The position numbers and the translations under genes are program-made. Positions 1-64,000 of a DNA stretch of 64,000 nt are shown here, piece by piece. How positions within the stretch are numbered: position 1 is the first letter of the stretch; every line of letters begins with the position of its first letter. Where the stretch lies: the IMG/VR virus record IMGVR_UViG_3300037312_000927. One strand, given 5' to 3'. Below the pieces are notes generated by a model, which searched no databases, was not told the DNA's origin, and was given only the letters and a program-made list of their open reading frames with translations. Source of the stretch: a virus.

Positions 1-115
1 CGAAGTCCATTAGATTAATATAGTCGCCGAATTTATCTTTAGCGCTTCTTTCTACAGTATTATTTATAGAATAGTCGTGTTTTACCAGCTCTGTTGAAAG
101 TTTAGTTAGTGACAT
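1..115 (-). CDS. Tailspike/tail fibre, N-terminal part (truncated by window edge)
   Basis: Reads MSLTKLSTELVKHDYSINNTVERSAKDKFGDYINLMDF, similar to the N-terminus of 190..1854; preceded by the same intergenic cassette as other spike genes. Confidence 0.6.
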   Translation of the reverse strand, partial: MSLTKLSTELVKHDYSINNTVERSAKDKFGDYINLMDF

Positions 116-126
116 AATTATCTTTA

Positions 127-151
127 TAAAAAAGAGGCCTCGAAGGGCCTC
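127..151 (-). terminator. Intrinsic terminator in repeated inter-spike cassette
   Basis: GAGGCCCTTCGAGGCCTC hairpin + T-tract on minus strand. Confidence 0.7.
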
Positions 152-154
152 TAT

Positions 155-161
155 TATTTTA
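155..161 (-). promoter_or_regulatory. Putative late promoter TAAAATA
   Basis: Recurrent motif upstream of minus-strand structural genes. Confidence 0.5.
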
Positions 162-189
162 CGTTAGTGGCCTATATAGGTGATCTCTA

Positions 190-1854
190 TTAATTTACAG
201 ATCTACCTACTTCCACCCAGCGAGTAGCAGTGGTCTGGACTAAGGTTAACGAATCACCATAAGTATCAAATGTAAATGTAACACTACCATTCAACTGGAT
301 AGTGCCAGGGCTGACAGACCCTCCAGACCCTGTGAACAAAGTGATTCTTTTACCTATGTATCCTCCCGTGAAGCCTGTTATAGGAGTCGAGGATGATACA
401 AAAAACATATCGGCGGAAGACACATCTGGAGTTGCAGAATTACCCAGAACTGGTATGGAAATACTTGCCAAGTTACCTGAGGTATTACCGGCTATGCTAG
501 GGCTCTGTGAATCCGCTACATTTGCGGACATCATGTTGTTAGACGATGATCCATTTATAGAAACTCCAGTGGCTCCAGAACTGCTTCCCCAAACATTTCC
601 CACCATAGTCGAGTATGTTTGGTACCCTCCCTGTAGAAAATAGCTGCCACCTAACAGTATGTTACCATTTATTGTTAAGTACCTAGGCCCTGAAGATCCT
701 ATAGTCCCAGCACCAACTTTAATGGCAGCATTACCTGTGTACGAGGATCTCATATCAAATACATTGGCATTGATGATATTTGCAACTGGTCCATTGGTAT
801 CAAACCCTATATCAACATCAGAGGGATCAAGTTGAATGCAATACCCCAATGTAGCATTATTACGTGTTTTGAATTGATTACCGGTGATAGTACCTAATGC
901 GCCTATGAAATATATCAATGTATTATTTAGAGAGCCCAGTCTTATCTCGAAAGTATTGCCGCTGATATAGTCATATTGATATAAGGCGGGAGCTACTGGA
1001 AGAGATCCCTTAATTTGTTTTCTATGGAGCTGAGTATCTATTAGAGTATTACCTATAAATCTCATCTTATTTGCGCCAGTAAAAACGTCCACGTGTGCTA
1101 ACGAATTAGTATTATTATTTCTTATGTAATTGTTAGATATATGAGCGTCGGAGATGCCTCCGGTGATTTTTATAATAGCCTTCCCAAGGCCATCTGGAGC
1201 ATACACATCGAAATAGTTATCCTCTAGATAAACCGGTCCAGCGTTATCATCCGTAGTTCCCCTTTCTGCATATAGATAGGCTGGAGCTATACTAATACTT
1301 GAGTCATGTTGCCAGTTATTACGGTACACTCTAGCAAGAGTCGTAAGACCATAACATTCTATCTTGGATGCGCCTAACACATTGTCAAATATGCGTAGAT
1401 CAGAAATAGGGTAAGCGTTCAGAGCCCCATAAGCAGTGCTTCCAGCTAAGTTATCCCCGTTCCAGAAAAATTGTCTACCAGTTAAAGTAGGGTTAGATAC
1501 CCATTGTATATTGTGGAAGCCATGTATCCACAACATGTCTAAGGGAACTAATACATTAAAAATACCGGAGTCTCTCCCTAGCAAAGACGCCCCTTCACCC
1601 CGTATATCACAGTTCCCTTTGATATTAAGAACCCCTACTTTAAATGTACAGCCTGGGTTAAAGATAAGCGTGGCAGGTAGGGAATCCAAAGCTGCCTGGA
1701 CAGCAGCAGTATCGTCGGTGACTCCGTCCCCTTTGGCCCCAAAGTCCTTTACACTAATGTAATCATTTAGTTTATCGTTAAGAGCTCTCTCTACAATGCC
1801 TGCTGGAATAGGCTTATATTTTATTAACTCTGTTGAAATTTTTGTAGTTGACAT
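190..1854 (-). CDS. Tailspike, pectate-lyase-like beta-helix (depolymerase)
   Basis: ISVKDFGAKGDGVTDDTAAVQAALD motif followed by Asn/Ile-rich beta-helix repeats. Confidence 0.82.
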   Translation of the reverse strand: MSTTKISTELIKYKPIPAGIVERALNDKLNDYISVKDFGAKGDGVTDDTAAVQAALDSLPATLIFNPGCTFKVGVLNIKGNCDIRGEGASLLGRDSGIFNVLVPLDMLWIHGFHNIQWVSNPTLTGRQFFWNGDNLAGSTAYGALNAYPISDLRIFDNVLGASKIECYGLTTLARVYRNNWQHDSSISIAPAYLYAERGTTDDNAGPVYLEDNYFDVYAPDGLGKAIIKITGGISDAHISNNYIRNNNTNSLAHVDVFTGANKMRFIGNTLIDTQLHRKQIKGSLPVAPALYQYDYISGNTFEIRLGSLNNTLIYFIGALGTITGNQFKTRNNATLGYCIQLDPSDVDIGFDTNGPVANIINANVFDMRSSYTGNAAIKVGAGTIGSSGPRYLTINGNILLGGSYFLQGGYQTYSTMVGNVWGSSSGATGVSINGSSSNNMMSANVADSQSPSIAGNTSGNLASISIPVLGNSATPDVSSADMFFVSSSTPITGFTGGYIGKRITLFTGSGGSVSPGTIQLNGSVTFTFDTYGDSLTLVQTTATRWVEVGRSVN

Positions 1855-1883
1855 AGCTTTAGTTTAAATTTGGGTTAGATTAC

Positions 1884-3812
1884 TTAGATCGAGTTTGTCA
1901 AATACGTACCACTAACGGTTACGTAAAACGTTGACCCGGTTATGTTGCTCGCTGAAAGAGCGTTCAAAGCTGAGCCTGAACCCGTAATCATTAGAGCTAT
2001 ATATGGTGTATTTTGTACAAATGATCCATTAACCTGGGTAAAGCCAGCTGCAGTCCACCCACTAGCCATGGCTGAGCAAACTGCATTCTCCTGACCAGGT
2101 ATCACTGAAGGGGTGAATGGTAGGCCATTTATCCACAGCTGTCCTGCCATAGCAGCATCCTTAGATGCTACATTAATAGTTGCTGTCACGAAAACTTGAT
2201 TACCTTTTCTGGAATAGAAGCCAGTTTGAACACTATAAGTGTTGGATCCTGCTGTGCTAGATCCAGCTAACGTAGGAGTCCACATACCTTCTTCTTGATC
2301 AGAGGGGTTGAGCCCATATACTAAGAAGTTAGCATTTTTTGTTTTAGTAAACACGGCTGTAAACGAAGTTGAAGTTACAGAGGTTACAAAAACTTGTTCC
2401 CCTTGAGTCCCATCATCATTTATGCACCACAGCCTGGTATTCGGCCTAATATTTTCCATAGTAGCCGGGGTCACCGAGACGGTAGTTGGAGATGCGATTG
2501 AATTAGGGCAATACGTTACCGCAGTTTGTCTTACTATATTTTGGCGTAGGGCTATTGAGAAGCCTCCTACAAAAGGCGCTGCCTGTCTATAAGGACCTAT
2601 TACTAATTTACTATTTCCTTCTATGATAACTGAGCTAGCTTTCGAACTTGCACCATTGTTAAACAGGATATTTTGCTGTGCGGCTTGACCAAAAAGATTG
2701 TTTACGATAGAACCGCCTTGACAATCATCGATGACTATATGTGAAGGTAGGGCTAGGTCCGTAATTCCGTTACCAGATATACGAGGAGCAGAGCACGGCC
2801 CTACATACTTTGATAGGGAACCCCGTTGCCCTATCGCAGCAGTGCTATCGGTTAGGTATATCGAGGATGAACTATGGCCCTCTATTTCATTTCCATCTAC
2901 TATTAAACTGCTAACCCCTGCTGCACGGATGGCATAGGAACCCGCATTAAAATTGTTATCACGAATGGAATGACAACCGCCCCCATCATCTACAATATTA
3001 GGTCCAGCTCCAGCAGCCGCGTTAAATTGATTATTTTGAACAGTTATTCTATTAGTGAAACCTGCATTTGCCGATGCCGTATGGTCATCCCCATTGACTA
3101 TCCAAATACCACATTTAGTATAAGATGCTTGTTCGATGTCAGAGTGCGCAATAGTTGCAATCTCAGTTTGATCAAAGACTACTGGATACATAAATCCAGA
3201 AACCATTATCCCATCTAAGTCTACAAAAGTTCCCCCTACGTCTACAAACCCGCAGCCAGTATTAGAAGTATTAGTACATACTATTCCAATATTTCTAACC
3301 CCGTTGTTAGCAGCAGTGCTAGAGTTGATTGGCCAAGTTGACTTAATACCGTCTCCAGAGCTAGAAAAACTTAGGATGGATTTAGTCCTACCGTCACCTT
3401 CCAGTATAGTATCAGATCCTATATTCAAGCTTCCGCTGCAAATATAGGTACCGGGAGGCACGTACACCCGGCCCTTAACGCTTAGTGCAGAGTTTATGGC
3501 GGAGGTATCATCAGTGAAATTATCCCCCATTGACCCAAACCATTTTACATTTACAGCACCATTATACTGTCGTTTCCATCTCTTACCATTGTAAGATACA
3601 ATGACGGTACCCCCATTATCAACGGACGATGTATCCCCATCATCTCTAACGAAATTACCGGCAATGCCAGGTTTCACTACGTAAACAGAGGATTGAGGGC
3701 CTATATATAGACGTAATGCTATATAGTCGGTTAAACGTAGTGTATTAATAAAACTTTCCACAGTATCAGTACCGTGGGATATCATACTGCTTCTGGCTTT
3801 TGTTAGTGACAT
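1884..3812 (-). CDS. Tailspike, beta-helix with C-terminal fibre-type domain
   Basis: DNGGTVIV-NGKRWKR head module, VNVKWFG-GD--TDDTSAIN motif, C-terminal WTPTL-G...YSRKGNQV domain. Confidence 0.85.
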   Translation of the reverse strand: MSLTKARSSMISHGTDTVESFINTLRLTDYIALRLYIGPQSSVYVVKPGIAGNFVRDDGDTSSVDNGGTVIVSYNGKRWKRQYNGAVNVKWFGSMGDNFTDDTSAINSALSVKGRVYVPPGTYICSGSLNIGSDTILEGDGRTKSILSFSSSGDGIKSTWPINSSTAANNGVRNIGIVCTNTSNTGCGFVDVGGTFVDLDGIMVSGFMYPVVFDQTEIATIAHSDIEQASYTKCGIWIVNGDDHTASANAGFTNRITVQNNQFNAAAGAGPNIVDDGGGCHSIRDNNFNAGSYAIRAAGVSSLIVDGNEIEGHSSSSIYLTDSTAAIGQRGSLSKYVGPCSAPRISGNGITDLALPSHIVIDDCQGGSIVNNLFGQAAQQNILFNNGASSKASSVIIEGNSKLVIGPYRQAAPFVGGFSIALRQNIVRQTAVTYCPNSIASPTTVSVTPATMENIRPNTRLWCINDDGTQGEQVFVTSVTSTSFTAVFTKTKNANFLVYGLNPSDQEEGMWTPTLAGSSTAGSNTYSVQTGFYSRKGNQVFVTATINVASKDAAMAGQLWINGLPFTPSVIPGQENAVCSAMASGWTAAGFTQVNGSFVQNTPYIALMITGSGSALNALSASNITGSTFYVTVSGTYLTNSI

Positions 3813-3829
3813 ATTAGATTATCTTTAGG

Positions 3830-3852
3830 AAAAAGAGGCCTCGAAGGGCCTC
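3830..3852 (-). terminator. Intrinsic terminator in repeated inter-spike cassette
   Basis: Identical hairpin to 134-151 + T-tract. Confidence 0.7.
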
Positions 3853-3855
3853 TAG

Positions 3856-3862
3856 TATTTTA
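3856..3862 (-). promoter_or_regulatory. Putative late promoter TAAAATA
   Basis: Recurrent motif. Confidence 0.5.
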
Positions 3863-3875
3863 CCTCAATAGATTA

Positions 3876-5789
3876 TTATAGGTTACCTTCACTGACATAA
3901 GTCCCTGGAGTCCCAGCTGCAGTGCACCTCCAGCCTTTAGGAGACCCTATTGCAGGGACTGATTGTATAATACGATCCCCTACCGCACTAATTCTATTAG
4001 TAGGTGTAGTATTTCCATACTGTATGATAATAGCGCCTGTTCCTGGATCGTTTTCTATTCTACCATTAAATAAATTACTCTCGTCCGCTATAGTACCTGC
4101 ATTTCCCCCAGCACTCCCGGAAAATATAATAGACCAGTTATTAAGAGTAGAGTTCAAATCGTTAGCAGACAATCGTGCATTAGGGCAGTTACTTAAAAAT
4201 AAGACAATACCGGTAGATTCCCCATGATTTCCTATAAACCTTAAGCCATTAATTTGCGTAAGCGTGTAAGCTGCGTTTGATAAGCTACCAAACACTGTAT
4301 TTCCCGCCATACGGACGTGGTTAATTGAGCCTGATCCACTCGGTGTTACTAAAAATCCCCCGGCACTATTATTGCAAGTTAAGGTGTTACCTGAAATATC
4401 CGAATGGGAGTAGTTACCATCTAATGCCATGTATTTTACTGCCATAAAGTTCGGGTTGTAATGTGTTACATTATTCCCTATAAATTTAACAGCATCTACA
4501 TTTTGCAAAATAACTGCTTCACCACGGATGTTTTCTGTACTAGTTGAGCGTAGGTTATTGTTACTGATAGTAATATTTCTATTAGAAGCTGATGCCCATA
4601 ATGCAGGTCCTCGTGTTGCATCAACGTGATTTCCAGTTACAACGATCTCCACCTCTGAACCGGTCACGAATTGAGGGGCGCAGACCTGTACTGCAATGCC
4701 TGCCATGGCAAGGATATCAAAGTTAGTAGTACTTCTACAGCAATTATAAACGTTATTATTACTTACAATGGTACCGCCACCAGCTTGGACATAAATACCT
4801 GCCCCAGAAGAGCCGTTTATAGAACTTCCTAGAATATCGTATATTACATTGTTACTGATTATGGTCCGTAGGTCATACGCAGGAGTAGTTGATAGGGCTG
4901 TATATACCACAACCCCATAAGCCAGATGCTGCCCTACAAAGTTGGCATTTATAAGGTTACCAGTAGGAGTACTGTTAGTATAAGGATCATAGACCATAAT
5001 TCCATGATCACCGCCGCCATAGCAATGATTTCCCTCAGCAGAGTTATAGTTACTATTTTGATAGAACATAATATCTGCAGAATCTTGGATAGATCCCAAC
5101 CATCCACTAAAACGGCAGTCTCTTACAGTACAGTACGATGAGCCGTTCAGAAGTACCCCTGCCCAGGACATCCCTATAAACTCCACGTTGAGAACTTTGC
5201 ATTTAGTAGAATTATATATATTTATACCACCGGTATATGCGATAGTTCCTGGGGTTTCACTGTAAATAAATAAATCTTTAAAAATTACCCCATCTTGCTG
5301 GCTAACTAAAAATCCTGATTTATTCAATCCTGCCAGTTTTATGACAGTCCCACGACCGTCACCGGTAATAGTTGTGTGTCCTGAGACGCTTATTTCCGTT
5401 GTTATTTTGTAAGAAGATGGCGTAGATGGAAAATATACATTTTTCCCAGCCCCAGAGCTGACTGCAGATTGGATACTAGAAGTATCATCTGTAACCCCAT
5501 CCCCGACTGCTCCGAACCACTGTACATTTAATGCGCCATTATATTGACGTTTCCAACGTTTACCATTCGTAGAAACAACAACAGTCCCTCCGTTATCTGC
5601 AGAGACCGTGTCGGAATCATCCCTTATAAAAGAACCTGAGACACCGGCGTTAGTAAGGGTTACTGAAGTTTGTGTTCCAGAGTACACTCTTAGTGCAGAA
5701 TAATCTGTCAAACGTATGGCATTTAAAATGCCCTCCACAGTGTCACTACCGTGGGACACCATATAACTTTTTTCTCTTGTTAGTGACAT
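3876..5789 (-). CDS. Tailspike, pectate-lyase-like beta-helix
   Basis: Shares ~100-aa N-terminal module with 1884..3812; LNVQWFGAVGDGVTDDTSSIQ motif; beta-helix repeats. Confidence 0.85.
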   Translation of the reverse strand: MSLTREKSYMVSHGSDTVEGILNAIRLTDYSALRVYSGTQTSVTLTNAGVSGSFIRDDSDTVSADNGGTVVVSTNGKRWKRQYNGALNVQWFGAVGDGVTDDTSSIQSAVSSGAGKNVYFPSTPSSYKITTEISVSGHTTITGDGRGTVIKLAGLNKSGFLVSQQDGVIFKDLFIYSETPGTIAYTGGINIYNSTKCKVLNVEFIGMSWAGVLLNGSSYCTVRDCRFSGWLGSIQDSADIMFYQNSNYNSAEGNHCYGGGDHGIMVYDPYTNSTPTGNLINANFVGQHLAYGVVVYTALSTTPAYDLRTIISNNVIYDILGSSINGSSGAGIYVQAGGGTIVSNNNVYNCCRSTTNFDILAMAGIAVQVCAPQFVTGSEVEIVVTGNHVDATRGPALWASASNRNITISNNNLRSTSTENIRGEAVILQNVDAVKFIGNNVTHYNPNFMAVKYMALDGNYSHSDISGNTLTCNNSAGGFLVTPSGSGSINHVRMAGNTVFGSLSNAAYTLTQINGLRFIGNHGESTGIVLFLSNCPNARLSANDLNSTLNNWSIIFSGSAGGNAGTIADESNLFNGRIENDPGTGAIIIQYGNTTPTNRISAVGDRIIQSVPAIGSPKGWRCTAAGTPGTYVSEGNL

Positions 5790-5807
5790 ATTAAATTATC
5801 TTTACAG

Positions 5808-5829
5808 AAAAGAGGCCTAAAGAGCCTCT
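5808..5829 (-). terminator. Intrinsic terminator in repeated inter-spike cassette
   Basis: AGAGGC...GCCTCT hairpin + T-tract. Confidence 0.6.
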
Positions 5830-5831
5830 AG

Positions 5832-5838
5832 TATTTTA
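5832..5838 (-). promoter_or_regulatory. Putative late promoter TAAAATA
   Basis: Recurrent motif. Confidence 0.5.
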
Positions 5839-5870
5839 GACGTTGAGAGGTGTTTAACCCCTCAACTTAA

Positions 5871-8800
5871 TCAAGGCATCTGATAACTGCCAGACGCGTA
5901 AACTGTAAATGCTCCCGTTGGAATTATCAGCTGTGAAGAAGTACCCGTATTAGTATAATATCCCCGGATTGCCCCTAGGCTATTAACCACAAGAGCGGGG
6001 TTTATCAGACCGAAATGGCCACCGGTTGTACTTGAGCCGCTTACCATTAAATCTACCATCGTCTCTGCGTTATTCGTGGAAGACGTAACAGTAGTCGGGA
6101 GTGAAACTTGAATCATACCCGTCCCGGTATGACCAGCACTGACGTCAAGTCTTATTTTAAAGAAAACTGTTTTACCCACTCTTCTATAACGACCATATTG
6201 AAGAGTATATGTCCCAGTGCCATTAGTGGATGAGCCTGTTACAACTGGGTTATAGCTAGTTTCAGTAGAATCGGACTCTTCGGATTGAAACGCACTAGTA
6301 AGATTATTTAGATTACATCTATAAAACTTATTAGTCGAAGGTGTTAATGTATGTGCTGATTCCTTCTGAATAGCCACTAACGTCTTACCGCTTGGTGATG
6401 TAAAATCAACCCCATCAAATGTAACTTTATTTGATGTCCCAGTATTGAAATCTACGGCGTTTGATGCACCGGCAGAACCGGTCCCACAATCTACAAATGC
6501 CCCTCTAAGGATATTAAAGTCATCCACGCTATATATGGACATACCATTACCCTCAGTGGATCCACACCGTATAAAACGATCGTTAAAAATCGTTACATTT
6601 ACGGTTTTCATATATCCGACCGAAGCCCCATACCCTACATCCGTCCAGGTATTATCACTTAGGTCTATACGTTTCCCGCAATATATATTGAAAGGTCTGC
6701 CGGTACTAGACTTAACTTTGTTGCCACTTACTATAACGTCGTTATCGAGGTCCGTAGTTGAGGAACTAACGTTGAAGTCATAAAAGAAAAATGCTCCAGT
6801 ACCAACATATCCTGTAGAGGAGTTATTTTCTATAGTGATATTCGTAGGTTTTGCAGTTACTGCAGCTGGCTGGTAGAACGAAATTTCTCCAGAGCTACCC
6901 CCATTATTATTAAAAGTGTTGTCTCTGATTCTAACGTTTTGGATAACGTGAAATGTGTTTGAATCAGGTTCGAAATCAATAGGACCTGGCATCGTGGATT
7001 TAGAACAGTTGCTGAAATCACAGGCTTCAATAGTAATCCCGTTAATGTCTATTAGACTAATGGCATTTCTATTTTCACGGGTGATACCATCAAATCTGCA
7101 ACGCTTTACGTATACATTCTGATTATGTCTTTCGTCCGTACCCGAGAATCCCGACCCTATATACAAGCCATCTCCACGGAACCCTTTAAAAAGCACATTT
7201 TCGATTAAGACATTGGAGACGCCATTAATAGCTACCAAATGTTTAAATTCTGAAAACCCATCTACATCAGTAGTTGCTCTGAGTTGAAAATTTTTAAGAG
7301 TTATATTTGTAATATTATTAGATATATTACTAGAACCACTATCACAAATAAATCCGTAATTCGCAGTATTAGGCATTTGTATGAGCGTGGTATCCCCATC
7401 ACCAAATATTTCAGTGTTAGACTTCAAGGATACTGAGCTAATAAGGTAAGTGCCTGCTGGTACGTATATCTTTCTAGAAGCAGCAATGGCTCTATTAAAC
7501 ATGGCAGTACTGTCAGTATCGGTGCTTACATAAAAGTAATTTACATTAGCTATACCGTTATACTGGCGTTTCCAACGTTTGCCGTTAGTGGATACGATGA
7601 TAGTACCCCCGTCGTCTACGGAAGTAATATCGGAGTCATCTCTAGTGAAGCTGCCCGAAATGCCTATATTACTAACGTATACAGACGTTCTAGGGCCTAC
7701 GTAATTCCTCAAAGCAGTATAATCTGCAAGTTGCAATGCATTTAACGAATCGGCAACAGTCTCAGTACCATTAGTTACTAGGCTAGCATCAGTGACACCA
7801 ACGGCCGCCGTGGATCTAGACAATACCTCGATAGCGCTCCCTGAAGGAGGGGCTTCACTGAATGTTAAAGTTCTACCGACGATGCTATATGTAGCCTTTT
7901 GCTGATAAGAAGCGTTGATATACACATCGGTAACCATAACTCCGACAGGAGCTTTAGCTAGAGTGAATACCGTCTTAGTACCATCTCCGGTAAAATCGTC
8001 CAAATTCACCGTATTTCTATCCGCACGAATTTGATCTAAAACTGCTTTAACGTTGGTGGGTGTAGTACCATCGTTAGGATTATAAATAGTCGTGGCAGCA
8101 TCCCCTGAACTAAATGGGATTTCATATTTAATGGTGACTTCTATTACAACCCCAGATATAGGGGCTTGGTCAAAAGTGAGAGTAGTACCTGTCGCAGTAT
8201 AAGATGCTTTTTGCTGATATACACCATCGAAATGGACGCTTACAACGGAATTTCCACTCACCGAAACCGGCAATGTATACGATGTCGTAGTACCGTCACC
8301 TACGAAAGTGGCTGCATATTGTGTCGCACGTCTATCTAGCTCTTCCTTTACGGTAGTCTGTGTAGAGCTACCCGCAGGGGTGTAGTTAACCCCCATAGAA
8401 TCCATAGTAGATAATGGAAGTTCTTTACGGATAACTACTTCTATAAGGGTATTATTAAGAGGGGCTTCCCCGAAAGTCAGAACTGTGCCATACGCCGTGT
8501 AGGAGTCTTTTTGTTGATAGGCACCATCAATATATACATCCAAACTATTGGAGGTAGAAACTGCCGTCGGGAGTACAAAGGTAGTAGCAGAGCCAGTCCC
8601 AGAATATCTGGCCACAGTAGCCGTACCACGTTCCTTTTTGAAGGTATCTAATGCGTCCTTTACATTTGAAACAATGAGACCATCGTCCGACAGATATTGT
8701 GTAGTAGCCGCATCAGAGGTACCGATAGGAAGGGCGTAGTTAACCGTTACCTCGATGCTTGCGCCAATACTCGGAGTTGAGTTAAGTGTCAAGCTCGTAC

Positions 8801-9740
8801 CACTAAGGGTGTACGTGGATTTTTCTTGGTACACAGAATTGATATGTACCTGTACCATGTTAGCGTTAGGTACAGCAAAAGGTAAGAGAAAGGTAGAGGC
8901 TGAACCGTCACCAGTGTATTTGTATACGCTTACAGTATTGCGCTGATCTAATGCGTCTTTGACACTTGCTACACTAGATCCATCTATCGGGGTGTAGCTG
9001 ATGAGGGATGCATCAGTGCTACCAAGCGGGGCAATCGCATCGAGGATAACCTCTATATTATCTGTACCAGATGGTGGAGCCTCACTGAAAGTCAACAGAT
9101 TATCGACGACAGTATACGAACTCTTAAGTTGGTATAGAGAATCGATATGGACGTCCACTGCATTACCGAAAGCAGGCACCGGCAAGCTGAAAGTGGTCGT
9201 ACTCCCATTACCAGAGAATTTGCGAACGAGACGGGTCAGTCGAGAATCCAGTACGTACTCGACAGTCGTGTTGGCAGTGCCATCGGAAGGTGTGTAGATG
9301 GTGGTAGCAGCGTTACCTGAACCTAGAGGTAGAACCGTCCTAATCTGCACTTCAATGTTATCTGTCCCCGCAGGCGGGGCTTCACCGAATGTCAGACTAG
9401 TGCCGTCTATGGTGTAAGATGATTTCAGTTGATAGGCCGAATCAATATGGACTTCCACAGCACTCGGCCCAGGAGCGGAGGTAGGCAGTGTGAATGTTGT
9501 GTTAGAACCATCACCTGAGAATGTAGTTACAGTGATACTACCTGCACCAATGCCTAAACCTTTAGAATCTACATACCTTTTGGTTGCGGCCTCCATGTCC
9601 TCGGCGGGATCACGGCTCAGCAGGACAGGGCCTTGAAAAGTATCCCCTGCTCTATTAACTGGTACATAACCCAACGCCCCAGTGAGATCTTCCGGTAAAA
9701 TCGAAGTTTCTGCATCTGGTGGTAAACCGTAGTAGCTCAT
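5871..9740 (-). CDS. Large tailspike with six N-terminal beta-sandwich repeats (putative branching hub) and C-terminal depolymerase
   Basis: Six ~62-aa repeats F-GDG----F-LP...V-V-I---YQ-K-SYT--G--LTF-EAP----IEV, then the shared spike head module and beta-helix. Confidence 0.85.
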   Translation of the reverse strand: MSYYGLPPDAETSILPEDLTGALGYVPVNRAGDTFQGPVLLSRDPAEDMEAATKRYVDSKGLGIGAGSITVTTFSGDGSNTTFTLPTSAPGPSAVEVHIDSAYQLKSSYTIDGTSLTFGEAPPAGTDNIEVQIRTVLPLGSGNAATTIYTPSDGTANTTVEYVLDSRLTRLVRKFSGNGSTTTFSLPVPAFGNAVDVHIDSLYQLKSSYTVVDNLLTFSEAPPSGTDNIEVILDAIAPLGSTDASLISYTPIDGSSVASVKDALDQRNTVSVYKYTGDGSASTFLLPFAVPNANMVQVHINSVYQEKSTYTLSGTSLTLNSTPSIGASIEVTVNYALPIGTSDAATTQYLSDDGLIVSNVKDALDTFKKERGTATVARYSGTGSATTFVLPTAVSTSNSLDVYIDGAYQQKDSYTAYGTVLTFGEAPLNNTLIEVVIRKELPLSTMDSMGVNYTPAGSSTQTTVKEELDRRATQYAATFVGDGTTTSYTLPVSVSGNSVVSVHFDGVYQQKASYTATGTTLTFDQAPISGVVIEVTIKYEIPFSSGDAATTIYNPNDGTTPTNVKAVLDQIRADRNTVNLDDFTGDGTKTVFTLAKAPVGVMVTDVYINASYQQKATYSIVGRTLTFSEAPPSGSAIEVLSRSTAAVGVTDASLVTNGTETVADSLNALQLADYTALRNYVGPRTSVYVSNIGISGSFTRDDSDITSVDDGGTIIVSTNGKRWKRQYNGIANVNYFYVSTDTDSTAMFNRAIAASRKIYVPAGTYLISSVSLKSNTEIFGDGDTTLIQMPNTANYGFICDSGSSNISNNITNITLKNFQLRATTDVDGFSEFKHLVAINGVSNVLIENVLFKGFRGDGLYIGSGFSGTDERHNQNVYVKRCRFDGITRENRNAISLIDINGITIEACDFSNCSKSTMPGPIDFEPDSNTFHVIQNVRIRDNTFNNNGGSSGEISFYQPAAVTAKPTNITIENNSSTGYVGTGAFFFYDFNVSSSTTDLDNDVIVSGNKVKSSTGRPFNIYCGKRIDLSDNTWTDVGYGASVGYMKTVNVTIFNDRFIRCGSTEGNGMSIYSVDDFNILRGAFVDCGTGSAGASNAVDFNTGTSNKVTFDGVDFTSPSGKTLVAIQKESAHTLTPSTNKFYRCNLNNLTSAFQSEESDSTETSYNPVVTGSSTNGTGTYTLQYGRYRRVGKTVFFKIRLDVSAGHTGTGMIQVSLPTTVTSSTNNAETMVDLMVSGSSTTGGHFGLINPALVVNSLGAIRGYYTNTGTSSQLIIPTGAFTVYASGSYQMP

Positions 9741-9801
9741 GAAATAAATCCGTTAAAAAAATTTGTTGAAAAGATTAGATATTTTGTCTAGTTATTCGTA
9801 T

Positions 9802-10128
9802 TTATGGAGTGGGTTCCTCGTAGCCATAAACTCTAGCTGCTACGTTTGGTATGTTCGATTTAACAAAAACATGTTCTCCTGCCCCTATAACCAGGCCGGT
9901 TCTCTCCAAAACCCCGCCTTGCATAGGTAGCACCGCGTCGAACTCAATGAAGTCTTGAGGATCCGGAAATGATGCAGTTGTAATTGCAACCCTAACTTTT
10001 GCATCTGTAGTAGAGCTCATATTCACAACGTTTAAGTTGGCTGCGGCAACATTACCATCCGATACGGTATATAGGACCACATATGTATCCTGAGGCAGAG
10101 CCGCTTTTCCTAATAATCCGCCAGCCAT
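9802..10128 (-). CDS. Small tail-fibre/spike-associated virion protein
   Basis: Beta-rich 108 aa in fibre cluster; resembles 10501..10827. Confidence 0.5.
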   Translation of the reverse strand: MAGGLLGKAALPQDTYVVLYTVSDGNVAAANLNVVNMSSTTDAKVRVAITTASFPDPQDFIEFDAVLPMQGGVLERTGLVIGAGEHVFVKSNIPNVAARVYGYEEPTP

Positions 10129-10499
10129 TATAAATTCCCCATAAAGTAAATATATCCTCTTCTAGTTCTTTGCAGCATATCCGTTTTAAGAGCAAATCTA
10201 GAATCACTCTCATCCTTTGTATAAGTATTCTTGGGAGTAGCCAGGATTAACTTAGTTTTAGAAACCATATAAACTATGTCCCCACTTACACAAGGAGATT
10301 TCAATGTTACAGTAATACCGTTAGATGCTATAAAAGCAGAATCCGGTAAATGATCACCATTAATATAAATATCAATAGACCCGACAGAGTAGGTGAACGT
10401 AAAAAGAGTTTGACCATCTGCTGCCGTGAATTGAGCACGGGTCTCTTGAGATTGCCTTTGGGTTGGACTACGTCCGAAATACTCCATTGAAGTTGGCAT
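10128..10499 (-). CDS. Tail protein with one beta-sandwich repeat
   Basis: FTAADGQTLFTF...IDIYING...VTL resembles the repeats of 5871..9740. Confidence 0.55.
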   Translation of the reverse strand: MPTSMEYFGRSPTQRQSQETRAQFTAADGQTLFTFTYSVGSIDIYINGDHLPDSAFIASNGITVTLKSPCVSGDIVYMVSKTKLILATPKNTYTKDESDSRFALKTDMLQRTRRGYIYFMGNL

Positions 10500-10500
10500 A

Positions 10501-10827
10501 TCAGGTTCTCTCTAAAACATCTATTTGTGCTTGGATCATATTATCATTGTCAGATGTTACGTAGATATACTCACCTGGAAATAATACTATTTTCGGGCAC
10601 TTACTGCTGCCGCCATATGGTATAGGGATTTCCTTGAATACTGGAATATAGTTATTCGAGGTATTCAGAATCTCCAATGTTACATTATGATCTGATTTAT
10701 TCGTAGAATCTACGTTTGCAAAAGTCCCTGAAAAAACAATGGATGTTGTGCCAATGGGGACTGGTCCGTAAAGCTGAGTTCTGGTCGATAGCGCTGATAC
10801 GTCAGCTCGTTTAAAGTTAGATGCCAT
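10501..10827 (-). CDS. Small tail-fibre/spike-associated virion protein
   Basis: 108 aa, paralogue-like of 9802..10128. Confidence 0.5.
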   Translation of the reverse strand: MASNFKRADVSALSTRTQLYGPVPIGTTSIVFSGTFANVDSTNKSDHNVTLEILNTSNNYIPVFKEIPIPYGGSSKCPKIVLFPGEYIYVTSDNDNMIQAQIDVLERT

Positions 10828-10835
10828 GTGTTATA

Positions 10836-11606
10836 TTAATTAGCAAATAGAAGGGAATAGATCAGTGCGTCATCCCCCTGGTTAGAATCTTTGAGATAAC
10901 TCATAGTGCTTACGTAAACTTCGAATTGATCTCCTACGGCCGGGACTATGCTGAGAGAGGTAGCCCATGCAACGAGCCCAGTCGAAGACCCTATGATATC
11001 TCTACAAATTCCAGCATTCACTCCAGTAGTAAACTGGAGGATATATTTACCAGAAGTGGCATTTGTAAGTAGTCCCCCGATCTGAGAAGACGTAAGATTA
11101 TTCGGGGTTGAGGAATCTATTGTCCCAGTTAACACTACAATTCCGTGGGTACTGAATCTCCAACTATAGTCACTGGATCTCACTGCTATTACCGGATTAC
11201 CGTTAGCATCCCCTGAATGGCACACATAAGCAGTAGCATTTGAGTTTGAAGGCGCGTCTAATTGATCCACTGAGTCCAAGTCACCCATGAGATCCACGAC
11301 TTTTTCAAAGTCATCTAGAGTCTCTTGCGTAACTCTGTTCTCGGCTCTAGAACCCTCTCTGAATGTCTGAGGGTCTGTGCCTTCTCTACCCCTAATACAC
11401 CCTGTGAACATGTTATTGACTCTGCCATGAACTTCTACCACTTCGATTCTATTGGCGGTTTCTAGGGTAATTAGGAAGAATTCACCTTCTACCGGGGTCG
11501 GGAACTTGGATCCATCCACTACACTGATAGTAGTATCGTAGGGGCTAATAGCTGCTGCTAACGTTGTCTTAGCGTTATTGGCGTATAGTCGTCTTGAGAG
11601 AGTCAT
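10836..11606 (-). CDS. Baseplate/tail fibre attachment protein
   Basis: YANNAKTTLAAAI...FP...E-V-V...RG-EGT N-terminal domain typical of myovirus tail proteins. Confidence 0.55.
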   Translation of the reverse strand: MTLSRRLYANNAKTTLAAAISPYDTTISVVDGSKFPTPVEGEFFLITLETANRIEVVEVHGRVNNMFTGCIRGREGTDPQTFREGSRAENRVTQETLDDFEKVVDLMGDLDSVDQLDAPSNSNATAYVCHSGDANGNPVIAVRSSDYSWRFSTHGIVVLTGTIDSSTPNNLTSSQIGGLLTNATSGKYILQFTTGVNAGICRDIIGSSTGLVAWATSLSIVPAVGDQFEVYVSTMSYLKDSNQGDDALIYSLLFAN

Positions 11607-11613
11607 GGTTGAA

Positions 11614-11976
11614 TCAAGGTATATTTATAATTTGGGTACTTGAAGACTGATTAGACATAGAAAAACTTAAGAAAGTTAGAGTATTTGTTATGTTTCTAAT
11701 TACGTCTGTTATATCACTGTCGAGGTCTAAGAGTATTTTAGCCTGATAGGATTTTACATATTTGTTCCCAAACATAGGTATTGCGATGCCTGTAAAAGTT
11801 TGCAGCCTCTGGTATTCATCGAGACTACAAACTCCTATATACCCCCCGAGATAGACATCTCCCGTATTCTCATATATGAAGACGTCTTTAGGCAGGGTGC
11901 CATCTGTTATTTCAGCGGTAAGTTCTATTTTACCGTCATTAGTTATCTGTGTTGTGACTGAAAGTGAGCTAGCCAT
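11614..11976 (-). CDS. Hypothetical virion protein
   Basis: Tightly packed in baseplate operon. Confidence 0.5.
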   Translation of the reverse strand: MASSLSVTTQITNDGKIELTAEITDGTLPKDVFIYENTGDVYLGGYIGVCSLDEYQRLQTFTGIAIPMFGNKYVKSYQAKILLDLDSDITDVIRNITNTLTFLSFSMSNQSSSTQIINIP

Positions 11977-12464
11977 TACGACACCTTAATAGTCCACTCG
12001 AAGTGGAGACTGAATTCACTGGTTTTATCGATTCCTGGAAAGCATTTGATATTAAACATGCTTCCACTAGAAGTAAATAACCCGGCTTCTGTAATTTTCT
12101 GTCCGTTACCCATGCCTTGGTCTAGATCCGTAATGAAAACAACACTAGGGATACTATTATTAAGTTGATAATATGTAGGTACCGTCATCAACTCACTGTA
12201 TAGACCTGTTAAATTCTGATTGACTACCTTAGGGAATAGTCCCTTAGGATCAACCGTTCCTCCAGTACCGACTCTAAAGCTGGTGATAGGATCCCAGGAT
12301 CCAGAAGAGGCGTATAACATTGATAGTAGCCTCTGCTTACTCACCAGCATAATCATATTCTTTTCATGGAATATTGTCTCTTTGGAACCATCGGCATAAA
12401 TTTTCTCTGCCAGCAGATCCCCTCTCAATTCCATTTGAGCTTTAGAATTTAATGCTAATTCCAT
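11976..12464 (-). CDS. Baseplate/tail-fibre anchor protein
   Basis: N-I...GTGG...ITEAGLF...K---F-L-FEWTI pattern of fibre-anchor domains. Confidence 0.55.
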   Translation of the reverse strand: MELALNSKAQMELRGDLLAEKIYADGSKETIFHEKNMIMLVSKQRLLSMLYASSGSWDPITSFRVGTGGTVDPKGLFPKVVNQNLTGLYSELMTVPTYYQLNNSIPSVVFITDLDQGMGNGQKITEAGLFTSSGSMFNIKCFPGIDKTSEFSLHFEWTIKVS

Positions 12465-14656
12465 TATTTAAGTTCCATTCTATGGGTCAAGGTCATTCCG
12501 TTTCTAGACCTAAGTATAGGAGTCCTATTCTCACTATCGGTATAGGTAGGTACATCGTTTATAGTAACTTGTGACATAGAGTTATTATAGCCTAAAACAG
12601 TTAATCCTCTAAGGAGATACAACGAGCTAGAACTGGCAATATGACCCCGGGTAGCTCTATGTTTAAACGAAATATTGAGGGGATCATCTTCTGAAACTAT
12701 GGAATACATTCCTCCTCGATCAATATTATTGCCAGTTACTAAATACATGCCTAGAGTCTCATCCTGAATTCTTACGCCTATCAAATAATCATTTTCAGTC
12801 AAATCTGAAGTTTGAAACGTAAACGTACGAAATCCCATGTCAGGCATGAAACTCCCCATATATCCTACATCACTGCCTCTTGTGCGGAAAATATCAAAGT
12901 TTTGTATCAGCTGGCTTATATCCGTTAAAGGTAAGCTTTCATCAACTGCTAGGCTATTTATTGACTCTGATAGACTAAACGGGTTAAACAGATCAAAATA
13001 CCATTCACTAACATCCGGGGTATATATACCTGCTTCGTCACACTTGCTAGCTAAATCGGACTGAGTAGTAATATATAGGGGAACCAATGCCATCCCGGGA
13101 GGTATATTAAAAATAGTACGCAAATGGTGACTAGGGCAACCTACAGCATCTTGCCCTATTTCTTCTAGAGGCCTCGTACTTCTAGAGAACTGAATACGAC
13201 CTCTAGGAAAGGTCACCGTCTCAACGCCTCGATTCAATATAGTATTGAGCCATGCTTTTTCAACATCAGTATTGTCCCTGTACTGGATTTGAGGGTTTAT
13301 AAACCCAGTAGAAGTGCCGTCCATAAATGGGATAGGATCACCATTGACATAAACATCGGTACCGCACATACGAGATACATAATTAGGTATTGAATACCTC
13401 AAAAACTTGGCCTCATCCCTTGTATGCGCTACATCAGTTTCACTACGGGTAAAGTGTTCGATGCCCGTAAGTACATCCTCATGGCGTTTAATATCCCTAC
13501 GTTGGTTCAGGGATTCGCTTAGTGTTAAAGTTTCATCATTAGGAATCGTCCAGATATAAATCGGGCTCGTGTGTGCCGGTTTAGCTCTACGGATAACATC
13601 TGATAATTGTAGGAACGCTTGGTTGTTTTTAAATTCAGCAACATTAACATTTACTAGGAATGTATGCTTCTTTAAATAGGTCCTCATTAGGTAATCGAAG
13701 TGACTACCCTCAGTAGCATAACGACTCTCTTGACCCTCAGGTATGCCGGGTATGATAGACGCTGGTATTCTCAGATTTATCCACCAATCACCATCATTGA
13801 TATAGTCCTTTATCTCAACCCATTTGGCCAGTTCATCGCCAACATTGAGGATATCGCCGACCTGAGTGGTAGGAGCCAGACCATACGGGATGAGATATTG
13901 GTTGGAATCCGTCACCACTATATATTGGTCTGTCTCAAGGTACTTACGGACGTCCAGGACCGTTTCAGTGCCTCTAGCAAGGGGTACCCCTAGGCAGAGA
14001 TTTAAACCTTTACGCAAGAGCTCTAGAGTAGGTCCATTCAGATATATATAGTACAGCCCATAGACTAAGTTTTTGAAAGCATCGGTACTAGTCTCCGGAT
14101 CAAGTCCGAGTATGGCTCCATAATTTTTAGAGATCCATCTTTCGTCAATTTCCGTATCCACAAACCATAAGGCGTATTCCCTCGTAGACTCATCATTCAA
14201 AAGACGGGTGGAGAATCCAGCATTGGAAATATCTTGTGCGAATCTAACTCGAAGTTCACCAGTGTCAGTTTGTTCGATTCTAAAGTCTACATCGTCTTCC
14301 AACAAAGTAGTCGGCAGTAGAGGTCTATTAGCAATGTATCTGGAGCTGAGGATATCTGCAGGCAGCTTATAAAGGTTTACCTGTCCTTCAATCTTGTCGG
14401 TACTTTTTATCGTTACAAGTTTAAGGGCCTGATTCAAAGTCGTCTGGATATCTTCAAGACTAATAGTGCTAGTGAGCTGTAGAAATTTGCTATAGGCGTC
14501 ACTGGATGCTTGGGCATTAGACTCCAGAAGTAAATTCACCCTCGATGTATCCTGGAACATCATTGAAAAGAAATCGCTAATACCGTATAAATACGCCATA
14601 TTAGCAGAGTTATTTCCGATATCTAAACCTGAGGGTGAAAATGAAGATCTTGCCAT
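12464..14656 (-). CDS. Baseplate wedge protein
   Basis: 730 aa directly after baseplate J-like gene; LNLCLGVP and KPAHT motifs of wedge subunits. Confidence 0.55.
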   Translation of the reverse strand: MARSSFSPSGLDIGNNSANMAYLYGISDFFSMMFQDTSRVNLLLESNAQASSDAYSKFLQLTSTISLEDIQTTLNQALKLVTIKSTDKIEGQVNLYKLPADILSSRYIANRPLLPTTLLEDDVDFRIEQTDTGELRVRFAQDISNAGFSTRLLNDESTREYALWFVDTEIDERWISKNYGAILGLDPETSTDAFKNLVYGLYYIYLNGPTLELLRKGLNLCLGVPLARGTETVLDVRKYLETDQYIVVTDSNQYLIPYGLAPTTQVGDILNVGDELAKWVEIKDYINDGDWWINLRIPASIIPGIPEGQESRYATEGSHFDYLMRTYLKKHTFLVNVNVAEFKNNQAFLQLSDVIRRAKPAHTSPIYIWTIPNDETLTLSESLNQRRDIKRHEDVLTGIEHFTRSETDVAHTRDEAKFLRYSIPNYVSRMCGTDVYVNGDPIPFMDGTSTGFINPQIQYRDNTDVEKAWLNTILNRGVETVTFPRGRIQFSRSTRPLEEIGQDAVGCPSHHLRTIFNIPPGMALVPLYITTQSDLASKCDEAGIYTPDVSEWYFDLFNPFSLSESINSLAVDESLPLTDISQLIQNFDIFRTRGSDVGYMGSFMPDMGFRTFTFQTSDLTENDYLIGVRIQDETLGMYLVTGNNIDRGGMYSIVSEDDPLNISFKHRATRGHIASSSSLYLLRGLTVLGYNNSMSQVTINDVPTYTDSENRTPILRSRNGMTLTHRMELK

Positions 14657-14657
14657 T

Positions 14658-16628
14658 TTAGTTGATTGATATATTATTTGCTGCTATGTTCTGGGCGTGT
14701 GTAGCGACCGAGTCTAATAGAAATACGTTAGTTCTATCATTCGGGTCAAGGATATCTGTGATAGTCCCTGTTTCTACCTCGATTAAGTCTCTGGTATATT
14801 TCTTATAAGTTACATTAGGGGGGTTCTGTATGTTAACGATTCCATTTAACCTTAATTGTGACATCATGTCACTCATTACGAACATATCTCCCAAATCTAG
14901 GCTAGTTAGGTAACTTTGAATTACCGATTCTACTACTGATACATCTGGGACCGTAGAATTATAAGATGTAACTTCAACACTTAGTTTATAGAAATTAAAT
15001 CCTTTTGCCAAGTAGTCTGCACAAAGAACTCTATTGGTAGGGTCATCTAAATAATTTTGAATAGAATCCAAATTCTGGAAATATCCTATATCAAAACTTG
15101 CAGTGCTATTGGCATATGCGGTACCGAAATCTATTACTAAAGACTGTCTTTCACTGAATCCAAAATCATTCCAAGGGGTGACGAACTTAACAGTCATACC
15201 TGTATCAGTGGACACAGTGGATAAAGTAGATGGTAGATCAAAGGTAAATTGATGTTCATTAACTACCTCTTTAACCAACCAAGTCCCATTGAACCCTGCA
15301 GTAGAGGATCCGCTTATGACTACGCTACGACCTGCCACGTATCCGTGGTTAGTTACAGTTACCAACGCATAAGATCCCTGCCCATCGATTTCTGTAATGG
15401 ACTTAGTCTCTAAATAATCATTATAAGAAGTGAAAGTTGCAGAGAATGGTATTTGATCCGCGTCGCTCCCACCAGATATACTGCTTCTACTGAACTCATA
15501 TATCGGGCCAGTAAGATTTACTTTTCCAAATTCGTCTGTAGTTAACTGCACGGTAGATTTTGCTAAAGTATCAGAACAGAAAATATCAACCATACCTCCG
15601 TTGTGCACGGTAATAGGATCATTTATATCTACGATAGAAGGTAGAGCGGTTATAACACCTGGATCAGAGACTAGCGGGAAGTTGAACGTAGAAGTGTCCG
15701 TCACTGTAATAGTGTAATCTCCATTATATCCTGAAGGTATAGCCTCGGATACAGTAATCCTCTGACCAGTCTTGTAACCGTGATCAGGCATGGCCACAAT
15801 AGCTATTGATCCGTTATATACAATAGATGCGGGAGTTCTCGGAATGCTAGGCTCGAATACCACTCTGATTTGATCCCTGATCATTTCCGCATCCCCCATA
15901 CCTACTACCAGTAGGCGATCGATATAGTTGAACTCTGCTTTGAGATTAGAGTCCACGCTTGGTACATTGATGAGGTTACGGGTGGAGATTGCGGTCTTAG
16001 ATCTATTTATAAATTCAGAATTAGTCTCGCTATTTATACTCTCACTCTTAAGGTAGTTAATTTCTGCCCTCAAGAAGTAAGGATCGAAGTTACTGAAGTA
16101 CAACAAGGAACCCGAGGAAATGTTATAATCCGTACCTTCTTTCTCGGCTACGAGCTCAATATCTATGTAATATTCATTACTATATGAGTCGAACGTCATT
16201 GCGTCAGCAGAGTACGAAATTGACTCTGAGGGTAAAAACTTAATGGTGTTATCGGTAGAGAAGTAAGTTGACGAGCTGACGCTGACATTCTTTTTACGGG
16301 CGAAATAAAGCCTAGCGCTGATAACGCTCTTGATACCAATCTTACGAGTAAGGAACCAGTTACTCAGAATAGAGTCCAGAACTTCTGTGGGCGTGCTATC
16401 ATCTACCCCGTTAAGAGTATTCTGAGTGAAGTACTGATCAACCCCCTTCTTAACCAACGTTAAAAGTAGGGCACTAGGTCTTAGCACCAGGTCCCGAAGA
16501 CCCGTACCTTCACGTAAATCTAAGTCTGGGAATTGGGCTTCCAGTATCTGCTTACATAGCAGTTCCGCCTCTAGGATTTCCTGAGAGGTCGGTTGAAGCC
16601 CGGGGATTACTGAATATAAGTCTGACAT
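14658..16628 (-). CDS. Baseplate J-like wedge protein with two inserted beta-barrel domains
   Basis: PDLDLREGT-LRDLVLRP N-terminus, A---G--YNI, E---E---R; inserts HGYKTGQRITV and HGYVAGRSVVI. Confidence 0.75.
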   Translation of the reverse strand: MSDLYSVIPGLQPTSQEILEAELLCKQILEAQFPDLDLREGTGLRDLVLRPSALLLTLVKKGVDQYFTQNTLNGVDDSTPTEVLDSILSNWFLTRKIGIKSVISARLYFARKKNVSVSSSTYFSTDNTIKFLPSESISYSADAMTFDSYSNEYYIDIELVAEKEGTDYNISSGSLLYFSNFDPYFLRAEINYLKSESINSETNSEFINRSKTAISTRNLINVPSVDSNLKAEFNYIDRLLVVGMGDAEMIRDQIRVVFEPSIPRTPASIVYNGSIAIVAMPDHGYKTGQRITVSEAIPSGYNGDYTITVTDTSTFNFPLVSDPGVITALPSIVDINDPITVHNGGMVDIFCSDTLAKSTVQLTTDEFGKVNLTGPIYEFSRSSISGGSDADQIPFSATFTSYNDYLETKSITEIDGQGSYALVTVTNHGYVAGRSVVISGSSTAGFNGTWLVKEVVNEHQFTFDLPSTLSTVSTDTGMTVKFVTPWNDFGFSERQSLVIDFGTAYANSTASFDIGYFQNLDSIQNYLDDPTNRVLCADYLAKGFNFYKLSVEVTSYNSTVPDVSVVESVIQSYLTSLDLGDMFVMSDMMSQLRLNGIVNIQNPPNVTYKKYTRDLIEVETGTITDILDPNDRTNVFLLDSVATHAQNIAANNISIN

Positions 16629-16679
16629 ATGGATAAGGGTTAAGTGGTTTATTGACTAGTTTAACTGTTTACCTTGTGC

Positions 16680-17180
16680 TCAATCCCCGTTCAGTTTCAA
16701 GTCTAACTGAGGGAATGGTATAGCTACTTGGGCTTTTGCTCCAGCTTTTGTCAAAATACGAAGATATATTGTCACAGATTCTGAACCGGTATCTAGGCCT
16801 AGAATGGTCACCGAGTCTAATTGGCTGGCAACATCGGTGCCGATGTTCAGGATACGTTTGACCTGGCTTTCGGCAGAGCGTATCTCCGTTACGAGATCCG
16901 CCATGAACACGGAATCGTCTTCGGTAATGTTAGCGTTTACTGTAAGTGTAGGGAAATTGGTACCCTGGTTAGGTGATAAAACGTTAGACCCTAAACTAGT
17001 AAAAAGAATTTTTACAAACATTTGAGCCACTTTTTGAATCCCCGTCACTTTTCTAGGAGTGTCGTCTATATCAAAATCCAATAGCCCTTCTGGAAACCCA
17101 TCTCCATACTTTATAAGTAGCAGATCGTTTAATCCCCCTTGAGCTAGGTTAGTGGAAATACCTAATCTAGTACTACTCAT
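16680..17180 (-). CDS. gp25/gpW-like baseplate wedge protein
   Basis: GIQKVAQMF-KIL-T--GS----P--GT pattern; position before baseplate J. Confidence 0.62.
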   Translation of the reverse strand: MSSTRLGISTNLAQGGLNDLLLIKYGDGFPEGLLDFDIDDTPRKVTGIQKVAQMFVKILFTSLGSNVLSPNQGTNFPTLTVNANITEDDSVFMADLVTEIRSAESQVKRILNIGTDVASQLDSVTILGLDTGSESVTIYLRILTKAGAKAQVAIPFPQLDLKLNGD

Positions 17181-17578
17181 GGTGCATCTCCCTCCACATA
17201 AATTCCACCTAACATGCTAACCCAGAAGACTTTCATATTCGCATAATAGTCACTTTCACGGTTAGCTTCAGCAGAAGCGTCTGTGTAGTAATCACTCTTC
17301 CTTTTACTTGAAATATCAAACTCTCTAATAAGTGCCGCCATTTGGTGAACATTCTCAATAGCAGCACCGTTCTCATAACTGGCCGAATCATCAGCCCGTA
17401 TATAGGTCATGCGATGAAGCTCCGAATAATCCAGGGCATCAATAACGTCACTGAACTCAGGAGGTTCAACGCTCCCAGTATCGTCTTTCAAATACTTGTA
17501 CAAGTCATTATAGTACCCTGCCAATTTATCATTGGAGGTCTCTGCTTGTCCTAGTGCGCTGTTGGAATCTAATGGCAT
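17177..17578 (-). CDS. Hypothetical protein
   Basis: Coupled ORF in late operon. Confidence 0.5.
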   Translation of the reverse strand: MPLDSNSALGQAETSNDKLAGYYNDLYKYLKDDTGSVEPPEFSDVIDALDYSELHRMTYIRADDSASYENGAAIENVHQMAALIREFDISSKRKSDYYTDASAEANRESDYYANMKVFWVSMLGGIYVEGDAP

Positions 17579-18303
17579 TAATACATCCCGCTTTCAGATT
17601 TGATACGCATAATCTTTTTTTCAAGGTTCTTTTTGAGGTAGTTGAGTCGGTTGACATTTACCCCCATCTTCTCCGCTAGAGCAGTTGAACTAATGAGTTT
17701 AACATTGTCCAGGATAATTTTTTCCTCAGGGGTTAGTTGGCTCATCAGATGTTCCATCAGAATTGCACCCTCATTAAACTGAGTGTACTCTCCCGGTTTT
17801 TCACTGCTACTCTCGATAAGGTCATTATATAGAGAGTTCTTGAACTTCACGGTCTGAGGCTTGGACCATCCTAGTTTCTTCGATAATTCTTCATCCGTAG
17901 GATCACGGTTCAGCTCATCTCTAAGAGAAGTGATGGCATGGTTATAATCATGGAATTTAAGCTGCAGATTCTCGGGGAGGCGGACTGCGTTTTGGTACTT
18001 ATAATTCATACGGCGGACCTTCTGCAGATAGTTACTTACATGAGTAGCCAATGCTGACCCTTTTGAAGGGTCATAAGTTTGAATCGCCTTGATAGTCCAT
18101 TTTTTAGCTTCAGCAGTTAGGGCTGCACTTGGTAGGCTACCGCTAGCCCGCTTCACTTCGGCACGGATAACTGGCATAAGAGACTCCATAAGAGCCCCTA
18201 AATGCCTTTTATCACCAGTGCTTTTCCAGCTCTCATATGCCTGTTGGTCTTTGTTTCTAAGTTCGTTAAAATATTGAGCTGTTGTTAAGTTCGGATCGGT
18301 CAT
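17578..18303 (-). CDS. Phage RNA polymerase sigma factor (sigma70 family, FliA/SigF-like)
   Basis: Region 2 AIQTYDPSKGSALATHV, VRLP, region 3 ELNRDPTDEELSKKLG, C-terminal HTH. Confidence 0.85.
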   Translation of the reverse strand: MTDPNLTTAQYFNELRNKDQQAYESWKSTGDKRHLGALMESLMPVIRAEVKRASGSLPSAALTAEAKKWTIKAIQTYDPSKGSALATHVSNYLQKVRRMNYKYQNAVRLPENLQLKFHDYNHAITSLRDELNRDPTDEELSKKLGWSKPQTVKFKNSLYNDLIESSSEKPGEYTQFNEGAILMEHLMSQLTPEEKIILDNVKLISSTALAEKMGVNVNRLNYLKKNLEKKIMRIKSESGMY

Positions 18304-18497
18304 TTATACACACTATAGTTAGAGTAAATCGCATTTACATAACCTACTATATAGGCTTGGAGTTTATTACTGAACTGCTGATTTACGAAGCAATCTTTTG
18401 CAATAGAAGTCTCCGAAAGAAGACTATTCTCTATTATAGCCGAAGGGATATTAGACCCCCTCGGTAATCCTGAATCTACTTTAATAGTATCACTCAT
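18300..18497 (-). CDS. Hypothetical protein
   Basis: Fills gap between coupled genes. Confidence 0.4.
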   Translation of the reverse strand: MSDTIKVDSGLPRGSNIPSAIIENSLLSETSIAKDCFVNQQFSNKLQAYIVGYVNAIYSNYSVYK

Positions 18498-18500
18498 ATA

Positions 18501-21500
18501 TCAATCCCCGTTAACTAACGAACTAATCTCACTATAATCCAGGAACATACTTGCACCTGGCTCTAAAGTCATGTCAGTGACCGCAACCTTGTTTTGGTAC
18601 GTTACTGAAGTACCATTGTAGTTCTGTTCAGTTAGATCTATAAACTTCAGACCAAATTTAGATTCAATACTCTTTTTGCCTTCAATTTGTCTTGCTACCA
18701 ACCTCAGATTACCAACACCTGTCAAGTTAGGGTTGCCCTCTCCTCCATTTTTGGGTGATCTATCTGAGTGAGAGGATCCTTCAGTCCAGTTACCGTTATG
18801 TCTAGCCACTGGTGAAACCTGACCTGTCTCGAAGTTGTAAATCAGCCCCGGATCAGCACTACATACACCTAGAACGCTTCTATAAAACTTGTCGGCGATT
18901 TCCTTGGCCCGAGGATTATCTATAATACCTTGTTGAATGCTGGTTATATCACCAGTGTTACTATCATAGGCCGGGTCTGGTGTAATACCTAAAAGGGACG
19001 CCTTGTCTAATGTAGTATCCCCACTGATAGCAGTAGATGCGTCAGTAGCCGTGTCTCCTCCACTAGTCAGGCTAGAACCCCTCTCTACGTTTACTAAGGA
19101 TAATGCGGTTTTGAGCCACGGATGGATCGGCTGCATATAGTAATTACTAAGCTCGGTATAGGTAGAAGCCGCAACAAAACCAATCGTAGTTCCAATTCCA
19201 CGTGCGCTGATAGAGTGGGTCACGCTGGCACACATCGCATGGAAGCACGGGTGGTTAGGGCTACCATCAATGATATCCATTGGATACCCAGGAACAACAT
19301 AGGGATTGAATAAGCCGTACACAGAACCATTTCTACTACTTGCGACTGCTTTGGCATATTCGTAGTCCGCAGTAGCGAAAAGGAGACGTTCATAAGCCAT
19401 AATGTTACTCTTTATAGAGTATGGATCTAAAGTATCCTTGCTGTTATCGCGGCTTACCGTAACATTACCGCTATCGTCTACCAAACTGCTATATCCATAT
19501 TTTTGAATCCATGCATAGTGGAGGTCTAACAAATTTTTAGCCTCTACGGATCCTTTCTCTGGGAACTCGGAATCGCTATTGGATGCGCGGTTATCATCCT
19601 GGTCTTTTACGAAGTGTGAAAGCCAGTTAGGCATAGCAATCTTACGGTGAGCAATTCCCCTTCCCATTTCGTATTTACCGGGGATATTAAAACTACTGCC
19701 AGTCGTATCTCTAAGGGTCGGTTCGTTAGAATTATCCGAAGCTCCAAGAACCTTCCTACCTAATGCAATAGACTCCCGAATACTCTGAGGGGCTCGATAG
19801 TTAATACCCATTAAATTAGGATTATCTGCAGCCTGACTTGCTGCGGTTCCTACTGCAGTAATACGAGTTGGAACATCGCTCTCATTCTGATTTACATCAA
19901 CTGTATGGAACATATTCGGCAGAATTACATTACAAATAGGGGAGTAGTAGAATGGAATCTGCGGCTTAACGATAGTTTCTACTGCCATCTTGTCGACTTT
20001 AACCCAGTCCTCGGGAGTGTCCGGGTCAGCGTCAACCGAAGGGTCGATCGGTACTTCACCTGGGCTTGATAAAGTCAACATCTCATACTCAATGCCATAA
20101 TAAAAATTAGCAAATAGGTCATAAAAATTGGCTAGTTCCCCACTGAATCCTAAGGAAGATTTAAGGTTATTAACCACAAGTTGAGTCTGCACCGCACTCT
20201 GGATGCCTACACGAAATGCTGGGGGAAGCATTACATCGTTTTTGTTAAGTTCGGGCCTTGAGCTATCGTTACAATAGGGAACTCTACCTGCATCAATCTG
20301 ATCTTCCAGAACTGGGTGTCCACTAAGTCTATCGAAGAATCGGATCCCATCCTCCATCAGAGGTACGAACATCTTGTTGAAGATAACATTCAGTTTCTCA
20401 TCAGCATAGACCTCCATTTTCACCTGATTCCACATATTCATAATAGTGGTAGGCATACCCACCATACGTTCCTTAAGTGCTTCGAAACGTTTATCAAGCA
20501 TGGTAGGATCAGCAGTTAGGACATTGCTGTTGGACGGGGAGATTAAATCTTTGGGATCACTTTGAACCCCGGTGATGCCTTGTAGAGCCCTAGCCAGTGA
20601 ATACTCGCTGTTGAAGTTATTAATCTGAACCGAAGCTTGATCCGGATTATTATCAGTGAGATTGGCACCCTGGATGGCATGAGCAGCACCCCCTCCACTC
20701 CATTCGAAGGTGAGTTGTCTGAGAAGGGCATTCTTATGAACACATTCAAACGAAATGCTAGCCCCTCCCTCTGCTTGGCTATAATGGTAATTACAAGCTA
20801 TGATATGGCCCCAGAAAAGGAGGCGATACCCACCAGTTATCCTATCTTCATAAAATACATGAACTTTCGGTTGGTAACCTCTGATGATATCCATAAGGCC
20901 TGAATTAGGAGGAATCTGAATAGATGCCCCAGGAAGTTGTCCAATGCTTTGGCTAATACTAATACTTTCGAATGGAACCTGAACACCTTCAATATAAAGG
21001 CTAACGTCCTGAACCAACACATCAGTAGAATCATCCTCAGCAGATACAGGTAATCCTTCCTCGACCCCTTTAATGGAGATAGTCTTAGCATAAGGGCTGG
21101 GACTAGACGTTGAAAAAGTTCCAGATGTTACAACAGGTAGGGGTAAGGCCGTGTCGGAAGCTACGGCATTAGCCTTATCAGCCATGGCTTTTTCTATAAC
21201 ACTAGAATTGATTTGACTTATAGTACTATTTAGATAATTATTAGTAGTGCTATATGCGGTAGAGATACTAGAATCAGCAACACGGCTAGTGTCCACGAGT
21301 TTAGCCACTCCAATATTAGTTGCATCCGAGTATAGGGCTGAGTTTGTTTTATTGATAATTTGGCTGTATGAATCCACGCCTGACGACAAGGATTCCTTCG
21401 TATATCTCTGGATATCAAACAAGGTGTTATCAGATCCAGGTAGACTCGACAGTACATTGGAGTCTATGCCGCTTATAACCTGAGTAGCATATGAAGAATA

Positions 21501-21752
21501 CACACTAATATTGGAAGGATCTACTCCACATGCGTAATCTCTCATACTAAGTATAGGCGCATAGAGGCCATTGCCAGAATCACCCGTGCTTTTAAGCAGG
21601 CTGTTTTTGGCTACATCTGAAGTGTTTTTCAGTATGTTCGGTACTGAAGTCCCTGCAGTAGCTAGGGTTGTTACAGTCATTTTCGACAGCGCCGTGTTGT
21701 TAGACATGACGCTGCCAGTGATTTTATCGGAGAGGATATTAAGAAGTGACAT
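18501..21752 (-). CDS. Baseplate hub protein (gp27-like) with low-complexity N-terminus
   Basis: LYIEGVQVPFESISISQS...ASIQIP hub fold start; NPYVVPGYPMDII C-terminal motif. Confidence 0.6.
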   Translation of the reverse strand: MSLLNILSDKITGSVMSNNTALSKMTVTTLATAGTSVPNILKNTSDVAKNSLLKSTGDSGNGLYAPILSMRDYACGVDPSNISVYSSYATQVISGIDSNVLSSLPGSDNTLFDIQRYTKESLSSGVDSYSQIINKTNSALYSDATNIGVAKLVDTSRVADSSISTAYSTTNNYLNSTISQINSSVIEKAMADKANAVASDTALPLPVVTSGTFSTSSPSPYAKTISIKGVEEGLPVSAEDDSTDVLVQDVSLYIEGVQVPFESISISQSIGQLPGASIQIPPNSGLMDIIRGYQPKVHVFYEDRITGGYRLLFWGHIIACNYHYSQAEGGASISFECVHKNALLRQLTFEWSGGGAAHAIQGANLTDNNPDQASVQINNFNSEYSLARALQGITGVQSDPKDLISPSNSNVLTADPTMLDKRFEALKERMVGMPTTIMNMWNQVKMEVYADEKLNVIFNKMFVPLMEDGIRFFDRLSGHPVLEDQIDAGRVPYCNDSSRPELNKNDVMLPPAFRVGIQSAVQTQLVVNNLKSSLGFSGELANFYDLFANFYYGIEYEMLTLSSPGEVPIDPSVDADPDTPEDWVKVDKMAVETIVKPQIPFYYSPICNVILPNMFHTVDVNQNESDVPTRITAVGTAASQAADNPNLMGINYRAPQSIRESIALGRKVLGASDNSNEPTLRDTTGSSFNIPGKYEMGRGIAHRKIAMPNWLSHFVKDQDDNRASNSDSEFPEKGSVEAKNLLDLHYAWIQKYGYSSLVDDSGNVTVSRDNSKDTLDPYSIKSNIMAYERLLFATADYEYAKAVASSRNGSVYGLFNPYVVPGYPMDIIDGSPNHPCFHAMCASVTHSISARGIGTTIGFVAASTYTELSNYYMQPIHPWLKTALSLVNVERGSSLTSGGDTATDASTAISGDTTLDKASLLGITPDPAYDSNTGDITSIQQGIIDNPRAKEIADKFYRSVLGVCSADPGLIYNFETGQVSPVARHNGNWTEGSSHSDRSPKNGGEGNPNLTGVGNLRLVARQIEGKKSIESKFGLKFIDLTEQNYNGTSVTYQNKVAVTDMTLEPGASMFLDYSEISSLVNGD

Positions 21753-22596
21753 TGGAGTATAGACAGTATAGGGCTAGCATGTAAAGAGCCTTCTCCAGAG
21801 GATCTTTAATGGAGTCTATATATCCTCTATAATCCTCGGGTATCACCTGTAACTCATTTACGTATTCGCTAATTAATTGTAATCTATTTTCAGTTAACAA
21901 GCTAGTTAGCAAAAGACTACGTATAGGTAAAGGTTCGGATGGCAAAGCTTTCATGCCAAGTACCGATCCCGAAAAAGTCTTCGCAAGCCATACTACGAAT
22001 GGGAACGTGCTAAATTCTACGCATCTTACGATAATAGGATACTGAGAATTTGGAGTAGGAATAACAGTAAGCACTCCCTCACTCAGCTCGTAGTCAACAC
22101 CTTCCGTCAATAACTGCCCGCTAGAATAAACATAAGCTTTATCGTAAGTTCCGTTTTCAGTAGACAAAGTGTATTCAGAGACTTCTTCTTTAGTAGTAAT
22201 AATTTCGGCGTTTACAAGAAACTCTGGTATGACCTTGAGTAAGTCGTTTACTTTTGGAGGGATCTGATCAGGGTGACTTGCCGAATAACATTTTACACAA
22301 ATTCCATTTTTGCTAATACATGAGCTGGTGTGCCTAGTTGCAACCTCATATATTCCCTGACTTAAAAGGTATTCGATCCTATCTCTCGTAAGGGCCTCGT
22401 CTGTTGCTAATTCAATAATACCCTCGGATTCAAATGTGAGGGTTTCGAATCTACCCAAAGTAGTTCCACAGTCATTCTCCACAATAGGTAAATTAGGATT
22501 AAAAATACTTAACCCTAAATTCACCATATCGGGATTATCAGCGGGGATTTCATCGAAAATATTTTCAAATAACAATAGTGCTGAATATGTTCTCAC
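21739..22596 (-). CDS. Protein with RNA polymerase beta-prime-like Zn-binding module plus beta-sandwich domain
   Basis: ENDCGTTLG...EVATRHTSSCISKNGICVKCYS matches RpoC DCGT...V-xRS---C----GxC--CYG. Confidence 0.55.
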   Translation of the reverse strand: MRTYSALLLFENIFDEIPADNPDMVNLGLSIFNPNLPIVENDCGTTLGRFETLTFESEGIIELATDEALTRDRIEYLLSQGIYEVATRHTSSCISKNGICVKCYSASHPDQIPPKVNDLLKVIPEFLVNAEIITTKEEVSEYTLSTENGTYDKAYVYSSGQLLTEGVDYELSEGVLTVIPTPNSQYPIIVRCVEFSTFPFVVWLAKTFSGSVLGMKALPSEPLPIRSLLLTSLLTENRLQLISEYVNELQVIPEDYRGYIDSIKDPLEKALYMLALYCLYSNVTS

Positions 22597-24059
22597 AGTT
22601 TAGCCCCTGTTTCTGCAGTATGTTTCTGTCCTGAATTTAATAACGCTAATTTACCAGCCACCCTAGCAGGTGTATTAAGTCTAGGTTTACTCCCCGTTAT
22701 AAACTTAGAGGTTATCGGCAATCTACCTGAGTTAAATAATTCTTTTAAGGACGACGATATAGCTTTAGGTGATGCACTAATAACTCCTGCAGCGTTCTTA
22801 AGAGAGGATATCGTATAAGCGATTTCTCTATCAAATCCAGTTACCTGATTACTAATACTATGAATCGTATTATTAACTAGATTTACGACACCGATAGCCT
22901 GATTACTTACGTTTCTAACATCTCTTAGGATATTTCTAACTGGATTAGTGAAAGAACTAATAACAGACGATACATCGGCTCCGGCAGTTTTAATAAGCTT
23001 GGTCAGCGAACTTAAAACCCCATATATAGGGCTGAAAAGGCTAGCACGTACTCCGCTGAGATTTGAATTAAGCCCGGAGAATAGACTATTAGCAGAAGTA
23101 ACGAAGCCAGTGCCACTAGTGTTTACCCCATCTACGGATACGCCAGACTCAGAAACGTGAGTAGGACCACTACTTAGACTAGTAAGGGATGTGGCGTAGT
23201 CCTTCACAGAAGATAATGGATTAGCGATAACGTCTTGTAAATTCTGAACTTTATCTTGCAAACTTTTAAGTTTGATACTATTTTGCCCAGCCTGGGTTAA
23301 GAATCCACTGGCTTTACTCCAGTTAATAACCGGATCATTAGTTAAAGGTTTATTCGGAACAGTTACTGGTTTAGGGGTAATCTGTTTAGCCAGGAAGCTA
23401 AATTGAAAAGGAATATCAACATCACGGGAAGAGTTTTGGCTCCAACCCATCCTAGTGACAGTACCATCAATAATCATATTGGGGAGGACTATTCTGACAA
23501 GCTCATAGTTTCTAGCAAGTTCAGTGCCTCTCATGACATGAGCATACATCTCTAGCCATTCTACAAACCAATTATTATCAACACTATCGATTAAGATACC
23601 GCTGAAATTAAACATGATCGGCTGTCTACCAAAATAATATGTGACCTCAGCATCACCGAATACCTCTACGACTTGAAGCTTCTCCTCCAGATTACAGTTA
23701 AGGTCAGTGAGCAGGAAAGACGCATATCCCGATCCGGTAACGGCATCTTTAAGGACCCCACTGCTTGATGAACCTAGACTGGTCGGGGTAGAATTACCAT
23801 GACTGGAGGTATCATTGCGGTTAAGGCTCCTGGTAGTATCCGTAGTTAAGATTTTTATGAACGCACGTTCCCCTCGGTCCCCTCCTCCGTCCTGGTGGTT
23901 GACACTTCTGCTACGGGTAGTAAACAATCTTTCCGATTGGATTATTGCCCCATTAGTAGAGTTAGTGTTGGATGCATTATTAGCTAGATCCGTCATCTGA
24001 GAACTAAACGGAGCTGATAACGTTGCTATGTCGAGACCTGTTTGTTTGCTATTAGCCAT
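22593..24059 (-). CDS. Tail tube initiator / baseplate protein
   Basis: EEKLQVVEVFGD---YYFG-QP--F-FSG-L-D pattern; position after tape measure. Confidence 0.5.
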   Translation of the reverse strand: MANSKQTGLDIATLSAPFSSQMTDLANNASNTNSTNGAIIQSERLFTTRSRSVNHQDGGGDRGERAFIKILTTDTTRSLNRNDTSSHGNSTPTSLGSSSSGVLKDAVTGSGYASFLLTDLNCNLEEKLQVVEVFGDAEVTYYFGRQPIMFNFSGILIDSVDNNWFVEWLEMYAHVMRGTELARNYELVRIVLPNMIIDGTVTRMGWSQNSSRDVDIPFQFSFLAKQITPKPVTVPNKPLTNDPVINWSKASGFLTQAGQNSIKLKSLQDKVQNLQDVIANPLSSVKDYATSLTSLSSGPTHVSESGVSVDGVNTSGTGFVTSANSLFSGLNSNLSGVRASLFSPIYGVLSSLTKLIKTAGADVSSVISSFTNPVRNILRDVRNVSNQAIGVVNLVNNTIHSISNQVTGFDREIAYTISSLKNAAGVISASPKAISSSLKELFNSGRLPITSKFITGSKPRLNTPARVAGKLALLNSGQKHTAETGAKL

Positions 24060-24286
24060 TAATTCACCTGAAAATCTATCAGCTGAAGAACTGCGCCTTC
24101 AGTAATAATCTGCCTTTGACCCGTAATTCCACCCAACTGAGGTGGAATATAATCTACTCCCTTGGAAGTAAATCTAATGGCCTCCATGGAGGCCTTGATT
24201 TGGTTTTTATAAATTTCATAGGGACTCATAGCTACCAGCTTAGGTAAAAGCTTGGTCGATGAGTTGTTGTTTATAATTTTACTCAT
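24059..24286 (-). CDS. Hypothetical protein
   Basis: Stop/start-coupled on both sides. Confidence 0.5.
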   Translation of the reverse strand: MSKIINNNSSTKLLPKLVAMSPYEIYKNQIKASMEAIRFTSKGVDYIPPQLGGITGQRQIITEGAVLQLIDFQVN

Positions 24287-27200
24287 TAGTTTTTATTCCC
24301 AGGCTGATTGCCCATGTTCTTCTGCTTATTATCGTTGAACCATCTGAGTCTAGAAGCGTCTGTAGGGTCAAAACCTTTGCCAAAGATACCCGTCGATGAA
24401 TTGATATTGTTGTTACCGTCTACACTACCAACGAATCTATCAACAGCTTTGGAGAATTTATCTACTGATTCCTTATTATCCAGAGCGTTGACAGTGGCTT
24501 GATACCCGGCAAAATCTAGATGACCAGATTTTAGTTTGTCAAGAAGATCCATTTTCATACGAGTGTTCTCTTGGACATCGGCCGTCGCCCTCATTTTGTC
24601 ACCGTAGTCCAGATGTTTGGTTTCTATAGCGGAACTATCAAAAACTCCACCACCAATAGCCTCGCTGGCTTTTCTAAGTGCAGCATCAGAACCCCCCTTG
24701 CCTTCTGAAACCTTTGTAGCGCCAATAGATAACCCTACCAGCTTGTTATCAGCAACATTCCCGGCAGTTTTACGGATGTATTCCAGTAATTCATAAGGGT
24801 CTTTGATACCAGTCATTTCCGCTAGTCTCTGAAGATCTTTGTCTGTTTTAAGACGTTCTCTTATGTTGTAGTTATCTAGAGTTTCACCGTTAACAATTTT
24901 GGTAGCAACTGTATAAGCCAGTCCAGCAGCTTGCAGGTTCGAGAATGCATCTTTACCTTTAAGTCCGCCAACTCCCTGAAGGGTATTTCTGAAATCTTTA
25001 GTCTTAGGCTGGTCATCTTTTATAAAGGCCCCCAGCGTGGCTCCCCATAATTCATCGCTAACTTGGGAGAGAAATCCTTTATCATTAGAGGGGCTGCGGC
25101 TTACATTAGAAAGGTCCTTCTCAATGTTTTTGTAATTAGAAGTATTAGATAAGAAATCCCTAGTACCAGGAGTCCACATATTACCTTTGGTAAGTCTGTC
25201 GATAGCGCCCTGTCTTCCCTCTGCATCTTTTGCCTTGAAATATGCGATAGCATCGGAGTTGCCTCCTTTACTAAGATCGTTGAGCTCCTCGGCCAAATCT
25301 TTGATATTACTACGGTTGCCGTTAAAACGGTTGCTATCTGCCAAACTATAGTTACCAGGGGCACTCATAGAAGCGTCGAGGTTGAATGTTCTCAGGGGAT
25401 TTGATTTGCCTCCAAGAGCTTCTTCCATTGTCATGGAATTGTTCTTAATCGATTCGTCAAACCACAAATTGTTCCAAGCGCTACCAACGGCATCTGACAT
25501 TTTACCTGCCAGCTTAGCTGCAGGAATACCCGTCATATTAGCTATACCTTCAGTGATCGATCTCCCTAAGTGCTTAGCAGAATAAACAGTTCTACCGATG
25601 TTGCCGCCGTACCAATCATTCCTTTCAACTAGTTGCTGCTGTTGCTCGATCAGGTTTCTATTTAAACCCTTAACAGTTAAGGCATAAGCACTGGGATCTG
25701 TCTCTCCAACACGTTGAGTTGCAAAGGCTTGGATCTGATCTTCGCTCATACCCATTTGCATCAAGTAAGGCACTGCACGTTCAATGCTGATCTTACCAGT
25801 CTTAGGGTCGACCATACCTGGCTGATTTTTCATGATCTCCCAGAGCTGATCCTCAATAGCCAAGGATCCTCTTTCGGACATCTGACGACCTGCCATCTGA
25901 CGGCCGTAGAGCATCATCGATCCATACGCGCCCATGGGATCAGAAGCCATCATTTGACCGAATTTAGTAACGTTACCGATCATAGTCCCGGTTGACCCAC
26001 CCGCCATATAACGGTTAAAGTTACTAATCTTGTTGTATAAGGTTTGGCTGGCGTTGATCTGGCCTGTTAATGAAGCCTGGGTTGCACCGTCGAGTCCACC
26101 CATTCTCGCTAGTTGCGAAGACGAGATTAGACCCAGTCTATTAGCAACGCTAAAGCCTGCGTATGAGTTAGCAGCGGCCATTTGACCTAAGTATGGAGTC
26201 ATACCGTTGGCTTGGTACAAATATTGCCCCTGAGCACCCACAGTATTCATCAACCTTTGGACATTAGTCCCGGCAGCACTCGCCAACCCACCTAGCTGAC
26301 GCATTGTACCGGCTGCATCGCTGAATGTGCCTCCACTAACATTAGCACCCATCCTTTGGAGTTTGGATAATTGTTCGATAGCATCCTTCATCTCCGGCAT
26401 ATTAGCTATGCTCATGATGAGTTTCATCTGCTCGATACTATCCTTGACCCTCTTGGAGATTTGACGGCCACCCACATTATCGGTAAGCCCAGACCTGGAA
26501 ACCATACTAGCCGCTGCGCCGTACTCTCCGGTGCTAAGGTTCATATCACGAATACCATCTCTAGTAATCTGACCAGCTAGACCAGCAGATTCGTATCCGC
26601 CCATGCCTCCTCCCGTAATAGGACTACCTGACATGTCCCCGAAGGTGATACCATAGTAACTATTACGTAAGTCTTCTGCGCTACGTCTGGTATTGATATA
26701 GGGATTAAATATCCCACGCTCGCCTATCTCAGCAGCGCCTTGCATGAACATTAAAGGTGCGGCAATACCTGCGCCAATACCTAACGCAGCGCCTAAACCT
26801 CTAGATAACCCGGCCGCAGCCATACCGCCAATTCGTCCGGCTGAGTTGAGCCCTATTCCTCGTGCAATTCCGCTTCCCAGACCTTTACCGAACGCACTGC
26901 CGAATCTCATAGCGCCCTTGGACATGCCGAACATGTTGGCTCCGCCCATAAGACGCCTGGACATTGCAAATGCAGCCACCGGCATACCGATGCGCTGAGC
27001 TGCCCACATACCTGCGTCTACTGGCCTATTGGCAACACTATCGATATTATCCTGCTGGTGCATGGTAGGATTACCCCAGGCAGGTGTCTGGGTCCATGGA
27101 GACAGGTTATTAAGGGCACTAAAAAACCCGGTGCGTGTATAATCGTAAGCCCCGTTAGACCCGTTATATCCAGGACGATACGGTGCGGTATAACTCGGGG

Positions 27201-27342
27201 TTAGTAGAGACGGATCGATGCCCCACCCTGAGTTCATATTCGCAGGGTTCATAGGGTTGGCAAATGAGTTACCATAGACGTCAGCTTGGCTGGCGTAAAG
27301 GTCATCGACCGGAGTATTACTTATAGTAGGATTTCCGAACAT
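24286..27342 (-). CDS. Tape measure protein
   Basis: 1018 aa Gly/Ala/Met-rich helical protein downstream of frameshifted chaperone pair. Confidence 0.75.
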   Translation of the reverse strand: MFGNPTISNTPVDDLYASQADVYGNSFANPMNPANMNSGWGIDPSLLTPSYTAPYRPGYNGSNGAYDYTRTGFFSALNNLSPWTQTPAWGNPTMHQQDNIDSVANRPVDAGMWAAQRIGMPVAAFAMSRRLMGGANMFGMSKGAMRFGSAFGKGLGSGIARGIGLNSAGRIGGMAAAGLSRGLGAALGIGAGIAAPLMFMQGAAEIGERGIFNPYINTRRSAEDLRNSYYGITFGDMSGSPITGGGMGGYESAGLAGQITRDGIRDMNLSTGEYGAAASMVSRSGLTDNVGGRQISKRVKDSIEQMKLIMSIANMPEMKDAIEQLSKLQRMGANVSGGTFSDAAGTMRQLGGLASAAGTNVQRLMNTVGAQGQYLYQANGMTPYLGQMAAANSYAGFSVANRLGLISSSQLARMGGLDGATQASLTGQINASQTLYNKISNFNRYMAGGSTGTMIGNVTKFGQMMASDPMGAYGSMMLYGRQMAGRQMSERGSLAIEDQLWEIMKNQPGMVDPKTGKISIERAVPYLMQMGMSEDQIQAFATQRVGETDPSAYALTVKGLNRNLIEQQQQLVERNDWYGGNIGRTVYSAKHLGRSITEGIANMTGIPAAKLAGKMSDAVGSAWNNLWFDESIKNNSMTMEEALGGKSNPLRTFNLDASMSAPGNYSLADSNRFNGNRSNIKDLAEELNDLSKGGNSDAIAYFKAKDAEGRQGAIDRLTKGNMWTPGTRDFLSNTSNYKNIEKDLSNVSRSPSNDKGFLSQVSDELWGATLGAFIKDDQPKTKDFRNTLQGVGGLKGKDAFSNLQAAGLAYTVATKIVNGETLDNYNIRERLKTDKDLQRLAEMTGIKDPYELLEYIRKTAGNVADNKLVGLSIGATKVSEGKGGSDAALRKASEAIGGGVFDSSAIETKHLDYGDKMRATADVQENTRMKMDLLDKLKSGHLDFAGYQATVNALDNKESVDKFSKAVDRFVGSVDGNNNINSSTGIFGKGFDPTDASRLRWFNDNKQKNMGNQPGNKN

Positions 27343-27368
27343 AGTAGGATAGTTAAATTGGCTAAGAG

Positions 27369-27375
27369 TATTTTA
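27369..27375 (-). promoter_or_regulatory. Putative late promoter TAAAATA
   Basis: After terminator, 26 nt before tape measure ATG. Confidence 0.55.
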
Positions 27376-27385
27376 GGCGTATTAT

Positions 27386-27412
27386 AAAAAAGGCCCGCAT
27401 TAAGCAGGCCTT
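27386..27412 (-). terminator. Intrinsic terminator
   Basis: AAGGCCTGC...GCGGGCCTT + T-tract. Confidence 0.7.
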
Positions 27413-27415
27413 GGT

Positions 27416-27808
27416 TTATTCTTTTAAGCTATCCAGTCCAGAAACTATGAACTTACCTTTTTCATTGACTTTAAGTATAGGTTTTAGACCTTTAACCCTG
27501 TCTTTGTAGAACTTCATCATATTCAGTTCTTTTTCGGTATGTTCAGGAAGCTTAATACCATACTCTAGTTCGAGGAAGGATGTGAAGAGCTTACGTATCT
27601 TCTGTTCCCATTCTTTGGCTTTTTCATTATCCGAGAACGGTATGCAGTTAGTTACTAGGAGAGCCAATAAATTAGTCTTGGCTACCTCCTTCTCACTCTC
27701 TGTTGTTAGGAACTTTCTGAGAACCCTGTCTTGGGCACTCCCCAGTTTTGGTACTTTAACTCCGGAGGTATAGAGTTTTGTTCGTTGTACGAAAACTGGG
27801 CTCGTTAA
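27416..27808 (-). CDS. Tail assembly chaperone gpT-like extension (via -1 frameshift)
   Basis: -1 frame is open from the slippery site to 27416 (130 aa) and includes the listed 83-aa ORF. Confidence 0.75.
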   Translation of the reverse strand, partial: LTSPVFVQRTKLYTSGVKVPKLGSAQDRVLRKFLTTESEKEVAKTNLLALLVTNCIPFSDNEKAKEWEQKIRKLFTSFLELEYGIKLPEHTEKELNMMKFYKDRVKGLKPILKVNEKGKFIVSGLDSLKE

Positions 27809-28302
27809 AAATTTTCCTCGGCTTCTTTAGTAGCTGCTTCTACTTTGAGATCAAAGTCATATAATGATACCATCAGAAGTCCCACTACCGGGGCTGGTAG
27901 TTTGTTGATAAACGAAACTTTATCGTCGTACTTGGCAGTGCTCAGGTCCTTGCCTTGATACGAGACTAGTCCATGATACAGGTTCAAGAGATTACGCTTT
28001 TCCATAACAGTAGCCATAAGAACCGCGCTGGTACTATCGATCTCACGAGTGATAGCTGCCATTTCTTCAGCAGTGCGAGTTCTAAACTCAACGTTGAGAC
28101 GCCCTTTGATGCTTACCTTTTCAGAATAAACACCAGTAAACAGTAGTTCATCAAAGATCTTCAGCAGCTCATCTTGGTCATATTTTTTTTCTGGTTTCTG
28201 AGGCTTATTTTCTGCTTGCTCGGGTGTAGTAGGAGCCGGGTTCAGTTTGGTTTCAGTCTCAGGTTTTGCTTTGGTTTTTTTAATTGGTTCGAAGTCTGAC
28301 AT
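27805..28302 (-). CDS. Tail assembly chaperone gpG-like
   Basis: Ends in A AAT TTT TAA slippery heptamer; upstream of tape measure. Confidence 0.75.
   Translation of the reverse strand: MSDFEPIKKTKAKPETETKLNPAPTTPEQAENKPQKPEKKYDQDELLKIFDELLFTGVYSEKVSIKGRLNVEFRTRTAEEMAAITREIDSTSAVLMATVMEKRNLLNLYHGLVSYQGKDLSTAKYDDKVSFINKLPAPVVGLLMVSLYDFDLKVEAATKEAEENF
27808..27814 (-). promoter_or_regulatory. -1 programmed ribosomal frameshift site A_AAT_TTT
   Basis: Canonical X XXY YYZ heptamer in frame immediately before stop. Confidence 0.8.
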
Positions 28303-28319
28303 TTTAGTCCTTAGTTTGT

Positions 28320-29972
28320 TTAATTGTATCCTGCGAAATTAGCTATGTCAAATAGGCTATGTTCCGACTTTGTTTCATCTACGGTAGTAAAGTTACCGGC
28401 CACTACCATCTGCGCTATGTTAGCAAATACTATTGAGTGGAACCAATCATCAAGGGCGCCATCATCTTTTCTGTACAGGCGTTTTCCGCTTAGACTTTCT
28501 TCTTCGAATATGCATAAGGCCTCTTGCCACACATCACAAGTAAGATCCCAACACGGGGTCTCTAATTTAGTTCTACCTATCTTAGCCTTAAGCATCATTG
28601 TATCCATAGCTTGAGTCCGGTCTGCGGCGTAGTAACCCCCTATCTTGTCCCATCGTAAAGTGTTCTTTGCACTTACGTAATTTACCATTGCTACTTTCTC
28701 ATCTCCGATGTGACTTTTGAACAATTGCCCTTGAAGAACACCGACTCCACGATCTGAGCCAATCATAGAACATTCAAACTGGTGATACAGTTGCTCTACC
28801 CTGGCGACCTGTTCAAGTATGTCTATGCCGTCCATGCGTTGTGAATATAACAGGTAGGCTTTACCAGCGTAGTCATAACCCAGAACGCTTACATTAGTGT
28901 AACTATTCGTTGATCCAGAGACACTCCAATCCACTCCAATGGTGGTCATGTAAATACCTCGACTATCTCTTGGAAAACCCTTATCCCATTCACGCTTCTC
29001 GGGATTACAACAGGCCATGGCCTCCCGGATGGATAGAATTCTACCACCTACCCCTGAAGGTAAGCCGAAGACCTCATTAGCGACTTTCTGTGCAGAGTAG
29101 GCTCCAGGTGCACCGATGTTACACTTTTCTCTAAGCTCTCTCCACTTTTTGGGTTTATTACGAGCGGGGAATATCAGCTGAGGTAGATGGAATCCGAAAT
29201 GATATTTCTCGGAGGGTTTTCCTGCAACCCACTGCCCCGTGGACATATTTAAAACTTTACCGCAGTATAGGCACCCTGGACCGTCGGGATTTTGAATCAT
29301 CTTCATGCAAGAGTCAAAATCTATGGGAATATTATATTTTCCACAGTGAGAACATTTAACAACCCACTCCAATTGATTACTGGCCTTAAAGAGAATGTTC
29401 AGGGTATTATTCTCTGTCTTAGCAGTTCCGGTATGTCGTATGAACCCATAATCAGAGGCGCCCATAGTTTCATGAATAATAGGGATGGCCTCAATGCTGA
29501 TATCCTGGCACTCATCGTAGAAGTTCTGATCGCTTGCAACCCCCCGGATACGGTCGGCGTCCTGTTCAGTTTGTGCGTACCCTAAGATTATACGTGCGCC
29601 TGTATTCAATGTTTTCTCGAATACATTTTTCTTATCTCTAGCACTAACGTAGTGTTTTTTAACAATAGGGGACTCAAAAAATGCATCCAGATATGCCGAA
29701 GAAAACCGTGAAGTTTGCTGTGCCAAAGGACTTATAAATAAGCTGACGAAGTGAGGCCTTAATATGCCATTTACTACTAACATGCCAGCCAATCCTACTG
29801 ATTTCCCGATTTGACGACCAGCAGAAATTGTAAGTTTAGGAGGGCTACAGTCATATATGAGTTTGAACGGGGCATATTCATCTAGATTAAGTGGCTTTCC
29901 TTTAAGCTGTAAAATTGCTACAGCCAACTCACTAGGTAAGAGTTTTAATGGTTGTTTTTTATCATTACTCAT
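28320..29972 (-). CDS. terL: Terminase large subunit (lambda gpA-like)
   Basis: Walker A SAGRQIGKS, IRG...YDECQD Walker B, CxxC...CxxC insert, RNase H-like IGVDW and DDWFHS. Confidence 0.9.
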   Translation of the reverse strand: MSNDKKQPLKLLPSELAVAILQLKGKPLNLDEYAPFKLIYDCSPPKLTISAGRQIGKSVGLAGMLVVNGILRPHFVSLFISPLAQQTSRFSSAYLDAFFESPIVKKHYVSARDKKNVFEKTLNTGARIILGYAQTEQDADRIRGVASDQNFYDECQDISIEAIPIIHETMGASDYGFIRHTGTAKTENNTLNILFKASNQLEWVVKCSHCGKYNIPIDFDSCMKMIQNPDGPGCLYCGKVLNMSTGQWVAGKPSEKYHFGFHLPQLIFPARNKPKKWRELREKCNIGAPGAYSAQKVANEVFGLPSGVGGRILSIREAMACCNPEKREWDKGFPRDSRGIYMTTIGVDWSVSGSTNSYTNVSVLGYDYAGKAYLLYSQRMDGIDILEQVARVEQLYHQFECSMIGSDRGVGVLQGQLFKSHIGDEKVAMVNYVSAKNTLRWDKIGGYYAADRTQAMDTMMLKAKIGRTKLETPCWDLTCDVWQEALCIFEEESLSGKRLYRKDDGALDDWFHSIVFANIAQMVVAGNFTTVDETKSEHSLFDIANFAGYN

Positions 29973-31104
29973 TTAAGTATTCTAATCTATATTTATTTCT
30001 AAACACTTTCGTAGGGTTTCTGAGCAACCGGTGGATACTAGGTCTAGAAATATCTAAAAACTCCCCGCAATCCTTTACCTTATCAAAAATCTTAGAAACT
30101 CCAGTGATTATGTCTACGACTCTAACTTTACTGCAGTTAGAATCCGTAATATACGGTTTAAATTCAGTCCCGTCGTCGTATTTCCAAAACATTCCTTTAG
30201 ATTTATTAGTACCCTTCCTACACTTTAGAGCGTCAATAATGCACGAGTAAGGATATCCTTGAGATTCAAGGAGGCTTAAATAATTGCCTGTGTAACGCTC
30301 TAAAACATCTCCCTTTTCGTTCAACCTCAATACTGGTTTAGTCCTAACTTTATTCAGAGGGGCGCCTGGGAAAGAACCTACTAACGAAAATATACGTTTT
30401 TTAACAGTGAAATATTTACGATTCAGATGTCTCGTAAACATCTTCATAGTTACTGACAGCTCGTTGAGTAAGGTGTTTAAATCTTTATGTTCATTAACCC
30501 TGTTACCTAAAAGATCCCACTCGTAAATAGTATAATTCTTAGAAAACCAGAATCTAATCCAAGATGCATCCGATGGCGTAAAGTCTTCTTTTAGAATATC
30601 CTCATTTTTTCCGGAAAATCTAACCTTGAAATCTGTTAGGGTTCGCTCAAAGTTCATGCAATTATATGTAATGGTTTGACCATCTATACATAAATTCTCA
30701 GAGGCCTCTTTAACTGAACTATAGGACTTGATCAATTTCCCTTCATTAGAATAAACATAAATAGCATCCGTAGCCTCTACAGTACTTTCTACAAACTTTG
30801 CCAAATTATACCGATAGCCCCCGCTATCAATCATCTCCTGTTCGAGGATCCTACTCTCGGCTTCAGTCTCTGTAACTTTATAAGTTATTGAGAAATTATC
30901 CGCACCATGCTTCTTAAAACTGTGTAACAGAAGTTTGTTACAATGATCCCCGGATCTAAGCTGTGCGGCATGAGCGATCAATCTCTTGTAAATGTTCTTG
31001 GAACTACCTACGTATTTGTCCCCGGTAACGTTGTTAATAATTTCATAAACACCACACTGTTTAGGGGCGTCTTTATAATTTTTATATTCAAGTACTCTAT
31101 CCAT
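29965..31104 (-). mobile_element. Free-standing GIY-YIG homing endonuclease with NUMOD1-like repeats
   Basis: CGVYEIIN---GDKYVGSS-NI-KR---H; repeated IY-Y---G--I--Y-S--EA units; AT-rich. Confidence 0.88.
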
Positions 31105-31110
31105 AGAATT

Positions 31111-31119
31111 ATTATAACA
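31111..31119 (-). promoter_or_regulatory. Extended -10 promoter TGTTATAAT for homing endonuclease (possibly leaderless)
   Basis: Perfect TGnTATAAT 6 nt before ATG, no SD. Confidence 0.55.
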
Positions 31120-31173
31120 TAGTTCCCAAGTTAGTTCTTAAAATTTATCGAGTTCAATAGCTCAATTTGGATT

Positions 31174-31181
31174 TGGTATAA
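31174..31181 (+). promoter_or_regulatory. Early promoter TGGTATAA
   Basis: Recurrent extended -10-like motif before plus-strand units. Confidence 0.7.
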
Positions 31182-31210
31182 GGAAAATATAATAACCACC
31201 CGAGGATGAC

Positions 31211-31510
31211 ATGACTATTACTTCATTTCGTAAAGCTGAAGACGGTACTATAACCCGATTTTGTAGAGAGGGTAACCGTACCCGTGTACTTACCTTGAAA
31301 GGTCCTGATAAACTTACAGACGCTGTTAAGATTTGCAGAACCCCAGGGGCCATCTATTCAACCTCCGTCAATAAGGCAAACGATTCCACATTGGTGAATA
31401 CCTCAGTAAAGTTACCCGGAAACATAGTTATAAGTGAAAAGGACGCAATTGAAATAGAGAATAAAATGCATGATCTCCTTGAGACATTACTGGCCAAGCA
31501 TTTCAAATAG
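31211..31510 (+). CDS. Hypothetical protein
   Basis: GAGG SD, own promoter and terminator. Confidence 0.65.
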   Translation: MTITSFRKAEDGTITRFCREGNRTRVLTLKGPDKLTDAVKICRTPGAIYSTSVNKANDSTLVNTSVKLPGNIVISEKDAIEIENKMHDLLETLLAKHFK

Positions 31511-31517
31511 GACTTGA

Positions 31518-31546
31518 AATCCCCAGGACTAATTGGGGATTTTTTT
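31518..31546 (+). terminator. Intrinsic terminator
   Basis: AATCCCCA...TGGGGATT + T-tract. Confidence 0.7.
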
Positions 31547-31569
31547 AGATCAATTAGCTCATCCATAAT

Positions 31570-31577
31570 TGGTATAA
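31570..31577 (+). promoter_or_regulatory. Early promoter TGGTATAA
   Basis: Recurrent motif. Confidence 0.7.
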
Positions 31578-31606
31578 GTAAAGTATCTATAACCTAGGAG
31601 TTATTA

Positions 31607-31855
31607 ATGAAGTCTATTTCGGGATACGAAAAATTTGCCATCTTCATCGACAACGAAGCTACCGTTGAAGCGTACGTAAAGGACGCTCCTGCGGTTTTCG
31701 GTGGTCCAGCATCGACGAAACTTCAAAAATGGATGGATGGTGAAGAGCGTCTGGAGTTCTGGTATCCCCTCGACGAAGGTAACGCCGACCCTGTGATGAA
31801 ACCTGGGTACCTGGGTAAATTTCTGGGACCTAAAGCACGTGTTTTTCAAGGATAA
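31607..31855 (+). CDS. Hypothetical protein
   Basis: AGGAG SD. Confidence 0.7.
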   Translation: MKSISGYEKFAIFIDNEATVEAYVKDAPAVFGGPASTKLQKWMDGEERLEFWYPLDEGNADPVMKPGYLGKFLGPKARVFQG

Positions 31856-31859
31856 CAAA

Positions 31860-32348
31860 ATGACTGAAGAAGAAGTACGTAGCGTTTTCACCCTCGCAGG
31901 TATCAATGTCGTCAAGCTGTGGAAAACTGATAACCAATATCAGGGAAGTTCGTACCGGACCAACCCTGACATTCCACCGTGGTGGCTAGTGCAGACGACG
32001 GTCGGCATTGTCGTAATCGGTTGGCGTAGCCGTGTTATCGAAATAGATTGGTCCGATACCGACATCTATTTCAACGATGAAAAGCCGATCACCAAAGACG
32101 AGGTGACCAAGACCAATACCTACGTCCACGCCTATGGTCTTACTAAAGCGGTCGAGTACCTCACGGCCCTTCGGAAGGAATTTTCCTCAGTGAGTCCTTA
32201 TACTTATAGAGGTGAACGGCCTGAGGTAAAGCACGCAATATTTACCATGCGTGGGCTAGGACGACAGGCTCGTTTGAAAGTGATGCGTGAATTCTGCCAG
32301 GTCTGCGGAGAATACAAAGCAGAGCACGGTGAAATGTGCATTGAGTAA
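31860..32348 (+). CDS. Conserved-looking phage hypothetical protein
   Basis: WWLV-T--G---IGWR-RVI-IDW motif; ATG 31860 has AAGGA SD. Confidence 0.65.
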   Translation: MTEEEVRSVFTLAGINVVKLWKTDNQYQGSSYRTNPDIPPWWLVQTTVGIVVIGWRSRVIEIDWSDTDIYFNDEKPITKDEVTKTNTYVHAYGLTKAVEYLTALRKEFSSVSPYTYRGERPEVKHAIFTMRGLGRQARLKVMREFCQVCGEYKAEHGEMCIE

Positions 32349-32404
32349 TTCAAAGGTCCCTGATTCATTTCGGGGATTTTTTAGTTCAATAACTCAACTG
32401 TATT

Positions 32405-32412
32405 TGGTATAA
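32405..32412 (+). promoter_or_regulatory. Early promoter TGGTATAA
   Basis: Recurrent motif. Confidence 0.7.
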
Positions 32413-32441
32413 GAAAAGTATCTAAACATATTGAGGTTTTC

Positions 32442-32684
32442 ATGGCTACGACTGTTAATGGTGTTACTTACATCCCCTTCCGTATCTTCGTTAGTGGTAC
32501 CCAACACGAAATCTGGTTATCCGAAGCCACCCACGGGAGGGATCTAAGTTCTTGGTTTAGCGGAGATTACCCTCTGAGTGGATATCACATTGAACCGAAC
32601 GGCAGGCATACTCAGTTAGGTTATCGTATCACCTTGGGTAGGCACGTCGGTGCCTCAGCAGTCGTGTATTACCCTGAGGATTAA
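32442..32684 (+). CDS. Hypothetical protein
   Basis: GAGG SD. Confidence 0.65.
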   Translation: MATTVNGVTYIPFRIFVSGTQHEIWLSEATHGRDLSSWFSGDYPLSGYHIEPNGRHTQLGYRITLGRHVGASAVVYYPED

Positions 32685-32752
32685 CCCTCAATAACTACTG
32701 GTTAATTCTAGTAGTTTTTTAGCCATGAAAAATTCAATATTTTAGAGATCTT

Positions 32753-32760
32753 TGGTATAA
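32753..32760 (+). promoter_or_regulatory. Early promoter TGGTATAA of Ubl cassette
   Basis: Recurrent motif. Confidence 0.7.
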
Positions 32761-32845
32761 CAATATTGTAAGGGAATGCATATATTATGCTGACTCTTAC
32801 ACCCATCTTTTTACTAGTAAAACTTTAGCTAAGGAAACTAACCAT

Positions 32846-33271
32846 ATGACTACCGTCGCTCAAACCGTCCTGATCGTTACCTCGACCGACTCCGAATACA
32901 CCGTCCCGGGCGACATGACCGCTGCTCAGCTGGTCACCGCTTACTCGTCGCAGATCCCGGGCCTGTCGAGCATGACCTCGACCGAGCGCTATGAACAACG
33001 TGCCATCGGCCAAGTCCGCATCGTCACGTTCAGCCCCCGCACGGGCACCAAGGGTTCGACAGGTCCGGTTGCTCAGACCGTCCTGATCGTCACGTCGACG
33101 GACTCGGAATACACGGTTCCGGGCGATATGACGGCTGCCCAACTGGTGACGGCTTATTCGAGCCAGATCCCGGGCCTGTCGAGCATGACCTCGACCGAGC
33201 GTTATGAACAGCGTTCGATCGGCCAGGTCCGTATCGTCACCTTCAGCCCCCGCACGGGCACCAAAGGCTAA
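32846..33271 (+). CDS. Tandem di-ubiquitin-like protein (PRTRC protein C / Prok-Ub-like)
   Basis: Two 67-aa near-identical units each ending PRTGTKG; core MTAAQLVTAYSSQIPGL resembles PRTRC-C; adjacent E2, JAB, E1. Confidence 0.85.
   Translation: MTTVAQTVLIVTSTDSEYTVPGDMTAAQLVTAYSSQIPGLSSMTSTERYEQRAIGQVRIVTFSPRTGTKGSTGPVAQTVLIVTSTDSEYTVPGDMTAAQLVTAYSSQIPGLSSMTSTERYEQRSIGQVRIVTFSPRTGTKG
32855..33268 (+). repeat. 201-nt tandem duplication (32855-33055 / 33068-33268)
   Basis: About 23 synonymous and 1 non-synonymous codon differences by manual alignment. Confidence 0.9.
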
Positions 33272-33287
33272 TCAGCCTTAAGTAGTG

Positions 33288-33320
33288 AAACAGCCAGGTT
33301 TCAACTTGGCTGTTTTTTTT
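33288..33320 (+). terminator. Intrinsic terminator after Ubl gene
   Basis: AAACAGCCAGG...CTTGGCTGTTT + T-tract. Confidence 0.75.
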
Positions 33321-33345
33321 AGTTAACGTAACTTAGGGGAACACT

Positions 33346-34251
33346 ATGCAGAAAACACGAAGAGTGAACATCCTCAGTGGACTGACTCGTATCGTGGGTG
33401 AGATCCAGGCAGGCGTGAATAAGAAGTTTCAAGACTTCTATTTGAAATGTCTGCTTCAGCTCGGTTTGGTGACAAAGACGTTTAGCTATGATTTTGTGAT
33501 AGGGAATAATGGTTCCAGCTCCCATCGTAGATCGTTGAACAAACTCACCGGTCTCATTACAAAACAACTTCTGAAACTGAACCCGGCCGCAAACTTCGTG
33601 ACAGGGTCGTTTATTGATGGTAAACCCTCTGATCAATTTAAGATCAGTATCGGTGATACGGGATGGGTAAAGGATTACCCGTCATGGCGTCATGATAAGT
33701 TCGAGAAAATGAAGGCGAAGTTTCCGGAACTGTATGGTGACGCTCAAATAAACCATTTGTCTCTCGTTCACGGAACTTCCTTCGTAGAAATGTGGGCTCG
33801 TCTGAGCGACAAGTTCGGATGGGCGTATCGTTACTGCTCGTATCTAAACTATATGCTCAGAAAGCATTCAATCCCCCTACAAGCCAGTGTAGTGATCTCA
33901 GCGGATTCTGACTCTACCACGGACGAAAACGGGGTCAGGGTGCATCTATATAAACTCAATGCAACTATCATCTTCACTACAATGCAGTGGAGATGCAGGG
34001 ATTCCGACTCGGTAGCTCGGTATCGAGAAGTGCTCAACGGTGCGGAAGATGATTCACTTTTCTCAAATGATAACCTCTGGACTTCGGTTAATTTGCCCAA
34101 CAGCATTCGCCCAGGTTCGAGCAATTTCATCTATCGGAAGTTCCACATCAGTAAGGTGTTCATGCACCTGGATAAATCCCTGAAGATTTTGGAAACCTTA
34201 CTTAGGAAGGCAGATTATGGTGTTGGAGCATATACTCTCAGAGCTGAATAA
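33346..34251 (+). CDS. Uncharacterised protein inside Ubl cassette
   Basis: 301 aa, AGGGG SD; no motif recognised. Confidence 0.7.
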   Translation: MQKTRRVNILSGLTRIVGEIQAGVNKKFQDFYLKCLLQLGLVTKTFSYDFVIGNNGSSSHRRSLNKLTGLITKQLLKLNPAANFVTGSFIDGKPSDQFKISIGDTGWVKDYPSWRHDKFEKMKAKFPELYGDAQINHLSLVHGTSFVEMWARLSDKFGWAYRYCSYLNYMLRKHSIPLQASVVISADSDSTTDENGVRVHLYKLNATIIFTTMQWRCRDSDSVARYREVLNGAEDDSLFSNDNLWTSVNLPNSIRPGSSNFIYRKFHISKVFMHLDKSLKILETLLRKADYGVGAYTLRAE

Positions 34252-34480
34252 TTCGGTTTCCATCTCGGAACCTTATGAAAAGCTGTACAATCGGCACATC
34301 GCATTGGGACCCATTGTGGACGAGGAAAGCCTCGATGACCTAATCGATTTTGCCTGTGAGGCCCTGAATTTTAAAGGGTCAGATAATCTCCCCATTGTTG
34401 ATCTGAAGCTCATTGGGGTTCAGATCAAAGTTGCAAGAACTTTCATTAACACTGATTCTGAAGAGGACTTTTTCATATGA
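34217..34480 (+). CDS. Small acidic protein inside Ubl cassette
   Basis: AGGAAGG SD; ATGA-coupled to E2. Confidence 0.6.
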   Translation: MVLEHILSELNNSVSISEPYEKLYNRHIALGPIVDEESLDDLIDFACEALNFKGSDNLPIVDLKLIGVQIKVARTFINTDSEEDFFI

Positions 34481-35337
34481 ACGAAACCGAAACTATGGAA
34501 GCAGTTCAGCTTACCCCAATCGTCCAGGAAACTGAACCGGCAGCCGCTCCAGCAGTCCCGACTTTCGAACAAGCCGTGGAGGCTCAAGCCGGAGGTGCCT
34601 CTACGGTCGATGTTCTGAAACTGGAACTATTCAAAGACTACGCTGAAATCGACATGGGCAACAAGATCAAGAAGCAGATCTCCCATGAGACGCTACGAGA
34701 CATACTGAACAAAACCCTGAACACGGCTCAGCCCCAATCGGAAACGATTAAAGGTATGCTGATGCCGAGTAATGTGTTCTTCATGAGTCAGACGGCTAAC
34801 CGCCTCCATTTCAATACGTATTATTCCGGTGGTAAACGTAATATGTTGTACGGTGAACGCAAGATGGAAATCATGGCGCCGAACATCATCATCTCGTTTA
34901 CCCTCCGTAAGGATGGTTCGGACTGGATCATCGATTCTGAAGCTACGAAATACTTCTGTACCGATCTTCCGCTGAACAAACTGCCGAAGGACTTCATCAA
35001 CCAGATCAGTCATAAAGATGGTATCTATCTTCTTCCGATGAGTAACACCTATGACGAAGGTAAGATGTGCTACGGCAGTAACTCGATGCCTGCACGTTTT
35101 AAGGATAACAACTTCCGTGGCCTGGACTGGTATTTCCGCTATCTGTGGGAGACGCCGTTCAACAGCGATCTGGGCATTCGTGCGGTAGGTTCGATCGGAG
35201 TCAGTGATTGGTACGATCTTCTGGCTCGTACGGCTAAGGATAATAAGACCTTCCCGTACCGTGATCTGCGTGGCTGGAGAGAGATTGATGGTGCCATCCC
35301 TAGCACCTCAGAACTCGGCCGTGGCCGTGATCGCTAA
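34477..35337 (+). CDS. Prokaryotic E2-like conjugating enzyme (PRTRC protein B / E2 family D-like)
   Basis: LPMSNTYDEGKMCYG with candidate catalytic Cys, followed by LWETPFNSDL. Confidence 0.8.
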   Translation: MNETETMEAVQLTPIVQETEPAAAPAVPTFEQAVEAQAGGASTVDVLKLELFKDYAEIDMGNKIKKQISHETLRDILNKTLNTAQPQSETIKGMLMPSNVFFMSQTANRLHFNTYYSGGKRNMLYGERKMEIMAPNIIISFTLRKDGSDWIIDSEATKYFCTDLPLNKLPKDFINQISHKDGIYLLPMSNTYDEGKMCYGSNSMPARFKDNNFRGLDWYFRYLWETPFNSDLGIRAVGSIGVSDWYDLLARTAKDNKTFPYRDLRGWREIDGAIPSTSELGRGRDR

Positions 35338-35353
35338 ATAAAACGTAGTATTT

Positions 35354-35361
35354 TGGTATAA
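35354..35361 (+). promoter_or_regulatory. Early promoter TGGTATAA for JAB-E1
   Basis: Recurrent motif. Confidence 0.7.
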
Positions 35362-35419
35362 GAGCTAGGAGATGACCTCTCCTAGTTAATTTTAGTTAAC
35401 CCTTTATTTTGGAAAAATT

Positions 35420-36745
35420 ATGCACATTTTAGCACCTTCGATGAGCTGCATCTGCTTCCCTGGCGAAGTGCAAGACGCTATGGCACAAGGTTACAAACAA
35501 ATCTACGTTGCCACGACGCAAGGCATCTTCAAACATCACATCCTTCGTGGCGAGGGTCGCTATGTCCGTGTGAAGGTCGATAAAATCCCGGGCTACGAAG
35601 AGCCGAAGATCGAAGAAGCCATGAACTTCCTGCCGGCTGGTAAGGTCCCGTACGAACTGTACGAGCAAATTCTGGCCTTCTTCAAGAAAGTCATGGAAGT
35701 GAACACCTCGGAAGTCGAGGCAATGATTCACGTGCTGTACAATCCTGAGCAAGGTTATCACCTGGGCGTTCCTCCTCAGAAAATCAGCAAGGCAAGCGTA
35801 AGCTATGACTGGAACTACGTTCCGGCTGGCACGAGTATCGTGGTTGACATTCACAGCCACAATACGATGGGAGCCTTCTTCAGCGGCACCGACAACCGTG
35901 ACGATGCCCACAACATTTCGTACTCGGGTGTCTTCGGGAAGCTGAAAGATGCGGAACCTATGACTGTGTGGCGTTTCAACTACATGGACAAGAAATACGA
36001 GGCGAAAGCGTCCGATATTTTTGATACTCCCGCACGACCGGAAGTAGAGGTTCCTAAAGAATGGCTGGACAACGTTAAAGTGGAATCGTATCAATCCCAC
36101 TATAACGGAGGTTACAGTAACCGGGGAAACGTCGGAAAGTGGCAGGGTCACTCCGTGAGTGGTCCGAGCAATACTACCCTGACGAAGAACTCGTTACCAC
36201 AGGCAAAAAACGTAAGCCAAACCGTAAACAACAACGGAAAGGTAAATGAGGCTGTTTATTATCCCGGTCAAGATGAACTCGGGCTGGAAGGAGGTGGGTT
36301 CAACAGCTGGTCTGACGACGAGCTCGAAGACTACTTTCGTAACATTGGCCGGCGCGGTGTTTCTCATGCGTATGGAGTTAACGAAGCTCGGGGTATCATT
36401 CTTCCCGACGATGTTCCCGATCCGAATACTACCGTAACGGAAGATCCGGAGGCTGACACCTTGGGAAAGTCGAAGGGGGAGGGAGTGACCCCAAACAGCA
36501 TCATCTCCACTGATCCTGCTTACCTTGCCACGGCTGTCAAGTATGGTACTGACGTTGCTGATGCCTGGTATGATATCGGCAATTTGATGTGCAACCTCGA
36601 AGGTAAAGATGAACTTCTTAGTGAACTGATCCAAGATATGTTCGGTTTGACTTCCCCTTCCGAGCAACTCAAGGTTCTGCACTTGATGTACGATAACATG
36701 GATCCGGCCAGCCGGGAGAAGTTGGAAACCCAAGGGTTTGCTTAA
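35420..36745 (+). CDS. JAB/JAMM metallopeptidase (PRTRC protein A-like) with acidic C-terminal extension
   Basis: EVEAMIHV plus HSHNTMGAFFSGTD = E...HxHx7Sx2D JAMM motif. Confidence 0.88.
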   Translation: MHILAPSMSCICFPGEVQDAMAQGYKQIYVATTQGIFKHHILRGEGRYVRVKVDKIPGYEEPKIEEAMNFLPAGKVPYELYEQILAFFKKVMEVNTSEVEAMIHVLYNPEQGYHLGVPPQKISKASVSYDWNYVPAGTSIVVDIHSHNTMGAFFSGTDNRDDAHNISYSGVFGKLKDAEPMTVWRFNYMDKKYEAKASDIFDTPARPEVEVPKEWLDNVKVESYQSHYNGGYSNRGNVGKWQGHSVSGPSNTTLTKNSLPQAKNVSQTVNNNGKVNEAVYYPGQDELGLEGGGFNSWSDDELEDYFRNIGRRGVSHAYGVNEARGIILPDDVPDPNTTVTEDPEADTLGKSKGEGVTPNSIISTDPAYLATAVKYGTDVADAWYDIGNLMCNLEGKDELLSELIQDMFGLTSPSEQLKVLHLMYDNMDPASREKLETQGFA

Positions 36746-36795
36746 TAATCAATGTGAGGCGGGGTTCCCGCCCCGCTTCATTTGAAAGGATTTAA

Positions 36796-38154
36796 ATGTT
36801 TAGCTTTACCTCTAGCATAATTCCGAATAACGTCTTCGTTATCGGTGCGGGTGGAACAGGTGGTCGCTTGATCCCCTTGCTCAGCCAGTTCATGCGAAGC
36901 ATTACTCGTGGGGTGAGCCCTATGGGTTGGCTGGAATCTCCTAGAATCTGGCTGATCGATGACGACGTTGTGGAGCAGAAGAACTTGCTTCGTCAAAACT
37001 TCATTGACCGTGACGTCGGCAAGTACAAGGCTGCAGTTCTGGCCGAACGTTACACTCGGGCTTACAACGTTCCGGTGATCCCGATCATTCGTCGTATCGA
37101 AACGGGTTCGGCCCAAGAGTTCTACAAAGATGTGAACGACAACCTGTTCGTCATGAACGGTAACATCGACACGGTGAAGTTTAACAACATCATCGGCAGC
37201 AGTGTCGTCATCATCTGCGTCGACTCGGTCGAAGCACGTCGAGATATCCTGAACGTGTTTGTCACCGGCGATCAGCCTAATAAGACTATCTTCATCGATG
37301 CTGGTAACGAAGATAGTTTCGGCCAGGTGAGTTTCTTCACCTCATCGATTCTGCTTAGCCACAAGACGACCAGTGCAGCCCAGGAAATTCCGAAGCTGTG
37401 TCCGGTGTCAGCTGACGTTGATTTCATCCCGATCGACGTGGACTACTACCGGGGCCTGGTGGACACGCCGGCTCAAGGTAGCTGTGCGGATCTGAATCAA
37501 ACCCTGGCGATCAATGCTATCATGGCAACGACGATTATGGGCGTGGTGCAGAACTGCTTCTACCGTAAGCCTATGACCTATAACAAGGTCAGTATCAGTC
37601 TGGACGGGGGTAATCACACGACGTACAACACGTTCAACAATCTCAACAATGCCGGCATCTCTAAAGAGACCTGGCATAATGGGCGTAACGGGAGTCTGTA
37701 TTCCGAAGAACGTGAAGGTCGTCGGAAGTGTCTGGGGTTCGTCGGTCGAGCTCAGACACACGAGGCACGTGATCTGCGACAGACTCTTCTGGATAAGATG
37801 GAAGAGATCAATCGTCAGGCTGAACTGGCACGCCGTAAGGCTGCTGAGGAAGCTGAACGGGCAGCAGAGCAAGCTCGTATCAAGATCGTTGCCGATCGTA
37901 AGCGTGAAGAGATCCGTCGTATGGTAGAGGCGGCTCGTCAAGCACGGGAGACTCCGGTTGCCCCGACCTTGGCTGATGCAGTAGCGGTTGTGGCTAGTGC
38001 GGCAAGTGTTGTTGAGGTCCCGGCAGCTCCTCCTCCGCTGACTCCGGTTCGTCAACGTACCCGCCGAGTTGTAGAACTTGCTTTACCTCCCGCTGATGCA
38101 TATGTGGAGGGTGACGAGGACGACAACGAAGTGGATGAAGACGATCCTTATTAA
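36796..38154 (+). CDS. ThiF/E1-like activating enzyme (PRTRC ThiF-like) with coiled-coil/acidic tail
   Basis: VIGAGGTGG, IDDDVVEQKNLLRQNF, DVGKYKA, ICVDS--AR, IDAGN, GSCA-LNQTLAIN. Confidence 0.9.
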   Translation: MFSFTSSIIPNNVFVIGAGGTGGRLIPLLSQFMRSITRGVSPMGWLESPRIWLIDDDVVEQKNLLRQNFIDRDVGKYKAAVLAERYTRAYNVPVIPIIRRIETGSAQEFYKDVNDNLFVMNGNIDTVKFNNIIGSSVVIICVDSVEARRDILNVFVTGDQPNKTIFIDAGNEDSFGQVSFFTSSILLSHKTTSAAQEIPKLCPVSADVDFIPIDVDYYRGLVDTPAQGSCADLNQTLAINAIMATTIMGVVQNCFYRKPMTYNKVSISLDGGNHTTYNTFNNLNNAGISKETWHNGRNGSLYSEEREGRRKCLGFVGRAQTHEARDLRQTLLDKMEEINRQAELARRKAAEEAERAAEQARIKIVADRKREEIRRMVEAARQARETPVAPTLADAVAVVASAASVVEVPAAPPPLTPVRQRTRRVVELALPPADAYVEGDEDDNEVDEDDPY

Positions 38155-38156
38155 TG

Positions 38157-38189
38157 AAAAACCCAGGTTTCTATGCCTGGGTTTTTTTT
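38157..38189 (+). terminator. Intrinsic terminator closing Ubl cassette (possibly bidirectional)
   Basis: AAAACCCAGG...CCTGGGTTTT + T-tract. Confidence 0.75.
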
Positions 38190-38193
38190 AGCT

Positions 38194-38601
38194 TTACGAA
38201 GTCCGTTCTCGACTTGCAGTAGTCAAATTTTCCACTACATCAAAACTTGCTAAAGGAGTACCGTCTTGTCTAATCATATCCAACTTACCAAGTTGTTTAT
38301 CCCAAATCCAGCTGCCTAAGGCTTCATCTTCAAGATTTTTAAGAGAAGAATATATGCTCTTAGTAACCACTTCGATAAACGCTACTAAGTTATTGTTAAA
38401 GATGACACATTGACGACCTGTTATAGTAGGGTTGTATGTGACAATATAAATACCTGGGGTTGAAGATTCTACTACCGTAGTAGTAGCACTATCTACTACA
38501 GTGCCGTTATTAAGAACTGTTAACCCTGGATTAACCAATCCTGGATCGGCTTGGAAGTAGAGTTTTATAGTTTCGTTTATGGTTGCACTTGTATTAATCA
38601 T
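38194..38601 (-). CDS. Hypothetical (probable virion) protein
   Basis: Beta-rich; coupled in minus-strand operon. Confidence 0.55.
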   Translation of the reverse strand: MINTSATINETIKLYFQADPGLVNPGLTVLNNGTVVDSATTTVVESSTPGIYIVTYNPTITGRQCVIFNNNLVAFIEVVTKSIYSSLKNLEDEALGSWIWDKQLGKLDMIRQDGTPLASFDVVENLTTASRERTS

Positions 38602-39131
38602 AACTCGTCCATGTATTTGACGTATATTTCAATAGCCTTACGCTTATCATCTGTTTCTTGAGGAGTTTGACCCGGGACTAATGCATTAGCTGGCACAAAC
38701 GTAAAGGGATATACTGGCTCTGAATAACCTTCTTCTCTAAGTAGATAGGTTACGACCTCTACGATATCACTATTAGGTTCATTGAAACTACCTTTAGGCA
38801 CTTCCAAATTCTTAGACTCTTCAATGGCATAGGCCAATTCAAGGCTAGTAGGCAGTGGCAGGAACTCAAAGTCAGCGACCTTGTTATTCATTACATCTAC
38901 TGCGTGAAGAAAGAATGCCATATCACTATACAGAAGTTCAGGATCCTTTTCGATAGCCTGCAGCAAAGAGATCTTGTCACGGGTTAGTTCATCTAGAACG
39001 AGGCCTAACTCCAGGCTGATAGTTTCAAGTTCCCAATCCTTCCACATACCCGGCCCGAAGAGGCGATCAAGATTTCCCTTAATGTGGTGCAGGGGCGCAA
39101 GCCCCATGCTGTTATCTGAATCTTTAAACAT
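38598..39131 (-). CDS. Hypothetical protein
   Basis: Coupled in minus-strand operon. Confidence 0.6.
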   Translation of the reverse strand: MFKDSDNSMGLAPLHHIKGNLDRLFGPGMWKDWELETISLELGLVLDELTRDKISLLQAIEKDPELLYSDMAFFLHAVDVMNNKVADFEFLPLPTSLELAYAIEESKNLEVPKGSFNEPNSDIVEVVTYLLREEGYSEPVYPFTFVPANALVPGQTPQETDDKRKAIEIYVKYMDEL

Positions 39132-40032
39132 TTCTCACCAGGTTGGAAAGTACATGTTGCATGTCCAACGGGAGGGTCTCTACAACATTCTTGAAGTTCA
39201 TCGGCCCACTGTCCATCTCCTTAGCGATATCCGATCCTAGATAGCTAGCAATTTTGCTACGGCCAACACGTTCTAGGTTCTCGTAAGGAATTTGTTTACC
39301 TGCGACCTTAACCATCAAACTGCTCTTGTAAGCGGCTTCTTTAGTATGGAAAACTTCACGGTGGAAGTTATGACCTTTGAAATGTAGACCTGCTTGTTTA
39401 TCGAGTTGAGCAACAGTATCTGCCAGGAAACTTTGAAGATCCGAGGTCATATCGGAGTTGGCGTATTTTCGACCTATAACCGATGCGATCTTTACGAAGC
39501 TGTCGTCTTTTGTTTCATGATAACGTACTGCCAGAGATTTAACCGCAGCTTCTTTATCCAGATAGGCGTTACCACTATACAGTGTAACTTCTTCAGCTGG
39601 TTCAAGACCTTTTTCTTTAGCTTCCTTATAAAGTTCTTTGGCCTTAAGACTACGGTCAACAATAGTCATATCCCCATAAGATCCGCAAAAACTTGACTCT
39701 TTCAAGAGATAAGATTCAACAGAAGAGTTACTACGATTCATCTCCAGTTGAGATGCAGCTTTAATCATAGCTTCTGAAAGTTGTTCAACTTCGAACTTAA
39801 CCCCGTAGGCTTCGACAGCAGCGGCAACCTTTTCAATCTCAAATACATCTACAGGGCTATACGCCACTTTCTCGAAGTACTTAAGCTGAAGAGCCGTAGC
39901 GATGGTGCTGTCTCGGCTGTCCAAAGGCATTTCTTTGTCTACGCTTGCTTCTTTCACCAGAGGTAGGGCTTCTGGAACATATTCCAGGATTTGTTTTAAA
40001 GTATGTGCTAGCATTGTCATATTAACCACCAA
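39124..40032 (-). CDS. Probable head/virion protein rich in K-x-A motifs
   Basis: KEAS, KVAA, KAAS, KEAA, KIAS, KQAG; start codon uncertain. Confidence 0.55.
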   Translation of the reverse strand: MVVNMTMLAHTLKQILEYVPEALPLVKEASVDKEMPLDSRDSTIATALQLKYFEKVAYSPVDVFEIEKVAAAVEAYGVKFEVEQLSEAMIKAASQLEMNRSNSSVESYLLKESSFCGSYGDMTIVDRSLKAKELYKEAKEKGLEPAEEVTLYSGNAYLDKEAAVKSLAVRYHETKDDSFVKIASVIGRKYANSDMTSDLQSFLADTVAQLDKQAGLHFKGHNFHREVFHTKEAAYKSSLMVKVAGKQIPYENLERVGRSKIASYLGSDIAKEMDSGPMNFKNVVETLPLDMQHVLSNLVRNV

Positions 40033-40750
40033 ACATGTTTTTTCTCATTTTCTCAACTACGCTCATGAAATCCTCGTGAGACTTGTCGAATTCACGCTCC
40101 ACTTCTTCATGACTTTTACCGTCGGCAAATTCTACATCAGAGTTACCGTAATTATGAGCCATAGTTTTAAAGTAAGCTTCAGGTCCTGCCATTTCAGTAA
40201 TCTTACGAGGTATGGAATTGAGATTATTCTTAATATCACCCATACTCTTAGACGTTAAACTTCCACCACTTACTAGAGAACCTAATTGGCCTTGACGATT
40301 AATTAGAACCTTTAGCGCGTTCTCGTCGCTAGGGTCTTTCGCAACCGCATCGAAGCGAGCCGCCATAGATTTGCGATCGTTAATGTATTTACGGGCTCCA
40401 AAATAGCTACTGATCCCGGTAGCTGCGACCCCCATAGCAATAGGGATTGCGATAACGGAAGCTGGAATATTAGGGTTCTTGAAATAGCTCGCTACTTGTC
40501 TCGCCCCTGCGTACGCCAGCCCACCTGTGGTCAGACCAGACATTGCAGAATCAAGCACTACAGCCCCGATCTCTTTTTTGGTCAAAGCTTTGCTAGTATG
40601 TGAGCTAATGTGTGATGCAAATTTCTTGATCAGGTCAAGTTTGTTATCCAAAGACATATCTTTGAATAATGGATTGTCGATAACAGCCGTGACATCGATG
40701 CCCCGGGCCTTGTATTCGTCAATCAGAATTCTTATGATTTTTTCTTCCAT
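40022..40750 (-). CDS. Probable internal virion/membrane-interacting protein
   Basis: Two Gly/Ala-rich hydrophobic segments. Confidence 0.5.
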   Translation of the reverse strand: MEEKIIRILIDEYKARGIDVTAVIDNPLFKDMSLDNKLDLIKKFASHISSHTSKALTKKEIGAVVLDSAMSGLTTGGLAYAGARQVASYFKNPNIPASVIAIPIAMGVAATGISSYFGARKYINDRKSMAARFDAVAKDPSDENALKVLINRQGQLGSLVSGGSLTSKSMGDIKNNLNSIPRKITEMAGPEAYFKTMAHNYGNSDVEFADGKSHEEVEREFDKSHEDFMSVVEKMRKNMFGG

Positions 40751-40771
40751 TAATTCCCCAAATGGTTATGT

Positions 40772-41353
40772 CTATATTTTAACAAACGCTTTCTTCTTTT
40801 CGTATGTGTCTTCTAGAATACTTTGCATATCGGTGATTAAGCATGGGGTAGTCTGAGGATTAACAACGAAGCTTGTTTTTATAAGCTCTGGAGTTTTGTA
40901 GCTTTTAGGGGGTAAGTGATCATTGTCCATAAAAACGAACTCCCATTGGCCGGACACAGCGTAGCAAGAAATGGCTAGTATGTCAAATTGGCCTCGGATG
41001 AGGTGAGAGGAATTGATGAGACCTAAGCCTTCCACTTCCACCTCTCGTTTATCGCTGCTCTTAATGGTAACCGTACCTTGCCACGTATCGTGGAGAACGT
41101 CTTTCCTGACGCTGTCAGTCTTGATGCTTTTGACTTCTATGGTCAGGGGTATACCTTTATAGATTACTTTGAGGTCCCCACGTTCTTCGTCGTGGTCAGG
41201 TATTTTTGTAACTTCTGAAACACCTTCGATTTCCAGAAGTTGTTTCTTCAATGCAACCTCAGCGAGATACCCCTGTAGATAACCTCGAAGGTTAGGGTTG
41301 CTTGATATGACTTCCTCTAGTTCGTCGTTGGTGAATTCAGAGAGTATTGACAT
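40772..41353 (-). CDS. PD-(D/E)xK restriction-endonuclease-like protein
   Basis: GYLAE...RGDLKV...IEVKS catalytic pattern. Confidence 0.7.
   Translation of the reverse strand: MSILSEFTNDELEEVISSNPNLRGYLQGYLAEVALKKQLLEIEGVSEVTKIPDHDEERGDLKVIYKGIPLTIEVKSIKTDSVRKDVLHDTWQGTVTIKSSDKREVEVEGLGLINSSHLIRGQFDILAISCYAVSGQWEFVFMDNDHLPPKSYKTPELIKTSFVVNPQTTPCLITDMQSILEDTYEKKKAFVKI
40775..40781 (-). promoter_or_regulatory. Putative late promoter TAAAATA
   Basis: At 3' end of nuclease gene, 24 nt before ATG 40750. Confidence 0.5.
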
Positions 41354-41577
41354 TTGTTATTATTGTTATAAGTCGAGTTTAAGCCGCTGGTTTATTTCTA
41401 AGCCTCTTAGCGGGCTTTAGAGGCGTTTTAATCTTGTGGATAGGGCTTCGTATACCCTTCATCGTTTTAACGCCTCTATGGGCCTTTAAATGGCTCCTAG
41501 GCTTCCTTAGGTCTTCTCTCAAACCCTCTGCTATTTTCTCTAGGTATTTGTTCATGTAAATGTGCTGGTAAAGTTAA

Positions 41578-42219
41578 GGTGTCCAGTTTTTTTGGACACT
41601 GTCCAATTTTAAGGTACACCTGTCCAGTTCTGAACTGGCAGTGAATGTTAGTATTTTGTCGGTAGGTGTCCAATTGTCCAAAATGGCCAAAATAAAACTG
41701 GACACCCTTTTCAATTGTAAACATTAGACTTATAGCTCAAATGTCCAGTTTTTCTCGATTTTTCGAAAAACATACACCTACCTTTGTGGAGAGATTTTAG
41801 GAGAAATCGTGAGAGGGTACCTCACCCTTTACAAAACTACTTTTCTTCAACTCTCCATCACCCCAATGTTTACTACCTCTCTATATATATAATATATAAT
41901 ATATAAATAATAAATATATATAAATATATATAATATGACGCAGTTTCTTGACTGATACTGGTTAGGTTGGTCTGCCACTTTTCCAAAAATTCTGCGATAT
42001 TTTTTACAAAGGTGGGTGTATGTTTTCCGAAAAACAGCGAAAAACTGGACACTTGGCTTATAACACTAATAGTTACAAGCGAAAGAGGTGTCCAGTTTTT
42101 TTTAGCGTTTTTGGACACATTGGACACCTGCTCTAAACCTCTTGTTTTTATTAATATTCTCAGAGGCACCTGCGCACAGCAAAATTGGACACCTGTCCAA
42201 AAAACTGGACACCTGTCCG
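41578..42219. repeat. Large imperfect inverted repeat with AT core; candidate replication origin
   Basis: Arms 41578-41787 and 42006-42212 are reverse complements in two blocks; 15 TGGACA/TGTCCA hexamers plus one variant; 55-bp pure A/T core 41882-41936. Confidence 0.75.
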
Positions 42220-42245
42220 TTTTGGGTCCATAAACCGGGATTTTG

Positions 42246-42253
42246 TGGTATAA
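42246..42253 (+). promoter_or_regulatory. Early promoter TGGTATAA of RT unit
   Basis: Recurrent motif. Confidence 0.7.
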
Positions 42254-42338
42254 GACATTGTAGCAAAAAATTGTTTATGTACCTATCTCGGGCAAAGTTG
42301 GAACTACATAAATAATTACATCAAAATAGAATAAGAAT

Positions 42339-42473
42339 ATGGATAAAGTATTGGAAATCATCAAAACCGCACTCAATCTGGGCCTCATCTTTTTAGATGT
42401 CCTGGAAGCTTTCAAGAATATCTATCAAGCCGTGATGGAGAAGATGAACGCTGAGTGTGCCACCGCAACCTAA
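42339..42473 (+). CDS. 44-aa amphipathic small protein
   Basis: MDKVLEIIKTALNLGLIFLDVLEAFKNIYQAVMEKMNAECATAT; weak SD; not in ORF track. Confidence 0.4.
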   Translation: MDKVLEIIKTALNLGLIFLDVLEAFKNIYQAVMEKMNAECATAT

Positions 42474-42515
42474 AGATATACGTGTAGCTATTAAATAGCT
42501 GCTGAAAGGAATTCT

Positions 42516-43190
42516 GTGAATCCACTGCTTACACCTGTAGGGTCTACTGGATCAAGTGTAAACATGCCTAAGTATGTCGACGAGGAGTTCGTCCCCCGGA
42601 ATAATTATTATATTGTTACCGACGGTACTCGCTTCTATTCGTACTCGATCAAAGCCAAGGAGTTGAACCCCGAGGTCCCAATCATTCGTCTGGAAAGAAG
42701 CCCCCCGGTACTCATGGAGGGCTATGCCGTCCTTGGCCGTCGAGTTTATCTCGTGTCCAGACAAGACCTCCTCCGGAAGGTCGTGCGTAAATCCAAAGAA
42801 ATTGTAAAGGAGTCGACTACAAATGACGCAACCAACATCAACTCAACTGTCGCTGCTGCCATTGCAAGAAGTGCCGTTTCAAATCCCGACGAACCAGGAC
42901 TTAGCGAAGCTGCTCAACTGGAAATCACCAAAAATGCTGACGCTGCTTGGAAAGAACAAGTCGGAACATTACTCAGTGTTGCGACTAAGAAAGAAGTCAT
43001 CGACTTCTTCGAAAAGGACCCGAGCTACTCAGACTCAGCAAGATACGTCCTCGACAGCCTCGGAGACGAATACGAGATTGTCCCCGAATCTGAGTACGCC
43101 GACCACAGCAACGAACCAACCTACGATGAACTCCTCTCCGGTGAATACCCGGACGGCGAGAACCACGAACCGCTCGACAGGGACTTCTGA
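42516..43190 (+). CDS. RT-associated protein with acidic tail (overlaps RT)
   Basis: GTG start with AAAGGA SD; typical codon usage through the overlap. Confidence 0.7.
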   Translation: MNPLLTPVGSTGSSVNMPKYVDEEFVPRNNYYIVTDGTRFYSYSIKAKELNPEVPIIRLERSPPVLMEGYAVLGRRVYLVSRQDLLRKVVRKSKEIVKESTTNDATNINSTVAAAIARSAVSNPDEPGLSEAAQLEITKNADAAWKEQVGTLLSVATKKEVIDFFEKDPSYSDSARYVLDSLGDEYEIVPESEYADHSNEPTYDELLSGEYPDGENHEPLDRDF

Positions 43191-44097
43191 GAAGTTCCGT
43201 ATTCTCCATAACCCGGATAACCTCATGAGGGTTGTTCAGTATAAGATCTTGACCCAGATCTTGGAGAAGATGCCGATCCCGGATTACGTGCATGCTTTCG
43301 AGAAGGGGAAGAATATCCCTGACATGGCAGCGATGCACGTCGGCAAGAAGGTGGTGGTCAGCCTGGACTTGAAGGATTTCTTCAAGAGTATCAAGCAAAC
43401 GCATCTTCTCCAGATCTATCAGCATCTGGGTTTCGGAGAAGGTGCAGCAAGAACGCTGAGCGAACTGTGCACGTACAAAGCCTTCGTACCTCAAGGGGCT
43501 TTGACTAGCCCTAAGCTCAGCAATCTTTTTACCTCCCTAACTTTCGGTCCTATCATTAAAGAGTATTGTGATTCTAAGGGTTACACTCTCAGCATCTACG
43601 CAGATGACATCACGATTTCCCGAGATACGGACTTCGAAGGCGATGACAGTAAAAGAGTAAACAGAGAGATCATTGATTTCATCACCAATTCTGTTTCGCA
43701 GTTTGGTATGAGGATCAACCGGGAGAAGACTAAGGTGATGCATACCTATCAGCGGCAATGGGTATGTGGCACGGTTGTCAATCAAAAGGTCAACCTTTTG
43801 AAGAAAGATCGGTACGCCTTAAAGGCTATCGTTCATAACTGTGAACAGAATGGTATCAAGCACGAGGCTGCAAAGTCCGGTATCACCCCGGGCGAATTCG
43901 CAGCCAAAGTCGCTGGCAAGATCGGCTGGTTTGCCCAGCTCAATCCTGAAGCTGGTAATAAGCTGAAGGAACGCTTCAAAGCAGTATATGAAGCGACGAC
44001 GGATTTTACTCCGGAGGGCATGGAGAAGGAGACTCTCCCGCCTGCACCACCAACTCTGGATGAACTCTTGGAAGGGGCTAAAGCCTCTCCCTGGTGA
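42823..44097 (+). CDS. Retron-type reverse transcriptase
   Basis: Y--L---KKS, HAF-KG----AAMH (NAxxH-like region X), LDLKDFF-SI, PQGALTSP-LSN, YADD, VCG (VTG-like region Y); AAGGAG SD. Confidence 0.92.
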   Translation: MTQPTSTQLSLLPLQEVPFQIPTNQDLAKLLNWKSPKMLTLLGKNKSEHYSVLRLRKKSSTSSKRTRATQTQQDTSSTASETNTRLSPNLSTPTTATNQPTMNSSPVNTRTARTTNRSTGTSEKFRILHNPDNLMRVVQYKILTQILEKMPIPDYVHAFEKGKNIPDMAAMHVGKKVVVSLDLKDFFKSIKQTHLLQIYQHLGFGEGAARTLSELCTYKAFVPQGALTSPKLSNLFTSLTFGPIIKEYCDSKGYTLSIYADDITISRDTDFEGDDSKRVNREIIDFITNSVSQFGMRINREKTKVMHTYQRQWVCGTVVNQKVNLLKKDRYALKAIVHNCEQNGIKHEAAKSGITPGEFAAKVAGKIGWFAQLNPEAGNKLKERFKAVYEATTDFTPEGMEKETLPPAPPTLDELLEGAKASPW

Positions 44098-44165
44098 TGA
44101 CTTCTCCGGTACATAAACAAACGGAGAGTGAGACGGCCTGAGCTCACCCTCCGTGTTACGTTACT

Positions 44166-44193
44166 TCCCCTGTGAATTCAGGGGATTTTTTTT
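44166..44193 (+). terminator. Intrinsic terminator after RT
   Basis: TCCCCTG...CAGGGGA + T-tract. Confidence 0.8.
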
Positions 44194-45412
44194 AGCCAAA
44201 TGAAACGCCTGATGAATTGACTTTGATAAAATGCCCACCACAGGTAGACGAAATCTCGCTTGAGGTAACTTTATGCACAGCTCCTCCATTAGTTGAAGTA
44301 ATGCCAGAAGAATCGATCTTGAGTTCGCTACCGTCATAAGTCGTATCGATAGAATTATCGTTCATATAGACGATACCGTTTTTATATGTAGATTTAATTC
44401 CAGTACCATCCATTAACACTGTGCCGTTCTGGAACGTGGTGAGAATACTGGTATCAGTCATTACTACTGAGCAAGGATCTCCGTTCTTTTTAAGAGATAT
44501 CTCATCTGTGTTTATATGAATAACATTCACGTCACCATACGATATGATGACTTCGTCCTTTGAAGAAAATGTATGGGTAAATATTGTCCCGTCTGAGCTT
44601 TTAACAATTAGATTATGATCCCCAGTAATAGAGATTTCTCTCTTCATAAGTTCTGGAGATGTCTCAGTGACTCTATCAAGGATCTGTTCTTTGTATACGA
44701 TATCGGTAGCTTCAGGGGCACTCTCTGCCGCGCTATAGTCCGTCTTACAAGCTTCTGCCAGGGCCACATCACCGATGTATTCGTTATAACTATAAGCCTC
44801 AACCTTGGCATCGATAATCTTTTGGGAATGGCCTGAGTATCTGTAAATTCTGCCCTTAATGTTTCTTACGACCTCAGAGCTTACATCGGTAAAATGTTCG
44901 AAATTGCGGGAAGAGATACGTACTAAGTCTTGTAGTTTAGATAGTATAATTTCTGAGAAACGACTTGATCTGATAAGCATAGTACCCGCCCTCAGTAAAG
45001 CTAGCATACCTCCGCCAGGGCTTGATATAACTCTATCCCCTACGAGCATATCTTTGGGCGCCGTTTGGTCCCCCATGACATTCTTACCTGCAGCAGAGAA
45101 GTTACCAGTGTCGACTGTGATATCACCCCGATCGATTTGTAGTGGAGTATTGGTGCTTTCGCTCTGTAGTCTTGGCAGAAACTGGTCTATGATTGGATAT
45201 CCCAGCTTATTGCTGATGACAACTCTATCACCCAACAATGGAGTAATACGGTCACCTCCTCGGCTTGCGCCACCGGCAGGCTGGGACCATAAGACCCCTG
45301 TTAGGTTTTGACCACTTAAAGTCTTTACCTTGCAAACTTTACGAATAGAGTCTACTTCTGTTACTGTGCCTTCTTCGGTTAAAGGATCTGATGCTGTTGG
45401 GTTACTAAACAT
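44192..45412 (-). CDS. Baseplate central spike (gp5/gpV-like)
   Basis: N-terminal OB fold G-V--VD-----CKV...P--GDRV-I; C-terminal beta-helix repeats with terminal His. Confidence 0.7.
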   Translation of the reverse strand: MFSNPTASDPLTEEGTVTEVDSIRKVCKVKTLSGQNLTGVLWSQPAGGASRGGDRITPLLGDRVVISNKLGYPIIDQFLPRLQSESTNTPLQIDRGDITVDTGNFSAAGKNVMGDQTAPKDMLVGDRVISSPGGGMLALLRAGTMLIRSSRFSEIILSKLQDLVRISSRNFEHFTDVSSEVVRNIKGRIYRYSGHSQKIIDAKVEAYSYNEYIGDVALAEACKTDYSAAESAPEATDIVYKEQILDRVTETSPELMKREISITGDHNLIVKSSDGTIFTHTFSSKDEVIISYGDVNVIHINTDEISLKKNGDPCSVVMTDTSILTTFQNGTVLMDGTGIKSTYKNGIVYMNDNSIDTTYDGSELKIDSSGITSTNGGAVHKVTSSEISSTCGGHFIKVNSSGVSFG

Positions 45413-45422
45413 AGTGTATATT

Positions 45423-45430
45423 TGGTATAA
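45423..45430 (+). promoter_or_regulatory. Early promoter TGGTATAA
   Basis: Recurrent motif. Confidence 0.7.
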
Positions 45431-45475
45431 GTAGTATAGGATTAACTTCCTACATTTTTATGTTAAAGGAAATTT

Positions 45476-46264
45476 ATGAAAATTCAAATAAAATCTGATC
45501 TGCACTTGGAAAACGAAATTGGGAAAACTGTCGTTTGGGACCCTAATGCAAAGGGTCCATTATACGTGTCTCCTCACGCTGATGCTGTAATTTTAGCGGG
45601 GGATATTATCAATATCGACAAGTATCAGATTGATTACTTGAAGAGCCAAATGAAGGACGTCACCGTTCCTATCTACTATGTCCCGGGCAATCACGAGTAC
45701 TGGCATACGGGCATTGCTGAGGGTCGTCAGATACTACGGGAAGAGCTGGAGGATTCGAATATCACGTTATTAGATAATGATTGGCGTCTTATAACAGATC
45801 CTAAGGAGAGTTCCAAGCGGATACTTATAGTAGGATCTACCTTATGGACTTATCTGAACCCCTTGCAGAAAGTCATTGCCCGGAATACGCCGGATTTCAA
45901 GCTTATTAAGGATATGAATCCCGAGCTTTGGAACAATTTAAATATCATGTCCCAATCCTCTATTCGACAAACTTTATCCTTTAAGGATTTCGAAAAAGTC
46001 AAAAAAATCGTTGTAACCCATCACCTGCCTAGCTACTCCAGCGTTCCCTTACGCTTCAAGGGCAACGAATCAAACTGCATCTTCGTAAATAACTGCGAAG
46101 ACCTCATGAAAGAGGAATGGGGACCGGATCTCTGGATTCATGGTCACACCCATGACAGCTGCGATTATAAAGTCGGTAAAACCCGTGTAGTATGTAACCC
46201 TCGTGGTCGCTCCGGCGGAGATCGCAATCAAGTTTATAACAATGAGCTCCTCATCGAAATCTGA
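45476..46264 (+). CDS. Calcineurin-like metallophosphoesterase
   Basis: SDLH, LAGDI, PGNHEY, THH-P, HGHTH motifs. Confidence 0.92.
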   Translation: MKIQIKSDLHLENEIGKTVVWDPNAKGPLYVSPHADAVILAGDIINIDKYQIDYLKSQMKDVTVPIYYVPGNHEYWHTGIAEGRQILREELEDSNITLLDNDWRLITDPKESSKRILIVGSTLWTYLNPLQKVIARNTPDFKLIKDMNPELWNNLNIMSQSSIRQTLSFKDFEKVKKIVVTHHLPSYSSVPLRFKGNESNCIFVNNCEDLMKEEWGPDLWIHGHTHDSCDYKVGKTRVVCNPRGRSGGDRNQVYNNELLIEI

Positions 46265-46376
46265 TTCCACAAATGAAAAAGCCCGGAACCAGTCCGGGCC
46301 TGCCCTTATCTAAAAGTATGTGTCTAGATCCAAGGGACTTCACAAATATTATAACCTAAATTTGAGAGGTGATTTT

Positions 46377-46384
46377 TGGTATAA
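46377..46384 (+). promoter_or_regulatory. Early promoter TGGTATAA
   Basis: Recurrent motif. Confidence 0.7.
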
Positions 46385-46417
46385 GTAAAGTATCTATAAC
46401 AATAGAATATTTTTATT

Positions 46418-46786
46418 ATGCCCAAGCCAATTCCAGGAAAATATTATTTAGCCCTATTCAAGGGTTATAAGCGAGACAAGGCGTGGAAACATCCTTATCT
46501 CTGTAGGGTTGTACGAAGATTTCCGTTTACCCCGATGCTCGCAGATATGCTCCAAATGGTCCCGATGGACGTGAATTGGTGGCATGACGAGAACGAATCA
46601 AGTAACCCGGAACACTTCGAAATTCTCAAAGTATTCACGGAAGCAGAGATGAAAGCGTATGTCAACATAGATCCAGTTTCTGACATGCCTTCAAGGAAAA
46701 AACAATCTAACGTCCCGGCAAAACTCAAGGATTTCAACTATGGCATACAAGGTAGTGAATGGGAAGTTGGTAGCTATCCGCAATAA
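46418..46786 (+). CDS. Hypothetical protein
   Basis: Follows promoter. Confidence 0.55.
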   Translation: MPKPIPGKYYLALFKGYKRDKAWKHPYLCRVVRRFPFTPMLADMLQMVPMDVNWWHDENESSNPEHFEILKVFTEAEMKAYVNIDPVSDMPSRKKQSNVPAKLKDFNYGIQGSEWEVGSYPQ

Positions 46787-47036
46787 ACGAAAACCCATTT
46801 CTCAATTTCAAACCGTTCCCGAACCTGAGCCTAAACCGCTTGTGAAGGGAGAGTATCTCGGCCTCTGCAACCGTCAAGCTTGCTTGAGGCCAGGTGCAAA
46901 CTGGTACAACAAAATCACACGAGCGCATTATTGCAGCGCTTGCGCTAGGATGATCAATGACGTCTGCAGGGATAACCATACGGAACTCTTCTGCAGTAAA
47001 GTTCAAAACAAGGAGGTCTCCAATGAGACTGTTTGA
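46740..47036 (+). CDS. Cys-rich (Zn-finger-like) protein
   Basis: CNRQAC...YCSACA; AAGGA SD. Confidence 0.6.
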   Translation: MAYKVVNGKLVAIRNKRKPISQFQTVPEPEPKPLVKGEYLGLCNRQACLRPGANWYNKITRAHYCSACARMINDVCRDNHTELFCSKVQNKEVSNETV

Positions 47037-47385
47037 AGTAGACGAAATCTGTGACGCTTACGAAAGCGGCATGGGCCATGGTTTGAAACAAGACGGCCAT
47101 CAAAGTTCTTACTGGTCGGCGGCTGAAGCCAAGGCTTATAACCTTGGCTATAAGCTGGGTGAAGAACGTGCCAAAGCAACGGGCGCACTGACGATCATCC
47201 CTAAAGGTTTCCGTGCAGTCAAAGATAGCTATCAAGCTGTCTTTAATGCAATAGGCGATGCAACCACTGTCTTATATTCCGGGGTTCCTGAAATTTCTGT
47301 TCGAAAATTTTGGGAATCAATAGACAAAGCCCAGCCTGAAGTATCGGTAGTGGACGGACAGGATGTGATCAACGTAACCCAATAA
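47023..47385 (+). CDS. Hypothetical protein
   Basis: AGGAGG SD before ATG 47023. Confidence 0.65.
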   Translation: MRLFEVDEICDAYESGMGHGLKQDGHQSSYWSAAEAKAYNLGYKLGEERAKATGALTIIPKGFRAVKDSYQAVFNAIGDATTVLYSGVPEISVRKFWESIDKAQPEVSVVDGQDVINVTQ

Positions 47386-47399
47386 AACAAAGGAATAAC

Positions 47400-47684
47400 A
47401 TGACGATTCTCGCAGTTATCAATACTAAGGATATGGCGGTTCGTGTTTTCGATGAACGTGTCCTTGTCGATAAAGCTCAGCTCTCTGTCTACGACGACAC
47501 CGTAGCTGAAGACTACGTCCACGCACTGAAATGGCTCCTGGAGTACAACGAGCCCGGTCAGCGTCTTGCCCGTCAGATGGAAGAAATTCTGAAGAAACAG
47601 AAGCTGGGGATCAAATCCCCGAGCTACGCCCCGGCTAAGCTGGGACAAATCAACGTCAAGTACAGTCTGCCGGATCCCTCTTAA
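47400..47684 (+). CDS. Hypothetical protein
   Basis: AAGGA SD, biased codons. Confidence 0.7.
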   Translation: MTILAVINTKDMAVRVFDERVLVDKAQLSVYDDTVAEDYVHALKWLLEYNEPGQRLARQMEEILKKQKLGIKSPSYAPAKLGQINVKYSLPDPS

Positions 47685-47701
47685 ATTTCCCGCTGCCATT
47701 T

Positions 47702-47709
47702 TGGTATAA
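47702..47709 (+). promoter_or_regulatory. Early promoter TGGTATAA
   Basis: Recurrent motif. Confidence 0.7.
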
Positions 47710-47772
47710 GAAAAATAGAGATGGTATACATCTCTTCTTTTCATAATTAAACTCACCCAGTAGGAGAAATAT

Positions 47773-48075
47773 ATGATCGACCTGAACAGCAACAAACCGC
47801 TGAGCAAACCGAACCTGAAGATGATCCCGATCGTCGCCAGCCACATCGGCCTCATCGACGTGAACGACGAACGTACCCTGTCGGCTGCTCCCCGCAAGGC
47901 TGCGTCCTCGAACACATGCACCAACTGTGGTCACTTCGAGCGCCAAGCCGACGGCAAGGTCCCCTGCGGTAACAAGGCTTCGGCCTACTACGCTCAGAAG
48001 GCTGGCTTCCTGGCCATCAGCGACTGCGGTAACTTCGCAGAACCGAAACTGCCGGAGGGTTTCACCTATGGCTGA
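47773..48075 (+). CDS. Cys-rich small protein
   Basis: CTNC--F...C...C; AGGAG SD. Confidence 0.7.
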   Translation: MIDLNSNKPLSKPNLKMIPIVASHIGLIDVNDERTLSAAPRKAASSNTCTNCGHFERQADGKVPCGNKASAYYAQKAGFLAISDCGNFAEPKLPEGFTYG

Positions 48076-48370
48076 TAAAGCGAAAATTGACGAGCTTTTC
48101 AACCTCTTCGATAAAGTCATAGACGCCTCTGATAATCTCATCCCCCACCTCAAAGGTGAACAACTAACGGAAGTGGTGAATACCGTTGCATTCTTTAATG
48201 ATGTCCGGAATGATCCCGAAAGTCGCCCAGGGTTGGAAAAATACAGTGATGATGTGATTGACGAGGGTATCCGTCTCGGAAGAAATGCTCTCCGAGATAT
48301 GGAGATGAACCTGACTCTCGTCGAGATCCACAGAAAATCTCCCATCCTTGCAAGCCTTATCCAGAGGTAA
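48068..48370 (+). CDS. Hypothetical protein
   Basis: GGAGG SD before ATG 48068. Confidence 0.65.
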   Translation: MADKAKIDELFNLFDKVIDASDNLIPHLKGEQLTEVVNTVAFFNDVRNDPESRPGLEKYSDDVIDEGIRLGRNALRDMEMNLTLVEIHRKSPILASLIQR

Positions 48371-48414
48371 TTCTTAGGCCCTGAAATATGGGCCTTTCTT
48401 TTTTGATTACTAAA

Positions 48415-48780
48415 ATGAAATTTCCAAAATTCCCCAAATGGCAAGATGGTCGTCAAGGCACAGGTTACAAGGTATTAACCTTGATTAACAGCAAGCTGCT
48501 GAAGTTCGATTGCCACGTTCTTAAATACCCAACGGGATCATACATCCCATTCCACACTGATCCTGCTAAAGAAGGTTACAAGCATTATCGCCTCAACATA
48601 ATCCTTACAAAAGCTGCAGGCGGGGCATTTATATGCCCTAACTATTCGGGCGTATTTAAATGGTGGAGATTCCATTTCTTTCGACCGGACGTTACGGAAC
48701 ACTGTGTCACTCCTGTCTGGGAAGGCACCCGCTACGTCTTCAGTATCGGTTGGCTGAAAAAGGTCCGTTCTTTGGTATAA
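48415..48780 (+). CDS. 2OG-Fe(II) oxygenase superfamily protein
   Basis: HTD...H-V...R (HxD...H...R) motif. Confidence 0.8.
   Translation: MKFPKFPKWQDGRQGTGYKVLTLINSKLLKFDCHVLKYPTGSYIPFHTDPAKEGYKHYRLNIILTKAAGGAFICPNYSGVFKWWRFHFFRPDVTEHCVTPVWEGTRYVFSIGWLKKVRSLV
48773..48780 (+). promoter_or_regulatory. Early promoter TGGTATAA (shares stop codon of upstream gene)
   Basis: Recurrent motif with downstream GTATAGTAC. Confidence 0.65.
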
Positions 48781-48844
48781 GTATAGTACTATAAGATATC
48801 CACCTAGGAAGATCGTAGGATCGTAACATTTACTGAAAGAAACC

Positions 48845-49138
48845 ATGAACGAGAAGAAGATTGAGCAGCTGCGTAATACAATGCAAGAGCACCTTCAAAT
48901 ATCAGATCTGCTCCGACCTCTCCTTACGGAGACTGAAGCCAAGAGACTAATGGTGTATCCTGATACTATTAAAAAGATGATGGATATTCCGGAGATCTGG
49001 AAGAAAATGCAAACCATCCCTGAAGAGGAGATGAATAAAGGCCTCATGCACGGTCTCGCAGCTTTGGATGAAATCAAGAGAAACCTCCAGATCGCACAAC
49101 TTCGTGCCAGTGGAAGTATTTCTGAGAACCTCCACTGA
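48845..49138 (+). CDS. Hypothetical protein
   Basis: Between promoter and terminator. Confidence 0.6.
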   Translation: MNEKKIEQLRNTMQEHLQISDLLRPLLTETEAKRLMVYPDTIKKMMDIPEIWKKMQTIPEEEMNKGLMHGLAALDEIKRNLQIAQLRASGSISENLH

Positions 49139-49193
49139 TAAAAACGCCCTGGAAATTACAGGGCTTTTTTTAGCCTAATCGAGGTCCAAATTT

Positions 49194-49201
49194 TGGTATA
49201 A
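49194..49201 (+). promoter_or_regulatory. Early promoter TGGTATAA
   Basis: Recurrent motif. Confidence 0.7.
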
Positions 49202-49228
49202 GTATAGTACACAGAACTTTGGAGAAAT

Positions 49229-49609
49229 TTGATGAATACAGCCACGGTTATCTTTACTGAAGATTCTATGCTGATACGAAGGGACTTAACTGTTAAAAGG
49301 GTTATAGCCACACCTGGAGGTGAAGCTAGGATGCAGGAGTTAAGCGAGGGTCATAACTACGCTTATGCAATTTTAAGGGATAACCTGGAAGCTATCCTCA
49401 TAAAATCTGATAAAAATGATATTCATGGATTCGTGGCATTCGTGAATATGATCGATAAGTGTAAAACTCCGGAGGTAGTAGGAGAGCTTATTAATAAAAT
49501 ATATCGAAGAACTGATTTTCCTAGTATAAAAGTCTTTGATACAGCAACTATAATGCAGTCAAAAGACCCTAATAGTCGTTATGTATATTGGGTTATTCTG
49601 CACGTCTAA
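49229..49609 (+). CDS. Hypothetical protein
   Basis: GGAG SD. Confidence 0.6.
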   Translation: MMNTATVIFTEDSMLIRRDLTVKRVIATPGGEARMQELSEGHNYAYAILRDNLEAILIKSDKNDIHGFVAFVNMIDKCKTPEVVGELINKIYRRTDFPSIKVFDTATIMQSKDPNSRYVYWVILHV

Positions 49610-49613
49610 AAAG

Positions 49614-49642
49614 AAAAAGCCCGGAATTAACCGGGCTTTTTT
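49614..49642. terminator. Bidirectional terminator
   Basis: AAAAAGCCCGG...CCGGGCTTTTTT between convergent genes. Confidence 0.8.
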
Positions 49643-49645
49643 AGA

Positions 49646-50308
49646 TTAACCAAACGATACTGGGACCGGGCGGTCGAACTGTATTGAGATGTTCTCTGCA
49701 ATGACCGGCTGTTGAGAGGCTACTTGAAAGGAGTAACCATCGAACATACAGTATTCAAGGTAAACAGCACTCAGAACTTTACCGTATCCGTCAGTGTTAC
49801 CACCACGAGTCTTCATGACTAGCAGAAGACCGAACGGTACCGAGAAGTATTCCGAACCAAGGTTCATCATAATATCACTACCATCAGGGCCCGGAGCACG
49901 TTGACCATCCGTAGCCATCGTCGGGCGATACGCTGCGCGGCTTAGAGCTGCCAGAATGTTAGCTTGGTCAGCCAGAACTTTCGACATAGACACGACCGGG
50001 GTGCTCTTACCACGGGTGAAGAATGAACGGTTCGAACCGATTTCAAATAGACGCATCAGCTGAGCGTTATCTTGAAAAGCAATATTGTCGACCAGACCGA
50101 TAGGGATAAGATCGGCCCCACTCGACAGACCTGTGAATCTGGCCGGGCCTGCAAACAGCATAGTGGTGTCAGGGCTTGCAGAGAACTGGCTAAAACGCTC
50201 TAGCCCGTCTTCGTTTAGTTTAGAAACGTAACTACCTTTGTAGTCCCAAGACGTGGTAAAGCCACTGTCTTCTACGGTTGATAGAACGTCTGTTTTAGCA
50301 TCTGCCAT
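49646..50308 (-). CDS. Tail tube protein
   Basis: Follows sheath; PIGLV-N....RLFEIGS---FF...LEYCM-------Q---E-----FDR. Confidence 0.8.
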   Translation of the reverse strand: MADAKTDVLSTVEDSGFTTSWDYKGSYVSKLNEDGLERFSQFSASPDTTMLFAGPARFTGLSSGADLIPIGLVDNIAFQDNAQLMRLFEIGSNRSFFTRGKSTPVVSMSKVLADQANILAALSRAAYRPTMATDGQRAPGPDGSDIMMNLGSEYFSVPFGLLLVMKTRGGNTDGYGKVLSAVYLEYCMFDGYSFQVASQQPVIAENISIQFDRPVPVSFG

Positions 50309-50347
50309 TGTAATTCCTTTGTTAATTATTCGTTGTTACGATGTAGG

Positions 50348-50354
50348 TATTTTA
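50348..50354 (-). promoter_or_regulatory. Putative late promoter TAAAATA
   Basis: Recurrent motif before tube gene. Confidence 0.55.
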
Positions 50355-50392
50355 ATCAAATTAAAGCCCCGGTTTCCCAGGGCCTTGCTAGA

Positions 50393-53029
50393 TTAGATGA
50401 CCAAGTACAGGTTCAGGTAGTTCAGGGTCTTCGGGATCTTGATCGTCAGGCGACAATCCAGGTTGTCCTGGTTGGTTGCGTTCTGAGCCAGAGAATCGAT
50501 CACTGCTGATAGAAGAGGAGCTCCGATACGTGGTAGTTTCTGAGCTTTCAGCATTTCTGAACTAGCGTTGATCGTTTGACGAATCGTTCCGATAGTATCT
50601 TCAGTGATGTTCCACTTACCGATGAAAGCTTTCAGCTTATCCAGGAAGAAATACGACACGAAGTCCCAGTTCTTAACTTGCTGCAGTTCACGGTACTCCA
50701 GGACCGACATATCGGTCGTCAGTTCGTGTCTTACATAAGGCAGCGAACCCGTGGTTTCTTGTACGAAGAGGAACGTACCGGCTTCAGCCATCGCATTCAT
50801 TTGAGCACGAGTGAAGTAGAAGTTACTATTGTACAGGTCCGAAACACCAGCGATGCCCATATTAGTAAAGCCTTGTTGGGCCGGCATGCCTGCCACTAGA
50901 CCGGACACCGCGCAAGCCAAGTAGTAACCCGGAACAATCACTTTGCGGCCATCGACGTTAACTGCAACGGTATCAGGCTGAATATGGATAACACGGTTAG
51001 AACCGAAGGTCTTGCTAACTGCTGCCGCTGCTGCTGCACGCTGAGTCTTGGTCAAAGTACGGGTGATGTAGAAACTAACACCGGTTGCAACGCCTTGGGC
51101 TTGAACAACAATCTGCTGGTTGCTTACAACTTCCAGAACTTGCATCGTTCCAACTGGGCTAGGAGAACCTGTGCCAGCAGTGACGTTTAGGATATCACCA
51201 GGAGTCACACCATCATTGATAAACGTAGAGTTGCTCGATGTCAGAACGTACTTGCCACTTGCCACGGTGATGTTGTTGTTACCACCGTTAGCATTTACCA
51301 GAACATCAGTATATTGGCCAACTGGAGTCTTGGTCGGGATCTTGGTGTTAACCAGAGCCACACGCCAAGCAGCCTCTTCTGCGGTGCTCATTTGCTGTGC
51401 ATGCAGAGCGAAAGCTTGGCAAACGTCTTGATCTTGAGTCATTGGTACCAAACCGTAGACACGCTCACCTTCGGCCAGTTCCAGGGCATCGAAGAAACCT
51501 TGACTGTCATTGCTGCTGATAGCGATAGCACGGACACGAGTCGTAGTATTGGCCAGAGCGGTGCTAACACCTAGGGCCAGAGGATTGTCTTCCGAGATCT
51601 CTCCTAGAGTACCTTCAACTTCGCCTTGTTCGATAGCTAGAACGCTGCTGCTCAGATCAGTACGCAGAGCCTTATAAGCCATATGGACTGTACCACTGAT
51701 GATTTTACCGTAAATAACTTCCGGATTCGGATTAATAGTCACGGTTCCATCTACTGCGATGTTCGATGTTACATAGTTGCTTCCACTAGTAATAGGCTTG
51801 GCAGCTGGGACCAGTTGGTTGTTAAACAGTTTGCGGGTCTTCAGGGTAACTTTAGCCTTCTTAACAACAACTGCTCCTGCATCAACTGCAGTTACGGTAA
51901 CTGGAGAAAGACCACTAATAGTTGATCCGGTTATAGAACCAATAACAGCTTCATGGTCACTTCCGCTGGCACCTGCACCTTTAATAAGGATAGTATCTCC
52001 GGCCACAAAGCCAGTTGCAGAGGTTAGACTCAGTGTCGATGAGCTGGCAGCTATAGCGCCGCTGGCGGTAGTGGACTGACTAACGTTAGCAGGAAGCATA
52101 TCTGCCAGGGTAACCGAACTGATGCCACTTACTGCCACCACGACTAATACTGTAGAGCTGAAGGTTCTAGGGGTCGAAGTATTATCGACATATTCCAGAG
52201 ACACCTCATCACCAGCTTCCATAACCAGCGTAGAAGTAACCGAGTTCACATTGGCAATCTCAGTCTTCGTGATAGCCGTAGCAGAAACCGTAGTCGACGG
52301 AGCTACTGAAATAGTCAGGTTGTTGCCCGAGATATCCAGTACAGTCGCAGTTAGATCTGCTCCAGATACACCCGCACCCGTAATAACTACAGAATCTCCG
52401 ATACGGAATGAAGTTACATCAGCGACCGAAGCGATGGTTGCATTACCTGAGGTAACATCACCCGTTGAACTTGCTGCAAAAAAGTCAAGCTTATTGCTAG
52501 CAGGATATCCTGCAAATCCACTTGCGAGGGTTTCAACTTTTGCTTGATTGACTAGGACCTGAACCGATGACGAATCCACGACTTGGCCGGGGAGTTGGCC
52601 TGGCAGGTTGAATACGTTAGTAGCAGTGGAATCCACGATAATTCCGCGTTTGCTTACTAGGGCGTCCGTAACAGTAGCGCCCGCTACGGTATCCAAGGTC
52701 AACACAGTACCCGAAGCCGATACCACTTTACCAGACAGGTCTGCACCAGTCGAATCAGCCGCCCCTGTGACAAGAACTGTGTCACCTACAGTGAAAGGGG
52801 GGATGCTATCGAAAGTCAGATCTGCGCTGTCTTTAACCATAGACCCCCTTGCACTAGCTGCGCTGGTAGCAGCCGTTTTAACCAAGGAGGTTGCACTCCC
52901 CGGCACGTAACGTAGAACGTTGTATGCAGGACCAACAATGCAGGACTCCAGGCTCGGGGTTCCTTGAACGACCCCGCCCGCATTCTCTAATTCTTGATAT
53001 ACTAAAACACTTGGTTGAGTATACGACAT
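50393..53029 (-). CDS. Contractile tail sheath protein with inserted domains
   Basis: YTQPSVLVYQE N-terminus, P---LA-AV-GL---P-QGFTN, RHELTTD...RE...K--DF C-terminal sheath motifs. Confidence 0.9.
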   Translation of the reverse strand: MSYTQPSVLVYQELENAGGVVQGTPSLESCIVGPAYNVLRYVPGSATSLVKTAATSAASARGSMVKDSADLTFDSIPPFTVGDTVLVTGAADSTGADLSGKVVSASGTVLTLDTVAGATVTDALVSKRGIIVDSTATNVFNLPGQLPGQVVDSSSVQVLVNQAKVETLASGFAGYPASNKLDFFAASSTGDVTSGNATIASVADVTSFRIGDSVVITGAGVSGADLTATVLDISGNNLTISVAPSTTVSATAITKTEIANVNSVTSTLVMEAGDEVSLEYVDNTSTPRTFSSTVLVVVAVSGISSVTLADMLPANVSQSTTASGAIAASSSTLSLTSATGFVAGDTILIKGAGASGSDHEAVIGSITGSTISGLSPVTVTAVDAGAVVVKKAKVTLKTRKLFNNQLVPAAKPITSGSNYVTSNIAVDGTVTINPNPEVIYGKIISGTVHMAYKALRTDLSSSVLAIEQGEVEGTLGEISEDNPLALGVSTALANTTTRVRAIAISSNDSQGFFDALELAEGERVYGLVPMTQDQDVCQAFALHAQQMSTAEEAAWRVALVNTKIPTKTPVGQYTDVLVNANGGNNNITVASGKYVLTSSNSTFINDGVTPGDILNVTAGTGSPSPVGTMQVLEVVSNQQIVVQAQGVATGVSFYITRTLTKTQRAAAAAAVSKTFGSNRVIHIQPDTVAVNVDGRKVIVPGYYLACAVSGLVAGMPAQQGFTNMGIAGVSDLYNSNFYFTRAQMNAMAEAGTFLFVQETTGSLPYVRHELTTDMSVLEYRELQQVKNWDFVSYFFLDKLKAFIGKWNITEDTIGTIRQTINASSEMLKAQKLPRIGAPLLSAVIDSLAQNATNQDNLDCRLTIKIPKTLNYLNLYLVI

Positions 53030-53117
53030 TAACTACTCCTATTATATTTTTCGGTGTTACCCGCTGTTCAACAACAACGGGCGAAATACTTTTAAGGTAA
53101 CGATGTTACTATGATTG

Positions 53118-53124
53118 TATTTTA
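53118..53124 (-). promoter_or_regulatory. Putative late promoter TAAAATA (second copy 53142-53148)
   Basis: Recurrent motif before sheath gene. Confidence 0.55.
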
Positions 53125-53150
53125 ACCCCGATTAAGTTTATTATTTTAAT

Positions 53151-53783
53151 TTAAGAGACTTTAGACTGACCTATCCTGGCTATCAAACGCTCGGGGATAT
53201 TATCAGTCTTGATGCTAACGTATATACTCTTGAATGTTATTGCGTCAAATTTGACCATCCAGCTATCTTCACAACGATATGGGACAGAGATAGAAACCTT
53301 AAATTTTTCGATATCTTCCTTGTCTGGTTCACAGGAGCTTACAGACATGTCTAAGCCAAATTCGTGAAACCCCATTTCATTACATATAAATGGTCTAGTA
53401 GCTGCAATGAAATGCGTAACCATATCAGTGATTAGCTCGCAGGTACCTTCCTGACTAGTCTCGATGATGATCTGAGCTACGCCGTTTACGAAAACTAAGT
53501 TAGTTCGTTCGCTCTTACCAAATACTTCTTTTATACCCGGAGCCGAAGCCATGTTGTCAGAAAGCCCGGTTTTTGTTATAGAATAATTACCTCTACTCAC
53601 AAGTATTCTAGGCTTAGTCTGGATTGGTATTTTGTGGAAGTCGTTTACTGTACCTATCTCTATTTTTGTCACCTTTTCATCCGGATCCCAAAATAACCCA
53701 TCTTCTGTCTTGGGAAACTGACTAAAAAAGTATCTCAAAGGCTCGACTATCATAGTCGTTAAATATAATGGGCTGAAATACAT
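53151..53783 (-). CDS. Tail terminator/completion-like protein
   Basis: Position before sheath; P-I-V-RG beta-rich fold. Confidence 0.5.
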   Translation of the reverse strand: MYFSPLYLTTMIVEPLRYFFSQFPKTEDGLFWDPDEKVTKIEIGTVNDFHKIPIQTKPRILVSRGNYSITKTGLSDNMASAPGIKEVFGKSERTNLVFVNGVAQIIIETSQEGTCELITDMVTHFIAATRPFICNEMGFHEFGLDMSVSSCEPDKEDIEKFKVSISVPYRCEDSWMVKFDAITFKSIYVSIKTDNIPERLIARIGQSKVS

Positions 53784-53784
53784 A

Positions 53785-55239
53785 TCAATCGCTCTTTATT
53801 AAATCTTTGATCTTCCTAGTTACTTCATCTTTGTTGTCACTATTAACACTTAGATACTGGTCGATTGTTTTACTTTTGTTTTTTCTACCTAAAAATCCAG
53901 GCCTGAAAGTAGAGTGGAAGTGCTGGATCTTAACTTCTCTCTCCTCTTCCGGCAGGTGATCATGACTCTTATATCGAGCTCCTCGACCTATTACTTGGTC
54001 AATCTTACTCTTATTGAAGTGGGGTTCCAGGACCTGTATGAGCTTAGTGCCTTTCAGATCGAGCCCCTCGGCTCCACTAGAACTAATGAGAAGCGTAGGA
54101 ACTTCCCCTGAATTATACGCAGCCACTGCAGCATCTTTCTCCTTCTTGCTTAAACCACCGTGATATAGAGTATGTTTAATACCTTTCTCGTTCAGGTGAT
54201 TTGAGTAGTCTTCTAGCCCGGCTTTCAAATAATTAGAATATACAACTCCACGATAATTCTTATCATCCTTCATATGTTTCTTCAGCTCATCTACAGCTTT
54301 CTGAATTTTAGGGCTTAACTCGTGCTTATCACCGGCGATATAGGGCTTGGTACTATTGCTGACCTGACGTACCCCTGTTGAAAAGGCGTTTAGCTGTGCA
54401 CTTTCTTTTTTATCCAAGGGTAGATTATGCCGAATCTTCATACGAATGATGAAGGGGATATTACCTTCAAGAAACTTATACATTCTCTCCTGTTTCTCGT
54501 TCATATGAACTTCGTGAGTCTCATGGACTTTACGAGGAAAGTACTTCTCCGATTTAGGATCATCCATCACATCATACTTATCAACGTATTTGTTCAGTAC
54601 TTTAGAGAGTTCACCTTTGTTCTTGATAGTGGTCTTAACTCCAGGTTTTTTACCTAAAAGAAACTGAGCAACAATACCTGGATCAGAAACCGTTTTAGTT
54701 ATATAACGATTTTCAAAATCAGATTTATTCACAGGCAGAAGTTTTTCTCCACTAACGAGATTGACCAGGGGACTAATATCTTCAGGAGAGTTGTAGATAG
54801 GGGTTGCAGTAGCCAGGAGCTTATGGTCTGCTCCAGCTACTAATTTTTCCAGACCTTTAAAACGTTTAGTATCGGTATTACGAAGTTTGTGGCCTTCGTC
54901 CATTGCCACCAAGGAGTATTTATTCTTCAGTAAGCGGGGTAAATCATTAATAGCCTTTTCGTAGCTGATAACTTCCATACGCTCCGGATCAACGTCGATA
55001 CCATGCTTCTTATGGTCTTTTTCGATATTGGTAGTCAAACTGGCTGGAGTGATAACCAACTGCTTAGAGTCTTTGTCAAGTTTCTGAATACGGCTAACGG
55101 CCTCATTGATAGTACGAGTTTTACCTGACCCTGTGGAATGAGCAAGGATAATGCCTTTATTCTCAAGCAGCTTTTTAACGCTTCGATCCTGATGTTTTTG
55201 AAGGGCTTCTTTAGCTATCTTTACTAAATATTTATTCAT
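53785..55239 (-). CDS. SF2 (SNF2-like) helicase/ATPase
   Basis: HSTGSGKT, DEGH, ATATP, SGAEGLDL, QVIGRGAR. Confidence 0.92.
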   Translation of the reverse strand: MNKYLVKIAKEALQKHQDRSVKKLLENKGIILAHSTGSGKTRTINEAVSRIQKLDKDSKQLVITPASLTTNIEKDHKKHGIDVDPERMEVISYEKAINDLPRLLKNKYSLVAMDEGHKLRNTDTKRFKGLEKLVAGADHKLLATATPIYNSPEDISPLVNLVSGEKLLPVNKSDFENRYITKTVSDPGIVAQFLLGKKPGVKTTIKNKGELSKVLNKYVDKYDVMDDPKSEKYFPRKVHETHEVHMNEKQERMYKFLEGNIPFIIRMKIRHNLPLDKKESAQLNAFSTGVRQVSNSTKPYIAGDKHELSPKIQKAVDELKKHMKDDKNYRGVVYSNYLKAGLEDYSNHLNEKGIKHTLYHGGLSKKEKDAAVAAYNSGEVPTLLISSSGAEGLDLKGTKLIQVLEPHFNKSKIDQVIGRGARYKSHDHLPEEEREVKIQHFHSTFRPGFLGRKNKSKTIDQYLSVNSDNKDEVTRKIKDLIKSD

Positions 55240-56138
55240 ATATATTCTTGCGGGAAATCCGGTATGTCTTTGGCTAAAAGCTCGTATTCTATGCTGCTTC
55301 TGCTCAGTTCTGTTAGCTGCAGTAACTGTCTTACAACTTGGCTTTGGAGTTCAGTTGTTGCGACGTTCTCCACTCGGTAAAGATCCCACTCCCCGTGCCG
55401 AATAATTATATCATCAGGCATTATATCTGGGAGACTGATAGTCCATGCTGCCATTTGATTTGGTTCAAATATCCCGAAGTAAGTCTTTATATTTGAATTA
55501 GGGGAGGGGTCGTACTGTACGAACGTAGTGTAGCATGGGAAATACCCCCCTTTAAAACTGGTACCTAAGCAGGTGCTACAGTTATCTTTCATAACCTTAC
55601 CTACCTTGGCATTCCAGCATTCTGGACAACGTTCTCCATAGGTCATTTTGCGGAATAGATAAGTCTTGGTCCCTGTAAATTTGCTCAGCAGTAGCCACTC
55701 TCTACGTTGAATTTCTCTACTGCGTAGTTCAACCCAATGAGTCTGGGTAGTATACCAGCTCTGAGGTTTTGATTTTATGCTTACGCTATTTTTATCTAGG
55801 AGTATCGCCTCTACTATATAGTACCCTTTATTGAACTTGCTGTATTCCTGAGTCGTTGTATCAGCAAGATGATTGCTATCAATAGGGGCAGCATTCAGCC
55901 TTTGGAAAGGGCCATCACTGGTAGGGCCAAAGTATACGTTGAACAGACAGCTCCCCCAATCTGCAGGTACGGACCAATCCACCACCACGTGTTTATACCA
56001 ACGCGGATATAGATTGACTTTGATATTTCCTGAAACGTTAGTCGTAAGCGGCTGTGACTTTACGTTATCGTCAGCGTTCTTGCTGTAAACATTAGTTTGT
56101 AGGAGATGGCCTACTGAAAAGGAATAGTTGAATGACAT
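55236..56138 (-). CDS. Neck/head-closure-like virion protein with Zn ribbon
   Basis: FN3-like N-terminus, CPEC...CSTC-GT---GGY; position in head-tail module. Confidence 0.5.
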   Translation of the reverse strand: MSFNYSFSVGHLLQTNVYSKNADDNVKSQPLTTNVSGNIKVNLYPRWYKHVVVDWSVPADWGSCLFNVYFGPTSDGPFQRLNAAPIDSNHLADTTTQEYSKFNKGYYIVEAILLDKNSVSIKSKPQSWYTTQTHWVELRSREIQRREWLLLSKFTGTKTYLFRKMTYGERCPECWNAKVGKVMKDNCSTCLGTSFKGGYFPCYTTFVQYDPSPNSNIKTYFGIFEPNQMAAWTISLPDIMPDDIIIRHGEWDLYRVENVATTELQSQVVRQLLQLTELSRSSIEYELLAKDIPDFPQEYI

Positions 56139-56143
56139 GAAAG

Positions 56144-56150
56144 TATTTTA
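56144..56150 (-). promoter_or_regulatory. Putative late promoter TAAAATA
   Basis: 5 nt before ATG 56138. Confidence 0.45.
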
Positions 56151-56162
56151 GCCGTAGGTAAT

Positions 56163-56198
56163 AAAAAAGCCCTACTACATATTATGTTAGTAAGGCTT
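56163..56198 (-). terminator. Intrinsic terminator
   Basis: AAGCCTTACTA...TAGTAGGGCTT + T-tract on minus strand. Confidence 0.65.
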
Positions 56199-56219
56199 AT
56201 AAATAAAAGATAGCGTTTT

Positions 56220-56227
56220 TGGTATAA
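56220..56227 (+). promoter_or_regulatory. Early promoter TGGTATAA driving ORF-less unit
   Basis: TGGTATAAGTATAGTAC identical to copies at 48773 and 49194. Confidence 0.7.
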
Positions 56228-56232
56228 GTATA

Positions 56233-56388
56233 GTACAAATTAACTACGATTTTCCACCAATACCAGGTCATCCCCTTCATAGTTTCACCGATTAACCGAA
56301 TAACCCTGGGTGGGTTACACAGTTCCGACGGTCTCCACCGGTCGGGATTTTGTTACAGGATAACCTCCCTATCCTGTAACTTTTTTTT
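56233..56388 (+). ncRNA. Candidate ~150-nt small RNA
   Basis: Promoter, no ATG-initiated ORF, two internal hairpins, 11-bp terminator stem with plus-strand T8. Confidence 0.6.
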
Positions 56389-56821
56389 ACCATACAGGGA
56401 ACATTGCTTCATCAGAGCTGACTGAGCCCCAGCCAGATTCCATATTCAGCTGGATCTTCAGGGCCTTAGCAGTTTCTGTAAACTGTGATCTGAAGCTATT
56501 GGCTAAGCCTAGATAAAGCTCAGCCCTTTCTTCTACGGGAATCTGTAAGCCCCCGTCGGAGTACTGCATAGTGTTTCTTGCTAGCAAGGTGGCTTTACCC
56601 AGATACATCTGCCAGCACGTTGCAAGTAGGAGTAAGAATTTGCTAGGAAAGTTATCTTCTGTGTAAAGAGTTTTCGGGGACATCATATTGAACGAATCAA
56701 TCCCCAGGGACTTACACAGAGAAATATAAGTATCAGTGAACTCCTCTCCATCGATAAGATAGTTATTTGGAGCGTAATCACTTACGTATTCACGTACTTC
56801 TTCAATGGAGAGACTAGCCAT
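56387..56821 (-). CDS. Head-tail adaptor-like protein
   Basis: Helical 144 aa; YSDGG motif; position. Confidence 0.5.
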   Translation of the reverse strand: MASLSIEEVREYVSDYAPNNYLIDGEEFTDTYISLCKSLGIDSFNMMSPKTLYTEDNFPSKFLLLLATCWQMYLGKATLLARNTMQYSDGGLQIPVEERAELYLGLANSFRSQFTETAKALKIQLNMESGWGSVSSDEAMFPVW

Positions 56822-56823
56822 AT

Positions 56824-57189
56824 TTATTTAGCTTTGCGAGTTTTTGCAGGAGCAACTTCTACAGGAGTTCCGGTAGCTTCAGCAGGTTCGGCGTCCTTCT
56901 CTTCTGCAGCAGCAGCTTTAGCGGCTAGCTCTTCCTTTAGTTCTTCTTCGGTAAGACCCTCATATGGCTTGGTAATCTCGACTTCTACTTCAGGTTTCGC
57001 AACTGCTTTAGCCTTCGGTTCCGTGTCTGAGATCTCAGCCCAGTCACGCATCACGGCGTATACAATGGTAGCTTCATCTACTTCAGTGTGATGAATTGCG
57101 TGGGAGCCGCCTGGGGGGATGCTGACGTAACCTGCTTTAAGGACCAGCTCCGAAGGGAGTTTATTGATTAGATATTTTTTAGTAGTCAT
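56824..57189 (-). CDS. Hypothetical virion protein with Ala/Glu/Lys-rich tail
   Basis: Late operon. Confidence 0.55.
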   Translation of the reverse strand: MTTKKYLINKLPSELVLKAGYVSIPPGGSHAIHHTEVDEATIVYAVMRDWAEISDTEPKAKAVAKPEVEVEITKPYEGLTEEELKEELAAKAAAAEEKDAEPAEATGTPVEVAPAKTRKAK

Positions 57190-57212
57190 AGTTTTAATTA
57201 CAATTCTTAAAT

Positions 57213-57563
57213 TTAAGCGCCCTCGCCAGGCGTGTTGTTATTATAGTACATGCTATTGATTCTGGCTAGGATCTTTTCGTCTTTATGTTGGTGGTACTTA
57301 TGAAGTCCAAGGAAACCGGTAGTCACCCCTACCCCAGTACCTAATGCAGTCTTTACTCGGGTTCTCGTGGATTTGGCTCTAGCAACGTCATAGAGCCTCT
57401 GAGCACGATTTATCGTAGCTTCTGGCACGCCCCTAGGACCAACCTTTTTAAAGCGCTTCAGAGACTCTACATCGGATTTATAACGACGAGCAGAGACTCC
57501 GGCTAGTTCATCTCCGAACTTCACTACCTTAGATAGAAGCTTTTGTTTATTTAGAAGTGGCAT
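57213..57563 (-). CDS. Basic small protein with Gly-rich hydrophobic helix (probable internal virion protein)
   Basis: KTALGTGVGVTTGFLG; resembles N-part of 63303..64000. Confidence 0.5.
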   Translation of the reverse strand: MPLLNKQKLLSKVVKFGDELAGVSARRYKSDVESLKRFKKVGPRGVPEATINRAQRLYDVARAKSTRTRVKTALGTGVGVTTGFLGLHKYHQHKDEKILARINSMYYNNNTPGEGA

Positions 57564-57587
57564 AATCCGTTCTCTTAACTGATATCC

Positions 57588-57594
57588 TATTTTA
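57588..57594 (-). promoter_or_regulatory. Putative late promoter TAAAATA
   Basis: Recurrent motif. Confidence 0.55.
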
Positions 57595-57621
57595 ACAAGG
57601 ATTCACGATTTTCGCATTTTT

Positions 57622-57629
57622 TGGTATAA
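57622..57629 (+). promoter_or_regulatory. Early promoter TGGTATAA
   Basis: Recurrent motif. Confidence 0.7.
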
Positions 57630-57677
57630 GGCTAGTAGACAGAGCTATTAGCTCTTTTTTATTTAAATGGAGTTAGT

Positions 57678-58172
57678 ATGGCTTTAAAAACACATTATGA
57701 TGACCTTCTAAAAAATGTCAAAGATGGCATCATCGTACACGGCTGTAACGCACAAGGTAAGATGCGTTCCGGATTCGCCAAGCAACTAAGGGAGATGTAT
57801 CCCAGAGCGTACCTGGACTACTATGCATCTTATAAAAGGTATGGGTTGAGGACGGGGAAAGTTGTGATTAGTCCAGTGCCTCCCCATGAAAATAAATTCG
57901 TAATTGCTAATGCCATTACTCAGGAATTCTATGGATATGACCGGGAGACAGTCTACGTAGATTATGAAGGGGTGGCGAAATGCTTTAAAGACATTAGCGA
58001 ATACGCTTTGAAAAACGGATTTAAAGAGATTCACTTTCCCAAGATCGGCGCTGGCCTGGCTAATGGCAACTGGGACCGAATCATAAAGATCATCCAAGAT
58101 GCTGTTGATCCAAGCATCGAACTTAATCTCTGGATCAAACCTGAAACCTCTCAACCACTTGTAAAGGAATAA
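57678..58172 (+). CDS. Macrodomain ADP-ribosylhydrolase-like protein
   Basis: IVHGCNAQGKM-SGFA, IANAITQ, FPKIGAGLA-G-W. Confidence 0.88.
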   Translation: MALKTHYDDLLKNVKDGIIVHGCNAQGKMRSGFAKQLREMYPRAYLDYYASYKRYGLRTGKVVISPVPPHENKFVIANAITQEFYGYDRETVYVDYEGVAKCFKDISEYALKNGFKEIHFPKIGAGLANGNWDRIIKIIQDAVDPSIELNLWIKPETSQPLVKE

Positions 58173-58175
58173 AAC

Positions 58176-58469
58176 ATGGCTTCTCGTGACGATATTAAAG
58201 TAGGTACCGTATGGTCTGACAGCAGCTCAGACCGCCCCCTCACTGTTACCGATGTGGATGACGAAATCGTGGAATACGGTTACCCGCACATCGATCAGGT
58301 TTTTTACCTCACCAAGGGTACTTTTCTCGGTAACTTCAACCCATATAAAGGAAATCTGTCAGGCCAGAAAGACCAACTTTTGGGAGAACTCCGTCAGACA
58401 TTGATCGAACTGAAGACGATGGGCTACGGCGACAACGTCTACGAACTCCTGGACCAGATGGGCCTGTAA
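58176..58469 (+). CDS. Array protein 1 (variable N-term + conserved C-terminal helices)
   Basis: C-term LLGELRQTL...VYELLDQMGL. Confidence 0.7.
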   Translation: MASRDDIKVGTVWSDSSSDRPLTVTDVDDEIVEYGYPHIDQVFYLTKGTFLGNFNPYKGNLSGQKDQLLGELRQTLIELKTMGYGDNVYELLDQMGL

Positions 58470-58516
58470 TTAACGACGGGGTACTATGTACCCTGTTTTT
58501 TTAGTTAGGGGTAGAT

Positions 58517-58876
58517 ATGCACAAGCATTATACTTTGGATGAAATAGAGAAACTTCCGATTTGGGTCGCTATAGACGGCCGTCAATCTAACATTGAGAAC
58601 AGAGATATATACCAAACCAGGGTAAGTAAGGGCGGTAAGCTAGATGTAAGGCATGCGGGTACCGAGTCTCTACTGCGGGGTAAGCTTCTCGATTTGGAAA
58701 GTGAACAGTTTAGTTGGTATAAAGACTACGGAATTGAGAGTTGGAATAACAACTTCAGACCATACCCTCCTGAACACGAAAGAATTTTGAGGAAGCTTAA
58801 GGGTATCATTTTTCAAAGTTCAGATTTCCTGAATAAGGAAGAACTTGGTCAAGTCCTGGTTGAACTTGAGGTTTAA
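58517..58876 (+). CDS. Array protein 2
   Basis: C-term RKLKGII...ELGQVLVELEV. Confidence 0.7.
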   Translation: MHKHYTLDEIEKLPIWVAIDGRQSNIENRDIYQTRVSKGGKLDVRHAGTESLLRGKLLDLESEQFSWYKDYGIESWNNNFRPYPPEHERILRKLKGIIFQSSDFLNKEELGQVLVELEV

Positions 58877-59218
58877 ATGATTCTAAGGCTTGATGAACAT
58901 TCAGATGGAAAAGACTTGATAGGACGAGATCTTATCTATCTAGGAAGCCCGTCCCGTAGAGAGTACTATGTCTGCAGAGACATACAGAAAGTCCGCTACG
59001 GCAGTCACATGGAGGCACGGCTCTCTGATGCTACTTACGAACGGGGCCCTGTAACGGATACTTTCGGATTTAACCTGGGATCTACTTTCGAAAGTTTTGT
59101 ATTTCGCCCGCCAGAATACTACCGTAAACTTGCTCAGCTGCGGGCTACGTTAACACAACTTCAATCCACATCCAAACCCGTGGAAATATATGAAGTTGTA
59201 AACAGTCAGGAGATTTAA
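58877..59218 (+). CDS. Array protein 3
   Basis: C-term RKLAQLRATL...EIYEVVNSQEI. Confidence 0.7.
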   Translation: MILRLDEHSDGKDLIGRDLIYLGSPSRREYYVCRDIQKVRYGSHMEARLSDATYERGPVTDTFGFNLGSTFESFVFRPPEYYRKLAQLRATLTQLQSTSKPVEIYEVVNSQEI

Positions 59219-59539
59219 ATGATAGTTAGACCTAATAAAGACCTTCAAGATTTCGAAGGCCGAGATTGGATTTATACTTACTCAAAAACTTACGATAACT
59301 ACTTTTACAAATGTGTTAGAGATGAGGGGCATGAGTTAAGGCTTCAGGGCCATGACCGTTACGGAGGCCATAAAAGGGATTCCTTTAATTATGATAAAAA
59401 GGAATTCTACGGAAAGTTCGTTGAAAATCCCAATCCTGTAGATAGGAAGATTATTCGTCTCAAAGGCATTATCTCCGTTCTCAGAGAATTAGTCGATGTC
59501 TCAGAGATTCATAACTTACTAGTAGAAATGGATATATGA
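59219..59539 (+). CDS. Array protein 4
   Basis: C-term RKIIRLKGII...EIHNLLVEMDI. Confidence 0.7.
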   Translation: MIVRPNKDLQDFEGRDWIYTYSKTYDNYFYKCVRDEGHELRLQGHDRYGGHKRDSFNYDKKEFYGKFVENPNPVDRKIIRLKGIISVLRELVDVSEIHNLLVEMDI

Positions 59540-59865
59540 TTAAACAAGTTCCGGATATTATATCTAAAGGTTCAGTGTTCGTTTATAAAGACGCCAGATC
59601 TTTATCTAGTGTGGGTAGTCTATTCATCGCCGATGAAATACGGGGTTCTGATAAGAGGCAGCGTTTCATCGGGGGAAGAGGTAACTACAATGGAGAAACT
59701 TATCACTTCGACAGAAAAGATATCGATACTAATCTAGTTCCGCTGATGGACGATTGGGAACGGAAGTTAACCCAATTAAGGTCCATCCTCAGCCAACTTG
59801 GACTTGTTTACGTGGGCGCTTCTCCAAGAGATATCTATAAACTCTTGCTTGAACTGGAGATCTGA
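59536..59865 (+). CDS. Array protein 5
   Basis: C-term RKLTQLRSIL...DIYKLLLELEI. Confidence 0.7.
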   Translation: MIKQVPDIISKGSVFVYKDARSLSSVGSLFIADEIRGSDKRQRFIGGRGNYNGETYHFDRKDIDTNLVPLMDDWERKLTQLRSILSQLGLVYVGASPRDIYKLLLELEI

Positions 59866-60191
59866 TGATTAAGAAACTGCCCGACATTTTGTACCCTGGA
59901 ATGACGATGGTTTATAGTACCCCTACGAGAGCATTAAAGGCAGGGTCTCTGTTTACTGTAAAAAAACCACTACCAGGAAATAGGTACGAGATAGAAGGAG
60001 GGGATGGGCATTATTATGGGAATAATTATAGCTTCACGTACAACGCTATCAATGGACAATTCGTCCTGCTCAACGAACCGTGGGAAACCAAGCTCTCCAG
60101 ATTGATCGCTATCACGCATCAGATGAAGAACTTGTACGGAGAGGGGTTCACTGAGGAATTTAACAAACTCCTTATTCAATTGGAAATTTGA
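59865..60191 (+). CDS. Array protein 6
   Basis: C-term TKLSRLIAIT...EFNKLLIQLEI. Confidence 0.7.
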   Translation: MIKKLPDILYPGMTMVYSTPTRALKAGSLFTVKKPLPGNRYEIEGGDGHYYGNNYSFTYNAINGQFVLLNEPWETKLSRLIAITHQMKNLYGEGFTEEFNKLLIQLEI

Positions 60192-60520
60192 TGATTAAAT
60201 ACGCCGTAGATGAGGAAGTTGAAGTAGGATCTCTTTGGATGAGTCAATATAGACGTAGCAAAGTCCCCCTTGATTCCATCGGGACTTCTATCTTCCGAGT
60301 AGAAGAGATTAGGAACTTGGAAATTTATACCAAAAGGATTGGACTATTATATCAGGACCTTACCCCCTTTTCGGATGATGAATTTCGAAATACATTCATC
60401 AAAATACCCCCAGAATACTACCTTAAACTATCCCGGCTCAAAGTTCTTTTACATCAGTGCATGGAAGACCAGGTTTCAAAAGAAAGTATTTATAACGTCG
60501 TTTTTGAGGCGGAACTATGA
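60188..60520 (+). CDS. Array protein 7
   Basis: C-term LKLSRLKVLL...SIYNVVFEAEL. Confidence 0.7.
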   Translation: MMIKYAVDEEVEVGSLWMSQYRRSKVPLDSIGTSIFRVEEIRNLEIYTKRIGLLYQDLTPFSDDEFRNTFIKIPPEYYLKLSRLKVLLHQCMEDQVSKESIYNVVFEAEL

Positions 60521-60867
60521 TTCATTATAAGAAGGGATTATTGCCAGGTGCACTGTGGCTTAACAGGCGTAGACATCGTGTGGTTGATTACGTTTATAGA
60601 GTCACCCGTACTAATATATCTAAAAAGGGTATGCAGTATTCCAGCGCATGGCTACAATATATCGGCAGAAGTGTTACTGACCCGGAGCTCTTATCTGGGC
60701 ATGGAGAGTCTAACGCTTTCAAAATGTTCCCTCTCCTTGAAAATTTCGTACCGCATATCAGCGATACTGACAAAAAGATATTCAAAGCGAAACAGTGTAT
60801 AGCCGGACTTTATGGTCTCGGGGCAATCACTGATGTTCATGACCTTTTAATGGAGGCGGAGGTATGA
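60517..60867 (+). CDS. Array protein 8
   Basis: C-term KKIFKAKQCI...DVHDLLMEAEV. Confidence 0.7.
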   Translation: MIHYKKGLLPGALWLNRRRHRVVDYVYRVTRTNISKKGMQYSSAWLQYIGRSVTDPELLSGHGESNAFKMFPLLENFVPHISDTDKKIFKAKQCIAGLYGLGAITDVHDLLMEAEV

Positions 60868-61211
60868 TTAACAGAGAAAGGATGTTCGGCCCAGGCGCTC
60901 TTTGGAGATATAGATACGGTAATTCAGTAAGAGGCGATTACTACCGTATTGTAAAGTACAAAGAAACCTCTAATCTTGCCGATAAAAATATAACCTTCTA
61001 TGGTTTAGGATCGAATCCAAAACGAGATCCTGGTTATAAAAATTCCAATAATTACGTCTATAGTGTGGAAGAATTCACTCAAGAATTGGCATTAGTTATA
61101 GATCCTGTGAACCGTAAATTGACAATGTTTAAACTTAAACTCTTGAGTTTTGTAAACATGAAAGCAGACGTGGACGAGCTCCGGGAGATGCTGGTAGAAT
61201 TAGATATTTAA
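60864..61211 (+). CDS. Array protein 9
   Basis: C-term RKLTMFKLKL...ELREMLVELDI. Confidence 0.7.
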   Translation: MINRERMFGPGALWRYRYGNSVRGDYYRIVKYKETSNLADKNITFYGLGSNPKRDPGYKNSNNYVYSVEEFTQELALVIDPVNRKLTMFKLKLLSFVNMKADVDELREMLVELDI

Positions 61212-61220
61212 GGAGTGTCT

Positions 61221-61487
61221 ATGAAATTAAGGACAAGAGTAAAACTAGAAGTAGGGTCCTATAGCAAGTCCTTTCACTATTGTGTAATCGGTGAACCTAA
61301 CGATTACTATTTGTGGCATAAAGAACCGGGTATGAAGGGTAGGAGCTCTGAAATATTCAATGGCCCTGACGCTTTCAAGCATTATGAAAGGATGAGGCAA
61401 TTACTTCAACACGATGGTGACAGAGCTGGTTTCATTGCTTATCTAACCGATCTTTTCAATAAATCGTTTGAAGTTCCCAGAGTCTGA
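61221..61487 (+). CDS. Hypothetical protein
   Basis: AAGGAG SD before ATG 61221. Confidence 0.6.
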   Translation: MKLRTRVKLEVGSYSKSFHYCVIGEPNDYYLWHKEPGMKGRSSEIFNGPDAFKHYERMRQLLQHDGDRAGFIAYLTDLFNKSFEVPRV

Positions 61488-61492
61488 AAAAG

Positions 61493-61523
61493 AAAAAGCC
61501 CGGTTTATGCCGGGCTTTTTTTT
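61493..61523. terminator. Bidirectional terminator
   Basis: AAAAAGCCCGG...CCGGGCTTTTTTT between convergent units. Confidence 0.8.
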
Positions 61524-61543
61524 AGCTTAATTCAGCTTATCGA

Positions 61544-62437
61544 TTAGAAGTCGACGACAATTGCACCGTTGACGTTACCGATACCCGAACCGATTGCTTC
61601 ATACGTACGGAACGAGATTTGGTCGCCTTCAGTCTTCAGGAACACGGTCGGTTCTTGCAGGCTGTAGAATTGACCCAGGTAATCCTCCGGAGCAAAGATG
61701 ATCGCACGGTTGGTCGGCAGGATGTCGGCCTTGTTCGTGGTGATAATCTTGTAGCCGAAGAAGTTGTTCAGGCTTTCTTCGCCGGTGAAGAACGCACCAG
61801 CCTTGTTGCTACCGATGGTCGTTGCCGGTTGAGCCAGCAGATCAGCGTACATCGATTGGGTCATCAGGATGCAACCAACCGGAAGTTTCTTAGCCAGCAG
61901 CTTTTTAACACCGTTCATCAGGTTGGGGATCGTGAAACCACCGGCGATGGTCGATACGTTGCTGTTAGCAGTAGCGATCGAAACGATGTTGTTGTAGAAG
62001 TTTTTATCTTCTTGCTCTTGCAGGTCCTTGACCGAGTTCTCTTGCAGGATCGTACGGATGTCAGTACGGTACGTAGCAAGTTCGAACTTCGACTTGGTGA
62101 AGGTATCCGACTCGATCTTCTGGAACGTCACAGGATAACGGGATCCGGTGAAGTAACGCAGTTTACCACGGCCCAGGAACGGCATGTTAGCTGCGACAGA
62201 GTCGATCTCTTTCTCAACGATAACAGTAGGTTCTTCAGTCAGTTGGCGATCCAGTTCCGAAGCAGTGATTTGAACCGGCTTCAGAATTTTACGGGTGAAA
62301 CCATCTTCACGCAGCTTTTGGCGAACGAAAGCCGACATTGCAGCGCCAGCTTCTTTAGTCATGCCTTGGTCAATTTTGTCCAGGAACGACTGGTTCAGGA
62401 ATTGGGTGTTGATACCCTCAGTGTTATATCCGCTCAT
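61544..62437 (-). CDS. Major capsid protein (HK97-fold)
   Basis: Strongest codon bias in window; KLREDGF-R-IL...VEKE; DLQ--ED--F helix; YEAIG-GI-N C-terminus. Confidence 0.85.
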   Translation of the reverse strand: MSGYNTEGINTQFLNQSFLDKIDQGMTKEAGAAMSAFVRQKLREDGFTRKILKPVQITASELDRQLTEEPTVIVEKEIDSVAANMPFLGRGKLRYFTGSRYPVTFQKIESDTFTKSKFELATYRTDIRTILQENSVKDLQEQEDKNFYNNIVSIATANSNVSTIAGGFTIPNLMNGVKKLLAKKLPVGCILMTQSMYADLLAQPATTIGSNKAGAFFTGEESLNNFFGYKIITTNKADILPTNRAIIFAPEDYLGQFYSLQEPTVFLKTEGDQISFRTYEAIGSGIGNVNGAIVVDF

Positions 62438-62452
62438 TGTATAATTCTCCTA

Positions 62453-62875
62453 TTACTTAACAAGGACCACTAGATGAGCGGTATCAGTTGCGCTAGCAGT
62501 GACCACATCCAGAACAGAACCGACGATAGGATCGGTACCCTCAACGCCTAGTGCCAGTTGACCATTTTTAGCGGTGAGAGGCGAACCTGGAACGTAAGCG
62601 CCAGCAGCGTAGTTCTGAGTAGAAACGATGAAGTTACTCCACAGAACAACTGCCAGACCGGTATTAGCAGCCGAAGCAGCATCACCGTTGCCAGATACAA
62701 CTAGACCGACCTTGTTACTTGCGGTAGCGCCGACTTTGTCAACAGTACCGTCCGATTGTTTAGCAACCCAGTCACCGTTGACCAGAGTCACGCCAGCTTT
62801 GATCGGTTCGACGCGGTCTAGGGCACCTTCATTCGGCCAGCCACGACGTACCATTGCTGTATATTCCATCTTCAT
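62453..62875 (-). CDS. Capsid decoration/cement protein
   Basis: 140 aa directly upstream of MCP, same codon bias, G--LTA--GQL beta-tulip-like pattern. Confidence 0.7.
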   Translation of the reverse strand: MKMEYTAMVRRGWPNEGALDRVEPIKAGVTLVNGDWVAKQSDGTVDKVGATASNKVGLVVSGNGDAASAANTGLAVVLWSNFIVSTQNYAAGAYVPGSPLTAKNGQLALGVEGTDPIVGSVLDVVTASATDTAHLVVLVK

Positions 62876-62979
62876 ATTTGAAGTTCCTTTTATTTATTAT
62901 TTGTTTACTACTTTTACCCAGCAGGTTTACAAGGCTCAGCTGGGTTGGTTATTCATTGTTACTGTGCTGTAACTAAATT

Positions 62980-62986
62980 TATTTTA
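62980..62986 (-). promoter_or_regulatory. Putative late promoter TAAAATA
   Basis: Upstream of capsid operon. Confidence 0.55.
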
Positions 62987-63040
62987 ATGCCTAATTTGAT
63001 TAGTGGTTTGAAATTAATAAAAATTTCAACTAATTAGACT

Positions 63041-63313
63041 TTAAGCAACCATCTTAGGATTAATCAATTTAGCATCACGGCCAACTGGAGAAGACGCGTC
63101 AAAGACGTGAGATGTATTAGGTTTAATTGCACGACCGAATACACTACCTGCAACTCCGCCTGCAGCAGCGCCTGCTAAGGCACCTTTGATTCTATTATCC
63201 TTGCCGCCTACGATTGCTCCACTTACGCCACCAATTGCAGCTCCACGAACAGCATTGCGTCCGATTGGGCCTAAATTCATTCCTGCGATTTTTTCTAGAT
63301 ATTTATTTGACAT
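63041..63313 (-). CDS. Glycine-zipper small protein with NKYLEKIA leader
   Basis: GAAIGGVSGAIVG / GALAGAAAGGVAG. Confidence 0.65.
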   Translation of the reverse strand: MSNKYLEKIAGMNLGPIGRNAVRGAAIGGVSGAIVGGKDNRIKGALAGAAAGGVAGSVFGRAIKPNTSHVFDASSPVGRDAKLINPKMVA

Positions 63314-64000
63314 TTTCTTTCCTATGGAATCTTAATGCTCCAAGAGTAGCACCTACGATGGCTGCCCTTACTAAACGACGTCCTGTTAGACCATGAACGG
63401 CACCTTCTAGTCCTTTACCCACGTTCTCTAAGGCATCGTATCCCCCTGGAACTTTAGGCATTCTCTTATGATATTTAGCAGCGGCTTCTACTCCATCGTA
63501 CACGGCCCCGCCTAGAACAGAATAAGCAGCGCCTTTCCCAGCGTTCTTTAAACGTTCTTTAGTATTAGAACTAGCGATCTTTTCTAAATAGCGATTATGC
63601 GCACTAGCGTACTTGTATTGATATTCTTCGTTTTGAGCTCTACGTCTAGCACCGCTATACATACTCCCCGCAGCCACGCCTGTAGCCAATGCAGTCCCTT
63701 TACGAGTGGCATCCCGAGCTGCAATTGCAGAGTCTACATGTGCTTGAGTGGTATGAGGAACTTCTTTAGTAGCAGCGTTTCTCATCTGGTCCATACCACT
63801 TTTTTTAGCTTGAACCTTAGCTTCTCTGTTGAGGAAAAACTCACCCATATTTTTCTTAGGGCCGTTTCTACTCATAGTGTCCTTAAAGGACTTATTCATA
63901 GTCTCAGATGAGTGAGCAGCAGCATCCATGCTTTTATGCAGATTAGCAGCCCTCTGAGTTTCTCGTACGGTTTCGCCAGTCAGATTCTTGGCGTACTTAC
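63303..64000 (-). CDS. Glycine-zipper two-unit protein (5' truncated by window edge)
   Basis: Frame stays open upstream of ATG 63929 to the window end; internal NRYLEKIA. Confidence 0.6.
   Translation of the reverse strand, partial: KYAKNLTGETVRETQRAANLHKSMDAAAHSSETMNKSFKDTMSRNGPKKNMGEFFLNREAKVQAKKSGMDQMRNAATKEVPHTTQAHVDSAIAARDATRKGTALATGVAAGSMYSGARRRAQNEEYQYKYASAHNRYLEKIASSNTKERLKNAGKGAAYSVLGGAVYDGVEAAAKYHKRMPKVPGGYDALENVGKGLEGAVHGLTGRRLVRAAIVGATLGALRFHRKENVK

Follow-up and report, generated by a model that had tools for sequence, protein, structure and literature searches.

An uncultured lytic-type phage (IMG/VR record IMGVR_UViG_3300037312_000927; 184,920 bp, CheckV 100% complete) carries a six-gene cassette that probably specifies its own ubiquitin-like (Ubl) conjugation system, related to but divergent from the PRTRC systems (ParB-Related, ThiF-Related Cassette; NCBIfam TIGR03734-03742; the 'operon type 6d' that Iyer, Burroughs and Aravind described in 2006, PMC1779556) and belonging to the phage core. 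The case for this rests on the conserved catalytic motifs of an E2-like protein, a JAB/JAMM peptidase and an E1-like enzyme, on a Ubl gene built of tandem units, and on the constancy of the whole module across the phage family.

Organization and conservation of the cassette

In the window analyzed, a 64,000-nucleotide stretch of the ~185-kb genome, the genes Ubl-X-Y-E2-JAB-E1 run in one direction on the + strand between positions 32846 and 38154 (Table 1). The original prediction had recognized four co-oriented genes, viz., those for Ubl, E2, JAB, and E1; all the motifs quoted for them are present and conserved, but the count has to be raised to six, as X and Y intervene between Ubl and E2. 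The absence of ParB that it noted in the window extends to the complete genome, with neither a ParB_N domain nor a tyrosine integrase being found across the 184,920 bp. In 27 IMG/VR loci, and likewise in Salmonella phage Arash and Vibrio phage D69, the cassette is syntenic and is followed by the same pair of genes, with its place and order being constant in every relative examined; by this comparison of gene order it counts as a fixed module in the core of the entire phage family. Across 15-23 phage homologs, the catalytic residues of its enzymes show little or no variation.

The GenBank record of Arash labels its E1 and E2 homologs as 'structural protein', a label denoting mass spectrometry detection in gradient-purified particles (PMC10585845), which shows at a minimum that they are produced. 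Their packaging does not follow from this detection, since the 116 'particle' proteins of the Arash proteome include metabolic enzymes and its authors allow for carry-over of abundant proteins (PMC10585845). The Gp numbers in the Arash paper do not correspond neatly to the GenBank tags. These cultured relatives, Arash and D69, make the tagging cassette open to experiment.

Table 1. Genes and signals of the phage Ubl cassette (positions in the window)
Feature	Position	Strand	Remarks
TGGTATAA promoter-like motif	32753..32760	+	extended -10 type, tTTGGTATAAg, upstream of Ubl gene
Ubl ORF	32846-33271	+	ends GTKG; tandem of two units, head to tail
Ubl unit 1	32846..33055	+	residues 1-70, C-terminus RTGTKG
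Ubl unit 2	33056..33271	+	residues 71-141, RTGTKG then stop codon
Intrinsic-terminator-like hairpin and T8 run	33287..33324	+	13-pair stem 33287-33316, directly after Ubl gene
X	33346..34251	+	301 aa, clade-specific; holds position of plasmid PRTRC_F
Y	34217..34480	+	87 aa; overlaps X by 35 nt, E2 by 4 nt (ATGA)
E2-like protein (Prok-E2_D)	34477..35337	+	PF14460; candidate catalytic Cys198
Second TGGTATAA motif, then 10-pair hairpin	35354..35387	+	between E2 and JAB; hairpin 35363-35387
JAB/JAMM metallopeptidase	35420..36745	+	PF14464; C-terminal extension ~240 aa
E1-like adenylating enzyme (ThiF fold)	36796..38154	+	PF00899; variable charged tail ~170 aa
Terminator-like hairpin and T run	38156..38195	+	13-pair stem 38156-38187, closes cassette

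The Ubl gene encodes tandem units

The tandem structure of the Ubl gene, evident as a 200-nt direct repeat (87% identical), is new to this analysis: a comparison of the last 60 codons of each unit finds 21 synonymous differences and 1 nonsynonymous difference, and the corresponding counts in three relatives are 28/0, 27/0, and 21/0. Judged by these codon differences, both units are under purifying selection. Equally new is the family-wide variation, with Ubl genes containing 1-5 units each and 46 of 149 family representatives having residues beyond the last GxKG, often just a one-residue cap. The near-identity of the unit proteins, their variable number, and the caps are together evidence for processing after GxKG.

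The AlphaFold2 model of unit 1 (pLDDT 91.9) has a bb-a-bb topology with a floppy tail, and its top structural matches are nearly all beta-grasp or ubiquitin-like modifiers, e.g., the TINCR Ubl (Z 5.1, rmsd 2.6, 59 aligned) and MoaD (Z 5.0, rmsd 3.1, 59-61 aligned), the matches being modest (Z ~5, Foldseek E ~0.2), a level typical of domains of 70 residues. The beta-grasp fold, on which the original prediction had hinged, is thus the fold that the model predicts for the unit. None of the Ubl models of Pfam or NCBIfam recognizes the phage protein; hhalign aligns it with PRTRC_C, GxKG end to GxKG end (probability 92.6%, E 4.4e-7), and on this profile comparison it is a homolog of PRTRC protein C. 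The tail is KG, not GG, with the Lys before the terminal Gly being invariant, so a trypsin cut would leave a single Gly and the 'KG-remnant' mass spectrometry readout suggested earlier needs correcting.

Enzymes and intervening genes

The three enzymes are recognized by Pfam models above their cut-offs: the E2 by PF14460 (27.1 bits, cut-off 25), JAB by PF14464 (Prok-JAB; 34.7 bits, cut-off 25), and the E1 by PF00899 (ThiF; 45.2 bits, cut-off 28.1). Their best NCBIfam matches are PRTRC_B, PRTRC_A, and PRTRC_ThiF, respectively, all well below the equivalog cut-offs (e.g., 67.2 bits against 101.8 for JAB and PRTRC_A, and 82.4 against 144.75 for E1 and PRTRC_ThiF). In the E2, the motif NTYDEGKMCYG spans N190 to G200, and C198, N190, Y192, G200, and P135 are invariant across 20-23 homologs; the broader pattern PxxN[TV][YW]xxGK[MIV]CxG is common to the phage E2 and PRTRC_B. 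Neither the classical HPN His nor the post-Cys His conserved in PRTRC_B is present in the phage protein, which leaves room for a different chemistry. The Bub pathway, which is related, is described as proceeding through oxyesters, not thioesters (PMC11601596), which counsels caution in assuming a thioester relay.

The JAB motif consists of E100, H145-S-H147, seven residues, S155, two residues, and D158, among which E100, H145, S146, and H147 are invariant in the homologs and S155 and D158 at least 90% conserved; a Pfam search of the C-terminal part returned no match. In two relatives (L019 and L020) a LAGLIDADG homing endonuclease gene is inserted inside the JAB HxH motif, which fits a strongly conserved DNA site. 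The E1 ORF contains GAGGTGG, NLLRQNF, and GSCA, and its invariant residues (G17xGGTG22, D55, D57, N63, R66, Q67, K78, D143, R148, and S229-C230) comprise the nucleotide, Arg-finger, and Mg motifs plus C230. Its profile aligns with the adenylation motifs of UBA3, UBA7, and UBA1.

Two further ORFs, a larger one (173-387 aa) and a small one at the Y position (81-153 aa), lie between Ubl and E2 in 22/22 loci examined. An iterated HMM connects 23 X-position ORFs (17 unique sequences); X has no match in Pfam, NCBIfam, PHROG, or PADLOC, its model (pLDDT 70.7) has no informative match in the PDB, and hhalign against PRTRC_F gives a probability of 0.07%. In the Y alignment, a helix motif marks the N-terminus and EEDF[VI] the C-terminus; the latter may simply reflect the ribosome-binding site and start codon of E2.

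Transcription signals and codon bias

The cassette had been predicted to stand under phage promoter-type motifs and to close with a terminator; both features are found, with TGGTATAA preceding the Ubl and JAB genes and a terminator-like hairpin following E1. The window contains 17 TGGTATAA sites where shuffling predicts 3.06, and 0/100 shuffles attained the count of 17; 14 of the 17 are on the + strand, and this mostly + strand class is distinct from the structural operons. It is a putative promoter, and its copy between E2 and JAB, with the attendant hairpin, might act as an internal promoter or attenuator. The hairpin behind the Ubl gene is a newly found conserved terminator: an equivalent hairpin followed by TTTTTTTTAG occurs in 20/22 related loci, with differing stem sequences.

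The reported sharing of the capsid gene's codon bias by Ubl, JAB, and E1 also holds up: GC3 is 0.77 in Ubl and 0.57-0.58 in E2, JAB, and E1, next to 0.62 in the capsid gene (61544-62437) and 0.28-0.45 in most other structural genes. The bias of Ubl, newly found to be the most extreme among the genes measured in the window, exceeds that of the capsid gene and, along with its own TGGTATAA site and the conserved terminator, is evidence for high output; Ubl looks to be expressed as highly as the capsid protein. The cassette might be expressed early, as originally suggested.

Proposed function and alternatives

We propose that the Ubl gene would be transcribed from its own promoter-like site, with most transcripts stopping at the hairpin behind it, so that Ubl would greatly outnumber the enzymes. 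The two-unit precursor would be cut by the JAMM peptidase after Gly70 of unit 1, and in relatives this peptidase would also trim one-residue caps or short tails, yielding units ending in RTGTKG. With ATP, the E1 would adenylate the terminal Gly of Ubl, which would probably be taken onto the invariant Cys230 and move to Cys198 of the E2 and then to a target lysine; JAB may also reverse the tagging. Neither an E3 nor a target was found for the phage cassette, nor any interaction of X or Y; these two proteins, being always present between Ubl and E2, fast-evolving, and clade-restricted, we take as the putative specificity part, whether as adaptor, E3-like factor, or actual substrate. With the cassette being a constant part of the phage core and the Ubl output looking capsid-like, we favor the view that it would tag abundant phage or host proteins in the course of ordinary infection over that of an optional anti-defense accessory.

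The host Ubl pathways Bil and type II CBASS Cap2/Cap3 are, according to the accounts drawn on here (PMC10557695, PMC10097602), antiviral, and the cassette could instead tag and inactivate host defense proteins, or its JAB could strip Bil- or CBASS-type conjugates with Ubl, E1, and E2 as decoys or competitors. Consistent with this, plasmid PRTRC lies beside DNA methylase genes and other establishment-region-type genes, hinting at a role on entering a new cell, and the TGGTATAA sites precede many small + strand genes, a frequent early-gene look. We nevertheless consider such counter-defense unlikely: anti-defense genes are usually patchy and placed in variable regions, whereas this cassette occurs in every relative examined in fixed place and order; a full E1-E2-Ubl-protease set with Ubl at predicted capsid-like levels exceeds what a decoy or deconjugase needs; and PADLOC returned no Bil or Cap3 match for the phage enzymes, only four weak E1-E2 matches (E 2.5e-4 to 7e-3).

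Nucleic acid modification is common among large phages, and the Ubl could be a ThiS/MoaD/TtuB-like sulfur carrier whose E1-made thiocarboxylate thiolates a nucleoside, DNA, or a cofactor without any protein conjugation. The presence of MoaD among its best structural matches would fit, as would the NCBIfam matches of the E1, which after PRTRC_ThiF are, among named families, ThiF and MoeB-type adenylyltransferases. This is improbable, however, given that Pfam and NCBIfam detect no rhodanese domain, cysteine desulfurase, or thiolation enzyme in the cassette, that an E2-like protein with an invariant Cys, of which sulfur-carrier systems have no need, is always present, and that multi-unit or capped precursors with a dedicated JAMM peptidase better suit a protein modifier. 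Phages do carry defense systems, and Hor et al. are said to have found in 2024 that Bil-type systems conjugate Ubl to phage structural proteins, yet it is highly improbable that the cassette tags virion proteins of co-infecting competitors to guard the resident's replication niche, as its fixed-position core conservation in a lytic-type family speaks against an accessory role, its components have no sequence affinity to those of Bil, and the predicted Ubl expression seems too high for an occasional competitor.

Comparison with known systems

The cassette has its closest curated relatives in PRTRC, as originally predicted: the plasmid order C-[F]-B-A-ThiF, with Ubl (C), Prok-E2_D-type E2 (B), JAB (A), and ThiF-type E1, parallels the phage order, and both have a ~300-380 aa protein between Ubl and E2, joined in some plasmid variants by a small extra gene, and are carried by mobile elements. 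PRTRC resides on plasmids or ICEs, while the phage cassette belongs to the core of a lytic-type phage; phage Ubl genes are often tandem arrays, and the phage JAB and E1 are extended at the C-terminus by long additional regions. Outright membership in PRTRC, as implied by the original prediction, was rejected: ParB is absent, PRTRC_F and PRTRC_E have no detectable counterpart in the cassette, the conserved His of PRTRC_B in F[TS]H is replaced in the phage E2 (FN[SDN]DLG), and the enzymes score below every equivalog cut-off. Seen through these profiles, the cassette is a divergent phage variant of PRTRC. The literature searched yielded neither an experimental test of PRTRC-type systems nor a biochemical demonstration of any step in them or in this cassette.

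Bil (BilABCD) and Bub likewise combine Ubl, E2, JAB, and E1 in one operon and act in phage-host conflict (PMC10557695, PMC11601603, PMC11601596); as presented in these sources, they are host-encoded, with Bil being antiviral, and their multi-domain Ubls are single proteins with several beta-grasp domains, not arrays in which each unit ends in a conjugation motif. The lambda/T1 tail assembly proteins I and K also pair a phage beta-grasp protein having a conserved C-terminal Gly with a JAB (Ubl plus JAB/NlpC), the peptidase of which is predicted to release the beta-grasp protein (Iyer et al. 2006, PMC1779556), and, among viral structures, a tip attachment protein J gives the Ubl model its best match, albeit a weak one; however, that module sits in the tail gene block, lacks E1 and E2, and is not a conjugation system. 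The eukaryotic polyubiquitin genes (UBI4, UBB, UBC) differ from the phage gene in fold family (PRTRC_C-like in the phage), in tail (RGG against GxKG), in the likely processing enzyme, predicted here to be the JAMM metalloprotease of the same operon, and in that the last unit in this window is uncapped. They nonetheless resemble it in having modifier copies head to tail in one frame without spacer (as in this window), units nearly identical as protein and divergent at synonymous sites, a unit number that varies among relatives, a short cap after the last unit in many cases, and a dedicated peptidase encoded alongside.

Gene content and genomic setting of the cassette

The original prediction had placed four co-oriented genes of the PRTRC type (plasmid ParB-Related, ThiF-Related Cassette) in 32753-38189. 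The co-orientation holds and all the motifs quoted are found in the cassette ORFs, but the number does not stand: six genes are present, all on the + strand, in the order Ubl-X-Y-E2-JAB-E1, where X and Y are the two proteins between the ubiquitin-like modifier (Ubl) and the E2. Pfam recovers the three enzymes above cut-off, viz., Prok-E2_D (27.1 bits vs. a cut-off of 25), Prok-JAB (34.7 vs. 25), and ThiF (45.2 vs. 28.1). The source genome, an IMG/VR record of 184,920 bp rated complete (100%) by CheckV, contains exactly one ThiF match and exactly one Prok-JAB match; no tyrosine integrase was found in it, and PHROGs gave no match for any of the ten proteins in or beside the cassette. Megablast of the cassette DNA against 50,697 phage records returned no match, and relatives of the phage were detected by protein-level searches only; these include Salmonella phage Arash (180.8 kb) and Vibrio phages D69, D181, and D148 (~187 kb). 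About 3 kb upstream of the cassette lies a terminase-large-subunit-like gene (28320-29972, - strand, 550 aa; GpA_ATPase 20.6 bits, below cut-off), overlapped by 8 nt by a GIY-YIG/NUMOD1 homing endonuclease gene (29965-31104, - strand; PF01541, 36.5 bits).

Coordinates of the cassette genes, the units of the Ubl gene, putative expression signals, and the capsid gene in the window
Feature	Position	Strand	Description
TGGTATAA site	32753		before Ubl gene; promoter-like, putative
Ubl ORF	32846-33271	+	141 aa, two units
Ubl unit 1	32846-33055	+	ends RTGTKG
Ubl unit 2	33056-33268	+	ends RTGTKG, then stop
Terminator-like hairpin	33287-33324		directly 3' of Ubl gene; 13 pairs and T8 run
X	33346-34251	+	301 aa
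Y	34217-34480	+	87 aa; 35-nt overlap with X, 4-nt ATGA overlap with E2
E2-like protein	34477-35337	+	286 aa; Pfam Prok-E2_D
TGGTATAA site	35354		before JAB gene; promoter-like, putative
JAB peptidase	35420-36745	+	441 aa; Pfam Prok-JAB
E1	36796-38154	+	452 aa; Pfam ThiF
Major capsid gene	61544-62437		55% identical to Arash capsid protein

A polyubiquitin-style gene for a predicted beta-grasp modifier

None of the sequence libraries searched (Pfam, NCBIfam, PHROGs) recognizes the window Ubl; at E up to 10, NCBIfam gave no match for the Ubl, X, or Y of the window or of its relatives, and a Ubl profile compared by sequence with solved structures returned chance-level rows only (E 0.6 or worse). 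AlphaFold2 modeling of one Ubl unit from a 19-sequence alignment (pLDDT 91.9) yielded a strand-strand-helix-strand-strand arrangement (strands 4-11, 16-21, 44-52, and 55-63; helix 26-33) with a flexible tail ending in Gly, the core and tail expected of a beta-grasp fold. Foldseek searches of PDB and BFVD with this model gave weak rows, none at E 0.001 or better. Beta-grasp proteins, at modest Z values of 3.8-5.1, fill most of the top 50 rows in an exhaustive VIA-align comparison with 48,161 PDB representative chains; the list is led by the TINCR Ubl (Z 5.1, rmsd 2.6, 59 aligned) and MoaD (Z 5.0, rmsd 3.1, 59-61 aligned), and includes ubiquitin, Fubi, FAT10, ISG15, SUMO, and Urm1. Given the topology of the model and this list, we accept a predicted beta-grasp fold for the Ubl unit, the Z values being modest.

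The Ubl ORF encodes two units arranged head-to-tail (...RTGTKG|STGPVAQ...RTGTKG-stop), which are 86-87% identical in nucleotide sequence (200-nt repeat) and 98% identical in protein sequence. Across the last 60 codons the units differ by 21 synonymous changes and a single nonsynonymous one, and in three relatives the corresponding counts are 28/0, 27/0, and 21/0. With so many synonymous and 0-1 nonsynonymous differences, selection holds both units as one mature protein while their DNA has diverged, a divergence that would guard the repeat from recombinational loss. The gene thus resembles a polyubiquitin-type precursor gene in its head-to-tail units, each with a conjugation-motif end and each under purifying selection.

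The related phages mostly have one unit per gene, with others having two, three (Vibrio phage D69), or five (locus L033), and some of the single-unit forms carry a short tail beyond GxKG. A search of 1.84 billion cluster representatives with the Ubl profile recovered 149 proteins (E ≤ 0.001), with one (112), two (14), three (12), four (3), or five (3) units by HMM domain count; 95 of the 149 end exactly in GxKG, and in 46 the motif is followed by further residues, in very many cases just one cap residue. Such capped and multi-unit precursors imply cleavage after the terminal Gly. Since a peptidase is encoded in the same cassette, we infer that the units would be released by proteolysis, and its JAMM peptidase is the obvious candidate. 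The sole lysine of the mature unit (32846-33055) is the invariant K69, beside the terminal Gly; Ubl chains, if formed, could grow only via K69 or the N-terminus, and trypsin would leave just a Gly remnant on Ubl targets, a shift of +57.02 Da on the target Lys that is readily mistaken for an alkylation artifact.

Conserved catalytic features of the E2, JAB, and E1

In the alignment of E2 homologs, C198 is invariant within N190-x-Y192-x5-C198-x-G200, as is P135. The JAB shows the E...HxH...S..D signature of the JAMM/JAB peptidases, with E100 and H145-S146-H147 invariant and S155 and D158 kept in at least 90% of 20 homologs. Residues invariant in 15 E1 sequences are G17xGGTG22, D55, D57, N63, R66, Q67, K78, D143, R148, and S229-C230; they include the Gly-rich nucleotide loop, the Arg finger (NLxRQ; N63-L-L-R66-Q67), the Lys (K78), and the Mg-binding Asp (D143) expected of an E1, and the E1 profile aligns to the adenylation motifs of UBA3, UBA7, UBA1, and MccB. 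The Cys of S229-C230 is the candidate site of an E1~Ubl thioester. Both JAB and E1 have long C-terminal regions (36020-36745 and 37630-38154, respectively) that lack a Pfam match and are absent from plasmid PRTRC_A and PRTRC ThiF; the last ~80 JAB residues are conserved between the window and its relatives, and the tail of the E1 varies, is charged, and finishes in an acidic run.

The intervening proteins X and Y

None of Pfam, PHROGs, NCBIfam, and PADLOC recognizes X, and a protein-atlas search gave no usable match. It is modeled with moderate confidence (pLDDT 70.7) as a mixed alpha/beta protein, for which Foldseek and VIA-align returned chance or single-helix matches only. Its profile found just seven relatives among 5.8 billion proteins, all free of Pfam domains, of which four are on contigs of 181-193 kb and three on short ones; iterated HMMs join 23 of its positional counterparts (17 unique sequences), the Arash-type ones excepted. 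For Y, HMM iteration from the single sequence gave no match, and the weak alignment is of positional orthologs only. The codons of its conserved C-terminal EEDF[VI] also contain the E2 Shine-Dalgarno sequence and the ATGA start/stop overlap; because of this coincidence the conservation need not reflect a protein motif, and we dropped that reading as unproven. As X and Y are constantly present and translationally coupled, we count them as part of the system, with adaptor, E3-like factor, or substrate as candidate roles.

Conservation across the phage family

A protein search with the E2 found 43 relatives, several of them on contigs of 177-188 kb, and scans of IMG/VR gave 27 loci with an E2 alignment and 3 with an E1 protein. 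Every locus that reaches far enough has the order Ubl, larger ORF (173-387 aa), small ORF (81-153 aa), E2, JAB, and E1, and related loci continue after the cassette with opposite-strand homologs of the window genes at 38194-38601 and 38598-39131; the layout in Arash and D69 is the same as in the window. This constancy of gene order and flanking genes makes the cassette a fixed core module of the phage family rather than a recent insert.

Local variations were also seen. Two IMG/VR relatives (L019:6876-9318 and L020) have a JAB gene broken directly after the HSH metal motif, with ...VDIHSH at the end of the N-terminal part and NTMGSFFSATD at the point where the C-terminal part resumes. The ~1.1 kb between them holds an opposite-strand LAGLIDADG homing endonuclease gene (PF00961, 29.7 bits), so that either an intron or a split gene would explain the interruption. 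Three others (L011:8427-8959, L012:8496-8714, and L015:8149-8582) have one or two additional small genes in the JAB-E1 interval. Among the products is a conserved protein of 72-79 aa with zinc-ribbon-like CxxC...CxxC spacing and the ending GPRP[LM]N[TS][DN]SLV, which has no Pfam match and may belong to the cassette as an accessory component. In D69 (L002:5979-6945, OZ195729.1) the E1 match begins at locus position 6001 and the annotated CDS only at 6190, with a 30-aa reverse-strand CDS annotated across the N-terminal part; the start was probably mis-called, or the gene is frameshifted.

The frame annotated for Arash gp251c (72 aa, 180500..180718) is wrong: the Ubl is a 66-aa protein in another frame of this stretch (L001:107-307; complement 180513..180713, OQ632216.1) that ends in RRTGTKG. 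Proteomic searches on the deposited annotation therefore could not detect the modifier or its conjugates. The same GenBank record labels the E1 and E2 homologs 'structural protein', which in the Arash paper means mass-spectrometric detection in sucrose-gradient particles, among 116 listed proteins that include metabolic enzymes and for which the authors allow for carry-over (PMC10585845). With this list, the possible carry-over, and an unclean correspondence between its numbering and the GenBank tags, the proteome is too weak as proof of packaged enzymes, and we read the label only as indicating that the E1 and E2 homologs are made.

Expression signals

The motif TGGTATAA, taken for a phage promoter in the original prediction, is indeed enriched, with 17 occurrences in the window vs. 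3.06 expected (none of 100 shuffles reached 17), 14 of them on the + strand and two before the Ubl and JAB genes. Its consensus, tTTGGTATAAg, resembles an extended -10 element. Sites at 31174, 31570, 32405, 32753, 35354, 42246, and 45423 are examples of the 17; the consensus, more than fivefold over-represented, lies mostly ahead of + strand genes (e.g., the reverse-transcriptase operon at 42246), and many of the units it heads are preceded by hairpins ending in TTTTTTTAG. Together, the consensus and these hairpins look like a phage-wide promoter/terminator grammar of non-structural genes, and TGGTATAA marks a gene class separate from the structural operons, which run leftward; the early expression put forward in the original prediction is a possible timing for the cassette.

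At the position following the Ubl gene, 20 of 22 related loci have a hairpin and then TTTTTTTTAG. Its retention despite unrelated stem sequences gives good comparative support to the prediction that the post-Ubl hairpin is a real terminator. The claimed codon bias was likewise borne out: GC3 is 0.77 for the Ubl gene, 0.57-0.58 for E2, JAB, and E1, and 0.62 for the major capsid gene, against 0.28-0.45 for most other structural genes, with X and Y at 0.50-0.51. Taken together, the promoter-like motif, the post-Ubl terminator, and the codon bias suggest that the Ubl is very abundant and the enzymes scarcer, these being expressed via read-through and the second TGGTATAA site.

Proposed role of the cassette

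By analogy to the established chemistry of the E1, E2, and JAMM families, the cassette would act through cleavage of the Ubl precursor, adenylation of the Ubl, its relay between cysteines, and its transfer to lysine. We favor action on abundant targets in the phage's own cycle, because of the core conservation of the cassette, the capsid-like codon bias of the Ubl gene, and the dedicated terminator. In its full form, which we propose tentatively, the phage-run pathway would be an obligatory, high-flux step of infection: a polyubiquitin-style gene would supply Ubl in capsid-like amounts for covalent attachment to abundant phage proteins (e.g., in virion assembly) or host proteins, and X and Y would constitute a new kind of E3 or adaptor. 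Recent work has established that bacteria use Ubl conjugation as a weapon against viruses (Bil, CBASS Cap2/Cap3). We regard a counter-defence role for the cassette as unlikely. That the module serves sulfur transfer is less probable still, and its use for the exclusion of competing phages is the most improbable of these alternatives.

If the own-cycle role is correct, no bacterial virus before this one would have been shown to possess a whole E1-E2-protease-Ubl conjugation cascade that it uses itself, and the PRTRC family would gain its first function. With the full cascade being core equipment of a phage, the roles are the opposite of those expected. Arash and the Vibrio phages D69, D148, and D181 are cultured and have the same six genes; thus, the function of the whole PRTRC/type 6d lineage is directly testable.

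Relationship to PRTRC cassettes and other Ubl systems

The PRTRC cassette is the operon type 6d that Iyer et al. described in 2006 (PMC1779556), noting that a His following the E2 Cys is conserved and that a helical protein evolves fast. Their genome-based prediction of this lineage has no experimental test in the literature we searched, where we also found no paper describing a phage-borne version. We compared the window with four annotated plasmid loci (Cupriavidus, Polaromonas, Azospira, and Sulfuricystis), whose gene order is ParB-E-C-F-B-A-ThiF in the first two and E-C-small-340 aa-B-A-ThiF in the others, C being the Ubl, B the E2, A the JAB, and F the protein between C and B. The claimed match to the PRTRC type stands for the gene set, the gene order (Ubl-X-Y-E2-JAB-E1 paralleling the C-F-B-A-ThiF part of E-C-F-B-A-ThiF in plasmid loci L034 and L036), the Ubl family, and the E2 motif PxxN[TV][YW]xxGK[MIV]CxG common to phage and plasmid. 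The comparison with the A, B, C, and ThiF families that had been suggested did return PRTRC models as the best NCBIfam matches, all below their equivalog cut-offs: PRTRC_A (67.2 bits; cut-off 101.8), PRTRC_ThiF (TIGR03736; 82.4; cut-off 144.75), and PRTRC_B (16.7; cut-off 131.45). The cut-offs of the broader Pfam Prok-JAB and Prok-E2_D models are reached. By tblastn the E1 is ~27% identical to plasmid PRTRC ThiF proteins. The NCBIfam PRTRC_C model itself has no match, and hhalign relates the 19 phage Ubl units to four plasmid PRTRC_C proteins with a probability of 92.6% (E 4.4e-7), their GxKG ends with the conserved C-terminal Gly coinciding (phage RTGTKG vs. plasmid R-A/G-V/A/L-G-A/T-K-G). 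Protein C of Cupriavidus has eight residues beyond GAKG and is therefore also a precursor form.

Other parts of the match did not stand. As originally claimed, ParB is missing, with no ParB-family (TIGR03734) match among the cassette ORFs and no ParB_N (PF02195) anywhere in the complete 184,920-bp genome. A joint E2 alignment shows the His of PRTRC_B F[TS]H replaced by S, D, or N in the phage FN[SDN]DLG, no invariant His following C198 among the phage homologs. X shares with PRTRC_F the position between C and B, but PRTRC_F is largely alpha-helical and the X model mixed alpha/beta; hhalign shows no homology between the two (probability 0.07%) and NCBIfam gives X no match at E up to 10, although a very remote relationship is possible. 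PADLOC models of the host antiviral systems (Bil and CBASS Cap2-Cap3) matched neither the Ubl nor the E2 nor the JAB and, for the E1, gave only four weak E1-E2 matches (E 2.5e-4 to 7e-3, ~37-41 residues each). Given these weak matches, the lack of ParB, the dissimilarity of X to PRTRC_F, the replaced E2 His, and the long additional C-terminal regions of the JAB and E1, the cassette is best classified, on present sequence comparisons, as a phage variant of the PRTRC kind and not a member.

The multi-unit, capped Ubl genes of these phages follow the same logic as eukaryotic polyubiquitin genes. They indicate that a non-eukaryotic system, equipped with a processing protease of its own, has arrived at the polyubiquitin type of gene design, which bears on the evolutionary assembly of the ubiquitin system.

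What the first reader, a model, noticed from the sequence alone, without database searches (positions are those of the whole stretch)
32846..33320. Polyubiquitin-like head-to-tail di-Ubl precursor under strong purifying selection
Seen: two 67-codon units differ at about 23 synonymous codons but only one amino acid (A/S). They are joined as GTKG|STGP and share a 38-nt identical central block. The gene has its own promoter and an immediate terminator. Inference: like eukaryotic polyubiquitin, it doubles Ubl output and needs JAB cleavage after the internal KG. Alternatively it is conjugated as an uncleaved dimer. The synonymous divergence shows an old, maintained duplication rather than an assembly artefact.
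Basis: partly seen in the sequence, partly recalled or inferred. Interest (0 to 1): 0.8.

Follow-up and report, generated by a model that had tools for sequence, protein, structure and literature searches.

The report
Phage polyubiquitin-like tandem tag gene
A 185-kb phage encodes its ubiquitin-like tag as two head-to-tail copies in one gene, as eukaryotes do with polyubiquitin. The two copies stay identical as protein although their DNA has drifted almost as far apart as synonymous codons allow.

Summary
Window 32846-33271 encodes 141 aa made of two units of 70 and 71 aa. Each unit ends RTGTKG, and the junction reads GTKG|STGP. Over 67 aligned codons there are 23 synonymous codon differences and one amino-acid difference (A/S). 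There is a 38-nt identical block, which is not beyond chance (P=0.06).

The gene has a conserved extended -10 promoter and an immediate terminator. Its GC3 is 0.77 against 0.28-0.62 for other ORFs. It heads a conserved phage cassette: Ubl, 301-aa protein, 87-aa protein, E2 (Prok-E2_D), JAB, ThiF E1.

The family (Pfam Prok_Ub relatives with a G-x-K-G tail) has 1 to 5 head-to-tail units. Linkers vary, and residues often follow the last Gly as a cap. This supports the polyubiquitin-like precursor reading (about 0.7). Cleavage is inferred, not shown.

New here: amino-acid changes between related phages always occur in both units (6/6, 14/14, 15/15). Synonymous changes hit the units independently.

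Cultured relatives exist: Vibrio phage D69 (three units) and Salmonella phage Arash (one unit, mis-annotated).

This scan has noted phage Ubl cassettes on other DNA before. I found no paper describing this family.

The parts
32692..32720 (+). Terminator-like hairpin plus T-run that closes the upstream 80-aa ORF, so the Ubl gene is insulated from upstream transcription
   Evidence: Read directly from the sequence: stem AACTACT/AGTAGTT followed by a T-run. The scan tool did not score it.
32733..32761 (+). Promoter: -35-like TTCAAT, 17-nt spacer, extended -10 TGG-TATAAC
   Evidence: TGGTATAA is enriched: 17 copies against 3.1 expected, 14 on the + strand. The element is invariant in an alignment of 8 diverged loci.
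32831..32835 (+). Shine-Dalgarno-like AAGGA, 10 nt before the ATG
   Evidence: Sequence
32846..33271 (+). Di-Ubl gene, 141 aa plus stop
   Evidence: AF2 model has pLDDT 89 with two beta-beta-alpha-beta-beta units.
32846..33055 (+). Unit 1 (aa 1-70), ends RTGTKG
33038..33067 (+). Internal tail RTGTKG plus linker STGP; the proposed JAB cleavage site lies between G70 and S71 (33055|33056)
   Evidence: The tail T-G-T-K-G is invariant in 31 homologues at both positions. pLDDT dips here, to 72-80. Cleavage is inferred.
33056..33268 (+). Unit 2 (aa 71-141), ends RTGTKG directly before the stop codon, with no cap residue
32951..32988 (+). 38-nt block identical to 33164-33201
   Evidence: permutation P=0.06
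33287..33320 (+). Intrinsic terminator, 13-pair stem plus T-run
   Evidence: The same arrangement is present in relatives.
33346..34251 (+). Conserved 301-aa protein of unknown family, in the second slot of the cassette
   Evidence: No Pfam, PHROG, PADLOC or Atlas match. The slot is conserved in L002, L003, L006, L007, L008, L001 and L034.
34217..34480 (+). Conserved 87-aa protein, overlapping the start of the E2 gene
34477..35337 (+). E2-like protein with invariant Cys198
   Evidence: Pfam Prok-E2_D E=4e-6. C198, N190 and Y192 are invariant in 7 homologues.
35420..36745 (+). JAB/JAMM metallopeptidase with an intact E...HxH-x7-S-x2-D motif
   Evidence: Pfam Prok-JAB E=2e-8. H145, H147, S155 and D158 are invariant.
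36796..38154 (+). ThiF-type E1 with a GxGGxG loop and invariant Cys230
   Evidence: Pfam ThiF E=8e-12. Invariant residues are listed.

Best explanation
The gene is a polyubiquitin-like precursor of the phage's own ubiquitin-like tag. A conserved sigma-70-type extended -10 promoter and an immediate terminator make it a separate, probably very highly expressed, one-gene transcript. Translation gives two compact beta-grasp units joined head to tail. The cassette's JAB metallopeptidase is proposed to cut after Gly70, the internal ...TGTKG, releasing two near-identical tags of about 70 aa that each have a free C-terminal Gly. The ThiF-type E1 then adenylates that Gly and the Cys-bearing E2-like protein passes the tag to targets that are still unknown. 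Packing 2 units (1 to 5 across the family) into one reading frame multiplies the tag relative to its enzymes. Shown here: the anatomy, the conservation, the variation in unit number, the caps and the evolutionary pattern. Inferred: cleavage, conjugation and the dosage purpose.
For: 1. Cassette. Ubl, E2 (Prok-E2_D), JAB and ThiF E1 have intact catalytic residues, and the order is conserved in 10 or more loci.
2. Family. 18 of 31 homologues match Pfam Prok_Ub. A single-unit profile reaches the five-unit P0096 at E=1e-9, and P0096 matches Prok_Ub at E=1e-29 in 5 stretches.
3. Fold. The AF2 model has pLDDT 89 and two beta-beta-alpha-beta-beta units. Its best structural matches are GB1 and protein L, MoaD, ubiquitin, and linear di-ubiquitin/ISG15.
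4. Internal tail. T-G-T-K-G is invariant at both positions in 31 proteins.
5. Copy number. It runs from 1 to 5: of 72 G[TAV]KG-tailed representatives, 45 have one unit, 12 two, 8 three, 3 four and 4 five. Single-, double-, triple- and quintuple-unit genes sit in the same slot.
6. Caps. 22 of 72 carry residues after the last Gly (N, I, A, ILA, IFLF, a 14-aa tail, a 134-aa domain), and internal P1' is mostly A, S or N.
7. Identical units. They are 64/64 identical in L002, L005, L006 and L009-14 while pS is 0.47-0.67. That is statistically the same as a random reshuffle of the gene's own codons in L006 and L009/L011 but below it in L005, with the window at 21 against 26 +/- 3.
8. Coupled change. 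Amino-acid changes between related phages are in both units (6/6, 14/14, 15/15; P from 1e-8 to 1e-15), whereas synonymous changes are independent. This is what is expected if both units give the same mature product.
9. Precedent. BilC cuts BilA-GFP after the conserved Gly (PMC10557695), and BubCD cuts the BubAB fusion after its Gly (PMC11601596).
10. Expression signals. The promoter and terminator are conserved, and GC3 is 0.77 against 0.28-0.62 for 39 other ORFs.
Against: No biochemical or proteomic evidence of cleavage or conjugation exists for any member. The window protein itself does not reach any Pfam threshold. Structural Z-scores are modest (5.0-5.6) and are shared with GB1-type domains, so the fold alone does not prove a Ubl. 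The window gene has no C-terminal cap. Single-unit relatives without caps keep the JAB, so the JAB's presence does not by itself imply precursor processing; it could serve only in deconjugation. Type I Bil Ubls have two beta-grasp domains and act uncleaved (PMC11601603). In one subclade (P0025-P0030, L007, L021) the units are only 73-86% identical and group by position, so identity is not universal.
Confidence: 0.7

Rival explanations
1. Uncleaved di-domain tag, like ISG15, FAT10 or type I BilA. The 141-aa protein is activated only at Gly141 and attached as a two-domain unit. The JAB serves only to remove conjugates or caps.
For: Two-domain Ubls that are not cleaved are the rule in type I Bil operons, and Ubl2/Ubl3 forms exist in Bub (PMC11601603). 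The AF2 model gives one compact body with pTM 0.75. The nearest Foldseek hits include ISG15 and FAT10. The window gene ends exactly at Gly and needs no trimming.
Against: In such proteins only the last domain needs the tail and the two domains diverge. Here the internal unit keeps the full invariant tail in 31 of 31 proteins, and the units are 94-100% identical in the window's clade with coupled amino-acid change. Unit number varies from 1 to 5 in one slot, with linkers of 1 to about 40 aa. That is hard to reconcile with a fixed multi-domain architecture.
Confidence: 0.2
2. The tandem beta-grasp protein is not a conjugated tag. It might be a sulfur carrier of the ThiS/MoaD type, activated by the ThiF enzyme. 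Or it might be an abundant decoy or inhibitor aimed at host ubiquitin-like defences such as Bil.
For: The E1 is ThiF-like and MoaD is among the structural neighbours. Very high expression would suit a stoichiometric decoy. No target is known.
Against: A conserved E2-like protein with an invariant Cys and a JAB accompany it in every locus. No sulfur-transfer genes (rhodanese, cysteine desulfurase) were seen in the cassette. Caps and multi-unit precursors make sense for a tag that needs a free Gly.
Confidence: 0.07
3. The repeat is a recent duplication or an assembly artefact without function.
For: None beyond the fact that tandem repeats can be produced by misassembly.
Against: There are 23 synonymous differences against one amino-acid difference. 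The same protein lies on 9 contigs. The two-unit form is present in more than 30 diverged homologues from JGI, ENA, NCBI and Logan assemblies. Orthologous units in related phages share unit-specific codons.
Confidence: 0.01

Closest known systems
Eukaryotic polyubiquitin genes (UBB, UBC, UBI4)
   Same: Head-to-tail units of one tag in a single reading frame. Each unit ends in the conjugation tail. Unit number varies between genomes. Relatives often have extra residue(s) after the last Gly. Units are identical as protein yet differ synonymously. A peptidase is presumed to release the monomers.
   Different: The sequence family is unrelated: a compact four-stranded beta-grasp of about 65 aa with a G-x-K-G tail instead of RGG. 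Short variable linkers lie between units. The gene is encoded by a phage next to its own E1, E2 and JAB. The tag sequence evolves fast between phages (45-95% identity), and the two units change together at the amino-acid level without DNA homogenisation.
Bil (BilABCD) bacterial ISG15-like anti-phage systems (Chambers et al., PMC10557695; Hor et al. 2024, cited from that literature)
   Same: The same four activities: Ubl, E2, JAB, E1. BilC has been shown to pre-process BilA by cutting after the conserved Gly, even in a BilA-GFP fusion.
   Different: The system is phage-encoded, not a host defence island. No PADLOC model matches the Ubl, E2 or JAB. Two extra conserved proteins (about 300 aa and about 87 aa) lie between Ubl and E2. 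Type I BilA has two diverged domains and is not known to be cut between them.
Bub operons (type 6E; Ye et al., PMC11601596; Gong et al., PMC11601603)
   Same: The Ubl is made as a pre-protein (a BubA-BubB fusion) and released by a JAB domain cutting after Gly. Bub Ubls have 1-3 beta-grasp domains.
   Different: Bub multi-domain Ubls act as whole proteins (Ubl3 filaments). Their internal domains lack the conjugation tail. Bub E1 and E2 use Ser/oxyester chemistry, whereas here Cys is invariant in both. There is no DUF6527 protease here.
Pfam PF14454 Prok_Ub with PF14460 Prok-E2_D
   Same: Homologues of the window protein and the five-unit P0096 match Prok_Ub. The cassette's E2 matches Prok-E2_D above the gathering score.
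   Different: The window protein itself scores below every Pfam threshold. I found no paper that describes tandem Prok_Ub units or their presence in phages.
Lambda-type tail assembly Ubl (TAPI) with a JAB-NlpC protein (Iyer et al. 2006, PMC1779556)
   Same: A phage-encoded beta-grasp domain with a C-terminal Gly, predicted to be released by a JAB peptidase.
   Different: Lambda has no E1 or E2 and no tandem identical units, and its genes sit in the tail module. Here there is a full conjugation cassette under early-type promoters.

Membership tests
Pfam Prok_Ub (PF14454) | Match to the family HMM at or above the gathering score (25 bits) | tested here: inconclusive
   The window protein has no match at E<=0.1. 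Of its 31 homologues, 18 match (best E=2e-8). The single-unit profile finds P0096 (E=1e-9), which matches PF14454 at 102 bits in 5 stretches. Membership is therefore by transitive profile links.
Pfam Prok_Ub (PF14454) | Neighbourhood with E1, E2 and JAB genes | tested here: met
   Prok-E2_D, Prok-JAB and ThiF lie downstream on the same strand. The order is conserved in relatives.
Ubiquitin-like beta-grasp modifiers | Beta-grasp fold | tested here: met
   AF2 model with pLDDT 89; each unit is beta-beta-alpha-beta-beta. VIA Z 5.2 (rmsd 2.7, 60 aligned) to the Ubl TINCR, 5.0 to MoaD, and 5.6 (rmsd 2.1, 51 aligned) to GB1. It is a minimal four-stranded version, and the Z values are modest.
Ubiquitin-like beta-grasp modifiers | Flexible C-terminal tail ending in Gly that is activated by E1 and conjugated | not testable with these tools
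   The tail ...RTGTKG is present and invariant. Activation and conjugation need biochemistry.
Polyubiquitin-type precursor | Two or more head-to-tail units, each with the complete conjugation tail | tested here: met
   Two units here; 2-5 units in 27 of 72 G[TAV]KG-tailed representatives.
Polyubiquitin-type precursor | Extra residue(s) after the last Gly that must be removed | tested here: not met
   The window gene stops directly after Gly141. Caps do occur in 22 of 72 relatives.
Polyubiquitin-type precursor | Proteolytic release of monomers | not testable with these tools
   Only comparative support and precedent from BilC and BubCD.
ISG15/FAT10/type I BilA di-domain Ubl | Two diverged beta-grasp domains, with the conjugation tail only on the last one | tested here: not met
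   The units are 66/70 identical overall and 63/64 in the core, and both carry the full tail.
BilABCD defence system | Match to the models used to detect defence systems | tested here: inconclusive
   PADLOC v2 gave no match for Ubl, E2 or JAB, and only weak E1-E2 (CBASS Cap2-type) matches for the E1. I did not verify which Bil models PADLOC holds.
BilABCD defence system | Encoded by the host as an anti-phage island | tested here: not met
   The window lies in a 184,920-base virus record that CheckV rates 100% complete, between the terminase and structural genes.

The most novel reading that the evidence does not exclude
Phage poly-Ubl genes are an independent, convergent invention of the polyubiquitin gene plan. 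In them selection, not DNA homogenisation, keeps the repeat units identical. When the tag changes between phages (presumably co-evolving with its own E1, E2, JAB or targets), the same amino-acid replacement is fixed in every unit, while synonymous sites stay randomised and evolve independently. This would be protein-level concerted evolution by parallel substitution or by very-short-patch repair filtered by selection.
Probability: 0.45. Interest if true: 0.85.

Novelty: new variant of a known kind. Interest (0 to 1): 0.72.

Why it matters
Ubiquitin-like conjugation in bacteria has so far been studied as a host defence against phages (Bil, type II CBASS, Bub). Here the phage carries the whole kit and makes the tag from a polyubiquitin-style multi-unit gene. 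That gene plan has been regarded as a hallmark of eukaryotes. This offers three things:
- A natural test of whether JAB peptidases process head-to-tail Ubl chains.
- A tractable case of how repeat units are kept identical while the protein evolves fast. Eukaryotic ubiquitin is too conserved to show this.
- Cultured entry points for finding what a phage tags during infection: Salmonella phage Arash and Vibrio phage D69.

The tail ...R-T-G-x-K-G also predicts the remnant to look for on targets. Trypsin should leave a single Gly. Cleavage after Arg should leave a TGTKG remnant.

Tried and rejected
**Complex prediction**
- The job with JAB (residues 1-235), the di-Ubl and Zn gave no verdict: score 0.27 against a mark of 0.34. 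This is no evidence either way.
I sent only the window's own proteins afterwards.

**Ideas tested and dropped**
- The 38-nt identical block as a gene-conversion tract: permutation P=0.06, and no gene had a significantly long identical run.
- Active avoidance of the same codon between units (anti-correlated codon choice): observed differences equal or fall below the shuffle expectation in all 11 genes.
- GC-biased conversion between repeats as the cause of the high GC3: single-unit genes show the same GC3 excess, +0.13 to +0.31.
- Codon identity between units is not significantly higher at amino-acid sites that changed in parallel (Fisher p 0.07-1.0). So there is no positive evidence for conversion tracts there either.

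**Searches that found nothing**
- Megablast against phages.
- PHROGs for all cassette proteins.
- PDB sequence search with the unit profile.
- Rfam on 32300-33500, which gave only a sub-threshold SorY match over the terminator.
- ESM Atlas for the 301-aa neighbour.
- The single-protein scan of IMG/VR. The alignment-based scan worked.

**Steps that could not be run**
- Burroughs et al. 2011, the source of the Pfam families, is not held.
- Literature searches found no description of phage or tandem Prok_Ub.

Full report
**1. What is in the sequence**

Window 32846-33271 (+) is a 141-aa ORF. It consists of two units, aa 1-70 and 71-141. Each ends RTGTKG, and they are joined as GTKG|STGP.

A DNA alignment of the halves is 92% identical per column. 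Over 67 alignable codons, 23 differ synonymously and one differs in amino acid (A54/S125).

The 38-nt identical block (32951-32988 = 33164-33201) exists. A run that long arises in 6% of codon-column shuffles, so it carries no weight.

Nei-Gojobori values are pS 0.42 and pN 0.025 for the 64-codon core. With the linker, dS is 0.69, dN is 0.054 and dN/dS is 0.08. The pN value is inflated by a Ser TCG/AGC family switch. Only one residue really differs.

The window lies in a 184,920-base virus record rated complete. That record holds only these two units.

**2. Transcription signals**

Upstream lies TTCAAT-17 nt-TATAAC preceded by TGG (32733-32761), a sigma-70-type extended -10 promoter. The core TGGTATAA occurs 17 times in the window, 14 on the + strand, against 3.1 +/- 1.9 in shuffles. 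It sits before most + strand genes. The element is invariant in an alignment of the upstream regions of eight diverged loci.

A 13-pair hairpin plus T-run starts 16 nt after the stop. Every relative inspected has the same arrangement. A hairpin plus T-run also closes the preceding ORF (32692-32720).

Its GC3 is 0.77, against 0.28-0.62 for 39 other ORFs of the window. Ubl genes of relatives, single-unit ones included, share a GC3 excess of +0.05 to +0.32. The three- and five-unit genes L001 and L031 are the exception, 0.09 below their neighbours. I read this as codon selection in a very highly expressed gene. That is an inference.

**3. Context**

Downstream on the same strand are:
- a 301-aa protein and an 87-aa protein without any family match;
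- an E2-like protein (Pfam Prok-E2_D, E=4e-6);
- a JAB/JAMM peptidase (E=2e-8);
- a ThiF-type E1 (E=8e-12).

Catalytic residues are invariant among homologues. The JAB keeps H145, H147, S155 and D158. The E2 keeps C198. The E1 keeps the GxGGxG loop and C230.

The order 'terminase (opposite strand), Ubl, ~300 aa, ~87 aa, E2, JAB, E1' recurs in contigs of about 180 kb from several sources. It also recurs, more distantly, in three places:
- Vibrio phages D69, D181 and D148;
- Salmonella phage Arash;
- the contigs that carry five-unit genes.

PADLOC and PHROGs have no models that match.

**4. What the protein is**

The window protein itself reaches no Pfam threshold. However, 18 of its 31 homologues match Prok_Ub. 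A profile of single units finds 117 cluster representatives. One is P0096, which matches Prok_Ub at E=1e-29 in five stretches.

AlphaFold2 with the family alignment gives pLDDT 89 and two beta-beta-alpha-beta-beta units, with a softer junction and tail.

Structure comparison gives only modest scores:
- VIA Z 5.0-5.6 to GB1 and protein L, MoaD, ubiquitin and a ubiquitin-like protein;
- Foldseek E of about 2e-3 to linear di-ubiquitin and ISG15.

So the fold is a minimal beta-grasp. The Ubl assignment rests on the profile links and the cassette, not on the fold match alone. No solved structure is a sequence relative.

**5. Copy number and caps**

The family tail is G-x-K-G: GTKG, GNKG, GSKG and others. 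Among the 72 representatives with G[TAV]KG, 45 have one unit, 12 two, 8 three, 3 four and 4 five.

Examples:
- P0096 has five near-identical units and ends ...GTKG-N.
- P0111 ends ...GTKG-IFLF.
- P0109 ends ...GTKG-I.
- Vibrio phage D69 has three units with linkers of about 20-40 aa and the cap INYSK.
- P0093 has one unit followed by a 134-aa domain.
- L016 has one unit with a 17-aa tail.

In all, 22 of 72 carry residues after the last Gly. The residue after an internal Gly is A (28), S (8) or N (6) in most cases.

Single-, double-, triple- and quintuple-unit genes occupy the same slot of the cassette. A peptidase step that exposes Gly is therefore built into the family, and head-to-tail units are one of several precursor forms.

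JAB peptidases of Bil and Bub have been shown to cut exactly such fusions after the conserved Gly (PMC10557695; PMC11601596).

**6. Evolution of the units**

A maximum-likelihood tree of 69 units groups them by protein, not by position. The labels u1/u2 need 28 changes, no fewer than shuffled labels.

Within the window's clade the units are 94-100% identical in protein while proteins differ by 25-55%. Yet synonymous sites are close to random. Over the 64-codon core, pS between the aa-identical units is 0.47-0.67 in L002, L005, L006 and L009-L014. In the five-unit L029 gene, units 2-4 are 54-55/55 identical with pS 0.70-0.81.

The number of differing codons equals that obtained by shuffling the gene's own codons among positions of the same amino acid:
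- L006: 33 against 33.7.
- L009: 29 against 30.3.
- L029: 265 against 267.
- The window is slightly less diverged: 21 against 26 +/- 3.

**7. Coupled amino-acid change**

Between related phages, units at the same position are closer at synonymous sites than units at different positions. L005/L006 give 0.48 and 0.62 against 0.70 and 0.68. L002/L006 give 0.67 and 0.47 against 0.84 and 0.81. L009/L011 give 0.21 and 0.19 against 0.64 and 0.60. Bootstrap support is 1.00 in each case. So the DNA duplicates predate those splits.

Since then, every amino-acid change is found in both units with the same residue:
- 6/6 for L005-L006;
- 14/14 for L002-L006;
- 15/15 for L002-L005;
- overlap P from 1e-8 to 1e-15.

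Synonymous changes fall on the two units independently. Shared columns are 9 against 9.8 expected, 12 against 9.2, and 2 against 1.4.

In several cases the unit-specific third base survives the replacement:
- ACG/ACC (Thr) to TCG/TCC (Ser) between L009 and L023;
- CCC/CCT (Pro) to TCC/TCT (Ser) between L002 and L006;
- ACT/ACC (Thr) to GTT/GTC (Val) between L002 and L006.

Long-tract gene conversion does not explain this. Parallel fixation under selection would. So would very-short-patch repair between the units, filtered by selection. L005 does show some residual homogenisation (22 against 31 expected, P=0.002).

One subclade (P0025-P0030, L007, L021) has units only 73-86% identical that group by position. 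So the constraint is strong but not universal.

**8. Reading**

All of this is what one expects if every unit yields the same mature tag, which must fit one set of E1, E2, JAB and targets. It is not what one expects of an ISG15-like two-domain protein. There the N-terminal domain needs no tail and is free to diverge.

The dosage argument fits three things: the separate strong transcription unit, the codon bias, and the 1-5 unit range. It remains inference.

The targets are unknown. The extended -10 promoter type, shared with the other + strand genes and absent from the structural operons on the - strand, suggests expression by host polymerase early or in mid-infection. That too is inference.

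**9. Cultured relatives and a mis-annotation**

Salmonella phage Arash (OQ632216.1) has terminase 48% identical and JAB 38% identical to the window's.

Its Ubl is a 66-aa ORF ending RTGTKG (L034:107-307). GenBank instead annotates the overlapping frame 102-320 as gp251c.

The E2-slot and E1 genes are annotated 'structural protein' from an LC-MS/MS 'structural proteome'. That proteome also contains RNA polymerase and ribonucleotide reductases (PMC10585845). This shows expression, not virion membership. Because the true Ubl ORF was missing from the database, the tag could not have been found.

**10. Novelty**

Iyer et al. (2006, PMC1779556) noted tandem Ub-like domains 'reminiscent of poly-ubiquitin' in other bacterial operons. 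Those are now known as Bub Ubl2/Ubl3 proteins that act whole (PMC11601603).

I found no paper on tandem Prok_Ub units, on this G-x-K-G family, or on phage-encoded cassettes of this type. The paper that defined the Pfam families is not held.

Earlier notes of this scan report phage Ubl cassettes on other genomes, some with tandem tags. I did not test those.

I class the finding as a new variant of a known kind: a ubiquitin-like conjugation system with JAB pre-processing, made from a polyubiquitin-type multi-unit gene, with an unusual mode of concerted evolution.

Noticed in passing
L034:102-320 (Salmonella phage Arash OQ632216.1, record 180500-180718): GenBank gp251c is called in the wrong frame and gives a hydrophobic nonsense product. 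The overlapping ORF L034:107-307 encodes a 66-aa single-unit Ubl ending RTGTKG, at the head of an E2-slot/JAB/ThiF cassette.
   Followed up: yes
window, + strand: 31174, 31570, 32405, 32753, 35354, 42246, 45423, 46377, 47702, 48773, 49194, 56220, 57622, 58715: TGGTATAA (extended -10) marks 14 + strand promoters, against about 3 expected on both strands. The structural operons on the - strand mostly lack it (3 copies), which suggests two transcription classes.
   Followed up: partly
5' UTRs: L002:~5905-5935, L006:~3715-3745, L015:~5900-5925; window 32776-32845: The Ubl leader of about 85 nt holds a short hairpin. In L002, L006 and L015 the hairpin has the same loop, AATAGCCG. It is followed by a conserved T-run plus AGCTAA just before the ribosome site. 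In the window the hairpin is GCATA-TAT-TATGC. Function is unknown. Rfam has no match.
   Followed up: partly
window 32846-33271 and Ubl genes of L003, L007, L009, L015-L018, L021, L024-L026: The Ubl gene is a GC3 outlier relative to its own phage (+0.05 to +0.35), in single-unit genes as well. L001 and L031 are exceptions. This looks like codon selection for high expression, and the host is unknown.
   Followed up: partly
window 32948-32953 versus 33161-33166: The two units encode the same Ser with codons from different families (TCG against AGC). That switch needs two or three base changes, an independent sign of long separate DNA histories.
   Followed up: no
window 29965-31104 (-): A GIY-YIG homing endonuclease gene abuts the terminase gene. 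It is present at the same place in the P0002 contig but absent in L002, L003, L006 and L007, so it is a mobile insertion.
   Followed up: no
L031:10854-11378: An HNH endonuclease gene is inserted between the JAB and E1 genes of a five-unit cassette.
   Followed up: no
P0093 (199 aa), P0099 (78 aa): These are single Ubl units fused to a 134-aa helical C-terminal region or a 14-aa hydrophobic tail after the G-x-K-G motif. They may be natural Ubl-cargo fusions that need processing.
   Followed up: no
window 37750-38154 (C-terminal ~130 aa of the E1): The E1 ends in a long Ala/Glu/Arg-rich, probably helical or disordered, extension followed by an acidic tail. The length of this region varies widely among homologues (293-520 aa proteins).
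   Followed up: no
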